Shown here in pieces: positions 1 through 64,000 of a DNA stretch of 64,000 nucleotides. The position numbers and the translations under genes were made by a program. Position 1 is the stretch's first letter. Every line of letters starts with the position of its first letter. Where the stretch lies: NCBI GenBank assembly GCA_030390025.1, contig CM059432.1:63614001-63678000 (forward strand), read 5' to 3'. Under the pieces are notes generated by a model. The model was not told the DNA's origin, did not search any database, and saw nothing but the letters and a program-made list of their open reading frames with translations. Origin of the DNA: Squalus acanthias. Lineage: Eukaryota.

Positions 1-1013
1 GTAGAAACTGCCCAATTTTTGTCCTATTGAAATGAGAATCAGGTGGCTTCTACAAAGGGTGGTGAATGCACTCCACCAGATTACTGCCCATGTGTTGAAG
101 ACATAAATTTGCCCAATATGTGCAAAATAATCTGGGACAGTGGACCGCAGGGTGAACAATGAACCTTTTTACTGATGAGGTACACATCGGAAATGGTATG
201 GGTTGCCATTGTAAGATTTGAATCTTTCCAAAGGAAGGAAAAGCAGATGTGCTCCACTCAAGTGGATTAGAAGCTCCCAACTTAATGGACCTGTTGGCTG
301 TTATGAAAAATAGCTGCCAGATAGCCCCCAGCTTCACAGAGGAGTCCTGCTGCACCTTGGAAAGAGAGTATTAAACTTACATCAGGTTCCAGTAGCTTGC
401 TGGCAGACCCTTCATCTGTAATGCCCACTTTCTTTAGCTGGTTTTCTCTGTTGGCAGGTGCTGGGCAAAACCCGGGGAAAATGCCATGGGTGGCATTATA
501 ATATCACTCTTGTGCGATTCACATAAAATTTATGTGGCCCCGTCTGCTTCAGCTACAGGCTTCCCTGGAAATGTACATTAAAGGAGCCAGAGACCTGACA
601 TAATGTGCCTCCACCCTTTTTTATTCTGCCTAGTGTCCTGGAAACAGATGGACACAGAACGCTAGGCTAAGGAATATCATATTCTCGAGAGAGTTGTTTG
701 CTAATGTTAATGGAAACATTAATGCATTTATTTTAAATTGCCTTCATTAGAATAGTGGGTAGAGAACTGAATAAATTATTTAACTAAAAAACTCATCTTG
801 TGGGCAAATGAGGACATAATGAAAGCTGAACATTGTCGAAAAGTTCAGTTAAAACTGAAAAGTACAATATATTATGAAATGATCAGGCTAATTCCATGAT
901 ATGTGTAGATTTTTACTTCTCAGGAAGAACTTGGGAGTCACTGGAAGAAGAGATAGCTATCAAGGAAGTTTGGTAAAAATTAACTAATTTGAAATTCGTA
1001 ACAACAAGGATAA

Positions 1014-2514
1014 TAAGACTTGTGCTCCAGGACTAACCGCACCTCTAGCCAAACTGTTCCAGTACAGCTACAACACTGACATCTGGAAAATTGCCCAGGT
1101 ATATCCTGTCCACAAAAAGCAGGACAAATCCAATCAGACCAATTACCGCCTCATCAGTCTACTCTCAATCATCAGCAAAGTGATGGAAGGTGTTGTCGAC
1201 AGTGCTATCAAGCAGCACTTACTCACCAATAATTTGCTCTTCAGTTGTCAGCTTGGGTTCTGCCTGGACCACTTGGCTCTAGACCTCATTACAGCCTTGG
1301 TCCAAACATGGACAAAGGAGCTGAATTCCAGAGGTGAGGTGAGAGTGACTGCCCTTGACATCAAGGCGGCATTTGACCGAGTGTGGCATTAAAGAACCTT
1401 AGTAAATTTGAAGTCAATGGGAATCAGGGGGAAAACGCTCCACTGGCTGAAGTCATACCTAGCACAACGGAAGATGGCTGTGGTTGTTGGAGGCCAATCA
1501 TCTCAGCCCCAGGACATTGCTGCAGGAGTTCCTCAGGGCAGTGTCCTAGGCCCAACCATCTTCAGCTGCTTCATCAATGACCTTTCCTCCATCATAGGGT
1601 CAGTAGTGGGGATGTTCGCTGATGATTGCACAATGTTCAGTTCCATTCGCAACTCCTCAGATAATGAAGTATTCCGTGACCGCATGCAGCCAGACCTGGA
1701 CGACATTCAAGCTTGGGCTGATAAGTGGCAAGTAACATTCGCGTACCAGGCAATGGCTATCTGGAACAAGAGCGAGTCTAACCACCGCCCCTGGACATTC
1801 AATGGTATTACCATCACCAAATCCCCCACCATCAACATCCTTGGGGTCACCATTGACCAGAAACTGAACTGGACCAGCCACATAGATACTGTGACTACAA
1901 GGGCAGGTCAGAGGCTGGGTATTCTGCGGCAAGTGTCTCACCTCCTGACTCCCCAAAGCCTTTCCACCATCTACAAGGCACAAGTCAGGAGTGTGATGGA
2001 ATACTCTCCACTTGCCTGGATGAGTGCAGCTCCAACAACACTCAAGAAGCTTGACACCATCCAGGAGAGAGCAACCTGTTTGACTGGCACCCCATCCACC
2101 ACCTTAAACATTCACTTCCTCCGCCATCGGCGCACCATGGCTGCAGTGTGTACCATCTACAAGATGCACTGCAGCAACTCACCAAGGGTTCTTCGACAGC
2201 ACCTCCCAAATAAACCCGCCACCTCTACCACCTAGAAGGACAAAGGCAGCAGGCACATGAGAACACCATCACCGCCAAGATCCCCTCCAAGTCACACATC
2301 ATCCTGACTTGGAAGTATATCGACGTTCCTTCATCATCGCTGGGTCAAAATCTTGGAACTCCCTACGTAACAGCACTGTGTGAGTACCTTCACCACACGG
2401 ACTGCATCAGTTCAAGAAGGCGGCTCACCACCACCTTCTCAAAGGTAATTAGGGATGGGCAATAAATGCTGACCTTGCCAGCGACGCCCACATCCCATGA
2501 ACGAATAAAAAAAA
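1014..2514 (+). mobile_element. 5'-truncated non-LTR retrotransposon, CR1/L2-group 'LINE family B', copy 1 (RT pseudogene plus 3' tail)
   Basis: RT motifs [23 protein letters not shown] and MFADD in ORFs 1180-1392 and 1408-2235. The 3' tail GGGATGGGCAATAAATGCT...CATCCCATGAACGAATAAAAAAAA recurs near 19500 and 35245. Confidence 0.92.
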
Positions 2515-3420
2515 TGTTGTTATTACTAACTTCAATAGAAAAACAAAATAGTTAAACAGATATGAAATTATCTGAGTGAAACATGGAGGTTATGTGAAAG
2601 ATCAGGCAATAAGCAGAGACCTAAAACTCCTAAATGAGGTCACAAACTACTGTTCACACAAGCTGAAATTTATTAAAAATTTCTTTAAGCCACAACAAAA
2701 TTCTAAGATCATTTCAAACTTATTGCATTCCTTGTAATCAATGATATCTTAAAAAATCCAACTTGCATTTTGAAAAAAAAAGAAAGATTGATTAGGAATT
2801 TGAATATATGTGAAAATGGCAGTGGAAAAATAGATTGCCTATAGGGAAAGTTTAAAAGGTTATTTTCTAATTGTGTAATATTGAGAGTTAAGAGTATAAT
2901 TTCAAGGAGATTAACTATGGAGCTAATGGTTAGGATATAGAGAAGCAATTTAAAAAAAATAAACTAAGAGGGAATAGATTTACTGGAACAAATTCACAAG
3001 AAAAATGAAGAGATGCTAAAAAGCAAATTAAAGATAGAAAAAATAAATTTGAATAGAGAAAATGTCTCACGAGCAATCACAAATAATTTGTCATTTCTAC
3101 TTGTGGGAGGTCGGTTCTGGGAGAACAAGTACACATATGAAAATGTGAAAAGGACTGTGGATGAGAATTCAAATAATTTAATTCATTAGTGTTAATAGCA
3201 GTGAAATTATAGAAATATTTCAAACCTTGCTGAACTATTTTCTGGGTGTTAGAAGGGTGTCTAATTAAAGTACTAAAATATGAGGAAATTGTTTTCAAAA
3301 TAACAGGCTGAAAGTAGATGAGCTGAAGGCATTTGGTCTTCAATATTAAAACAAATTAAAGGAATAGGCAGAGACGCTTTGGCTGAGATCTTCAATTGCT
3401 CATTAGAAACTGGGGAAGTC
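2515..3420 (+). pseudogene. Old, AT-rich degenerate CR1 ORF2 remnant, probably continuous with ~720-1013 and split by LINE B
   Basis: Ends in a CR1 RT-start-like segment (..ALAEIFNCSLETGEV). A-rich sense strand with no long ORF. Confidence 0.5.
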
Positions 3421-3440
3421 AACAATTGTGAATGTGATAG

Positions 3441-3540
3441 CAAAATACTGCGGATGCTGGAAATCCGAAATAACAACAGAAAACGCTGGAAAAACTCAGC
3501 AGGCGAGGCAACATCCGTGGAGAGAGAAACAGCCAGTTGA
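3441..3540 (-). mobile_element. Penelope-like terminal (pLTR) fragment, family 2
   Basis: Near-identical to 47695-47790 and similar to 62349-62420 (AAATACTGCGGATGCTGGAAAT...GGAGAGAGAAACAG). Truncated before the ribozyme core. Confidence 0.7.
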
Positions 3541-3566
3541 AGACCAACTTGAAACTGGCACACAAT

Positions 3567-3793
3567 GCCCTTCTTCAAATAGTGTGATAGGATCTTTTAC
3601 ATCCACTTGAAAGGGTAGACAGGGCCTCAGTTTAATGTCTCACCTGAAAGACAGTACCTCCAACAATGCCGCACTCCCTCGGTGCAGCACTGAAGTGTCA
3701 ACCTTGATTATAGACTCAAGTCTCTGGAGTAGGGCTTGAACCCACAACCTTCTAATTCAGAGGCAAGAGTGTTACCAGTGAGCCAAGGCTGAC
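3567..3793 (-). mobile_element. tRNA-derived SINE (SacSINE1/DeuSINE-like), partial
   Basis: Minus-strand tRNA-like head with B-box GGTTCAAGCCC. Homologous to 11008-11482 and 13197-13628. Confidence 0.8.
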
Positions 3794-4391
3794 ATGCATT
3801 TGTTTCTGGGGGGTAGGGCAGGGTGGGGGGAGGGTCGGTGGTGGTGGCGGTGGATGCAGAAAGACAGATGTTTAGGTATGGAATGATTAGAGTTGGCAAG
3901 AAGGTTGTGGTTATGTCATGACAGAAATTTTCAGGGTGCCATTTTAATCTTGAGGAGAATTTATTACTTATGATCTCACTATGAAGTTTCCTGATAGCTG
4001 AAACAGAAGAATCCTCTGAGTTCTGATCTTTTGGAAGCTGAGTTCCAGCCTCCTCAGCCACCTCTACTGGGTTTCGGTTTCAGTTTGCAATCCTTTCTGA
4101 TACCGCAGCCATGCAGGTAGTCAAGACTGTTGCAGAACCATTCAGGAGTACTGTCACAGATGCTGCATGTCGCTGGGATCTAAAATGCAGGACAGCACAA
4201 AAGACAGTTTTAAAAATGCAGGCTGCAATAAAAAGAAACGGTTTAAATGCCTTGGAAACCAACTAGGAACTGCCATAAGAGAGTAAATACTGCCACCTCA
4301 CGTAAATAAAAGTGGTAAACACTGTGAAAATTGAAATCAATGCTCTATAAAGTCTTCTGTCTGAATAGAAGCATTTGATATAAAAGTGCAT

Positions 4392-4632
4392 TGTGGCGGA
4401 TCGCCACCTAAACGGGCATTATCCACTCTTCCGTCCGTGGACAATATATCAAGCACCTTCCCTTTAAGGCACCTTACCTTTAAGGCAGGAGTGGGCGGGG
4501 CCTCAGGATTTTTCCAGAGAATTCTGGGAGCTGTCTGTTCAGCCATTTTGTACCATGCAGTTGTATTAAAAAAGTCTCTTGTTTTCCGCACATGGATTCA
4601 GCCTTAATTCGTGTTTCGCGGCAGCCTCAACA
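4392..4632 (+). repeat. 5' LTR of the Gypsy element
   Basis: TGTGGCGGATC...GCCTCAACA. I count 4 transitions relative to the 3' LTR. ATTAAA polyA-like signal present. Confidence 0.97.
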
Positions 4633-4633
4633 T

Positions 4634-4647
4634 TGGTGACCCCGACG
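4634..4647 (+). promoter_or_regulatory. Primer-binding site complementary to tRNA-Trp
   Basis: TGGTGACCCCGACG starts 1 nt after the 5' LTR and matches the first 14 nt of the canonical tRNA-Trp PBS TGGTGACCCCGACGTGAT. Confidence 0.9.
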
Positions 4648-4672
4648 CTCAGAACGTATTCCGAGCACTGCA

Positions 4673-7600
4673 ATGGCGGACACGAACGCAGTTTCCGTGA
4701 AACTGCCGGAGTTTTGGGAAAACCAGCCCGAAGCCTGGTTTCTCCAAGCTGAATCTCGCTTCCGGCTGCGAAACATCACCACAGATAGGACGCAGTACGA
4801 CTACTTCGTCACATCACTCAGTAACGCCACAGTTTTGAAGGTTTGGACAGCGCTGCAGAACCCACCAGAGGAAGGCAAGTACACACATCTCAAGACAGCG
4901 CTCCTTAAAAAATTTACGGCCTCGGCATATCAGCGAAACTGCCACCTCCTCGACCTTCTAGGCCTCGGTGATGCCTCACCGTCAGACCTCCTCTCCCACA
5001 TGCTCTCCCTCACTGACGAGAGCCCACCCGGATCCCTCTTCCGCACGCTGTTCATCCGCCAGCTCCCTCTCAGAATCCGCCCAGCGATCGTGGCGTCCGG
5101 CCTCATGAACCTGGAAGCCCTGGCCGATGAGGCCGACAAGCTGCTGTCCGCTCACTCCAGCCGCGACGTCACTCCGGACCTGGCAGCCAATGCCTGGGCG
5201 CGCCCCTCACCGGCCACCACGCGGCCACAAGGGCCTGCCACCAGGCCCACGGGGCCTTCACGCCCCACTAACCCGGGCCACTGTTACTACCACGCACGGT
5301 TCGGCGCCAGGGCACAACGGTGCACACCTCCCTGCTCTTTCAAGTCCGCCCCCGTACCAGCCCCCGCGATGGCCGTGGGCCACGCAGGCTCCCTACTGTT
5401 CATCACGGATGACAAAACCGGCCGCCGGTTCCTGTGCGACACTGGGGCTCAGCACAGCATCATCCCGGCCTCCTCCCTCGACATCCAAAAGGGCGAACGA
5501 GGACCGGCGCTGGCTGCTGCTAACGGCTCGGAAATCCGGACGTATGGCACCCGGACAGTCACCCTCGACCTCGCTGGTCGCCGCTACCGATGGGAGTTCA
5601 TCACTGCCAAGGTGCTCTCCCCTCTCATCGGCGCAGATTTCCTGTGCGCCCACGGCCTACTGGTAGACATCCCCCGTCACCGCCTCGTGGACATGAACAC
5701 CATGTCCCCCATCCTGGGCGCCATGGCCCCCCGTCAACCCGCCGACAAGGCGTCACACTGCCACGCCCGGGCCACGGATGACTACTCGGCACTCCTGGCC
5801 GAATTCCCGGCCCTTACCAATCCGACCTTCTCCGCGGAGGCCGCCAAACACGGGGTGGAACACTTCATCCCCACCACAGGCCCCCCAGTGTACGCCCACG
5901 CCCGCAGGCTGGACCCGACCAAACTGGAGATCGCGCGGACCGAGTTTGCCACCATGGAACAGCTCGGCATCATCCGCCGCTCCAACAGTCCCTGGGCCTC
6001 CCCACTCCACATCGCCCCCAAACCAGGCGGAGGTTGGCGCCCCTGCGGGGATTACCGCCGCCTCAACGACGCCACCACCCCTGATCAGTACCCCGTGCCG
6101 CACATTCAGGACTTCTCGGCTAGACTGGCCGGCCGCTCAGTCTTTTCCAAGGTCGACCTGGTGCGCGGCTACCACCAAGTCCCCGTCCACCCCGCGGACG
6201 TCCCCAAGACGGCCGTAATCACCCCCGTCGGCCTGTTCGAGTTCCTGCAGATGCCCTTCGGCCTCAAAAACGCGGCCCAGGCATTCCAACGGCTCATGGA
6301 CTCGGTCCTTCGGGACCTGAAGTTCCTGTTCGTCTACCTGGACGACATCCTGGTAGCCAGTTCCTCCAAGCAGGAACACCTCGAACACCTTTGCATCCTG
6401 TTCGGGCGCCTCAGCGACCACGGGCTCATCCTCAGCCCAGCCAAATGCCAGTTCGGCCTGGACAAGATTGACTTCCTCGGCCACCACATTACCCGTGCTG
6501 GGGCCATTCCCCTGCCCACCAAGGTGCAGGCCGTCCAACAATTTCCCCGCCCCACCACCATCAAAGGCCTCCAGGAGTTCCTCGGGATGGTGAATTTCTA
6601 TAACCGCTTCATCCCCAAAGCGGTGTCCCTCATGAGGCCCCTGTATGAAGCCCTCCGGGGCAGGAGCGGCAAGATGGCGGTCGAATGGACGGCAGACGCG
6701 TCTGCCGCCTTCGACTCCACCAAGACCGCGCTCGCCAACGCCACCCTGCTCGCGCACCCACGGCCGAATGCCAGGGTAGCGCTCGCCACGGACGCCTCCG
6801 ACCACGCGGTCGGCGCCGTGTCTGAGCAGTTGGTCGACGGCGCCTGGCAACCACTTGCCTTCTTCAGCCGCCAACTATGCCCCCCGGAGGTCTAGTACAG
6901 CACCTTCGACCGCAAGCTCCTCGCGCTGTTCCTGGCAGTCCGCCATTTCCGGTTTTTGCTTGAGGGCCACCCCTTCACTGCGTTTGTCGACCACAAGCCC
7001 CTGACATTCACAATGGCAAAGACAACCGACCCCTGGTCCGCCAGGCAGCAGCGCCAGCTCGCGGCAGCGTCCGAGTTCACCACGGACATCCAACACGTCT
7101 CCGGCCGAGACAATGTGGTAGCCAACTGCCTCTCCCGCCCCGCCATCCACGCCGCACACCTGGCAGTCGACTCCGCTCAACTCGCAGCAGACCAGATCAC
7201 CGACCCTGATCTGCTCTCCGCACCCACCAACCTACCAGGGCTACGCCTGGCCGACGTCGCCTGTGGCCCGACCGCAGTCACGGTCAAGTGAGACATATCC
7301 CTATGTCAACCGCGGCCCGTCATCCCAGCGTCCTGGCGCCGCCGGGTATTCGACATTATCCACAACCTCTCCCACCCCGGTGCCCGCGCATCCATCAAAT
7401 TGGTAGCCAACCGCTTCGTCTGGTGCGGCCTTCGCAAGGATGTGCGTACTTGGGCCAACTCCTGCCTAGCCTGCCAACTGGCCAAGGTACAGCAACACAC
7501 GAAAGCACCCCTCGAGGAGTTTATGTCCCCTCGCGGAGATTCGACCACATCCACGTGGACATCGTCGGGCCCCTGCCGCCGTCGCAAGGCCACACGCACT

Positions 7601-8484
7601 TGTTGACCATCGTTGACCGCACCACACGCTGGCCCGAGGCAATTCCACTGACCTCTACCACCACCGCCGACATCGCCAGAGCCTTCGTCAGCACCTGGGT
7701 CGCACGGTTCGGCATCCCCTCCGACATGACGTCGGACAGAGGTCCGCAATTTACCTCTGAACTCTGGACCGCTGTCGCACGCAATCTCGGGGTGACCATT
7801 CACCACACCACAGCGTACCACCCCCAAGCCAATGGACTGTGTGAGCGGTTCCACAGATCCTTGAAGGCATCTCTTCGAGCCAGCCTCCAGGACGGCGCCT
7901 GGACCGATCGACTTCCGTGGGTCCTCCTCGGCCTGCGCACCGCGGTTAAAGAAGACCTCCACGCATCGGCAGCAGAGCTCGTGTACAGTCAGCTGCTGCG
8001 CGTACCCGCCGAGTTCCTGCCCACCGCCACGACACCCTGGTCAGCCAACCAGCAACGCCACAACTTCACCTCACCGGCGCTGCAGTTCGCCCCGGTGCCC
8101 ATTGCCCGACACGGCGAATCCACCTCACACGTCCCACTAAGCCTGCACCGGGCACGGTTTGTTTTCGTCCGGCACGACGCCCACCGCGGACCCCTTCAAC
8201 CCCCGTACGACGGGCCCTACAAGGTGCTACAGGCTGGGGACAAATTTTTCACCCTGCAAGTGGGCGACAGGACCGAAAAAGTGTCGGTTGACCGACTCAA
8301 GCCAGCACACTCGGAGCCCAGTGAGCAGGTCCCTTTAGCTCGTCCACCACCATGCGGCCGACCTGCCCTCAAGCCGGTTCACCTGGCTGCTCCACGCCCG
8401 GCCGTTCCACGTCCACCGGCGTCCTACAAGAGCCGCTCCGGCCGGCCCATCAGACCGCCGCACCGTCTCATCCACACCTCCTAA
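4673..8484 (+). pseudogene. gag-pol: Gypsy gag-pol polyprotein, disrupted by TAG 6893-6895, TGA 7289-7291 and a frameshift near 7520
   Basis: Gag VKLPEFW and knuckle CYYHARFGARAQRCTPPC, protease LCDTGA, RT YLDD, RNase H TDASD, integrase H-H-C-C (HNLSHPG...CLAC) followed by HVDIVGP / SDRGPQF / NGLCERFH, and GPY module. Confidence 0.95.
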
Positions 8485-8493
8485 GCGGATTCT

Positions 8494-8501
8494 GGGGGGA
8501 G
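8494..8501 (+). promoter_or_regulatory. Polypurine tract
   Basis: GGGGGGAG lies 3 nt upstream of the 3' LTR. Confidence 0.8.
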
Positions 8502-8504
8502 CTG

Positions 8505-8745
8505 TGTGGCGGATCGCCACCTAAACGGGCATTATCCACTCTTCCATCCGTGGACAATATATCGAGCACCTTCCCTTTAAGGCACCTTACCTTTAAGGCA
8601 GGAGTGGACGGGGCCTCAGGATTTTTCTAGAGAATTCTGGGAGCTGTCTGTTCAGCCATTTTGTACCATGCAGTTGTATTAAAAAAGTCTCTTGTTTTCC
8701 GCACATGGATTCAGCCTTAATTCGTGTTTCGCGGCAGCCTCAACA
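8505..8745 (+). repeat. 3' LTR of the Gypsy element
   Basis: Direct repeat of 4392-4632. Confidence 0.97.
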
Positions 8746-8810
8746 GCATCTTGTTTATAGCATTAACAAAACTCTTAGGTGGGATTGAATCTTTGAAATT
8801 TTTTGACATT

Positions 8811-9050
8811 GGGGTAGATTTTCATCTTCATCACCTGGATGGTAATCTGGTGGAATGGTTCATCTGTCCTTTGTAGAACCTTCCCAATTTGTATTCTATT
8901 GATTTGCGTGAAATGAAAATCAGGCAGCTTCTCAAAGAGCGGACAATCTGCTCCAGATTACTGCCCAGACGGTGAAGAGGAACAGCTACTCCATTGTGTA
9001 CTATTTTCGAAGAGATTCCCATTAACATTAGCGGATGTAGGACATTCCCC
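8811..9050. repeat. Old Harbinger-type MITE remnant, similar to 1-90
   Basis: Starts GGGGTAGATTTTC, the same as 10368. 8873-8968 aligns by eye with 1-90 (GTAGAA..CCCAATTT..CTATTGA..AAATGA.AATCAGG..CCAGATTACTGCCCA). Confidence 0.45.
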
Positions 9051-10367
9051 TGAATGATTTGGGAGGAATGTTATACCTTAGATATTGTCGCATATTGGCA
9101 TTTTTAAAACTATTCGTCCACAGAAAGAATTTAGAAAAATAATTACTTTTAAATGTGCTTTTGAACCAAAGTGCATTCATACAAATTAAAAATAGGCACT
9201 GAGATGATTGGTGATTAAAATGCGAATGAGCTCAGCTTTGTTGTTGTTTCCCCATAGACTGTAAATAATAAGCAATTTGTGAGCCTGTCTTGGCGATCGA
9301 TAAAAAACTCACACCCTTTGTTGGGAATTCTCTGTTTCTGCGCACTTGGCAGAGGTGGCCTGACAGGCCTTCCATTCTGCCTGTGAGCAGAGGAAGATAA
9401 AAATAGAGACAAAGACACACACAGTCAGATCCAGCAAAGGCTGCAAAGTCAGTCAAGTTTTAAACATCAATCTGTGAGGGCAAGTTTTGGCAAGGTTCAG
9501 AAGGAGAATGCAGAAGGGTAGCTAAGAGTTATTTTATTTAAGTCATGCAAGATGATCCATTGAAGTGGGAAAGCATAGCATGTTCATTATTACCCAAGGA
9601 CAAACTGTACAATTTTAGCAAAGTGAATCTGACCATAATTGTAGCTCTGTATATTTTCTCACTGCTAAATAAAACAGCTCAATGATTTGTATCTGGCCTC
9701 ATCCTACAAGATGTTTCCTTGGTCCACTTTCAAAGAGATTGAAGAAACACAAATGTGAAAGACACAAAATCCAATTTAAATCACATGGTGATTGTATTAT
9801 TACACTCCTGGGTTACGCTATCATGGAGTCAGATACTGGGCACTAAGGATACACACCGAAATATAAGATGGTCTGGCCAATTATGGGCATGACCAGCACC
9901 ACCGTACCCAAAATAATTTCTACAGCAAGACGCTAAACTTGTAATATATATATATTAGAAATAATATTTTTCTCTGTGATTTTCTTTTAAGTTTTTTCTC
10001 CTAACAGACACTTTGCATCATTTTCCCTCTGCTGTTGGTAGACCAGAATGGGTTGGGTAATAGACTTTGAAGAAAATTACCATTACTATACCTTAGTCAG
10101 CTGGCAGGAGGTACAATTAGATAGTATAGAATTGTTAACAAACAGCCTCAGGAGGTGATCATACAAATTACCTCAGAAACCTCAGTTGGAATCAAAGTTA
10201 ATTTAAGTTTAAATTAGAGTTAAGAGAATCAAAGCTGAACAATTTACCTCCCTGCTGGTTTTTTTTCTAATTTACAATAAATTAATTCAGTGGATATCTG
10301 GAAAGCATTTCAATCTCATGATGTAGAGCAAGGTAATAGTACGAGTGGTATAAAAGTATGACACTAA

Positions 10368-11716
10368 GGGGTAGATTTTCTTTCTGCAGTTTTCAGGTGG
10401 CCAGTCGGTGGAGCGTTGTGACCAACTGCTGATACTGCCGACGGTCAGGAGGCCCGTTCCATTTTGAGGGCTGGACCTCATTAACCTACCGTCAGAAGGC
10501 TATGGGTAGCCAGCAAGCACCCTGGGGCAGCCCGCCAAATTTGGGCCGCCTTAATATCAGGTAGCTCAGCCAGCCTCCATGCCCAGATAAAGGTAGCCCG
10601 GGGAGTGTCCGTTCTCGGGAGGGAGAACCTAGTGTGGTAACGATCCAGGCTATTTTTGTTCCTCATACTCCTCTTTGGCTGGGCTGCCAGTTGATCGTGG
10701 ACGGAGCGTGCACAGTGCAAATAGCATCGGGGTCCAATTGGCGTCATAGGACCGCAATTTAAAGACCTAAATTACCTTGCTTCAGGCGGCCACCTGGGCT
10801 ACTAATTGCTACTAACTGTGTCCCCCCACCCTGAGACCACATTTACTGCCCCCTTGGGTGTGCTATTTAAGGGGCCAATACTTAAAGACTTGGAAAAAAA
10901 TTGTTTCTCTATGGTGGTTCAGGGTGCTTCTCTGACCTGGACCATCGCAGGTGGGGCACTTCTAGAGGTTGGCATAAAGGTCTCCAGAGTTACATCAGGT
11001 TCCTTATAGAAAGAAGAAAGAAAGAAAGACTTCCATTTATATAGCGCCTTTCACAACCTCAAGACGTAGCAATGCGCTTTACAGCCAATGAAGTACTTTT
11101 GAAGTGAATTCACTGTTGTAACATAAGAATCACGGCAGCCAATTTGTGCACAGCAAGGTCCAACAAACAGCAATATGATAATGACCAGATAATCTGTTTT
11201 TTAGTGATGTTGATTGAGGGATAAATATTGGCCAGGACACTAGGGAGAACTCCCCTGCTCTTCTTCGAAATTGTGCCATAAGATCTTTTACGTCCACCTG
11301 AGAGCACAGACAGGGCCTCAGTTTAACGTCTCATCTGAAAGACCTCTGACAGTGCAGCACTCCCTCAGCACTGCACTGGAGTATCAGCCTGGATTTTTGT
11401 GCTCAAGACTCTGGAGTGGGACTTGAACCCACAACCTTCTGATTCAAGAGGCGAGAGTGCTACCCACTGAGTCATAGCTGACCTTCAAATGACCTTATGG
11501 ACTGGGGAAGTGGGAACTCCCAGTATAATCTCTACCCCAGTCCCCCTCCAACATGGTTGGCTTTATGAGGGGTGGACAGAGGCTCCAGCCCTAACAATAC
11601 CTAGTGGGAATTCCCAAATCAGGTCAGGACCTGGTATATCCGCATCCCAGCCTTTTTCCCATCGTTCCACCAAGCTTAAGGCAGGAGTTTGGTGGAATGA
11701 TTGCGAAAATTTGGCC
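10368..11716. mobile_element. Old Harbinger-type non-autonomous element interrupted by a SINE
   Basis: Left end GGGGTAGATTTTC follows TAA, and the putative right end is GAAAATTTGGCC. The interior is GC-richer than the flanks. Confidence 0.4.
11008..11482 (-). mobile_element. Full-length tRNA-derived SINE (SacSINE1/DeuSINE-like) with L2-type tail
   Basis: Minus strand has a head with A/B boxes (TGACTCAGTGG; GGTTCAAGTCC), body CCTGGCCAATATTTATCCCTCAA and tail GTGAAAGGCGCTATATAAATG followed by (TTTC)n. Confidence 0.88.
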
Positions 11717-12476
11717 ACTATGCATTGAGCCATAACAGCAGTGCAATACAGTGCATAACTTTTATTCAACATGACAGAAATAGTGGTTTTCATTTTATGT
11801 GCAACATGGCATAATATTCAGACAAATAAATTTGCTTAATGGCTCCAAAAATCCAACCTTGCAAAATTCAGGTTAGCAATGAGACACAAGGCTGACTGCC
11901 AATTAAAGTAAACCTCTCTTGTACGAGAGAGATCAAGAACAAACCTAAATTGCATTCAGCTCACTAATTATTCCTCCTTTGGTACATGGACACAGATGAA
12001 TGCTTTATTCTCTAGAAGGTAGAAAATACAGTCATTAGATTTATCAGTATTGATAGTTTCCTGCGAATTTATAAAAATAATAGTTAATTGAGTTTAAATG
12101 GATTTTAATGCATTTGTCAATGTTTACGGTTCGGGGAACAGTCTACTCTTTTTTCTATCAATTGTTGAGATTAGTGTGAGTGGAGCACAATAAATTTCAA
12201 TTCTGAATGCAAATTTTGCTTCCTGAATGCTGTTAATAGGTTTACATTATACTGAAAACATGCAAAATACTGTATCATGCTGTATAGAAAATTAATGCCA
12301 CTTTTCTGGAGTGTTAAACAGAAACTGTAAGGAGTATTGCTCTTTGTCATGTCTTCAGCTCAAAAAAAATTACATATTATCTGTGATTTTGAATCACTGT
12401 ACTATGATTGCAACTAACTGGTCTCGCATGAACTGAATGGTTTAAAAATGTATAGAGGCACTGAGAAATTCTGTGT

Positions 12477-13997
12477 GGAGTAAATTTTAAACCTGCTACC
12501 CGAGGCGTAAAGCTGGCAATGCTGTGTTAGAGAAATTGCCTGATTTTCATTGAAACGAGGATTGGGAATTGGGTAAGGATGTGCCACCTTCCCAGTGGGG
12601 GTGTGGTGAAGGTTGATTATGGTTTCAGACTCGTGGGACCTAGAACTCATGCATACTCGCTTGAAAAGAAGGAACATCGTACCTACGTGCAGGTGCTGAG
12701 GTTGATCTCTGAGGATGTGCGACAACTGACAGATGCTCCTCTTGAGTCCACAGCTCTCATTTGAGGTGGCATCGCGAAAGTTTTGTCTTCATTGCAAGAA
12801 CCAATGCAGCGAATGGCAGCTTCATTGGAATCTGTAGCCGAGTCCCAGCTAAGAAGTGGCCAGGGACAAGTCAGTGCCACTTGCAGCAGTCACTGAGGAG
12901 TCCTCTAAGGATTGGTCATTATGATGCTCTCTGCCATGTAGTTGTGGATCCCAAGGAGCCAGGGCCTCCTCGACAGCAATGTCAAAGTCTAGCCCGTCTT
13001 GAATGGTGAAGGGCACAGCAGCTTATAATTACTTATGCCACATGATCTGGAGCATACTGTAGATCCACACTTTCCCTGTCCAGGCTGTGAAAACATGCCT
13101 TTAAGACCCTGATGGTCCTCTTGATGAACAATCTCGTAGATGCCGGTGCCTTGTTGTAGCACTCCCCAGCTTCTGCTGTGGCCACAATTACTGGGTGTCA
13201 GCTGCTTCTGATTCAGAAGGTCGTGGGTTCAAGTCCCACTCTAGAGCACAAAATCTAGGCTGACAATCCAGTGCAGTACTGAGGGAGTGCTGCACTATTG
13301 GAGGTGCCGTCTTTTGGATGAAATGTTAAACCAAGGCCCCGTCTGCCCCCTCAAGTGGATGTAATGATCCCACGGCACCATTTTGAAGAAGAGCAGCAGG
13401 GTTCTCCCAAATGTCCTGGCCAATATTCATTCCTCAACCAACATCACCAAAACAGATTATCTGGTCATTGCTGTTTGTGGGAGGTTGCTGTGCACAAATT
13501 GATTGCTGCGTTTCCTACGTTACAACAGTGACTACACTTCAAAATGTACCTCATTTGCTGTAAATCACTTTGGGATGTCCTGAGGTTGTGAAAAGCACTA
13601 TATAAATGCAAGTATTTCTTTTTTCTTTCATTATCCATCCAAGCAGGGAGGCTTTGTCACCCACAAGCCATCTACTGACATATGGGCAGATGATTGTGGC
13701 TATAGGTTCTCCTGCAGTAGATGGCAGAGCTGCCTTATTGCCTCTTTGGTAAAGTGCACTACTCTTACAGACAATTCCTCAGAAAGGACTTCATATGACC
13801 TGTGCTGCCTGCATATTCTGTGGAGAGGGGGTAATATCTGGTGGGCTGCATCCTCCTTAAATGCTGCCTGATTCTCCTTTCCACCATCCTGCGCTGCTCC
13901 TCCTCCTCCTTCATGATATTGGTATACAATGGTTTGTCCATAAGGAATGCCACACCTGCTCCTGAGAGGTCCTCACTATGTGGAAAGGGTGGGAGGA
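12477..13997. mobile_element. Degraded, internally deleted PIF/Harbinger element (H0)
   Basis: Minus ORF 13765-13953 resembles the N-terminus of the Harbinger nucleases in H3/H5 (EEEE-RR...RYYP...SFL...CL). ORF2-tail-like sequence lies near 12950-13190. Confidence 0.5.
13197..13628 (+). mobile_element. tRNA-derived SINE (SacSINE1/DeuSINE-like)
   Basis: B-box GGTTCAAGTCC, with the same body and tail as 11008-11482 on the opposite strand. Confidence 0.88.
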
Positions 13998-14813
13998 TGT
14001 TCCAGTACAGCTACAACACTGGTATCTATCCGACAATGTGGAAAACTGCCAGTGACAAAAAGCAAGACAAATCCATTCTGGCCAATTACCGCCCCATCAG
14101 TCTACGCTCAATCATCAGCAAAATGATGGAAGGTGTCGTTGACAGTGCTATCAAGCGGCACTTACTCACCAATAACCTGCTCACCGATGCTCAGTTTGGG
14201 TTCCGCCGGGATCACACAGCTCCAGACCTCATTACAGCCTTAGTCCAAACATGTCCAAACATGGACAAAATAGCTGAATTGCAGAGGTGAGGCGAGAGTG
14301 ACTGCCCTTGACACCAAGGCAGCATTTGACCGAGTGTGACATCAAGGAGCCCTCGTAAAATTGAATTCAATGGGAATCAGGGGAAAACTCTCCACTGGCT
14401 GGAGTCATACCTAGAACAAAGGAAGATGGCTGTGGTTGTTGGAGGCCAATCATCTCTGCCTCAGGACATTGCTGCAGGAATTCCTCAGGGCAGTGTCCAA
14501 GGCCCAACCATCTTCAGCTGCTTCATCAATGACCTTCCCTCCAACATAAGGTCAGAAGTGGGGATGTTCGCTGATGATTGCAGGGTTCAGTTTCATTCAC
14601 AACTCCTCAGATAATGAAGCAGCCCATGCCCACATGCAGCAAGAGTTGGATGACATTCAAGCTTGGTCTGATAAGTGGTAAATAACATTCATGCCACACA
14701 ATTGCCAGGCAATGACCATCTCCAATAAGAGAGAGTCTAACCACCGCCCCTTGACATTCAACAGCATTACCATTGCCAAATCCCCCACCATCAACATCCT
14801 GGGGGTAACCATT

Positions 14814-14950
14814 AGAAACATAGAAACATAGAAAAATAGGAGCAGGAGTAGGCCATTCGGCCCTTCGAGCCTGCTCCGCCATTCAATATGATCATGGCTG
14901 ATCCTCTATCTCAATACCATATTCCTGCTCTCTCCCCATACCCCTTGATC
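14814..14950 (-). mobile_element. CR1 (HER1-like) 3'-end fragment
   Basis: (AGAAACAT)n tail plus GGCCATTCGGCCCTTCGAGCCTGCTCCGCC. It is the reverse complement of 50981-51109. Confidence 0.9.
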
Positions 14951-15846
14951 AGAAACTTAACTTTGCCAGCCACATAAATACTGTGGCTGCAAAAGAATGT
15001 TACAGTGCTGGAGAGGGAGGATGAGCTGGAGGGGTCAAGGACAGAATCTATCTGGCTAAAGTTAAGAAATAGTAGAGGTGCCATTACACTACTAGGTGTA
15101 TTCTATAGACCACCAAATAGTGGGAAAGATATGGAGGAGCAAATTTGCAGAGAAATTACAGAGAGGTGCAAGAACTATAGAGTAGTAATAATGGGGGACT
15201 TCAACTATCCTAATATAGACTGGGATTGTAATAATGTAAAGGACAGAGAAGGGGAAGAATTTCTGAAGTGTGTTCAGGAGAACTTTCTTGATCAGTATGT
15301 TTCCGGCCCGACGAGGGAGGAGGCATTGCTGGATCTGGTTCTGGGGAATGAGGTAGGTCAAGTGGAGCAAGTGTCAGTAGGTGAACATTTAGGGAACAGT
15401 GATCATAGTATCATAAGGTTTAGATTAGCTATGGAAAAGGACAGGGAGCAATCTAGAGTAAAAATGTTTAACTGGGGGAAGGCCAATTTCAGTGGAATGA
15501 GAATGGATCTGGCCCGGGTAAACTGGAATCAAAGATTGGCAGGCAAAACTGTAGTGGAACCGGGCTGCCTTTAAAGAGGAAATAGTTCGGGTACAGTCGA
15601 GGTACATTCCCACTAGGGGGAAAGGTAGGGCAAGTAAAGTCAGAGCTCCTTGGATGACAAAACACATAGTCAATATGATGAAGCAGAAAAAGAGTGCATA
15701 TGACAGATGTCAGGTTGCAAATACAGCTGAGAATCAGGCTATATACAGAAAGGTCAGAGGAGAAGTATAAAAGAAAATAAGAGGGGCAAAGAGAGGGTAT
15801 GAGAATAGAATGGCAGCCAACATAAAAGGTAATCCAAAGGTCTTCT

Positions 15847-16934
15847 TGAAAGGATATTTACTAGTCCTAGCCCCTTTGGGGCTATCCCGGATCAGGCGTA
15901 TTTCTCAGATGTTCACTTTCAACTAAAGGTTGAGGTAGCCGAATCCTAAAGACGCTTAACTGGGTCTAAAGGTCTGGGCTATCTCTCCCTAAAGGAAAGG
16001 AACAACCTGAGAATGTTACCGTCCTCCAGATAGCACTTTTAATAAGTTTAGCCAGACTGTAACATCACGGATATTATGAGGGTCTGGAGATCTCCCCTCA
16101 GAAATGTAACTCTCCACCAAAGAGTGTACAGAGATTGAGTTTGTGAGTTATTGATACAGAAGACTTATGTGAGACAATTCTAAAAATATATAGAAATTTA
16201 TTAAAAGAACCGACATGCAATTTACAGTTGGTGACTCAGTCAATCGCCATGTTAACAGTTCTAAAAAGAGAAAAAATACGATCTTATTTTTAACAGAGAA
16301 TCTTACTTTTAAATCTTAACTTTGCTACAGTTCTTAAAATTTTCTATACAGGATATCTATCAATATCAAAATACCTTTGATCCCCGAGGTACAAAGAATA
16401 GAAGACCACAGAGCTGCCTCTGTGTTCGAGAATCGCCTTGCCCGATTAAAGCGACTCTGCTATCTCATTTGAGACTTCAATATTTATACCCTTTTTCAGT
16501 TGTATTTCCTTTATGGTTTCTGCTGATGCAAGTTAATTATCACTATTCATCTTTCTGCTGACCTCTGCAATTCTTTATTGCCACATCAGCTTGTAATATT
16601 CCAGAATCTGCCACATCTCCAGGTGTTCTGGGTTCACCATATAAAAGGCATGAAAGGCAGGTGTCCCTTATTTTATGTGTCATCTTTACGAGGTTTAATT
16701 TATATCACTTATCCAGGGTTGACCACTGTGTTGTTCCCAAAAGGTCAGCTACTCGGAGCCATCCCATTCTTCTGTTTCAATAAGGTTATTTATTCAGGGT
16801 CAACAACTTGTCCTGTTTCAATAGGCAGAATTCTTTCATAGCTATGTCAACCACTGTCTTATCTCAACAAGGCCAGAATTCTTTCATAAGATCATGTATT
16901 TTTCTAAAAAGGCTATATAGTATATTCCTTCACA
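15847..16934 (-). mobile_element. Solo LTR (~1.09 kb) of an ERV or LTR retrotransposon
   Basis: TG...CA ends with imperfect IR (TGAAAGGATAT / TATATTCCTTCACA). 4-bp TSD TTCT; removing the insert restores CR1 NPKVFYRHINSKR. Minus strand has TATAAATA at 16488-16481 and AATAAA at 16202-16197. Confidence 0.85.
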
Positions 16935-18109
16935 TTCTATAGGCATATAAATAGTAAAAGGGTAGTAAGAGGAGGCCGATTAGGGATCAAAAAGGAGACC
17001 TATGTATGGAGGTAGAGGGTATGGCTGAGGCACTAAATGAGTACTTTGCATCTGTCTTCACCCAGGAAGAGGATGCTGCCATAGACTTAGTGAAGGAGAA
17101 GGTAGTGGAGACACTTGATAGTATAAAAATTGATAAAGGAGAGGTATTAGAAAGGCTGGCTGTACTTAAAGTAGATAAGTCACCAGGAGCAGATGGGATG
17201 CATCCTCGGATGCTGAGGGAATTGAGGGAGGAAATCGCGGAGGTACTGGCCATAATATTCCAATCCTCCATAGATACGGGGGTGGTGCCAGAGGACTGGA
17301 GAATTGCAAATGTTACACCATTGTTCAAAAAAGGGTGTAAAGATAAACCCAACAACTACAGCCCAGTCAGTTTAACCTCGGTAGTGGGGAAGCTTTCAGA
17401 AACAGTAATCAGGGACAAAATTAACAGTCACTTGGATAGGTGTGGATTAATTAAGGAAAGCCAGCATGGATTTGTTAAAGGCAAATCATGTTTAACCAAC
17501 TTGATCGAGTTTTTTGATGAGGTAACAGAAAGGGTTGATGAGGGTAATAAGGTTGACGTAGTGTACATGGATTTCCAAAAGGCATTCGACAAAGTGCCAC
17601 ATAATAGGCTCGCCAGCAAAGTTGAAGCCCATGGAATAAAAGGGACAGTGGCAGCATGAATACGGAATTGTCTAAATGACAGGAAACAGAGAGTAATGGT
17701 GAACGGTTGTTTTTCGGACCAGAGGAACATATACAGTGGTGTTCCCCAGGGCTGCTTTTCTTGATATATATTAATGACTTAGACTTGGGTGTACAGGGCA
17801 CAATTTCAAAATTTGCAGATGACACAAAACTTGGAAGTATAGTGAACCGTGAGGAGGAGAGCAAAGACATAAACATGCTGGTGAAATGGGCGGACACGTG
17901 GCAGATGAAATTTAATGTAGAAAAGTGTGAAGTGATACATTTTGCTAGAAAGAATGAGGAGAGGACATATAAAGTAAATGGCGCAATCCTAAAAGGGGGT
18001 GCACAAACACATATACCTGGGGTTATATGTGCACAAATCATTGAAGGTGGCAGGGCAGGTTGAGAAAGCAGTTAAAAAGGCTTACGGGATCATGGGCTTC
18101 ATAAATAGA

Positions 18110-18315
18110 CATGATGCGGAGATGCCGGTGTTGGACTGGGGTGGACAAATGTGAGAAGTCGCACAACACCAGGTTATAGTCCAACAGCTTTATTTGAAAT
18201 CACAAGCTTTCGGAGCGCTGCTCCTTCGTCACCTGACGAAGGAGCAGCGCTCCGAAAGCTTGTGATTTCAAATAAAGCTGTTGGACTATAACCTGGTGTT
18301 GTGCGACTTCTCACA
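18110..18315. mobile_element. Penelope-like element terminus (family 1) in inverted (palindromic) pLTR configuration
   Basis: Long perfect inverted repeat centred near 18232. 12-bp TSD TTCATAAATAGA (18098-18109, 18316-18327). Interrupts the CR1 RT region. Confidence 0.88.
18229..18265 (+). ncRNA. Minimal type I hammerhead ribozyme
   Basis: TCAC-CTGACGA-A-GGAGC agc GCTCC-GAAA-GC-TT-GTGA: stem I TCAC/GTGA, core CUGANGA, stem II, GAAA, and palindromic AAGCTT stem III. Confidence 0.8.
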
Positions 18316-19502
18316 TTCATAAATAGAGGTATAGCGTACAAAAGTGTGGAAATTATGATGAACCTTAATAAAACACTGGTTTGGCCCCAACTGGAATACT
18401 GTGTCCAATTCTGGGTACCACACTTTAGGGAGGATGTGACGGCCTTAGAGAAGGTGCAGAAAAGATTTATGAGAATGATTCCAGGAATGAGAGACTTCAG
18501 TTACATTGATAGACTGGAGAAGCTAGGGTTGTTCTCCTTGGAGCAGAGAAGATTGAGAGGAGATTTGATAGAGGTGTCCAAAATCATGAGGGGTCAGGAC
18601 AGACTAGATAGAGAGAAACTGTTCCCATTGGCAGAAGGGTAGAGAACCAGAGGACACAGATTTAAGGTGATTGGCAAAAGAACCAAAAGCGATGTAAGAA
18701 AAAACTTTTTTACGCAGCGAGTGGTTAAGATCTGGAATGCACTGCCTGAAAGGGAGTTGGATAAGTATCTGAAGGAAAAAAATTTGCAGGGCTACGGGGA
18801 AAGGGCATGGGAGTGGGACTAGCTGAGAGTCAGTGCGGGCTCGATGGGCCGAATGGCCTTCTTCCGTGCTGTAACCATTCTATGATTCTATGATCCCATT
18901 CTAAGAGCAAGTCAGAGGCTGGATATTCTGCGGCGAGTGTCTCACCTCCTGACTCCCCAAAGCCGTTCCACCATCTACGAGGCACACGTCAGGAGTGTGA
19001 TGGAATACTCTCCCCTTGCCTGGATGAGTGCAGCTCCAACAACACTCAATAAGCTTGAAGCCATCCAGGACAAAGCAGCCCGCTTGATTGGCATCCCATC
19101 CACCAGCTTAAACATTCACTCCTTCCACTACTGGCGTACCGTGGCTGCAGTGTGTACCATCTACAAGATGCACTGCAGCAACTCGCCAAGGCTTCTTCGA
19201 CAGCACCTCCCAAACCCCCGACCTCTACCACCTAGAAGGACAAGGGCAGCAGGCACATGGGAACACCACCACCTCCAAGTTCCCCTCCATCCTGACTTGG
19301 AAATATATCGCCGTTCCTTAATAGTTGCTGGGTCGAAGTCCTGGAACTCCTTCCCAAACAGCACTGTGGGAGTGCCTTCACCAGATGGACTTCAGCAGTT
19401 CAAGAAGGCGGCTCACCACCACCTTCTCAAGGGAAATTAGGGATGGGCAATAAATGCTGGCCTTGCCAGCGATGCCCACAGCCCATGAACGAATAAAAAA
19501 AA

Positions 19503-20757
19503 GTCGGGCCTACTAGGGCTGAGCTCCTCGAGGTCACCCTGCAAGGCCATCTGCAGTCTCCCCCACTGAAAGTCAGTAGCCTTCCACCAGCCATGCTGAA
19601 GCCACTGAGGTAGTACTGTGTAGGAGCACTAGGATAGGCAAAGGCACATGCAAGAAAATCACTATGGGAATGCACAAGGGTGATTAGTTAAATTTTTGAT
19701 GTAATATTGGATGGATATATGGATAATGTTTTATTGGAAAGTTTGCTTTGTGGTTGCTTTTATTTCAGCATTGTGGCCAAGATGTGGGATTAATGTTGAA
19801 TGAGGAAAAGGGTTCGCGTTTACTCAAACTGCAGCCGGATGATTTGATCCCGGATATCCCGACCAGAAAGAGGCTGTCTTGGTTGCCTCCTTCCTTCCGC
19901 CTCTGCCTCTTCCGTCTTCTCCTCTTCCTCCTGCTCCCAAGCTGGTGGCCGTATCCCTGGCGGTAAGGACTGTGCCCTCATGATGGCCAGGTTGTGTAGG
20001 ATGCAGCAGACCATGATGAATCAGGATACATGCTCTGGTGAGTACTGTAGGGCTCCTCCAGGGCAGTCCAGGCAGTGGAAGCATTATTTAAGGACGCCAA
20101 TGGTCTGCTCTATGATGTTTCGTGTGGCACCATGGCGCTTGTTGCAAGCATGCTGCCCACGTGTGGATGGGTTGCAGAGCAGAGACATGAGCCAGGTGGT
20201 CAAGGGATAGCCTTTGTCGCTCAGTAGCCACCCTCTGGTTTGTCTTGGTGGCTCAAAGACTGAGGGAACAGCGGACTGGCGTAGAATAAAAGCACCATGA
20301 CTTTTGCCAGGATACCGGGCATTCACCATCATGTGATGAAGGTGGTCGCACAGCAACTGTACATTCAGCAAGTGGTACCCTTTGTGGTTGTGGTACAATT
20401 CAGCATTTATATACGGTGCCCGCAAAGCCACATGCATGCAATCTATTGCGCCCTGCACCATAGGGAATTCCGCTAACCTAGCAAAACCTCGTGCACACTC
20501 TGTCTGCTTCTTTCTGGTCAGAGAGAAGACAATGAAATCCCATCTCCTGGCATAAAGAGGGTCTTTCATCTCTCTTATGCAGCAGTGGACAGCGAACTGT
20601 GAGATATTACATATGTTGCCTGCTCCAGTCTGGAAGGATCTCAACGCGAAGAAATTCAGAGCCACGGTTACCTTCACAGCCACTGGCAGTGTTGTCTTTG
20701 CCCTGGAGTGAGGCTGCAGGTCTGCTGGCAAGAGGTGGCAGAGTTCGGTGAGCACCT
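19503..20757. mobile_element. PIF/Harbinger fragment H1 (3' end of Myb ORF on +, nuclease on -)
   Basis: 19503-19640 matches the end of H3 ORF2 (40890-41010). Both ends are cut by LINEs. Confidence 0.85.
19820..20757 (-). pseudogene. Harbinger DDE nuclease (HARBI1-like transposase), 5'-truncated, with internal stop
   Basis: VAVKVTVALNFFA, GAIDCMHVAL, YPGKSHG (D lost), [25 protein letters not shown] and an acidic tail. Confidence 0.92.
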
Positions 20758-20759
20758 CC

Positions 20760-22363
20760 TATGGTGTTCAACAGAGTGCAGGAAAAATATATTCTGCTAA
20801 AAGGAAAGAACAAACTAATCAATGAGACTCTATGGATGATTAAAGCGATAAGGGAACAATTGAGGGTAAGGAAAGAGGCATACATTAAGTACACAGGCAG
20901 CAGGGAGCGCATGGTAAGAGAGAATACGAAAAGATTTGGAGAGAAGTCAAAAAAACAATTAGGGAGGCAAAGAGGAACTAGGAAATTAAATTATCAAGGA
21001 ACATAAAACAAAATAATAAAATATTTTATCGGCACATCAATAAAAAAAGGAAGGTTGGGATGGGAATAGGGCCACTAAGAGATAGTCAGGATAATACCAC
21101 AGGTAACGATAGAGAGATGGCGGAAATATTAAATAATTATTTTGCTTCAGTATTTACCAGGGAGATAGAACAGGTGGACATGATATTGGATGATGAGATT
21201 AGTAATGAGATAAGTGCATTTAAAATAAAAAAAGGGGATATATTAAATAAATTAATCAAACTCAAAGAGGATAAAACCCCTGGTCCGGATGGGTTACATC
21301 CACGCATTTTTAAAAAGTCTAGGGAAGAGATAGCAGAGGCTTTACTATGCATATTTAATAATTCATTAGAAAAAGGTTTAGTGCCAGAGGACTGGTGGAT
21401 AGCTAATGTAATACCTATATTTAAGAAGGGGGATAGAACATGTCCAGGGAATTATAGACCAGTCAGCTTAACATCGGTGGTAGGAAAAATAATGGAATCC
21501 CTACTAAAGGAGAAAATAGAAGAACATCTAGAAACCAAAAATATAATAACAAATAGTCAGCATGGATTTCAAAAGGGAAAGTCTTGCTTGACTAACCTTA
21601 TTGAATTTTTTGAAGAGGTAACAGAGAGAGTAGACAATGGTAATGTAGTAGATGTAATTTATCTGGATTTTCAAAAGGCCTTCGATAAGGTACCCCATAA
21701 TAGACTGATGAACAAGGTCAGAGAATGCGGAGTCAGGGGTTAGCAGAATAGATTGCTGGCTGGCTTCAGGACAGAAAGCATTGAGTGGGAGTAAAGGGTA
21801 GCTATTCACAGTGGCAGAAGGTGGGTAGTGGTGTTCCACAAGGATCAGTGCTGGGTCCACTGCTGTTCACAATTTACATTAACGATTTAGACTCAGGAAT
21901 CAAAAACACAATTTCTAAATTTGCGGATGACACCAAATTGGGGGGGATAGTCAATACTGAGGAGGACTGCAACAAATTACAGGAGGACATGAATAAACTT
22001 GCAGAATGGGCACATAATTGGCAAATGAAGTTCAACACAGATAAATGTGATGTGTTACATTTTTGGTAGGAAGAATAGGGAGGTCACTTATCACTTGGAG
22101 GGTGAGAGTCTAGGTGGAGTAGAGGAACAAAGGGATCTAGGAGTAGAAATACACAAATCACTAAAAGTTGTGACACAGGTTAGCAAGGCCATAAAAAAAG
22201 CAAAACAAGCACTAGGGTTTATTTCTAGAGGGATACAATTGAAAAGTAGGGAAGTTAGGCTAAACCTGTATTGAACCTTGGTTAGACCACACTTAGAGTA
22301 CAGCGTACAGTTCTGGTCACCATATTATAAAAAGGATATAGAGGCACTGGAGAGGGTGCAGAG
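20760..22363 (+). mobile_element. CR1 LINE internal fragment (AT-rich subfamily), RT pseudogene
   Basis: ORFs 21060-21743 and 21785-22069: [46 protein letters not shown]. Confidence 0.93.
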
Positions 22364-22796
22364 TGAAGGGATAATTACTAGTCCTAGCCCCTTTAGGGCT
22401 ACCCAGATCAGGCGTATTCCCCAGACGTTCACTTTCAACTAAAGTTTAAGGTAGCCGAATCCTAAAGATGATTAATTGGGTCTAAAGGTCTGGACCATCT
22501 CTCCCTAAAGGAAAGGAACAACCTGAAGATGTTACCATCCTCCAGATAGCACTTTTAATAAGTTTAGCTAGACTGTAACTTCCAGATATTATGAGGGTCC
22601 GGAAAACTCCCCCAGAATTCTGCAACTCCTCACCAAAGAGCGTACAGAGATTGAGTTCACGAGTTTGATACAGAAGTATTATGTGAGACAATTCTAAAAA
22701 TATATAGATTTATTAAAGAACCGACATGTAATTTACAGTTGTTGATTCAATCGCAACATTAACAGTTCCAAAAAGAGAAAGCTTACAATTCTATTA
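22364..22796 (-). mobile_element. Partial second copy of the 15847-16934 LTR (U5/R part only)
   Basis: Aligns with 15847-16290 (TTACTAGTCCTAGCCCCTTT...GTTCACTTTCAACTAAAG). Abruptly replaced by CR1. Confidence 0.9.
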
Positions 22797-23303
22797 TCAG
22801 CCTGACATCGGTAGTGGGGAAAATGCTAGAGTCCATTATAAAAAATGTAATAGCAGAGCACTTGGAAAACAGTGACAGGATTGGACAAAGTCAACATGGA
22901 TTTACAAAAGGTAAATCATGCTTGACTAATCTACTGGAATTTTTTGAAGATGTAACTGGTAGAATAGATAAGGGAGAACCAGTGGATGTGGTGTATTTGG
23001 ACTTTCAGAAGGCTTTCGATAAGGTCCCGCATAAGAGATTAGCGTGCAAAGTTAAAGCACACGGGATTGGGGGTAAGGTACTGTCTTGGATAGAGAATTG
23101 GTTGGCAGACAGGAAGCAAAGAGTTGGAATAAACGGGTCTTTTTCCGAGTGGCAGGCAGTGACTAGTGGGGTACCGCAGGGATCGGTGCTAGGACCCCAG
23201 CTATTCACAATATATATAAATGATCTAGACAAGGGAACTACAGGAAACTCTTGTTTAACCGGCACCTAAATATCCGGAATTCTCTCTTAACCGGCAAAAA
23301 TCA

Positions 23304-23445
23304 TACTCCGAAAACTCCTCTCAAATAACTGGCAATGTTGCCGAGTCCGAGTCCGAGTCTCCCGCGAACGCCGAGTACTCCGAAAACTCCTCTCAAATAA
23401 CCGGTAATGTTGCCGAGTCCGAGCCCGAGTCTCCCGCGAACACCG
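23304..23445. repeat. 72-bp tandem duplication in the Tigger 5' region
   Basis: TACTCCGAAAACTCCTCTCAAATAAC... occurs at 23304 and 23376. Confidence 0.9.
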
Positions 23446-23537
23446 TGTTAGTCAGTGGGGGTAGTTCTCCAAAGTGCCACTACTCGGCCTCCTGGCGTTG
23501 TCGGAAGTCCGAACACTGCAGTAACAGGAGTCTGATT

Positions 23538-23802
23538 CTCCCGCGCTGCCGGGAGTCTCTTCTGATCGGCCATTTTACTGTGTGTCTCCCGTGCTGCTGG
23601 TAGTCTCTTCTGATACACCATTTTACTGTGTGTCTCCCACGCTGCTGGAAGTCTCTTCTGATACACCATTTTACTGTGTGTCTCCCACGCTGCTGGTAGT
23701 CTCTTCTGATACACCATTTTACTGTGTGTCTCCCACGCTGCTGGGAGTCTCTTCTGATACACCATTTTACTGTGTGTCTCCCACGCTGCTGGTAGTCTCT
23801 TC
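23538..23802. repeat. 48-bp minisatellite, about 5.5 copies, in the Tigger 5' region
   Basis: Unit CTCCCACGCTGCTGGTAGTCTCTTCTGATACACCATTTTACTGTGTGT starts at 23538, 23586, 23634, 23682, 23730 and 23778. Confidence 0.95.
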
Positions 23803-23866
23803 CTAGCCACCATTGTTCTGTTTGTCTCTCCATCTTTATCGGGAATTATCTCCCCCATCTTGCATT

Positions 23867-25633
23867 ATGGAATTCCCAAAAGCTGGTCCAAGCAAAAGGA
23901 AGAGAGTGGTCTTAACTTTAAAACAGAAAATCGAGATATGCCAACGACTAGAAAGGGGAGAGAAGCGTATCAACATTATGAATGAATTCAAAATCGGTTC
24001 GTCAACAATCTACGACATCAAATCGCAGAAGGATAAGCTGCTCAAGTTTTATTCAAGCTCGGAGACATCTAAGAGTGTAGAGAAACGGCGCACGCTTCGT
24101 AAGCCTAAGCTTGAACAGCTGGATACCGTGCTTTATGAATGGTTTTCTCTTAAGCGTTCAGAGGGTGTTCCAATTTCTGGACCCATGCTAATCGAGAAAG
24201 CGAAGGATTTCTACGAAAGGATGGAGCTCACTGACAAGTGTGCTTTCTCCGATGGATGGCTAACGTGCTTCAAGTTACGGCACGGGATACGACGACTCGA
24301 TATTTCCGGTGAGAAGAAATCAGCTGATCACGTCGCTGCAGAACAATACTGCGATTATTTCAATCGGATTGTGCAGCAACATGATTTGTCGCCAGCACAG
24401 ATATATAATGCCGATGAAACTGGCTTGTTTTGGAGGTTTTTGCCAGAATCAACGCTTGCTGGGGCTAGTGAGACTAATGCTTCAGGTTACAAGAAAAATA
24501 AAGATCGTGTAACCGTGCTAACATGTGCGAACGCTGCTGGATCACACCGGGTTAAACTTCTTGTTATCGGGAAGTATAAAAATCCCCGTGCATTTAAAAA
24601 TGTGAGGCACTTACCTGGTGAGTACAAAGCTCAAAAAAATGCTTGGATGGATAAAGAAATCTTCTCCGATTGGCTCCATCATATTTTTGTTCCATCTGTG
24701 AGGGAACATTTCTGTAAAATAGGGAAACCTGAAGATAGCAAATGCATTTTATTGCTTGATAATTGTAGAGCCCATCTGCATGAATCCGAGTTGGTTTCGG
24801 GAAATATTTTCACCATTTATTTGCCACCAAATGTAACTTCTCTCATCCAACCCATGGACCAGGGCGTTATCCAAAATCTGAAGTGTCATTACAAGAAAGA
24901 CTTCCTACGTAAACTGATAAGCCAAGATGACAATATTCAAGCATTTCAGAAGGAATACAATATTAAAGATGCCATCTATAATGTTGCATGTTCCTGGAAC
25001 TTTGTGAAAGGTCACACTCTGAGGCAAGCCTGGCGCAAATTGTGGCCTTCTGTAATGTTTGCTGAAGGTTCGTCTTCAGAGGAGGAATTTCATGGGTTCA
25101 ATGTTCGTCCCAAGAAGAGTACAATAATGGAAATGGCTGACATGGTGAAATATGTAGGCCCAGCAAACCCTCTACGTCACATCAGTGAAAGTGATATCGA
25201 GCAGTGGGTTGATGCAGATAGAGAAGTTGGTGTTGTGCATATGCTAAGTGATGATGAAATAATTGAGAATGTTTTGAATCCAAAGAAAGAAAAGGAAAGT
25301 GAGATGGAAAGTGAAGAGGATGATATTTCTGAAGAGAACAAGATTTCTTGGGCTAAAGCTGCAGAAGGATTTTCTTCAATCCTCAAATTTGCTGAAAGGC
25401 AGACTTGCTACTCTGCCCAAGAAGTTATGCAACTCCATATTCTGCATTCCACGTTTCTACAGAAAAGGCAAGAGTCCACTAAGCAAACCGACATCCGCAA
25501 CATGTTTAAGAAAGCTTCCAAAAGAGTCGAAGCAGCGGAAGTGCCTGAAGAATCTGTGGAATCTGTGGAACTGCATGCTCCTGATGACCCAGCTGGCACG
25601 GATATTTCTGATGAACCAGATGACTCGGAATAA
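23867..25633 (+). CDS. Intact Tigger/pogo transposase, 588 aa (CENP-B/Jerky-like HTH plus DDE_1, DD32D)
   Basis: Uninterrupted ORF from ATG 23867: [71 protein letters not shown] and an acidic C-terminus. Confidence 0.93.
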
Positions 25634-26891
25634 GTGTACAGTCAACTACAGTACTGTATACAGTCGTTTATAAGTTTTGTTTTACTGTTAAGTAATTAAA
25701 GAGTTATGGATTACCCTCAACTGGCAGTACTGTACTTAATCAAGCATCTTCCACCATCCATTTAACACAACATTCTGTAGGTGAGTACCCAAATACTGTA
25801 TACTGCACATTTCTTGATTTTTTTATTTTTGTTTGTTAAAAATAGCCTCGGTAGATATAACTCTCCGTTATCCGGAACTTTTGATCAACCGGCACCACGC
25901 CGGTCCCGTTGGTGCCGGATACCAAAGAGTTTCCTGTAGATGTAATATCTCCAAGTTTGCAGATGACACAAAGCTGGGTGGGCGTGTGTGTTGTGAGGAT
26001 GATGCAGAGAAACTCCAGTATGATTTGGACAGGTTGGGTGATTGGGCAAATGCATGGCAAATGCAGTATAATGTGGATAAATGCGAGGTTATCCACTTCG
26101 GTGGCAAAAACAGGAAGACAGATTATTATCTGAACGGCAATAGATTGGGAAAAGGGGAAGTGCAACGAGACCTGGGAGTCCTTGTGCACCTGTCGCTGAA
26201 GGTAAGCATGCAGGTGCAGCAGGCGGTTAAGAAGGCAAATGGTATGTTGGCCTTCATAGCGAGAGGATTCGAGTACAGGAGCAAGGATGTCTTGCTGCAG
26301 TTGTACAGGGCCTTGGTGAGACCACACCTTGAGTATTGTGTGCAGTTTTGGTCACCTTATCTGAGGAAGGATGTTCTTGCCATGGAGAGAGTGCAGCGAA
26401 GATTCACAAGACTGATACCTGGGATGGCAAGAATGACGTATGAGGAGAGCTTGGGTCGATTAGGCTTATATTCGCTAGAGTATAGAAGAATGAGAGGGGA
26501 TCTCATTGAAACTTATAAAATTCTAACAGGACTAGACAGACTAGATGCAGGAAGGATGTTCCCGATGGTCAGGGAGTCCAGAACCAGGGGTCACAGTCTA
26601 AGAATAAGGGGTAAGCCATTTAGGACTGAGATGAGGAGGAATTTCTTTACTCAGAGAGTGATGAACCTGTGGAATTCTCTACCACAGAAGGCAGTTGAGG
26701 CCAATTCATTAAATATATTCAAGAAGGAGTTAGATATATTTCTTAAGGCTAAAGGGATCAAGGGATATGGGGAGAAAGCAGGGACAGGGTACTGAATTTG
26801 GATGATCAGCCATGATCTCATTAAATGGCGGAGCAGGCTCGAGGGGCCGAATGGCCTACTCTTGCTCCTATCTTCTAAGTTTCTATGTTTC

Positions 26892-27986
26892 AACCTTCTC
26901 CTCAACCACCTGATGCTGCACAGGACAGAGGGCATCAGCGCAGGGCTGCACCGCACTGGAGGTGATAACCCCAACACAGGGTATACAGGCAGAGGATGAG
27001 CTTCCTCAACATGACTGAGCACCAGGTCGTCACAGACATTTGTAGCTTACTGGAACCAGACCTGCAGCCCAGAGGAGCGGGTGGACACACCTTACCAGTG
27101 GCTGTCAAGGTCACCAGCGCCCTCAACTTCTTCGCCACAGGGATCCGGGGATCTGCAGCAGACATTTGCGGCAGCTCACAGTCGGCCGTCCACAGATGCA
27201 TTACATAGGTCACCGATGCCCTCTTTGACAAGTCAGCCAATGATATCAACTTTGTCACTGATGAAGCCAGTGTTACTGAGTGGGCGCTGGCCTTTGTGGC
27301 TCTGGCTAGCTTCCCATGGGTACAGGGCATCATCGACTGCACACATGTGGCCATCAGGGCACCCCATCATCACCCAGGCGTCTTTGTCAACCGCAAGGGC
27401 TTCCACTCCCTCAATGTGCAGCTCGTCTGCAACCGTAGGAAGATCATCATGCGCAAAATTCCCTGGCAGCTGCCATGACTCTTTCGTCCTTCGTGAATCC
27501 ACCCTCCCTCAGTTCTTCGCTCCTCCAAACAAACTTTCTGACTGGCTACTTGGAGACAAGGGCTATCCACTGAAGACGTGGCTCATGACACCCTTGAGGA
27601 GGCCAAGTACTGAGGCCGAGGAGAGATATAATGAAAGCCACATTTCCACCAGATGTGTTATAGAGCAGACAATAGGTATACTCAAAATGCGCTTCAGATG
27701 CCTTTACGGATCTGGAGGAGCCCTTCAGTATGCACCAGCCAGGGTCTCCAAAATTGTTGTGGTCTGCTGCACCCTGCACAACAAAGCACAGCAGCGAGGA
27801 TTAGCGCTGCATGAGGAGCAAGGCACAGCCTCTTCAGAGGAGGAGGAGGAGGAGCAGGAAGAGCACCAGCTGGAAGACGAGGAGGAGGAGAAGCAGGAGG
27901 AACCTGCGGTCCAGATCCCACCAGCACCCAAGCACATTGCTGCCTGGGAGGCCAGGGATGGCCTCATCACAGCCAGACTTACTTAA
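26892..27986 (+). pseudogene. H2 Harbinger nuclease (stop at 27206, frameshift near 27450)
   Basis: [84 protein letters not shown]. Confidence 0.93.
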
Positions 27987-28276
27987 CTTCCTGCATTGCA
28001 CCCATATGGCTGCCACATGCTGTGCCAGGTTCACACCACCCCACAGCAACACCATAAAGCATCCCTACAATGACCAAGCCATTCCTTTCACACTGCCCAC
28101 CATTGCTGGAGGTACCGTTATGTCTCACCATTCACTCCAACTCACTAAGCCACTTCCAAAGTTGCACACAAATTTGTCCAAAGTGGTGAAAATAAATATT
28201 TTTAGCTGTGACATCACAGTAACGGAAACTTTACACAAACATTTATTAAAACACCCAAGTGGCTACCCTTGTGCAT

Positions 28277-31200
28277 CTACTTGTGTTTCATCTTTCTCTT
28301 ACACATGCTTCTACGAGGTGCTACCCCTATGGCTTCAGCAGAGGTAGAGGCAGCCTGCTCACTTCCCTGCTGCGACTGCTTAGACACTTTTGGCGGATGT
28401 CCTCTGGGTTTTGGAGCCTGTGAGGGCCCCGCCAAAGTCTGCTCCTCCTGCAACTGTGCAGGGGCAGACTCGGCCATCGGGATCCGAGGAGCCAGGAGGG
28501 AGTTGGGGCAACGGGGGAGAAGTGTGAGCACTTTGAGAGGAGCCCTCACTCTCATGTCCCCTCTCACCATCATCCCTCTCATGGGCCACCCACACTTCCC
28601 TGCTAGCAAGGAGCTGGAGAGCACCTTGCTGCACAGCGGTGGGGCATGAGCACCCACGTCTGCATTGAGATCCCACCTAGACAGGAGGTCTATGAGCCTC
28701 TGCCATCTATTCTCTATTGAGACCATGTGCTCCTGTGAGTGGCACATTAGCTGTTCCATGCAGGTGACCATCCTTTCCATAGAAGAGCACACCGTCCCCA
28801 TCACCTGCGACATGGTGGTGCTCATGTTGGAGATGGACTCCTCCATTCCCTGGACATTTGCAGACATCGCAGTCGCACAACCTGTCAAATCTCCTGCACT
28901 TCTTGCTACACCTCCAGGATTGCCCTCTTTCTGGATGGCTCCCGAGGCTCAGCGTCTGCATGCAGCTGAGCATAGAAACATAGAAACATAGAAGATAGGA
29001 GCAAGAGTAGGCCATTCGGCCCCTCGAGCCTGCTCCGCCATTTAATGAGATCATGGCTGATCATCCAAATTCAGTACCCTGTCCCTGCTTTCTCCCCATA
29101 TCCCTTGATCCCTTTAGCCTTAAGAAATATATCTAATTCCTTCTTGAATATATTTAATGAATTGGCCTCAACTGCCTTCTGTGGTAGAGAATTCCACAGG
29201 TTCACCACTCTCTGGGTGAAGAAATTCCTCCTCATCTCAGTCCTAAATGGCTTACCCCTTATCCTTAGACTGTGACCTCTGGTTCTGGACTCCCCCGCCA
29301 TCGGGAACATCCTTCCTGCATCTACTCTGTCTAGTCCTGTTAGAATTTTATAAGTTTCAATGAGATCCCCTCTCATTCTTCTAAACTCTAGCGAATACAA
29401 GCCCAATCGTCCCAATCTCTCTTCATACGTCATTCCTGCCATCCCAGGTATCAGTCCGGCGAATCTTCGCTGCACTCCCTCCATGGCAAGAACATCCTTC
29501 CTCAGATAAGGTGACCAAACCTGCTCACAATACTCAAGGTGTGGTCTCACCAAGGCCCTGTACAACTGCAGCAAGACATCTTTGCTCCTGTACTCGAATC
29601 CTCTCGCTATGAAGGCCAACATACCATTTGCCTTCTTAACCGCCTGCTGCACCTGCATGCTTACCTTCAAGGACTGGTGCACAAGGACTCCCAGGTCTCA
29701 TTGCACTTCCCCTTTTCCCAATCTATTGCTGTTCAGATAATAATCTGCCTTCCTGTTTTTGCCACCAAAGTGGATAACCTCACATTTATCCACATTATAC
29801 TGTATCTGCCATGCATCTGCCCAATCACCCAACTTGTCCAAATCATACTGGAGTTTCTCTGCATCCTCCTCACAACACACACGCCCACCCAGCTTTGTGT
29901 CGTCTGCAAACTTGGAGATATTACATCTAGTTCCCTCGTCTCGATCATTAATATATTGTGAATAACTGGGGTCCTAGCACCGATCCCTGCGGTACCCCAC
30001 TAGTCACTGCCTGCCACTCGGAAAAAGACCCGTTTATTCCAACTCTTTGCTTCCTGTCTGCCAACCAGTTCTCTATCCAAGTCAGTACCTTACCCCCAAT
30101 CCCATTTGCTTTAACTTTGCACGCTAATCTCTTATGCGGGACCTTATCGAAAGCCTTCTGAAAGTCCAAATACACCACATCCACTGGTTCTCCCTTATCT
30201 ATTCTACCAGTTACATCCTCAAAAAATTCCAGTAGATTAGTCAAGCATGATTTACCTTTTGTAAATCCATGTTGACTTTGTCCAATCCTGTCACTGTTTT
30301 CCAAGTGCTCTGCTATTACATCTTTTATAATGGACTCTAGCATTTTCCCCACTACCGATGTCAGGCTTACCGGTCTGTAATTCCCCGTTTTCTCTCTCCC
30401 ACCTTTTTTAAATAGTGGGGTTACATTAGCTATCCTCCAATCCATGGGAACTGTTCCAGAGTCTATAGAATTTTGGAAGATGACCAGCAATGCATCTACT
30501 ATTTCTAGGGCCACTTCCTTAAGTACCCTAGGATGTAGATTATCAGGCCCTGGGGATTTATCGGCCTTCAATCCCGTCAATTTCCCTAACACCATTTCCC
30601 TACAAATACAGCAGAGCTGGGAGCATCAAGCGCCCTCCGGCGAGGAGTCTCCATCTGCTGTCCCTGTCTCCACCATCTGCTCTTGCTCACTTGTAATTGT
30701 GAGACACCAGGTGACAACACTACTCTATCTCGTGTGGCACCCACCAAGGTGTGCGTCTCTGCGCTGGTGCTGGGTGCACTTAGGTCTGGTGACAGTGCAC
30801 CCTCAGAGGCTGGGAGCTCCTCTGAGAAGTCGTCTTCCTCTTCCTCCTGGACAGTTGGGGGTGGGGGGGGCTCTTGATGGACCTGTGGGTAGTAAAGAGA
30901 TGAGTTAGATATATTATATCAAGATGGGTACAGATACCATTATGCGCATGGTGAACATTCACTGGCTGCTGACATCAGTCCCCATATGAGTGACTGCTGT
31001 ATGCCATGTGGCTTTATGAGATGTAATTCTGTTATCAGATTGCTGAGATGTCCCCCTCTCTCCGTCTTCCACCTCCAGCTGCTCTGTGACTCCTGACACT
31101 TCCAGGGTAACCTCCTCTGCAGATGTTAAGGTGGCCAATGATGGAAGCCCACCTCCGGTTCTCTCCCTCTCCCTCTTATTGTGGGCTCTCCTCTCCTGCA

Positions 31201-31765
31201 AGGAGGGAAAGAAGAGAAGGTTGAGTGAAAGTGATGGAATGAGTGTAAGGAATGGATGGGTTACATCTTAGAGGGTGACTATGATGGAGTGGGGTGGCCT
31301 CCTTGTGTTTTGTTAGTTGGTATGATTGCATTAGGATGAGGGTGAGTGTGAGTGGTGGCTAATAAGATGGGGATGTGATAATGTAGATAGAGAGAGAGGG
31401 ATGGGTGGACATGCAAGGTATGTTGGTGTGAGTAATGATGTGCAGGAGTAGGCTTGGGAAGGCAGAGTGACGGGGATGTGATGAGAGGCACAGCAGGATG
31501 AAGTTGAGTGTGGCTTTGCACTCACCTTTCCTGATCTAATGAGATCATTGAAACGTTTGCGGCACTGCACCCAGGTTCTCCCCACAACATCCCTGCTGTT
31601 GACCTCCTCTGCTATTTGGAGCCAGGCTCCTTTGGTCTGCTGAAGAGGTCTCTTCCGCCCATCAGAAGGGAAGAGGACCTCCCTGCATGCTCTCACTCCC
31701 TCCACAAGCATCTAGAGGGAGTCATCGGAGAAACTGGGTGCAGCCCTCTGCACCTGTGCAGTCAT
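28277..31765 (-). pseudogene. H2 Myb/SANT DNA-binding ORF2, three exons (31765-31526; ~31196-31040; ~30882-30609 plus 28970-28277)
   Basis: PSFSDDSL..LVE...W.QIAEEVN...RTWVQCRKRFNDL, GTGAGT donor, ERRAHNKRERERTGGG exon, and basic C-terminus PRRSMCKRKMKHK. Confidence 0.85.
28971..30608 (-). mobile_element. Young 5'-truncated CR1 (HER1-like) LINE, very similar to 22797-26891
   Basis: RT ORFs 29948-30595 and 29071-29682, (CATAGAAA)n tail. Harbinger exon 3 is continuous across it. Confidence 0.95.
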
Positions 31766-32098
31766 GTTTGCCACTCTTTGCAACACTCCAATTGTGCAGT
31801 GCAGTGCCTGCACTATCCTAGATGAACCTTCAAATGCTCCTTTAAATATCCCGGCTGCCATTAATGGAAAGTCGATCTCAGGAGTGGGATGGAATGAAGA
31901 ACGAGGTCGTGACCCACCACGGACACTGCCTTCACACGACCCGCCCAGGTACAGAAAATTCCGGCCTCTGTTTTCTGTCCGTTAACCAATCCTCAGTCCA
32001 TGCTAATATATTACTCCCAATCCCATGAGTCCTAATTTTGTGTAATAACCTCTTGTGTGGCACCTTATTGAATGCTGTATGAAAATCTAAATACACTG

Positions 32099-32270
32099 GT
32101 TATAAATTCGTTGTGAATGTTAGCTCGAAATGTGCAAGAGCTCGTTAAACTCCACGGCCGATGTTCAGCTCCATTGACTTCAATGGAACTGAATATTAAG
32201 CAGGGCGTACAACAGGTGGCAAATTCGATACTGCCCGTTTAGCGCCACCGCCCATGACGAATTTCCTACG
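32099..32270. mobile_element. Small Harbinger-type MITE
   Basis: Interrupts CR1. Ends are AAATTCGT / ACGAATTT, with a central palindrome CCATTGACTTCAATGG. Confidence 0.6.
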
Positions 32271-32361
32271 CTGCTAGTTACAACCTCAAAAAACTCTAAC
32301 AGATTTGTCAAACACGAGTTTCCTTTCATAAATCTGTGTTGACTCTGCCCGATCATATTAT

Positions 32362-33135
32362 GGGCCTGGATTTTGCAGTGGGAAATGACGGCGAACTGTC
32401 AGCGTTCGCCGTCATTACCCCTCTGAACCTGACAGTAACTTCAGAATGTAGCGCATGCGCATCTAAACACAGAAATCATAAGGTTGCGGTCAATCATTCA
32501 CTGCTTCAACACAGGCTGCGCTGTGGATGCCCCCCCACACCCCCACCCCCATAGCCAGCAATCAGTGAAATCAGTGAAACTGATGAAAACTTGAGCTTTT
32601 CCACTCTAATATCACTGTTAAAAACCCCATTAAATGTTAAGGGTTGTTGGAATAGGTGTAACTGGGGTTTTAATAGTGCATTGACTGCTAAGCAACTGTT
32701 CTGGCCCTGAAAAACTAATTTTTATATTTGTGGACTGTCAAATTTCTCCATTATGATAAAAATTACAATTTTTAAAACATATATACAATATATATTTTTT
32801 AAAGTTTGTTCATGATATTTCAGCTTCTATCTTAACCCCATGTGTATGTCCCAATCTTTATTTCGCTAGCTGTAACATTTTGAGACAATGCAGTTTATCA
32901 TAACTTTTCATTTCCTGGTTTGCTGTCAGTGAGAAATCTTCAATGTGATTGGCTGCTTAGACAATTTGATGACATCACTGCTGCACTATACTCGGAATCC
33001 CCCCTATTCACAGCGCCACAATCTATTACACGCCAAGAAACTTACATTTTTCACCACAGAGATATCTGTGGGCAGCTTTCCTCAAGGACAGTGGTGATCG
33101 CCATTGCATCGACGCTGACCGTAAATTACAGGCCC
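32362..33135. mobile_element. Harbinger-type MITE, 774 bp
   Basis: TIRs GGGCCTGGATTTTGC / GTAAATTACAGGCCC. Cleanly interrupts CR1 sequence, with an AT-rich core. Confidence 0.8.
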
Positions 33136-33220
33136 ATGATTTTCTAAGTGCCCTGTTACCACATCCCTAATAATAGATTCTAGCATTGTCCCTACTACTG
33201 ATGTCAGGCTAACTAGCCTA

Positions 33221-33714
33221 CAGCGTATGTACGGAACTGTCATAAGTATGAATGGGGATGACTTAAAAAATACACAAAATAAATAAAAAAAAACATTACA
33301 TATATAAAATTAATTAAAATGGCATTTAATTAAATATTTTAAACAAAAATTTTATTTTTGGAATTTTTTTTTAATATGTTTCAACGGGGCTAAAAATAAA
33401 CTTATCTTATTGGACAGGGTTTTTAATGTATAAGTGAGTGATAAAATTTTATTTTTCTATTTTTTAAAACTGTTATGCTGGTAAAAGCAGGCCTTACGCC
33501 TTTCAGCGGGCAGAAATTGGGCAAATAGCGCAACTCTCCACCTGCGGAGGCCCATCTCCTGGGGATGAGGAGGATCTGTCAAGTAGATTCTTGACAGATC
33601 GCAAGTGCCGGGTTTTAGCTCATGCGCTTCACATGCCTAAACCCGGCACTTGCGTGGCCCCTACGGGCACGTACGCACCTCGTATGCACCCGTAGGGGTT
33701 GCAAAATACGGCCC
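33221..33714. mobile_element. Partial Harbinger-type MITE (right half)
   Basis: AT-rich core followed by a GC-rich subterminal region ending GCAAAATACGGCCC. Confidence 0.55.
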
Positions 33715-34358
33715 ATTATCTTTTAAGGATTCAGTTGATTAGAAATATCATGGAGAATCAGGAAATGGTAGAATTCCAGTGTTAGACTTTGGCCTAAGTT
33801 ATAAGATCGAGGTCATGTGGATTATCTTAAGTGCACTTTGACCAACATACAGCTTCCTAAATCTTACTGCCTGCTGTACTACATTAGTTAATTGGAACTA
33901 TGGATTTAATGCAAATTTATGGGTTATGTACAAGTGAGTGATTAGAATGTAAATGAAAGAGGAAGTTGATGCACAGTGCTATTCTGCTGCATTGGCATTG
34001 GGATCCTTAATGAGATCACTTTTGGACACTAGTTCATTGACTAAGTGCACTGGAGTCATTAGCATGGTGAACACGGCGACAATGCTATATTCATTTTCAC
34101 TTGACAAGTTTATTTTAAATTGGTGATACTATGATCATGTATCTTGGCAGATAAATAATAGACAACATTTACAGTGAAACAGATGAATGGTGTGAAGTGG
34201 TGAACAATTGTGCAGTTTTATATTGCTCGATAAGATTGCATTTTATTTTTTAAGATTGTAATGTTGGAAGCCACTCATGCTAATGAATGATAAGCTCTTA
34301 GCTGAACCTTCTAAATTGCTACTGCGGCTCTATCAGCCCTCTCAGTGATTTAAAAATG

Positions 34359-34447
34359 AGAAGTCGCACAACACCAGGACTATAACCTGGTGTTGTGCGA
34401 CTTCTCATTTTTGTCCACCCCAGTCCAACGCCGGCATCTCCACATCA
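34359..34447 (+). mobile_element. Very short Penelope family-1 terminus with inverted 5' piece
   Basis: Same sequence as 18110-18315. TSD TGATTTAAAAATG (34346-34358, 34448-34460). Confidence 0.85.
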
Positions 34448-34472
34448 TGATTTAAAAATGTAATAGTAAAAC

Positions 34473-35250
34473 ATTTGCGCCACACAAGTTGCAGGCAATG
34501 ACTATCTCCAACAAGCGAGAGTCTAACCACTGCCCCTTGACATTCAACGGCATTACCTTCATCGAATCCCCCACTCTCAACATCCTGGGGGTCACCATTG
34601 ACCAGAAACTTAACTGGATCAGCCACATAAATACTGTGGTAACAAGAGCAGGTCAGAGGCTAGGTATTCTGTGGCGAGTGTCTCACCTCTTGACTCCCCA
34701 AAGCCTTTCCACCATCTACAAGGCACAAGTCTGGAGTGTGATGGAATACTCTTCACTTGCCTGGATGAATACAGCTCCAACAACACTCAAGAAGCTCGAC
34801 ACCATCCAGGACAAAGCAGCCCGATTGATTGGCACCCCATCCACCACCTTAAACATCCACTCCCTCCACCACCGGCGTACCGTGGCTGCAGTGTGTAACA
34901 TCTACAAGATGCACTGCAGCAACTCGCCAAGGCTTCTTCAACAGCGCCTCCAAAACCTGCGACCTCTACCACCTAGAAGGACAAGGGCAGCAGACGCATG
35001 GGAACACCATCACCTCCAAGTTCCCCTCCAAGTCACACACCATCCTGACTTGGAAGTATATCACCGTTCCTTCATTGTTGCTGGGTCAAAATCCTGGAAC
35101 TCCCTCCCTAACAGCACTGTGGGAGTACTTTCACCACACGGACTGCAGCAGTTCAAGAAGGCGACTCACCATCACCTTCTCAATGGCAACTAGGGCTGGG
35201 CAATAAATGCTGGCCTTGCCAGTGACTCCCACATCCCATGACTGAATAGT
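34473..35250 (+). mobile_element. LINE family B, copy 3 (3' ~780 bp)
   Basis: ORF 34489-35193 is homologous to the C-terminal parts of copies 1 and 2, with the same tail. Confidence 0.92.
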
Positions 35251-35469
35251 ACAAAATAAATAATGCAACAGTTTTGAATCGGTGGTTGCTGAGATGGTGT
35301 TTTTGGATTACTAACCAATAGAACAAATTGGAATATGTTTTCCTCGGTATGTAAAATTAAATAAATTATTTTTACTGAACTATTATTGGTTTGTAGGCCT
35401 TTACTTTTCTCCTTTAGAAATAATTGTTAAATGTCATATATTTCTATTTGTATCACCTGTCCATCAAAT

Positions 35470-35870
35470 TGATGTTTTCCCTTGAGTATAGAAGATTAAG
35501 GGGTGAGCTAATTGAGGTGTTTAGGATGATTAAAGGAGTTGATAGGTTAGATAGAGAGAAACTATTTCCTCTGGTGACGGAGTACAGAACAAGGGGGCAT
35601 AATCTTAAAATTAGAGCTAGGCCGTTCAGAGGTGATGTCTGAAAGCACTTTTTCAGGGTGGTGGAAGTCTGGGACTCTCTCACTCAAAAAGCTGTTGAGG
35701 CTAGGTCAATTGAAAATTTTAAACCTGAGATTGATATATTTTTGTTAGGTCAGGCTATTAAGGGTTACGGAACCAAGGCAGGTAAATGGAGTTGAGATAC
35801 AGATCAGCCATAATCTAGTTGAATGGCTAAATAGCCTCGAGGGGCTGAATGGCCTACTCCTGTTCTTATG
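35470..35870 (+). mobile_element. CR1 3' fragment
   Basis: FSLEYRRLRGELIEVF...RTRGHNLKI, with tail GGGCTGAATGGCCTACTCCTG. Confidence 0.88.
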
Positions 35871-36852
35871 GATATTTATAGACAGCATTAGAAGAACTTT
35901 AAGTGCTTGGCATGGCCCAGTAGTAAATGCCCTTCGCCACTTGCCTACAGATTCCATTTCCTGCTTCCACATTTATTGTGCCAGCCACTTGTATTGCCAA
36001 CAATTTTTTTTGCCCAAGCAGCCTTTTAGAAAGTATGCATCATAAATATTTATAGCTTTTTTTCAAGGCTAACACAATTTTACCTCCATATTACCTGTAA
36101 GTGGTTGCATCCCTTTAAATGTTCCCATAATCATTATTCAACAGCCTTACCACTAAACCTGAAAATTTACATTACCATTTCTTCTGCCTGTGAAACCCTC
36201 TCTCAGATATGGGCAATTGCTTGGAGGTCTGTCTTTTATATGCAAAAGTTTGAATGCAATTAACCAGAAGTTGTTGAAATTCAATTAATAAAACATACAC
36301 TAGACTAACGGAAGGCTCTCTACTTGCCCCATGTATCTCAGCATGAGTTCCTTTTTTTCTTCACAGCAGCCATTTATGTCAATTTTGTTAAACATCTAGG
36401 GGATGACTTCTTTAGTGCAATATCTATAGTGAAATTCTAAATGTGCTCGTATTGCAGTTATGTAATTCAAGACAAAAAGAGATACTTCTTACTGTTGTTA
36501 TAAATATTTATTTTAGGTCCAGACTACCAACTAATATGGTTGTATTTCATTGTATTTGAGGCTATCTTGTTAAAGGTATCGGTGCTAACTACTGTGATTT
36601 GAATTGAACCTGTTAGAAAGCTGATCTGTCAATGTTTGCCATTAGGTTGACATGGTTATTTATAAATTGAAACACCTAGATGAAGGGCCAATTGTAATTT
36701 TTGATTTCAATGAATTGAGAGTACCGGGAAGAGGAAGAGTATGTGGGATGGCATATTTGAAGTATGATGCGGAGATGCCGGTGTTGGACTGGGGTGGACA
36801 AAATTGAGAGGTCGCACAACACCAGGTTATAGTCCAACAGTTTTATTTGAAA

Positions 36853-36894
36853 TCACAAGCTTTCGGAGCTATCGATCGCCCCTTCCTCAGGTGA
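36853..36894 (-). ncRNA. Minimal type I hammerhead ribozyme (minus-strand copy)
   Basis: Exact reverse complement of 36920-36961. Confidence 0.78.
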
Positions 36895-36919
36895 AGTAGA
36901 GAAATACAGACTGTCTACT

Positions 36920-36961
36920 TCACCTGAGGAAGGGGCGATCGATAGCTCCGAAAGCTTGTGA
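36920..36961 (+). ncRNA. Minimal type I hammerhead ribozyme
   Basis: TCAC-CTGAGGA-A-GGGGC gatcgata GCTCC-GAAA-GC-TT-GTGA. Confidence 0.78.
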
Positions 36962-36979
36962 TTTCAAATAAAACTGTTG

Positions 36980-37722
36980 GGGGGAAAAATTCAGCTGCTT
37001 GCGCCTCCCGTTAGCGCCTTAAGAGGGCGCTAATGTGGCGTAAAGCAGCTAACGCCCGGGCGCAGCGCCGCCCACGCCTCCCGTAAAATTCAGCGGGAGG
37101 TTAGCGGCGGCGCCAGCCGGTAGCGCCCTGTGGCGCTGCGCCGCCGGCGATGACGTCATCGCCGTGCGCAGCACCCCGCTCGCGCTCCAGCCGCGATCTT
37201 CAGTCGCGCCCCCTGATTTACCGCCAGACGCTATGTCCGACGGGTTCAGGGAGGCGTACGTGCGGCCGGGGCGGCGATATTTAAAGGGGAGGTGGCAGGC
37301 GGCCATTTTTGTTGCTGGCCGCCTGCCAGCACCTGCCCCCGTTGCTGTCCCCGGCCCCCGTGAAGCGCCCCCACCGTGAAGTGCCGGCTGCGCTCCAAGA
37401 GCCCGGCACTTCTCTTGAGTGCCGGGCTCTTTTGCCGGCACTCCCGATCCCTGGGGGCCCAGCTGGGCCCCGGTTCGCGCTGCGCAGGGTCCCTCCCCTT
37501 TAAGAAGGGGAGGAAGGCCTGCAATACCGCGGCACGTAGCGCCAGGATATTCCCTTGCAGCGCCCCAAGAGGGATGCGGGGTGCTTCCAGTGGTGCCCCG
37601 CTTCCCTCTTGGGGCGCAACCACTGAAGTTCCGGCGCGGGGCCGCTAATTTTTTCGGGGCGCTAAAAGTAGCGCCCCGGCGAGGTTAGCGCCCCAAATGG
37701 GGCGCGACTCAATTTTTACCCC
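36980..37722. mobile_element. GC/CpG-rich non-autonomous Harbinger MITE, 743 bp, related to H3
   Basis: TIRs GGGGGAAAAATT / AATTTTTACCCC. 3-bp TSD TTG; removing the insert restores Penelope CTGTTGGACTATAA. Termini match the ends of H3. Confidence 0.92.
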
Positions 37723-37839
37723 TTGGACTATAACCTGGTGTTGTGCGACCTCTCATATTTGAAGTATACCAGAGATGAGAGGGAAAAGTTCAGAGTGATA
37801 ATGACCATTGTAATATTGATAAAATATATAGAGACAATA

Positions 37840-38215
37840 TAGAATCATAGAATCATACAGCACAGAAGGAGGCCATTCGGCCATCGTGCCTGTGTCGGAT
37901 CTCTGAAAGAGTTACCAGTTAGTCCCAATCTCCAGAGTCCTGCAAAGTTTTCCTTTTCAAGTCTCTATCCACTTCCCATTTGAAAGTTACTTTTGAATAT
38001 GCTTCCACTACCCTTTCAGGCAATGCATTTCAGATCATAACAACTCACTGAGTAAAAGCAATAGTCCTTATCTCCCCCTGGCATTTTTTGCCAATTATCT
38101 TAAATCTGTCTCCTCTGGTTATCAACTCTGCAGCCAGTGGAAAGTTTCTCCCTATCTACCCGATCAAAACCCCTCATCATTTTGAGCTCCTCTATTAAAT
38201 CTCCCCTTAACCTTC
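37840..38215 (-). mobile_element. CR1 3' fragment
   Basis: (TAGAATCA)n tail and RRLRGDLIE...GFDRVDREKL on the minus strand. Confidence 0.85.
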
Positions 38216-39256
38216 TGGAGGGAGAAAAAGAGACATGAAGGAGACCCAAGTACTTCTTGTGATGCAGTTGCTTGGCTTTTTGAGAAATTTGTGCACTCTT
38301 GTTTGACTGATGGGTCATTGATTCTGTTGGGAAGTCCAATTATTCCAGGTGGGTAAACTGCTGTGAATGCTCTTGTGCTCCAGGGATTTCTATGTTCCCA
38401 TAGTGCTATTTGAAGCTGACAAATTAGACTGCTGGATGGGTTCCACTGAATTTCACAGTAATATGTGACAACGATCACCATTCCCTAGTGTGATAGAGCT
38501 TCCATGGCTTCTGTAAGGTTGACTAAAAATTGTTTGGTTAACCACATTGCACAGTCTTGCATGAGGCCTCTGGGCAGCAGAACTGAATAGCTGTCATGGA
38601 GATTACAGGCTTATCACAGTATTCTGGCCAAAAATATAGCCATAGGCTTTCATGCAATATATCATCGTCTGAAAGATATGTTTGTAATGTTACATGCTGA
38701 TTATGTGTTTTCACTGATGCTCCATATTTGGATCTTCTATGGTTAAAAAAAACTAATGGTTGGACACAAATCTTTTTACAAATTAGTGAACTTAATGTTG
38801 ACTGTATGTTAGGATTAACAAATTCCCTAAATATTTAACTGTTATCATCTATATATACAGAATACTGTATCTGGTACTATATCATTTGCTTCACAAATGT
38901 TGCTGCAATAACCACAGTATCGCCCCATTTGGGGCGTGATTATCGGTCGGGCGCAAAGTTTAGCGCCTGGCGCTAATTATCGCCTCAAACTTGGCTTTTA
39001 TCGCCCCTGGAGGTGATTGGAGCTCTAAATCAAGCGCTACACACCTCTCTTAAGGCGCAAAGACCGAGGAGCGAGGCGTTAACTCAGAGCGCGAGCACAG
39101 GGCAGGTGATGTCAGTTAGCGATGGAACACAGACACACTGGCGCCGGACAGTTCTTAAAGGGGAGGCTCGATCTTGCTCTCCAGCTACACCCTACTCATT
39201 GGAGCCTTGAATCTCGGCCTGGAGAGACCTGTGCCTACATTTTCCAGCCAAGGACT

Positions 39257-41040
39257 ATGGAGAGGGTGAGAGAACGAGCTCAGTGCTTCAGCGAGTGGGC
39301 CTTGGAGGCTCTGGTTGGCGCGGTGGAGCGCAGAAGATCTATACTCTACCCTGAGAGTGGCAGGAGGCCTTTGCCGCGCGACTACAGAAGAGTGTGGAGG
39401 GAGGTGGCTCAGCACGTCTCCTCCAGGAGCATGGTGCCCAGGACCCATACTCAATGTCGCAAAAAGTTCAACGACCTCACTCGGGTCGTCAGGGTGAGTG
39501 GCTTTTTTTCAATACCTCTCCATCCCTCCATCTCAACCTCACTCTATGGCCAGAGGGTCTTAAAACCCCAATGTCCAACACTCATCCAACACTTATGGCC
39601 CTCTCATGAAACACACACGCACATTCCACACTTTGCATACATTAAGAGCTATTCAATTATGGGAGGCACATCAAGCAAGACCATGGCTGCATACATTAAG
39701 GGCTATTCAATTATGGGAGGCGCATCAGGCAAGACCATGGCTGTATATTTACTCAGACGCCATCCTTTTTCTTGCAGGCCAAGCTATCTCATAATAGGAG
39801 ACAGCAGCAACGGACGGGTGGAGGGCGGCCTCAGCTGCAACCCCTCAGCGATCTTGAGGCGCGCGTCCACAGGATTGTGGCAAGCCAGGTGATCGGTCCC
39901 GTCGCCCCTGGAGAGGTCGACCCCGTTCTGGTCAGCAATGGTAAGGTCATCAGCTTTCTCTCCTCTCTCATTCCACTTGTCCCTCACAACACCAGCCTTT
40001 GACACTTTCAATCCATCTTACTAAATCGCTGCACTCCTTCCTCCCTTACTGCCCCCCTGTCCTCACGCTAAAGCCACTCTTGTACCTCCCTGCTTTCAGA
40101 TAGTGATTCACCAGCTGAAGAGACGGGCCCTGAAGCTGCCAGTGGGAGCGAAGCTGCAGGCGAGGAGGAAGAGGAAACCGGAGGATCAGCACCACCCTCT
40201 CTTGAGGAAGCCCATGCCCACACTGGGAACACGCCTTCCCTGGAGGGGAGCAGGGGGGAAGGGTCTGATGAGGGTTAAGCTCCAGGACCCAGCGGGCTGC
40301 AGTAACGCGATGTGGCAAGGGAAGCTCGGGGGCCTTCTCCCTGGAGGGAGAGTAGGCCACCGAGTCCTGCTGCACTGGACGCAGAGGAGGAGTGGCTCAT
40401 CGCTGAAATGAACACCCAGGCGGTGGACATGCACACTCAGCTCATGGGTGCAGTGGGAAGGGTGCCCGAATGCATTGATACACTGGCAAGGAGTGTGGAG
40501 CACTTCGCTGCAGCACAGGCGGATGCCACGCTAAAGCTTAGAGCTGCAATTCAGTCGCTGGCTGCCGTGATCCCATCTCAGACTGCTCTCATGCAGACTC
40601 AGATTGAGGCTACGCAAGCACTGACTGCTGCCATCGTCGCTGGTTCGGACACATTTCCCTGGGGCTCTCACCGCGCCGCAGCAGGCCAGCAATCTGTGCT
40701 CCAGCAGATTGCTCCGGATGCTGATGTGCTGCCCCGTGGGAGTGCCAGTGTGTCGGTCGAGCAGGGAGGTGCTGTCCTCTCTCAAGATGACAGCATTCCT
40801 GCTGCCACCACTGTCACTTCCCCATTGCACTTGCCACCGCCTGTAGCCCAGACTGCTGCCGCCCATGCAGAGTTGGTGCAGTCTGCAGCCGGGCCCTTCA
40901 GGCCCAAAGCTGGTCGAGGCCGTCCTTCAAGGGGCATCTGCAGTCTCAGGTTCTGACAATCAGCAGCCTTCCACCAGCCATGCTGCAGCCACTGGGGCCC
41001 CATTACAGTAAGGTGGGAAGGGGGGAAGTGCGCAAGGGAA
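39257..41040 (+). pseudogene. H3 Myb/SANT ORF2, three exons (39257-39493; 39778-39940; 40100-~41040), with stops in exon 3
   Basis: FSEWALEALV...WREVA...RTHTQCRKKFNDL, then GTGAGT...TTGCAG, then AKLSHNRRQQQRTGGG, then GTAAGG...TTTCAG, then an acidic and helical tail. Confidence 0.88.
39634..39743. repeat. 54-bp tandem duplication in H3 ORF2 intron 1
   Basis: TGCATACATTAAG.GCTATTCAATTATGGGAGGC.CATCA.GCAAGACCATGGC occurs twice. Confidence 0.9.
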
Positions 41041-41379
41041 GGAGATCACACTCGAAGGGCAAAAAGTAGGAGGTGTGACGAAATGTTGGTCAATTTTTTA
41101 TTAAAGGCCGAGTTCGTGTTCAAACTTTTGTTTAGTGTTTTGGACATTATCTCCAGGTTGTGAGAACCAGTTATGTTAATTAATGATTTTTTGTGTTTCT
41201 TTCTATTAGTTTGTCATGAAGAAATGACACACACAGAGTTTGTAAAATAAAAAAGTTTTTGTATTCAAAATGTACAGGTTTGGCCTTTGGAATCATTGCT
41301 GCCTTGGCCGGCTTAGGGGTTGCGGGTTGGTTTCATTCATGTTGTTCTCCATGGCAGAAGCCATTTCCTCAGTAGGGGC

Positions 41380-42545
41380 CTAGAAGCGGCTTGCTATCAG
41401 CCGTTGATGGACGGCCCTTGCAGTTTCAACATTGTGGGCCTCCCTCCCGCCTTGGTGCTGCTGATGATCATCCTCCTCCTCTTCCTCCGCCTCTTCCTCC
41501 TCCTCCTCTGGTGGTGCTCCAAGGCCTGGTGGCATTGGCTGGGTCCTGAGGATTGCCAGGTTATGCAGCATGCAGCACACAACTATGAAGAGGGAGACTC
41601 GCTCAGGCGAGTACTGCAGGGCTCCTTCTGAGTGGTCCAGACAGCGGAACCGTTGCTTGAGCACGCCGATCGTCTGCTCAACGATGTTCCTGGTGGCGAG
41701 ATTGCTCTCGTTGTACCGCAGCTCAGCAGGGGTGTTGGGGTTACGGAGCGGTGTCATCAGCCAGGTGCACAGTGGATTACCCTTGTCCCCGAGGAGCCAA
41801 CCACTTGGCTATTGCGGTGCCTGGAAAAGTTCTGGCACAGCAGTCTGGCGCAGGATGAAAGCATCGTGGCTGCTGCCAGGATAGCGGGCATTGACAGCGA
41901 GTATCAGCTGTCTGTGGTCACAGACCAACTGGACGTTTAAGGAGTGGAACCCGTTGCGGTTGCGGAAAACCTCTGCATTCTCATGCGGTGCCCGCAATGC
42001 CACATGCGTGCAGTCAATGGCGCCCTGCACCATGGGGAAGCCCGCTATCCTCGCAAAGCCCAATGCACATTCATGCTGTTTGGCTCGGGTCATCGGGAAA
42101 GAGATGTACTGGCGTCTCCTTTTATAGAGGGCATTTGTGGCCTGACGGATACAGCAATGGACCGCGAACTGGGAGATATTGGCGATGTCCCCAGTAGCTG
42201 CTTAAAAGGAGCCGGTGGCATAAAAGTTCAGAGCCACTGTGACCTTCACTGCCACCAACAGAGACGTCCTGGTCCTCAGTAGAGGCTGCAGATCTGGCTG
42301 CAGCAGGTGGCAGAGCTCAGTGACCGCCTCCTTGCTGAAGCGCAGCCTGTGTAAACACTGCTCTTCAGACAAATTAATGTCGGAGAATTGTTGCCGATAT
42401 ACCCTGGGAGGGTAAGGTCTCCCGTACAGAGGCCTGTTGGCCCTCCTCCGTCTGGCCATGATTGCCACTCTCTCTCTGCGACTCTGTTGCCTCCGATTCT
42501 GCAGGCGCAGGACGACGCCCCAAATCAGTGCAGCCCCAATAGTCT
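41380..42545 (-). pseudogene. H3 Harbinger nuclease (frameshift near 42205, stop near 41810)
   Basis: [78 protein letters not shown]. Confidence 0.93.
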
Positions 42546-43002
42546 CTTGGCAATTGAAGTAATGAAGGTCAAATCCAAAAGTACCTGCAAAGTGATGCTC
42601 AGTAGCCAAAACTACTTCACACAGCATTGATTCTATGCAGAAGTCTCTCCTTCTCTCTCTCAGAATCTCTCTCTCTGTCAGAATGAGTGGTGCAAAAATG
42701 TCTACCACAGAAAAAGCCAGGAAGAGGCCGCCTTTAAATAGCACCCCCCCAGCCCCTCACTGACTGGGAAACGTTCCAGTCTCCCTGTCGTTGCTTGCGC
42801 CAGGCGGAAAGGAGGGGGGCGCCACTCAATATCCGGTCCGGGGCGCCAGAAGGGCGTTGCATGCTCGACTGACGTCAAGATCTGCGGGCGCAGGAGATCA
42901 GGACGGTGGTGTTTAGCGCTGCCGCAAAACGTCTGGTCAATTTCGTGAGTGGCACAGACATCGCCGTGCCCAGGCGCTAGTTGCTTTGCGCCCCATTAGC
43001 GC

Positions 43003-44004
43003 TGTAACCGGTTTTTGCGTCGGCCAATTTCCTATGGCCCCTGCCGCAATCGCCAATTATTGTAAGTGGTTTCGCCCCATCCGTAGCGAGCACGCAAACC
43101 CCCTTACTACAAGTTCTGGACGATAGGGATTACTGAGGACAGGTTTGAACATGGACAGTGTTTTCGGGTTCACCCATACAGTGTTTATTAAGGTTGACAA
43201 AAACCACTCCCCTCGCATACAGTACGAGCAGTGTGAACACAACAGTACAGTTTAAAACAGTACAACCCTGACTTGTCCAACAAGCCCCTGCCGTGCTGAC
43301 TTACCACGGCCTAAAAACACCCTCCCGTGAACTAAACTATCACAGGACCCTTCCAACGCTAAACCCCCTCTGGTTTGGTAGGAACATACAGGCACCCCCT
43401 CACACAGCTAAGTGATCTTGTGGATGTGTAGGCTTGGCAATGTTCACCTAGATGGCCATTGATCTTGCTTGCAGTTTCCTCCCGTACGTCTCGGCTACCT
43501 GGTTCCGTACCGGCCTTGCGGCATGCGAGTCCCAACCTTAGTCGAAGTCCGTCTCGGTTGGAAGAGCAAGGCTCAGCTCTTCTTGATGTTCCGTTGTGTG
43601 GAGGGTAGGACAGAGAGAGAGAGAGCTATCCAAGCTGCTCTCTGATATACTCCTCCAATACACAGACCGCTGTCTGTGGTTTTAATGGACACATGGCCTC
43701 AGGGAAATGGTTTCCAAACTTCCTTCCAGGTTTGAATGGTTTTTGATCTTCCAGCCGATTAACTTAACGAGCTCATCTTGACCAGAAACAATGAGTCGTC
43801 AGCCTTGTTAATCAAGACTTGGGAGTGGGCCTCTCAGGCCATTGTTCCCAAGGACAGTTCGTTTCCATACGAATGCAACCTGGTTACGTGAGTCACCTCC
43901 AGCTTGAGTGTTTTTTTCACTGCTTCCTCCCCCCAAGCAGCCTGTCCAGTTTTTAATAAGGGTTCATAATCTAAAAATCCATGGAGTCTGCGCCGACTGC
44001 TACA
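43003..44004 (-). mobile_element. Solo LTR (1002 bp), second family
   Basis: TGTAAC...GCTACA ends. 4-bp TSD GCGC; removing the insert restores the Harbinger subterminal sequence seen in the 36980 MITE. Minus-strand AATAAA at 43189-43184. Confidence 0.88.
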
Positions 44005-44168
44005 GCGCCCTCTTAAGGCGCTAACGGGAGGCGCAAACCAACCGAATTTTTCCCCCTATAATTGTTCTTTTCATACTCACTTGTTAATCACATTAATGTA
44101 TTTCTTTTATTTTAATGCCAAGTTTTCTTTTGATGTTATCATTTTCTGTCATCTTCTTGACTTTTAAG

Positions 44169-44230
44169 GAGATAAATGCTCTATTTCTTTAGATGCTGCA
44201 ATTGCAGACTCTCAATTTCACCACAAACCG
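44169..44230 (+). other. Candidate small internal exon of an unidentified host gene
   Basis: Long pyrimidine tract with TTTTAAG acceptor and CCG|GTATGA donor. One open frame, (G)DKCSISLDAAIADSQFHHKP, in apparently unique DNA. Confidence 0.3.
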
Positions 44231-44477
44231 GTATGACGCAAGAATGGTTCTATCCATCTTTGCAGCAAATGAACGATGATAATAGTTCTCACGAAATTAT
44301 TCATGAAATGGACATTAAATAATATTGTATTAATTTCTTATATTATGAATAAGATGGCGTATGAAATAACATTACAAGAAGTTCTTGGAATCGTGCAGCG
44401 ATGTTCCTTTTCATGCTGAAAATACACAAGAGACACAACACGTTCCACACATTACCTTCAATAGAGACGTATGATCT

Positions 44478-44708
44478 TTACTCAGAGTGGTGAGACTGTG
44501 GAACTCGCTACCATATGGAGTGGTTCAGGTGAATAGCATAGATGTATTTAAGGGGAAGCTAGATAAGTACATGAGGGAGAAAGGAATAGAAGGATATGCT
44601 GATAGGGTGAGATGAAATAGCGTGGGAGGAGGCCCGTGTGGAGCATAAATGCCGGCATAGACCTGTTGGGCTGAATGGCCTGTTCCTGTGCTGTAATTTC
44701 TATGTAAT
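44478..44708 (+). mobile_element. CR1 3'-end fragment
   Basis: TTTACTCAGAGTGGTGAGACTGTGGAACTCGCT...GGGCTGAATGGCCTGTTCCTGTGCTGTAATTTCTATG. Confidence 0.85.
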
Positions 44709-45439
44709 ATGCCTGATAGTTGTGATAAAATATCTGAGGTAAAATGTACAAATGAGCATACACCCATAGAACTGGCCCTAAAGAAGCTACTTTATTTGAT
44801 CTTGTGGCAGTTGAATTCCCCTAAAAGCTACAGGGGCCATCCAAATGCTGGTTTGAAACTGTTGCTGAGTAAATTCCACTTGAAGCTGCTGTAACTTGTG
44901 TTTCAGTAATTGCCATTGTTTGTACAGGTGGATTCATAGATAGGTGACATCCCACTGCAATAGTTGAGAGGGTGATAAAAATGCTGTGCTCACTGGAAAT
45001 AAAATACTCAAGTGAACTGATAAAAATATTATAAATTATTGAGGGAGAATTGGATCGATTCTTGAAGAGGTGGGCGATTGAAGGGTATAAGTTTTTGGGA
45101 CTGGCCAGGAAATTCACAGAGTCTTTCTAGTCCTACGATTTCCTAAATTGGAAACAGATGTGATTTTTGAAAGATAAATACACAGTAATTGCTAATGAAT
45201 GTACTTACTTGAAAGATGTGCAAAAAACAAACCCTACAGGGCCGAGTATGTTCACACTCCTCTCATTTTCAAAACTGTGACTTGCTGCTTGGCAATTTGT
45301 CAGATCATAAATTAATTATAAATATAAAACTTACAGCAAATTATTAATGTAATCAAAGTAAGAAACTGAGTATACATAATGCAAATCTAGAAGGTCTAAT
45401 AATTATTGTAGGTCTTCTCTTGTTCTTTTGGGCTACAAA

Positions 45440-46029
45440 GGTGCTGAAATTCTTCTCCACTACTTTTAGCAAAAAGTAGATGAATAAAAAGTATATTTAA
45501 AGATAATTTAGAAATGTAAAAAGGAGGAGTAAGACCCGCTTTTAAGAAGGTAAGTAGTGAATTAAGTATTTTTTTAAATTTTTTTTAACAGGTATATCTT
45601 TTTTAGAGACTTTAAAGACAGGTAAGTTTATTTTTATAACTTTTTAAAAGATTTTAAATTTTTTCAAAAATTTAATTTTTTATTTAAAATGGTTAATTTA
45701 ATTAACTATACTTATTTTATTAATGTGATGGTTTTTTTTAATTTAATTGAGGTTTAGCTGTTATTTTGGGGGGGTGTAAGATTCATAGATTTCACAGCCT
45801 GCTGTGAAACTTATGAATGGAAGATGGTGTGCTGCCATTGGCTCTAACTGAGTCACGTGATCCCACAGCTCGCACGAATTCACTACGCCACTGGGATACG
45901 CAAGCACTGCCCAGCTGATCTCTAGAACATGAAGTTCGTGCGAGCTGGATCTGAAAAAGCACAAGCGAGGTGAGAGATCGCGGGAAAGCCTTACCCCCGC
46001 GGGAACAGAGCGAGATCAATTTCTGGGCC
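45440..46029. mobile_element. Harbinger-type MITE (degraded)
   Basis: Ends GGTGCTGAAATT / AATTTCTGGGCC. AT-rich core and GC-rich subterminal region like 33221-33714. Confidence 0.5.
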
Positions 46030-47688
46030 AATAATCTCAAGTAAAGAATCCCTAATATCCTCACTGGTAAGCAAGTCTAATTTGTGGTCAACAGTCTTAC
46101 AGGTGCCAAATACCATTTTTTATTCACATGAACAGTGACTGCACTTCAAAATGCACTATGTTGGCTGTGAGGGTGTTCTGAGGTTATGAAGGGCATGATA
46201 TAAAAGCAATTTCTTTCTTTCTATAACTAAAATTAACCCCTAATCCCTTTCCCCAGCGCAAACTCTTAATATCTTATTGATTACGTTAATTAACTCCTGT
46301 TACCATGGTTACTGCAGAGCTTAAAAGTTTCTAAATCCAGACTTTGTCCTGTGATACAGGCTGAAACTCAGTAATTCTGGGCTGAAATTTCGTTGGGGTT
46401 CCCCACCATAACTCTAGTGGGAGGCCAGTGGAATTCCCAGGAAGATGGCGGAGATCCAGTTGCACCGGTCTTTGATGTTCCTACTTTACCTCGTAAAGGG
46501 CAAAAATTCTGTTTGTTCCTTACAAAGCAAATGATGGCCAGAGTGGATCCAGGGTGGGATCTCACTAATCCAGGATTTGCCACTCCTTGGGCTGGATAAA
46601 GACCCAGTGTTGCAGTGGCGATCAGTACGCCACTGCGACACTGGGTGCATAGCGGCCTCTACAGGGGCATTCGTGGAGTCTACAGGTGGAGTCCAGGCTA
46701 GGAAGTGGCCTGGACCCCCAAAGAGTTTAAGTTACAAAAACAATGCTGCAGATCGTCTTCCTTGCTCAGGTGGTTAATAGAGGCCATTGGTGGGGGCTGG
46801 GGGTTGTAGTGGTGGCGATGGTTGAGAGAGGGTCTCTGTGACTAAAACTTTACAATCTTTAGGAACAGACATCTATTTAATACATAATGGAGAGGAGCGT
46901 TTAACTGGGAAATAAACATCAGCTGCTTGCTCTTATACAGAGCCTTTAATGTAGTGAAAAGTCTCATAGAGCTTCACAAAGTGGGAGCAGGAGTAGGGAG
47001 AACAGGAAGGAAGGTGGCTTAAGGCACAGGCAAAAATGATGTCAGGTCTGACTGTCAGTTTAACCCCCTGAGGTGATTTATTCCTGGAAATTACAGCTCC
47101 TGTTACACATCAATTTTAAAATACTAAATCTGAGTCAGTCATTAGAAGACTGCGCCAACCTAAAAATCGTTAGCTTGGTTTGATATTAAGAAAACTGATG
47201 AGCCACGAATGAGGCACAGCTCTGTTTTGGTCTGAACTGCCATGTATTTTCATGCTTCACTGGAGAATGGCAGCAAGTTATAAATTGGAATAAAATCTTA
47301 ACTTTATCGACCGTTTACTTTAATAAAAGAAATTGACAGTCCAAGCAACAATTTATCACTGATTTTACAAAAGCACTTAAACTCTCATATTTTACATGTT
47401 GATAAATTTTAGATATCATTTCAATTTTCCTGAACTGCTTTGTGTCTCTTGACCTGGAACAAATTTCAACTTTTAAAAATAAATTCATCTAAAGTTTGTC
47501 TTTTGTTAACACACACTTTTCCATTGTTCATTTATGAATTTCCTTTTTGTTGTGTGACTGTAACAGTAATATCTGTATTGGTAGGGTTTAAAAGCACATG
47601 CAACAGTCTTGTGACATTAAGGGCAGTCCAGCATTTCACTCAACATGCAGCTCTGGTCATTCTTATATCACACAGATCATATTGAGAG

Positions 47689-47824
47689 GTACAAAAAGAA
47701 AATACTGCAGATGCTGGAAATCTGAAATAAAAACAGAAAATGCTGGAGATACTCAGCAGGTCAGGCAGCATCTGTGAAGAGAGAAACAGAGTTAACGTTT
47801 CAGGTCGATGACCTTTCGTCAGGA
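47689..47824 (-). mobile_element. Penelope family-2 terminus with hammerhead core
   Basis: 11-bp TSD CATATTGAGAG (47678-88, 47825-35). Minus strand reads CTGACGA-A-AGGTC atc GACCT-GAAA-CG-TT-AAC (47822-47791). Confidence 0.85.
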
Positions 47825-47919
47825 CATATTGAGAGATAACTATGTAATCGATAAGATGGCAGTTTGGATTGAGGACGCACCTAGAATGTTTTATGTTTGT
47901 TTAACTGATAGAAGATTAT

Positions 47920-48053
47920 GGCCAGGAATTGCACTGGAACGTCACTGGAAGTGTGGTGGAATCCTCGCTTACGTGGGTAAACGGGATTTACGCAACACTT
48001 CCGGCAAAGTTGCAGTGGCAGAACGGGAGCAGCACCAAGGGAATTCCTGGTCC
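47920..48053. mobile_element. Small MITE
   Basis: TIRs GGCCAGGAATT / GAATTCCTGGTCC. Confidence 0.55.
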
Positions 48054-48079
48054 ATATTAGTACGAATAAAATTATCACA

Positions 48080-48178
48080 ATAAAATTAGTCAAAGTTTGT
48101 TTGATAACGCTCCTGTGAAGCACCTCGGAAGATTTTACTACATTAAAGGCAGTATCTAAATGCAAGTTGTTGTCGTTG
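48080..48178 (+). mobile_element. L2 LINE 3' tail remnant
   Basis: Reverse complement of 56455-56550 (CTCCTGTGAAGC...TTTTACTA...TAAAGGC...AAATGCAAGTTGTTGT). Confidence 0.75.
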
Positions 48179-48191
48179 TACTAACCAGAAT

Positions 48192-48945
48192 GGCATGGAG
48201 TTTTTACTAGGGGCGCAATCAGGAAAATGCACCCAGAATGCACTGGACACTGCGCGGGTTTTCCTGAGGTGAAGTTACGCTGATGTTTCCGTGCAAACTT
48301 ATTAGCATAAGCTGAATGTAAAATTTCCCATAAATCAGCACAATCGAGCAGCATAATCGATTAATGACTGGAACAGGGCATTCTCTAGCATCATAAAGAG
48401 CAGTGGGATTGCCAAGAAATGAGCCACTCTTTAACTGACTGATTGAATGCACGTGGTCTTATTTTTTAATTGGTTTCAATTGACTGCTGGTCACTGCTTA
48501 TCTTCAATTAATTAATTATTGCAGCAGAGCAGAACACACCTGTGTGGCTTCAATTGACTGCTGGTTACATATCTTGTGTACCAAGGGCAGATCAATTGAC
48601 CAGATGAATTGACCAGATAATTTGACCAGAATTACTAACTAATTGAAACTGAATATAAAGTAATAACGATGGATTAATGTGACCACGGGTGCCTGCCAGC
48701 CGGAGTATCTGAACGTAAGGTGATGACCACCCCAGAATGGGCGTCATCCTCAGAAACTTGCCATTCTAGCCTGGGGGTGTGGCCACTTTTGTGAGCGGGG
48801 ACTGCTTGTGGTGAAGGGACTTTCAAAACAGCATAAAAGATCGCGGAAATTCATGCTTAAAATTCTGCGATTTTTGCGTTATTTCATTTCATTTTGCCCA
48901 GATTCCGCTGTTATCGGGGCAGAACTCATGCAGAAACTCCATGCC
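48192..48945. mobile_element. MITE-like element, 754 bp
   Basis: Perfect 12-bp TIR GGCATGGAGTTT / AAACTCCATGCC. Internal short repeats of AATTGAC. No clear TSD. Confidence 0.6.
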
Positions 48946-50436
48946 TTCATGCTGAATGCATTTTTGTCATAACAGGGAGACCAGTGCTGAGACTAATGAA
49001 ACCACCCCAGGGAGTGATATCCCTATTAATCCACACATTAATCTCCTATCATGATCAGTTTGTCTGTTGATGGTGTTGCAATGATCATGTTATCTAGGTC
49101 ACTTTTAAACTTCCCATATGGAATCAGCAGTGCAAACCAAAATTAATCAGCTTAGGTCAACTGGGATGCCCATAAATGGTGCTGCAGCTGTAAACATTTA
49201 AGTAACCAGGGTCCTGAACAGTCTACATGAGGCTCTGCAGCTACAGCTCTGTGCTTTGCCACTCACCACTCACTGGGGGCTTCATGTTGTCATCTCCTTT
49301 CCCAACAAGGAACAAATAGATTGGTGTGAAAGTGATTTGTGATGAGCCATTCCCACCCTCTCATCAAATTGATCATGCTCTGACAGAAGGCCGAGTGACC
49401 TTTGGACCATAGCCCGTGAGTCCTGCTTGGCTGCTGCAGATGAAGAAAGGTATCATGGTTGATTCTATAAATTTGAAATCCCAGTGGAGAGCTTTGCGCA
49501 CGGGAAACGGATATCAGGAATTTGGACAGGGAAGATTTTCCAGATGGTAAATTTAACTTATAAACTCTGTCCTATTGGTTTATGTTATCTGTTGCGTGGC
49601 TGCAGCAGATTTCCTTTCTGTCACTGAAATGAAATCTTGTCTGTTGTGGATACCTTTTTGGCTTCAATTGTGGTGTCAACTGGTCCCTTAAGCAGGCTGA
49701 GTGTTTTACTTTTATTGGAGTTGATTCACACTGATCTAAATCTATTTGTGCGATAACATAATCCAAGGAAGTAACAATAAAATTCCTGTGTGATCTGGAC
49801 TGGATATTAGTATCTTTTGCACATTATTTTTTTCAATTTCTCCAAAGGCAGAGGGAGTAAACAATTGGTGAGATGAAACTTGATATGAATATTTCCCATC
49901 AGGTAAACTTATAGAACAACAGTTATGATTTAAATTAATTTAATTCCATCAATACTACTTGTCTTCGCATAGCAATAAAATAAATGAAAAAGCTGCATTA
50001 TCCCATTTCAATAGGCTATCTCACTTGACAAAACTAATTTTATCATCCAGCTATCCTATCCTTCTTGCAGCCTTTTGTTATATGGCTACCCTAGTTTTTG
50101 CAGCTCTCTCTATTTTTAAAAACCTGACTCCAATGTTCGCTTTAATCACAGCCATTTTTCTTTTCTCAGCAATTGTCTCCAGCTCATTCCACAAGGATTC
50201 CAGCTCAAATTTTTTCACCCTTCCTATTTCAGATCAACCCATGATCACCAATATCTCTGTAATATTCAATCTTCTTCGAACCACTGCTCTCACCACTGAA
50301 TGAGATCCAGCCCCTCCACATATGCCCTCCCTTGCATGCTCTCAACCTTCCTTTTCAGTAGCATCAACTCACTTTATTTCAGAGCCATCCTGGTCCTCAG
50401 TTCCATATCATCCTGCATCGAGCGCTTTAAAAATTG

Positions 50437-50606
50437 CAGGTGAAATTGGTCTTCGACAGGAACACGAAACACACTCGTAGGGAATCGGCAGCCCATTTTG
50501 CACCATGCCTAATTTTCTTCATGGAACACAAATTGAGCATGGTGTAAAGCGGGCTACCGATTCACTGAGTGCATTTTGCGTTACTGCCGAAAACCATTTT
50601 CACCCC
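50437..50606. mobile_element. Small Harbinger-type MITE (degraded)
   Basis: Ends GGTGAAATTGGT / ACCATTTTCACC, with a quasi-palindromic interior. Confidence 0.5.
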
Positions 50607-50749
50607 TTTATTTTCTTCCTTTCAGGTAGCAAGGACCGTAAGGTTCAACAACATTTAAGTTCCAACCTCCTAATTTCTCTTCCTCTTCACTTTCTTCTGA
50701 CCTCATCTCCCCTTCCAGTCTCAACCCTTGCTGATTTTTCACTATCTCC

Positions 50750-50980
50750 TCTGACCTTCCCTCTCTGACCTTCCCTCTCTGACCCTGAATAATTTGTTTT
50801 CAGCAATGGTCTCAGCTTCATTCCCCCACCTCTGAACTCTCAGCTCAACATAATGCTGGGATCTTCTTCCACTGCTTCACCTCTAGGCCTACTATTTTGG
50901 CTAGGAGGCTTCTCCCCACACATCTGACCCTTTCTCCCATCTTCAGGCTTCCCAGTCTACCAGAACTCTTCGTCTGGCCT
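50750..50980 (+). pseudogene. Degenerate Penelope-like ORF N-terminal remnant
   Basis: Translates across frameshifts as LSDPE...SNGLSFIP...IFFHCF..RAYYFG, resembling the PLE LxKGLxFxP / FxRRLRLRxYF motifs. Confidence 0.45.
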
Positions 50981-51109
50981 CATCAAGGGGTATGGGGAGA
51001 GAGCGGGAATATGGTATTGAGATAGAGGATCAGCCATGATCATATTGAATGGCGGAGCAGGCTCGAAGGGCCGAATGGCCTACTCCTGCTCCTATTTTTC
51101 TATGTTTCT
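50981..51109 (+). mobile_element. CR1 (HER1-like) 3'-end fragment
   Basis: Same sequence as 14814-14950 in reverse. TTCTATGTTTCT tail. Confidence 0.9.
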
Positions 51110-52724
51110 CATTTCCACTTTCCTGCACTATCCCCATATCCTTTGTTTCCCTAATATCCAAAAATCTATCGATTTCTGTCTTGAATATACTCAACGACTG
51201 AACCTCCACAGCACTCTGGGGTAGAGAATTCCAAAGATTCACCACCCTCTGAGTGAAGAAATTTCTCCTCATCTCAGTCCTAAATGGCCGACCCCTTATT
51301 CTGAGACTGTGAGCCCTGGTTCTAGACTCCCCAACTAGGGAAACATCCTCCCTGCATCTACCCTGTCAAGCCCTGTAAGAATTTTGTATGTTTCAATGAG
51401 ATCACCTCTCATTCTTCTAAACTCTAGAGAATATAGGCCTAGTCTACTCAATATCTCCTCTTAGGACAATCCCCCCATCCCAGGAATCAGTCTGGTGAAC
51501 CTTCGTTGCACTCCCTCTATGGCAAGTATATCCTTCCTTAGGTAAGGAGACCAAAACCGTGCACAATACTCCAGGTGTAGTCTCACCAGTGCCCTATATA
51601 ATTGCAGTAAGACATCTTTACGCTTATACTCAAATCCTCTTATAATAAAGGCTAACATACCATTTGCTTTACTAATTGCTTGCTGTACCTGCATGTTAAC
51701 TTTCAGTGATTCATGTACAAGGACACCCAGGTCCCTTTACACACCAACATTTCCCAATCTCTCACCATTAAAAAAAATACTCTGCTTTTCTATTTTTCCT
51801 ACCAAAGTGGATAACTTCACATTTCTCCACATTATATTCCATTTGTCATGTTCTTGCCCATTCACTTAGGCTGTCTATATCCCCTTAAAGCCTCTTTGCA
51901 AACTCCTCACAACTTACATTCCCACCCAGCTTTGTATCATCAGCAAACTTGGATATATTATATTTGGTCCCCTCATCCAAATCATTGATATGGATTATGA
52001 ATAGCTGAGGCCCAAGCACTGATTCTTGCGGTACCCCACTAATTACAGCCTGCCAACCTGAAAATGACCTGTTTATGCCTACTCTTTGTTTTCTGTCCGT
52101 TAACCAATCCTCAATCCATGCTAGTTTATTACCCCCAATCCCATGAGCCCTAATTTTGTTTAATAACCTCTTGTGTGGCTCCTTATTGAATGCCTTCTGA
52201 AAATCCAAATACACCACATCCACTGGTTCCCCCTTATCTATTCTGCTAGTTACAACCTCAAAAAACTCTAACAGATTTGTCAAACACGATTTCCCTTTTA
52301 TAAATCCATGTTGACTCTGCCCAATCCTATTATTATTTTCTAAGTGCCCTGTTACCACGTCCTTAATAATAGATTCTAGCATTTTCCCGACTACTGATGT
52401 CAAGCTAACTGGTCTGTAGTTCCTCGTTTTCTCTCTCCCTCCTTTCTTAAATAGTGGGGTTACATTTGCGACCTTCCAATCCACGGGAACCGTTCCAGAA
52501 TCAATGGAATTTTGGAAGATGACAACCAATGCATCCACTATCTCTGTAGCCACCTCTTTCAAAACCCTAGGATGTAGGCCATCAGGTCCAGGGGATTTAT
52601 CGGCTTTCAGTCCCATTAATTTCTCCAGTACTTTTTTTTACTAATACTAAATTCTTTCAGTTCCTCATTCTTCACTATTTCTGGGAGTTCTTTTTGCATC
52701 TTCTTCCGTGAAGACAGACACAAA

Positions 52725-54400
52725 GGCCGCAATTTTTCTAATGGAGGTGGGTTGAGTGCGTGTCCGCTGCTCGGAGGCTTTCCGACCCGCTCCCAGCTGC
52801 CGCCTCCCAGAACTTATGATTTTACCTTGATTGGCCTCATTACGGCCGACGTGCGGGTCCCTCCAGGCAATGGCTTGGAGGCTGTCAGTTTCTCGCATCT
52901 GATGACGCGTTGTTTGAATGAAAATTTAAAGGGGCCACATCCCCTTTGGGGAAAAATGTCAATGGGATGGATTGGTGCTGTACTATATAGAAAGGGGACT
53001 TGACAGCGTCTGTTCTGAACAAAATTTAATGAATGAAATTGCTGGTCATATTATTCCAGAAAGATATTTATGATGTTTTTATATATCAATTTATTATCTG
53101 ACTATGAAATGAAATAGATGCCAGATTTGTTCCAATCATTGGTTTAGTAATATTAATGCTTTTTTCTCTTAAAGGTGCTGGCTGCTGCAGGAACGGCAGC
53201 CCCAATAACTAAGGCTGCACCCAGGTTCAATGAGGGCTCCCTCCATGCTCTTGTTAAGGGAGTTATAGGACGTCAGGAGCTCCTCTTCCCTGGAAAAGGA
53301 AGGAGGAGGCCTCCTCAGCAAACCAAGGCAGCTTGGCTGCAAATTGCTGAGGAGGTGAGCTCGAGGTCTGTGTGCAGACGCACATGGGTTCAGTGTGGAA
53401 AAAGGTTTAATGATCTGCCTCTGTGTTCTGGGTAATGGAAGTTCCAGAGTGAGGGCTCAGGGTGATTTCCATGTAGAATGTTGGTGGTGACACTGAGCGC
53501 AAACCATCGTTTATTGGACAGATGATGCCTGGGGTTTTGAGAATGTCGGACTTATATTCATCTTCATGTGCCAGCCACCTGTGTTTGAAGCGTAAGCTTA
53601 CGAGAAACTGGCATGGATGAGTGCATCCCTTGCCTGATGGCCAGCAATGTGGTCACCTGCTGCTGGATTGGCCACATCCGGCCCTGCAAGGAGTCACTCC
53701 TCGTCCTCTTCCTCGTCCTCGTCCTCTTCCTCGTCCTCGTCCTCGTCCTCGTCCTCTTCATCTTCCTCCAAGGAGGCTGTGTGCTGAGCCGCTTGTTCAT
53801 CCGGCAGCACTAAGCCGCGCTGCTCTTCCTCCGAATCTGACGACCAGGATGAGAGGATGTAAATGGTTCCCATCCCGTTGTTATAGATTTCAGTTGAGGC
53901 AAGAAGCTTGCAAGCGCACACTCAAAGTGGCCTGAAATTATTCCAATCAATTCAAACAGCTTGACCAGTCACAAGGTTAGTAGATTTGCAAAATCTTATC
54001 CCAAACCTCCAACAACAAAGTTGTTGCATTTGAATGCCAGCCATGTTACAGGGGTGCTTTTAAAGTTCTGCACCAATAATGACTACAGATCATGTCCTCC
54101 ACCAACTCGTCTCCTTGCAGCAGGACTGTTTCTGACACAATGGGAAACAGGAGCCAGAGGCACGAAAATGGGAAACCTCTATCAAAATAGGATTATCAAG
54201 GCAGTTAACAGGCTCTTAACTGCCTTAACTACCTGTCCCACCGGTTGGAGTCGAGTCAGTTTGGGAGCAGCTGAACAGACACTCAGGAAAATCACGTGGG
54301 GCGGGATGGAGGCGGGTTGGGTGTCTGAAGCCATTTTTTCCGATTTTACCAGCTGACACGTCTCCAAACCCGCCTCCTCAGGGCTGTTAAAATCGAGCCC
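52725..54400. mobile_element. Internally deleted Harbinger H4, 1676 bp (H5-related)
   Basis: TSD AAA. Ends GGCCGCAATTTTT / AAAATCGAGCCC. Right end AAACCCGCCTCCTCAGGGCTG is shared with H5. Retains the Myb exon (53175-53435) and fused nuclease ends (53873-53598). Confidence 0.9.
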
Positions 54401-54932
54401 AAAGTATTTGTTTAATTTCTCTGCCATTTCCTTATTCCCCATTATAATTTCTCCTGTCTCAGCCTGTAAGGGACCCACATTTACTTTCGCTAATCTTTTC
54501 CTTTTAGATACCTATAGAAGCTTTTACAGTCTATTTTTATGTCTGTTGCTAGTTTTCTCTCATTATATTTTCCCTTTCTTTATCAATTTCTTGATCCTCC
54601 TTTGCTGAATTCTAAAATCCTCCCAATCCTCAGGTTTACTTCACTTTTTGGCAACATTATAAGCCTCTTCCTTTGATCTAATACTATCTTTAACTTCCCT
54701 TGTTAGCCACGATTGGACCACTTTTCCTGTGGGGCTTTTGTGCCTTAAAGGAATGTATATTTGTTGTAAATTATGTATTAATTCTTTAAATGCTAGCCAT
54801 TGCTTGTCTGTTGTCATACCTTTTAATGTAGTTTCACAATCTACCTTAGCCAACTTGCCTCTCATACCTATGTAGTTTGCTTTGTTTAGATATAAGACCC
54901 TAGTTTTGGATTTAACTAAATCACTTTCAAAC

Positions 54933-55361
54933 ACGGTGGCATAGTGGTTAGCACTGGTGCCTCACAGCGCCAGAGACCCGGGTTCGAATCTGACCTCGGG
55001 TGACTGTCTGTGTGGAGTTTGCACATTCTCCCCGTGTCTGCGTGGGTTTCCTCCGGGTGCTCCGGTTTCCTCCCACAGTCCAAAAATGTGTGGGTTAGGT
55101 TGATTTGGCTATGATAAATTGACCCTTAGTGTTAGGGGGGATTAAATATGTGGGGTTATGGGGATAGGATGGGATATGTTAGGGGGAATTAAATACGTGG
55201 GGTTACGGGGGTAGGGTGGGATATGTGTACTGTGGGGATTAAAGCAGGGACAGGGTACTGGATTTGGATGATCAGCCATGATCGTATTGAATGGCGGAGC
55301 AGGCTCGACGGGCCGAATGGCCTACTCCTGCTCCTAGATTCTATGTTTCTATGTTTCTATG
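54933..55361 (+). mobile_element. HE1-like V-SINE (tRNA head, V domain, CR1 tail)
   Basis: A-box TGGCATAGTGG and B-box GGTTCGAATC. V-domain TGTGTGGAGTTTGCACATTCTCCCCGTGTCTGCGTGGGTTTCCTCCGGGTGCTCCGGTTTCCTCCCACA. The last ~120 nt match the CR1 tail at 26776-26891. Confidence 0.92.
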
Positions 55362-56454
55362 TTAATATAACATTCTGTCATATTATGGTCACTCCTCCCT
55401 AAGGGCCCCTTTACTACAAGGTTATTAATTAACCCTTTCTCATTGCACAGTACTCGATCTAAGATAGCCTGTTCCCTAGTTGGTTCCTCAACATACTGAT
55501 CGAGAAAACTATCTTGTATACATTCCATGAATTCGACCTCCACACTATTACTGCAAATTTGGTTTGCCCAGTCTAAATGTAGATTAAAGTCACCCATGAT
55601 CACTTTATTACCCTTGTTACATGCGCCTCTAATTTCCTGATTTATACTCTGCCCTACATTACAACTACTGTTTGGGGGCCTTTTAACAACTCCCACCAAT
55701 GTTTTCTGCCCCTTGCTGATTCTTAGCTCCACCCAAACTGATTCTACCTCTTAGATGCCTCCTTTCCAGACTGAATAACTCAAGCTTTTCTCTTCTTTCT
55801 TATAACTCAGTACTCTGACAGTAGGGATCAACCTCATAAAACTTCTCTCACTGTTTCCAGCATCTGAATATCTACTTTGTTTTTCAGTCACCACAGCTGA
55901 ACACGGTATTCAAACTCAGGTCACCAGAGCAGTGTTTGAGGCAGTTATTTCTTCAGTACACTGAGACAAAAATGTATTGATTCATCAGAACATAAGAACA
56001 TAAGAATTACGACCCCTCGAGCCTGCTCCGCCATTCAATAAGATTATGGCTGATTTTCGACCTCAACTCCAATTTCCCGCCTGATCCCCATATCCCTGAT
56101 TCCCCATGAGTCCAAAAATCTATCTCTCTCAGCCTTAAATGTAATCCAGAACTCAGCATCCACAGCCCTTTGAGGTAGAGAATTCCAAAGATTCACAACC
56201 CTCTGAGTGAAGAAATTCCTCCTCATCTCAGTCTTAAAAGGCTGACCCCTTATCCTGAGACAATGCCCCCCAGTTCTAGACTCTCCAGCCAGGGGAAACA
56301 AACTCTCAGCAACTAGCCTGTCAATCCCCTCAGAATCCTGTATGTTTAAATGTGATCACCTCTCATTCTTCTAAACTCCAGAGAGTATAGGCTCAGTCTA
56401 CTCAATCTCTCCTCATAGGACAGCCCTCTCATCCCAGGAATCAATCTAGTGAAC

Positions 56455-57153
56455 AGCAACAACAACAACTTGTATTTATATAGCGCCTTTAACATAGTAA
56501 AACGTCCCAAGGCACTTCACAGGAGTATTAAAAGACAATAAATTTGACACCGAGCCACATAAGGAGAAATTAGGGCAGGTGACCAAAAGCTTGGTCAAAG
56601 AGGTAGGTTTTAAGGAGCGTCTTAAAGGAGGCAAGAGAGATAGCGAGGCGGAGAGGTTTAGGCAGGGAATTCCAGAGCTTAGGGCCTAGGCAACAGAAGG
56701 CACGGCCACCAATGGTTGAGTGATTATAATCAGGGATGCTCAAGAGGGCAGAATTAGAGGAGCGCAGATATCTTGGGGGGGTTGTGGGGCTGAAGGAGAT
56801 TAGAGAGTGAGGGAGGGGAGAGGCCATGGAGGGATTTTAAAACAAGGATGAGAATTTTGAAATCGAGGCGTTGCTTAACGGGGAGCCAATGTAGGTCAGC
56901 AAGCATAGGGGTGATGGGTGAACGGGACTTGGTGTGAGTTAGGACACGGGCAGCCGAGTTTTGGATGACCTCAAGTTCACGTAGGGTAGAATGTGGGAGG
57001 TCAGCCAGGAGTGCGTTGGAATAGTCAAGTCTAGAGGTAACAAAGGCATGGATGAGGGTTTCAGCAGCGGATGAGCTGAGTTAAGGCTGGAGACAGGCGA
57101 TGTTGCGGAGGTGGAAGTAGGTGGTCTTAGTTATGGTGTGGCTATGTGGTCAT
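56455..57153 (-). mobile_element. L2 LINE 3' fragment
   Basis: LRSS...GGRAF...PKLWNSLP...FKTLLKTYLF, tail AAAGGCGCTATATAAATACAAG(TTG)n and TSD TGAAC. Confidence 0.92.
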
Positions 57154-57830
57154 TGAACCTTCGTTGCACCACTTCTAGGGCAAGTATATCCTTCCTTAGA
57201 TAAGGAGACCAAAACTGTGCAGAGTCCTCCAGGTGTGGTCTCACCAAAGCCCTGTACAATTGTACCAAGACTTCCTTACTCTTGTACTCCAACCCCCTTG
57301 CAATAAAGGCGAACATGCCATTTGCCTTCCTAATTGCTTGCTGTACCTGCATGCTACCTATCTGTGTTTCCTGTACGAGGACACCTAAATATCTCTGAAC
57401 AGCAACATTTAATAGTTTCTCGTAATTTAAAAAATATTCTGTTTTCCTATTCTTCCTACCAAAGTGAATAACCTCACATTTCCCCACATTATATGCCATC
57501 TGCAACCTTATTGCCCACTCATGTAACCTGTCTACATCCCTTTGCAGAGACTTTGGGCTGGATTTTACCATTGGCAGCAGATTAGGGGCGGGACAGGTAG
57601 TCTGCGGGTCCCGCCTCCGCTGTCAGGCAGGATAATTTATCTATTTTGCCGTAATTGGCCAATTGATTCCCAGCGTGTGCGCACCCCGGGCCCAATTAGT
57701 TTTTTGGGCCTGAAACTCGCCACTGATGACATCATTTCTCCAGCTGCATTTAAGGGCTCCAAGCAGCCTTGTTCATTTTCAGCCTCTACACTTGTGATTG
57801 CTTCTCTTCAAAGTGTTTGGAGCTCGTAGA

Positions 57831-59784
57831 ATGTCGACTTCAAGGCCCAAGTCCTCACCACGGTTTGATGATGACTCCCTCCATGCTCTGGTGGAGGGAG
57901 CCAGAGCACAAAAGGAGGTGCTGTTTCCATCCTCTGGGAGGAGAAAACCTCCCCAGCAGACCAAAGCTGTGTGGCTGCAAGTTACTCAGGAGGTCAGTTC
58001 CAGATCAATGTGCAGCAGAACCTGGCTGCAGTGCCGAAAGAGGTTCAATGACCTTGTCTGAACAGGCAAAGTGAGTATAGCATCACCTTTACCCTCATTC
58101 TGCTCCCCATCTCCTCTCAGCACCATCACTCTGCATTGTCAACCTACTCCTACACATCCCACTTTACCCTTACATCCCTTGCACCCTTAACCATTCCCTC
58201 TCTCTCTATGTGCACAATCACTTCACTATTCGATTATGCTGCCCTCACACTCCCTATCACTGTTATGTTATGACAACAACTAACAACACAGAGGGAGGGC
58301 CCTTAGTATTGGGACCTCACTCCATCTTTGTGTCCTTCTAAGCATCTATGCTATGGATTACCTACACTCACTCCATCATTCTCACTCAAACTCCACTTGT
58401 GTCCCACATTGCAGGAAAAGAGGGCCTACAATAAGAGGGAAAGGGCGAAGACAGGAGAAGGGCCACCCTCAATAGCCCATCTCACCAGCACTGAGGAGGC
58501 AGCCCTAGAGATCGTTGGAGCCAAGGAGGATGTGGAAGTGTGGGACAGACAGACGGATATATCAGAGCAAGCTGTTGACAGAATAGTTTTGCATCTCTCT
58601 CATTGACATTGCATGAGTGCCTGATATGGCTTCTGATGCTCAAACAGATTGACTTATGATCATCTGCACAATTCATGTGCATGCAACGTTTATATCACAT
58701 GTCTAACTCATTCCTTTACTCCTCCACAGGACCATCGACAGCCCCCCTCCCCACTGTCCAGGAGGAAGAGCCTGAGCCGGAAGACTCCTCAGAGGAAGCT
58801 ACAACCTCTGAGAGCACAGCGTCAGCAGAATTACGTGCACCCAGCACCAGCGCAGACACTCACACCTCGGTGGGACCTTCGGGACACAGAGTAGTGTTGT
58901 CACCTGGTGTATCACAGCTCACAAGTGAGCATCAGCAGATGGTGGAGACAGGGACAGCAGTGGAGAGTCCTCGTCTGAGGCCGCAGGGCGCTCCCAGCTC
59001 TGCTCAGCTGCATGGGGACCCTGTGCCTCCGGGTCCATCCAGAAGGAGAGCAGTGCTGGAACTCCAGGAACAGGTGCAGGTTATGTCTCCAGGGTCACTG
59101 CAAGTGTGGAGAGGATGGAGGAGTCCAATGCTAACATGAGCAGAGCCATTGTGGAGGCATTGGCGCATGAACGCATCACCTGCGGAAAGGATGGCTACCT
59201 CCGTGGAAAGGATGGCTACAGTAGCGGAGAGGATGGCTACGGCCATGGAGGAGATAAGTCACCAAAGTGTTGAATACATGGTGAATGTTCAGAATAGACT
59301 GACATCTCTGGAGGAGCAATGGGCAGCTATTGATCAGAGAAACCAGACTTTCATGGAAGTCCTCTGGAGTAGGACTGCCAGTGCAGATATGGGTCCTCAT
59401 GGCCCCCCTGATGTGCAGCAAGGTGCTGTCAAGCCACTTGCTAGCACTGAAGTGGGGACGACCCATGAGAGGGATGTTGGTGGCAGACAACAAGGAAGTG
59501 GGGGCTCCTCTCCAAGCGCTCACACTCCCATGCCACTGCAGAGCCCTCGGTCAGAGCCCCACCAGAGTCCTCACCCAACTGAGATGGCCGTCTCAGCCCC
59601 TGCACAGCCGCAGGAGGAGCAGACTGTTGGCGAGCCCTCACAGCCTTGCAACCCCAGAGGACGCCCGCCAAAGGTGTCGAAGCAGGAGCAGCATGAAAGT
59701 GAGGAAGGGGCCTTCACATCTGCTGAAGCCACAGGGGAAGCACCACGTAGGAGCATGTGTAAGAGGAAGATAAAGCACAAGTAG
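57831..59784 (+). pseudogene. H5 Myb/SANT ORF2, three exons (57831-58070; 58415-~58574; 58730-59784), disrupted
   Basis: PRFDDDSLHALVE...WLQVTQEV...RTWLQCRKRFNDLV*, EKRAYNKRERAKTG, ERMAT heptads and PRRSMCKRKIKHK. Confidence 0.9.
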
Positions 59785-60042
59785 TCACAAGGGTAGTCAC
59801 TTGGGTGTTCTGTTGTGTTTAATTGTTAAATGCCATCCTTTAGTCAATGTATTAAAATTAAGTGATAGCAAACTGTTGAAGTTCTGGACTCTGTCATTTC
59901 AGAAATGGAAGTTCCACATTGAGGGCTCAGGGTGAATTGGATTTGTCATGATGGTAGTCAGAGTGATAGGAAGCCACAGGTTCTTGTCCATTGTCTGTGG
60001 TGTGGTAAGAAGGTGCCAGGCACATATGTTTGATTGGCCAAC

Positions 60043-61297
60043 TTAAGCAAATCTGGCCAAGATGAGTGCATCCCTTTCTTCCCGGGCAACAATGTGCTCG
60101 CCTGCTGCTGCAGCTGGGTGATGCGCCTCCGCAAGGTCTTCATTCTCGTTCTCCTCCTCCTCCTCCTCCTCCTCCTCCCCCTCATCTGAGGAGGCTGTGC
60201 GCTGACCCACTTGTTCCTCAGGCATTGGAAGCCATGATGCTGTGCGATGTTGTGCAGTGCACAGCAGACCACGACGATTCTGGAGACCCTGGCTGTTGAG
60301 TACTGCAGGGCTCCACCTGATCTATCAAGGCATCTGAATCACATCTTCAGCAAGCCGATGGTTTGCTCGATAATGCATCTGGTCGAAATGTGACTGGAGT
60401 TGTAGCGCTCCTCAGCTTCGTTGGATGGCCTCCTGAATGGCGTCATTAACCACGTCTTCAGGGGATAGCCCTTGTCTCCAAGTAGCCATCCGCAAAGTTT
60501 GTTTTGGCGGACTGTAGAGCGGAGGCACAGTAGACTGCTGCAGGATGAACAAGTCATGGCAATTGCCAGGGTACTTCGCGCAAACATGCAAAATGTCCTT
60601 CCTGTGGTTACACACCAGCTGCACGTTGAGGGAGTGGAAGCCCTTGTAGTTGACAAAAATAGCTGGGTTGTGATGGGGTGCCTTAAGGGTCATGTGTGCA
60701 GTCTACGACTCCCTGCACCCTTGGAAAGCCTGCAATATTTGCAAAGCCAACCGCACGCGCGGTTGTACTTGCTTGATCCATGGAGAAGTGTATGTAATTG
60801 TGCCCCTTTGCAAAGAGGGCATTGGTTACTTGCATGATGCAAGTGTGTGCGGCCGACTGGGAGATGCCGCTGATGTCTGCTGATGATCCCTGGAAGGAGC
60901 CTGAAGCAAAAATGTTGAGTGCGGTGGTGACTTTGACAGCCACTGGTAAGGAGTGTCCACCGGATCCTCTGGGCTCCAGGTGTTGGTGCAGCATTGCGCA
61001 GATGTCACCCACTACCTCGCGCAAAAGTCTCAGCCTCCTTTGGCACTGCTGCTCACTCATGTTGAAGAAGCTCATCCTCATCCTGTAAACCCTGTTTTGG
61101 GGGTATCTCCTGCGGCGACATGCTTCCATGCACTGGCGCCTTCTGCACTGTGCAGCATCAGGTGGGTGAGCAGCAGATTGGTGCTCCTGTTGTTGCTGCT
61201 GATGTTGCTGCTGTTGTTGTTCCTGGTTCTGCTGCTGCCATGGCTGCTCTTCATCTGAATCTGAGGTCCAGGATGAAAGGAAATAAATGGTTCCCAT
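60043..61297 (-). pseudogene. H5 Harbinger nuclease with Q-rich N-terminus, frameshifted
   Basis: [84 protein letters not shown]. Confidence 0.94.
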
Positions 61298-62348
61298 GCT
61301 GCTGGTAGATACCTCAATTGAGGAAGTGCTCAGTCAATGTGGGGAGAGGGTTTTCCCAGGAGGTCACAGTGGAGATGGATCTCAGCTTCACCACTTCCAA
61401 AATCAGTAGACCTGCAAAATGTTCTCCAAGACCTGAAAAAACAAAGTTCTGCCACCTGCAACTGATCCTTGTTGAAAACTCCGTTTTTATGGTGGAGCTG
61501 CAGCTGTTAGGAAGCCAGCCACTTGTCAACCCGACAGGATTAGCTGCCGTGTTTCAGGGGAGATGTGCAGCGCGCTGGAAATGTGGGAAAATGTGAAAGG
61601 CCTCTCAAAATGGTGTTTTAGAGGTCCTTAAGTAGTAGTTAAGTGCCTTAAGGGGCCTATCCCATCGCTTGGAGGCACGACTGAAACGGACTCTACAAGC
61701 CTGCCTCTGGCAAAGTTGCGCAGAGGCGGGTCGACGGCGGGATCGGAACCCACCGTCAAATTTTCATAATTTCCCACCTGACCCGTTCAAACCCGCCTCC
61801 TCAGGGCTGGCAAAATCCAGCCCTTTGTGTCCTCCTCACAGCTTACTTTCCATTTCAGTTGAGATATTACTGTTTGTGAGCTGTTCAGCAACTTTTCTAA
61901 ATTGGGATTTATGTTTTTAACTTTATAACGGATACTTGAATGTCCCACAGAACAAAAGAGCACAACATGTGACAGCACAATCCAGAAACTGTCGGCTCGA
62001 TGCTCCTCTGGGATTTTGGAAATTTTCAGGTGGCCCAGGGATGCCAATGGAGGATAATAGAGTGGAGAAGCCTGCCCCAAAAAAGCCACTCGTACAATTT
62101 TTCTTGGACCACACTGCCCACCCCGCAGCATGCAATTGACGCTGGACGCTCTATTTCCATCCCCTACCACTTCGAGCCGGAAAAGGAGGACCCAGCTTTT
62201 TGGACTCAAGGGAAAGAGGCTCATGAAGAGCATGATCTGGGTCCATGAAAGGAAATAGCCTTGGCAGTGAGTGCCACCTCCACTAAGGCCCACGTGGCTA
62301 CTCAGTTCCTCTTTTCTAGTCCAGGACACGATCCTAACCGGGACCACT

Positions 62349-62450
62349 TGAAATAAAACCAGAAAATTCTGGAAATATTCAGCATGCCAGGCAGCATCTG
62401 TGGAGAGAGAAACAGAGTTAACATTTCAGGTCGGTGACTTTTCATCAGAC
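62349..62450 (-). mobile_element. Penelope family-2 terminus with a degenerate hammerhead
   Basis: Minus strand reads CTGATGA-A-AAGTC acc GACCT-GAAA-TG-TT-AAC. Homologous to 47725-47822. Confidence 0.75.
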
Positions 62451-63155
62451 CTGTGGGTGGGTACACCTGGTATCTTTGACGACCCTAAGCCAGATTCTTT
62501 GAGGGCCAGCGACACAGGAACACCCCAGCCATCAGCCTTTCTTACACCAATGGCCTTGTTTTGAGTGGCTAGTGGCTTTGTCCCCACCAGGCCATCCTGG
62601 ATGCTCCAATATTTGGCTCGGACCCAGTGTACACAGGTTCCAACCTAATTTCTGGCCCTTCCAGCACACTCTTGCTGAAGTTACATTGGCTGTGTGTAGA
62701 TTTTCAGCTGTCATCAGTTGAAATATAGCCCTGAATAGAGATCTATGACCAGGGTCATTGCTTAATGGTGACAGAATAAGTTACGGTTTGATATATTACA
62801 TGAGATTCCAGGATTTTCACCAGAATTTTAGGATCACAATTTGGTTCCTTTTCTGTGGAAGTTGAAAACTAAAGGTATGAAAACAAGTGATTATACTGAG
62901 AGTGCAGTGGGACATAAGGTTGTTGTACCTTAAGAGCAGGTATACCAAATGGCCTTAATATTGATCTGTACCCTGTGCTTGTGCATTAGTTATGTGTATT
63001 ACGCACAAAGGATGTTGTTCCTCACCTGACTTGAAGCAGGCCTGCATTTGCAAGTTCAGGTCATTTGCAAGGCCCCAACAAACCCCTAATGCAAATCCGA
63101 CTTACTTGTTAAACACAACTGCTTTGGTGCCAAATATTAGGTAACAGCATTTGCA

Positions 63156-64000
63156 AGCGTACGTTAGCATCGTGGTTATGTTAATGGACTAGTTCTCCAG
63201 AGGCCTGGACTAATGATCTGGAGACATGAGTTCAAATCCCACCACAGCAGCAGCGGAATTGAAATTCAGTTAATTAAATAAATCTGGAATAAAAAGCTAG
63301 TATCAGTAATGGTGACCATGAAACTACCAGATTGTCGTAAAAACCCATCTGGTTCACTAATGTCCTTTGGGGAAGGAAATTTGCCGTCTGCACCTGATCT
63401 GGCCCATGTGTGACTCCAATGTGGTTGGCTCTTAACTGCCCTCTGAAATGGCCTAGCAAACCACTCAGTTGTACCAAACCGCTACAAAGAAGCATACTAA
63501 GAATAAAACTGGATGGACCACCTTGCATCAAACTCAGCACCGGACATGACGAAGGCACACCCACCCCAGTCGAGCCTGTAAAGACCTCCTTGCTAACATC
63601 TGGGTACTTGTGCCAAAATTGGGAGAGCTGTTCCACAGACTAGTCAAGCAATAGCCTGACATAGTCATACTCACAGAATCATACCTTTCAGCCAATGTCC
63701 CAGACTCCTCCATCACCTTGGTATGTCCTGTCCGACCGGCAGCACAGTGGTATACAGTCAGGAGGGGTTGGCCATGGCAGTCCTCAACATAGACTCTGGA
63801 CCCCATGAAGTCTCATGGCATCAGGTCAAACATGGGCAAGGAAATCTCCAGCTGATTATCACCTACCTCCCTCCCTCAGCTGATGAATCAGTACTCCACC
63901 ATGTTAAACACCACTTGGAAGAAGCACTGACATTAGCAAGGGTACAGAACCTGGGTGGGGGACTTCAATGTCCATCACCAAGAGTGGCTCAGTAGCACCC
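63156..64000 (+). mobile_element. 5' end of a LINE: tRNA-like SINE-type head followed directly by an APE endonuclease pseudogene (runs off the window)
   Basis: A-box TAGCATCGTGG at 63165-75 and B-box GAGTTCAAATCC at 63228-39. From ~63586 it reads LLANIWVLVPKLGEL...PDIVILTESYL...EVSW...TYLPPS...GDFNVHH. Confidence 0.8.

Follow-up and report, generated by a model that had tools for sequence, protein, structure and literature searches.

By definition, short interspersed elements (SINEs) rely on RNA polymerase III (Pol III) for transcription and are non-coding and dependent, while long interspersed elements (LINEs) are transcribed by Pol II and are coding. The window analysed here, a 64,000-nt stretch of the Squalus acanthias genome, ends in a sequence that carries marks of both, a tRNA-like head followed by the endonuclease of a LINE, and raises the question of whether this is a single element or a chance arrangement. 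Pol III-type A and B boxes split by an internal duplication were found where an earlier note on this DNA had described them, and the head/body-endonuclease junction contains neither an A-run nor a SINE tail (Table 1). The note's view that there is no room for an ORF1 also holds, with 329 nt ahead of the frame and no long frame upstream. What it took for a non-coding body of ~350 nt is non-coding over most of its length, but the last ~110 nt are an in-frame coding leader.

Table 1. Features of the Zenon copy at the 3' edge of the window and of other Zenon copies within it.
Feature	Position in window	Strand	Remarks
tRNA-Thr(AGT)-like head; sharp element 5' end	63157..63246	+	aligns with Thr-AGT genes of this genome
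Pol III type-2 A box	63165..63175	+	motif position
Two 21-nt units in tandem duplication, each an anticodon-arm-like hairpin	63184..63225 (starts 63184, 63205)	+	
Pol III B box	63228..63239 (core 63230-63239)	+	motif position
Conserved structured body	63247..63442	+	fold in family majority: long interrupted helix and tetraloop hairpin
Hairpin with 7-nt tRNA-like anticodon loop (63453-63459)	63443..63468	+	predicted 5' half of a PKI-like pseudoknot
AUG-less coding leader	63475..63585	+	in-frame GCT 63481-63483, predicted pseudoknot partner
APE endonuclease domain, broken in window copy	63586..64000	+	starts LLANIW..; RT and tail past window (L031 to 4772)
5'-truncated Zenon copy	1015..2514	+	majority 1797-3313, 91%
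Fragmented internal Zenon copy	13998..14995	+	
5'-truncated Zenon copy	18903..19502	+	majority 2702-3313, 92%
5'-truncated Zenon copy	34470..35247	+	majority 2528-3305, 94%

The window copy, which begins at ~63157, is a dead member of an abundant Zenon-type LINE family of sharks and rays. It is 86-91% identical to the family majority, contains no TTTT within 63156-64000, and its frame is interrupted by a stop codon (63652-63654) and by breaks close to 63720-63738 and 63952. Its continuation past the window lacks 405 nt, carries an insertion of 1.44 kb and then closes with the family tail; the insertion (L031:2869-4310) has 71-88% matches in L054, L228 and L231. Its reverse transcriptase (RT) and tail are matched at 85-94% by the four other pieces in the window, which establishes the suspected link to "LINE family B", a name assumed here to denote the window copies that match the Zenon element. 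RT pieces of canonical CR1 lineages also occur in the window (17192-17752, 21285-21740, 22796-23227, 29951-30547 and 51795-52586), at 33-39% identity to the Zenon RT.

With the second 21-nt unit removed, 47-49 of 74-75 positions of the head are identical to the genome's own tRNA-Thr(AGT), with an alignment score of 56-62 against 26 +/- 4 (maximum 38-45) for shuffled sequences; the score is 48-51 when both units are kept. ARAGORN at default settings found no tRNA in the window and the Rfam tRNA model gave E=1 at best, on a better-preserved copy, indicating that the head is a degenerate tRNA and not a tRNA gene. Two clusters of matches (G000 C25 and C26, L336-L344) are to tRNA-Thr(AGT) genes, and ARAGORN confirms L336 and L339. 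The T-loop A of the head showed no footprint of tRNA modification. Among 133 endonuclease-bearing copies, most of them retrieved with head-containing queries, 89 begin at positions 1-5. The tRNA-derived head with A and B boxes that characterizes SINE2 elements is present, but the non-coding and non-autonomous nature of a tRNA SINE is found only in short derivatives of the family and not in the full element.

The junction is not unique to this locus. All 40 scored matches to 63156-64000 (40 scored among 12,606 first-look candidates) span it, and the upstream flanks of these loci are similar in only 7 of 780 pairs, so it is shared by independent insertions; head and tail lie within 7 kb of each other at 27 of the 40. 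When the endonuclease alone was used as query, the head and/or body was found upstream at 27 of 29 loci, the remaining two copies being 5'-truncated at 409 and 467; full-length copies with a different 5' UTR and an ORF1, which the earlier note had named as grounds for rejection, were not seen among these loci. In an unbiased sample of 60 evenly spaced 10-kb stretches (600 kb), the family covers 22,389 of 600,000 bases (~3.7%). This sample contains six heads, of which two continue into the endonuclease, three belong to head-plus-tail SINEs and one is a fragment, and both copies that reach the 5' end of the endonuclease bear the head. Two junctions per 600 kb suggest, as a rough figure, some thousands to tens of thousands of them genome-wide. 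A full-length copy divided into 30 bins is covered in every bin by contigs from four other organisms, and head-to-tail joints occur there too. None of the sequencing runs that contain the element is catalogued as RNA; in runs guessed to be RNA it is found as assembled contigs, which show neither strand nor start.

Chance nesting of a SINE ahead of a 5'-truncated LINE, at this locus only, would draw on how densely SINE and LINE fragments are packed in this genome and on the lack of a consistent target-site duplication around the whole unit (the longest common strings are 4-8 nt in the 27 copies with both ends). It is contradicted by a junction that is the same at all 40 scored loci, whose flanks are unrelated, by the same start in published consensus sequences of five species and by the unbroken cover over the junction in the four other organisms, and is refuted, with a negligible probability left to it.

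The family majority is 3314 nt long and has a single frame of 973 codons (330-3251), with the endonuclease motif from codon 40. Pfam recognised PF03372/PF14529 in one sister copy and PF00078 in two further copies; an APE endonuclease and an RT in one ORF are what is expected of Zenon, in the CR1 group. Among 181 loci with hits, the non-CpG variants common to at least 15% of copies comprise 38 synonymous and 20 replacement changes, in contrast to 446 synonymous, 1597 replacement and 91 stop changes among singletons (P=7e-13, omega about 0.15). Because the frame is under coding selection, the source copies were translated while they bore the head. Together with the junction in all scored matches, this purifying selection supports the proposed autonomous tRNA-headed LINE, and the unit of head, body, ORF and tail is shown to be family-wide and under coding selection. 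No intact copy was present among 40 checked. The family is a mosaic of at least two subfamilies, with medians of 4.2% and 6.2% from their own majorities. A 17-nt deletion between identical hexamers recurs in the endonuclease (majority ~595-615, window ~63730-63745), with 14 short and 10 full forms among 35 matched copies, and microhomology deletions are abundant throughout the family.

Within the body, one pair, 192-264, is truly compensatory, being T-A in 103 copies of the main family and A-T in 14 of the old SINE. Another pair, 213-239, is frequently disrupted, with A-C in 17 copies of the main family and 11 of the old one, and the folding energy of the body is ordinary (z -0.69). The body has few common differences in the four other organisms. 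At the 3' end, a short A-run is present at most of the 92 ends listed, where T-run and A-run together total ~9 nt (T1A8 to T6A4), with AATAAA 50 nt upstream. A terminal Pol III terminator was considered and rejected at these 92 ends: mostly a single T precedes the A-run, and where the T-run is longer the A-run shortens, as if the boundary had drifted. The near-constant total suggests that the tail is short and templated, its boundary shifting, and is not the product of enzymatic polyadenylation.

The head also belongs to short elements. With the head alone as query, 14 of 29 loci run to the endonuclease and 15 are head-plus-tail forms. In 39 short forms the 5' part ends at 314-359 and the tail resumes at 3173-3259, so that from the LINE they retain the 5' end, as far as the first leader codons, and the 3' end. 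They fall into at least three differing groups: an old family with junction 340 to 3204, a single anticodon arm and the same body and tail (L346-L375), a series that retains the leader codons of the window subfamily, and a group with the 5' part ending at 322-328. The retention of LINE-specific coding codons in SINEs indicates a direction from LINE to SINE. The existence of these elements bears out the idea that the window element is the parent of a SINE by internal deletion: the short head-plus-tail SINEs are internal-deletion products of the Zenon LINE, with several origins, and many of their breakpoints may stem from secondary deletions nested within a small number of source SINEs. An older LINE with an unduplicated head was not found, as none of 22 old-SINE-type loci reach the endonuclease within 1.5 kb. 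In the proposed mechanism, the ORF2 protein would reverse-transcribe its own RNA in cis, template jumps at microhomologies would repeatedly yield head-plus-tail SINEs, and these would be mobilised in trans.

Elements with some of these properties have been described in other animals, among them, reportedly, SINE-capped 5' ends of BovB. In the bipartite SINEs derived from RTE and Vingi, and in Bov-tA, body and tail likewise come from the 5' and 3' ends of a LINE, and RTE-1_DAn and elements related to it contain tRNA-like sequence, a precedent for such a piece in a LINE (Kojima 2018, PMC5786205, as far as the accessible text goes). In that account the head was joined after the deletion and RTE and Vingi are the sole contributors, whereas the present Zenon is an autonomous CR1-group LINE that is already headed. 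The lepidopteran Zenon and its Persaeus derivatives are close in that a 3.3-kb single-ORF Zenon again gives recurrent derivatives retaining 5' and 3' ends; in the accessible part of that report Persaeus has no tRNA homology or Pol III promoter, in contrast to the shark deletion product, which is at once a typical tRNA SINE (PMC6740152). By their descriptions, SacSINE1 (Deu) and HE1 (V) share with the shark forms a tRNA head, a conserved body, a LINE-derived tail and the host group (PMC5499810 and PMC3747384, in part). By eye, the Zenon body is unlike the Deu, Meta and UCON3 alignments in the supplement of PMC7245038, and no Deu domain was seen in it against five Deu rows there.

The family has a published counterpart. 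Zenon elements from five elasmobranchs, all without ORF1, with a poly-A tail and grouped with crustacean elements, were reported by Stuart et al. (2026, PMC13343379, main text and supplement in part). The absence of ORF1, which had been thought unusual for a CR1/L2-group LINE, is real in the window element but ordinary in Zenon according to that source. SquAca_Zenon-1 in its supplement is 3314 nt long, equal to our majority, and the first 400 nt match by eye; the two also agree in a single APE-RT ORF, no ORF1, an A tail and crustacean relatives. From this sequence agreement, the window family is identified as the elasmobranch Zenon of Stuart et al., as far as the portions compared extend. Over the first 400 nt, compared by eye, the deposited consensus sequences of white shark, catshark, whale shark and a ray have the same kind of head and body, and those of coelacanth and hagfish have no such head. 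In the four sharks and the ray the A and B boxes come first, at consensus in all five despite an altered intervening sequence, and the downstream hairpin loop, GCTA and the frame are kept; the second head hairpin shows compensatory stem changes in two of the published consensus sequences, again by eye. The head, the SINE derivatives and the missing AUG, all present in the window family, are not described in the main text of PMC13343379, in which "tRNA" and "start codon" occur 0 times and "SINE" once. In the literature searched, which lay outside Repbase, Dfam entries and most subscription papers, a tRNA-headed shark LINE is nowhere described. Thus the Zenon LINE and its missing ORF1 were known, and the head had been deposited yet went unremarked in these sources.

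The nearest database proteins have 931-953 residues and 34-42% identity, and one of their clusters is named from Penaeus monodon; the ESM Atlas returned generic RT clusters only. In a quick tree of 60 rows, with no named Zenon among them, the family is separated both from the canonical CR1 clade of the host (98) and from L2, and its RT sits at an unresolved fork. A head or body was not found in invertebrate relatives, the blastn matches of 80 metagenome loci being confined to the RT core. Many of these 80 have a long upstream ORF, and they say little on the origin of the body because they are only 24-42% identical. Low-threshold ARAGORN hits that are tRNA-like (L153:1965-2039, minus strand, and L162:256-339) lie near the 5' part of distant metagenome LINEs and may be due to chance.

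How such an element would be transcribed and translated is the second question. Judging from its sequence, Pol III probably makes an uncapped 3.3-kb Zenon RNA without internal terminator, since the boxes are kept in five species, copies start at tRNA +1 and TTTT is lacking. On the sense strand, TTTT is absent from the 3314-nt majority and from both subfamily majorities, compared with 1.8-4.3/kb in five CR1 and 1.6/kb in L2 lineages of the host; all 80 distant relatives, mostly T-richer, have at least one. The expected count depends on the null used: 4.0 with a base shuffle (P=0.02), 1.9 with a codon shuffle (P=0.11), 1.6 with a first-order Markov model (P=0.19) and 0.5 with a second-order one (P=0.61). 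With a chosen set of non-canonical terminator motifs included, the absence has P=0.047, and the ORF contains fewer TTT runs than expected (5 against 11.3, P=0.004). No built-in terminator was found at the 92 3' ends. The terminator count that the earlier note had called for thus came out at zero, and this absence lends Pol III transcription modest support. The host RTE majority (L220, L239; 18% T) has no TTTT either in 1.7-1.8 kb, and RTE elements are also without ORF1.

As to translation, the first Met of the majority frame is codon 287, past the entire endonuclease. An in-frame ATG within 330-470 is present in only 14 of 124 copies, 11 of them at one CpG-decay site. An in-frame stop is present at 309, and 93 of the 124 copies have a further one at 327, a TAA just ahead of the leader; these 93 are themselves under selection (omega 0.18, P=4e-10). 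Variants in the leader comprise five synonymous and three replacement changes in the ORF frame, against one and seven in one of the other frames and one, six and one stop in the other, and favour the ORF frame from about 344. In the published Zenon consensus sequences, by eye and over the part compared, the open stretch of the frame likewise starts at these codons.

Just upstream of the frame a hairpin is predicted at 298-323 (pair probabilities 0.82-0.91), whose 7-nt loop has the form of a tRNA anticodon loop. The AGC of this loop could base-pair with the in-frame GCU (336-338), and the pairing may extend by one or two pairs on the flanks. The hairpin's anticodon arm is identical to the tRNA arm of the head at 12 of 15 positions. 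Variants in the stem preserve its pairing: for 303-319 the main family has A.C, 17 copies of the old SINE have G-C and the ray has A-U, and the pair 306-316 is G-U in 25 copies. In the four other organisms, positions 292-328 of the majority and the GCT show no difference at a frequency of at least 25% (except 316, a change of the reference copy itself), and spacer positions 329, 331 and 335 vary; SINE joints precede the GCU in three of the four. In a shuffle test devised after the hairpin was seen, 22 of 3000 sequences give a hairpin plus codon and 6 of 3000 the 4-bp version, and the same criterion finds a second site in the body. The three pseudoknot pairs are invariant and so give no covariation support. 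The loop U at 309 (window 63454) is changed in 26 of 142 copies. This T varies across unrelated haplotypes (13 G, 11 C and 2 A of 142), as does the T at 249, in the same five-letter context (11 G, 4 C and 2 A of 135), against a background T>G rate of 0.6%; the variability may reflect either polymorphism among source copies or misreading by the RT at a modified base.

These features resemble internal ribosome entry sites of the dicistrovirus intergenic region (IGR IRESs). By analogy with their PKI, the anticodon-like AGC loop would pair with the in-frame GCU and set the frame without initiator tRNA; such a modelled start is possible but falls somewhat short of an even chance, and the upstream in-frame AUG303, two codons ahead of a UAG, counts against it. 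The likeness to type 6 IGR IRESs, as presented in the accessible parts of PMC10516663 and PMC12221177, extends to a non-AUG frame, a conserved region of ~155 nt, a predicted 3'-terminal hairpin with an anticodon-like loop pairable with a codon at the frame start, and A-richness of both the spacer and the sequence downstream. PKII/PKIII, L1.1, SLIV and SLV, in contrast, were not recognised in the list of predicted helices of Zenon, and no IRES match was obtained in Rfam. Some type 6 subtypes are without SLIV/SLV, and the known cases in these sources are viral, "retrotransposon" occurring 0 times in the accessible text of PMC12221177; IGR IRESs in LINEs have been raised as a mere possibility (PMC3894237).

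The Pol III step has a rival in which the architecture is the same but the head, a piece captured from a SINE, no longer drives the autonomous RNA. Pol II, from a promoter in the body or by host read-through, would then make the full-length RNA, and the A and B boxes would have a function in the short derivatives or in RNA structure alone. That reading gains from the TTTT absence not being significant under codon or dinucleotide nulls, from the equally TTTT-free host RTE, and from the second head hairpin, whose stem is kept by compensatory change as a promoter alone would not need. Zenon can evidently work without a Pol III promoter, because the lepidopteran derivatives have neither one nor a tRNA, as far as the consulted portion of PMC6740152 goes. 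It is nevertheless unlikely, as the boxes remain at consensus in the five shark and ray LINE sequences despite the altered interval (by eye), copies start sharply at tRNA +1, the TTT runs of the ORF are depleted, and a capped RNA leaves the loss of the AUG unexplained.

The PKI-like start competes with other non-canonical starts, on either a Pol III or a Pol II RNA, that together are quite improbable. One route would begin at AUG303, with leaky read-through or re-initiation after the UAG. This AUG is in frame, in a strong Kozak context, in 103 of 124 LINE copies and is GUG in the old non-coding SINE, and both in-frame stops precede CAA, a leaky context for a stop codon. The second in-frame stop (TAA) in 93 of 124 copies, which are nonetheless under selection, speaks against it: two read-throughs would be needed in the youngest subfamily, and copies in which the UAG is opened mostly retain the TAA and did not take over. 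A near-cognate start could use ACG, the commonest codon at 339 (62 of 124), but this codon is ACA or AAA in other lineages. Frameshifting from the out-of-frame AUG358 is opposed by ATA at that site in 63 of 124 copies, and by eye no slippery heptamer was seen before the endonuclease start.

Taken as a whole, the preferred explanation, a tRNA-headed, AUG-less Zenon with a Pol III RNA, a PKI-like start and SINEs arising by internal deletion, has a slightly better than even chance of being right. A stronger version of it is rather doubtful: in this model the shark and ray Zenon would be a coding retrotransposon wholly outside the mRNA pathway. Pol III would transcribe it from its head without a terminator, it would be translated from a type-6-like, tRNA-mimicking IRES without cap, AUG or initiator tRNA, and the anticodon arm of that IRES would be a third copy of the tRNA arm of the head.

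A tRNA-headed LINE across sharks and rays provides a direct route from LINE to SINE by one deletion, and shows the origin or role of one conserved SINE body. Since the family makes up ~3.7% of the 600-kb sample, the annotation of shark SINEs and LINEs is affected whichever reading holds. If the Pol III and pseudoknot steps are correct, a 3.3-kb Pol III RNA can serve as an mRNA, and factorless initiation, known from viruses only in the sources consulted, would be used by a resident of a vertebrate genome. The stronger version, if true, would mean that an animal genome encodes a factorless IRES, within a LINE that is the parent of its own SINE.
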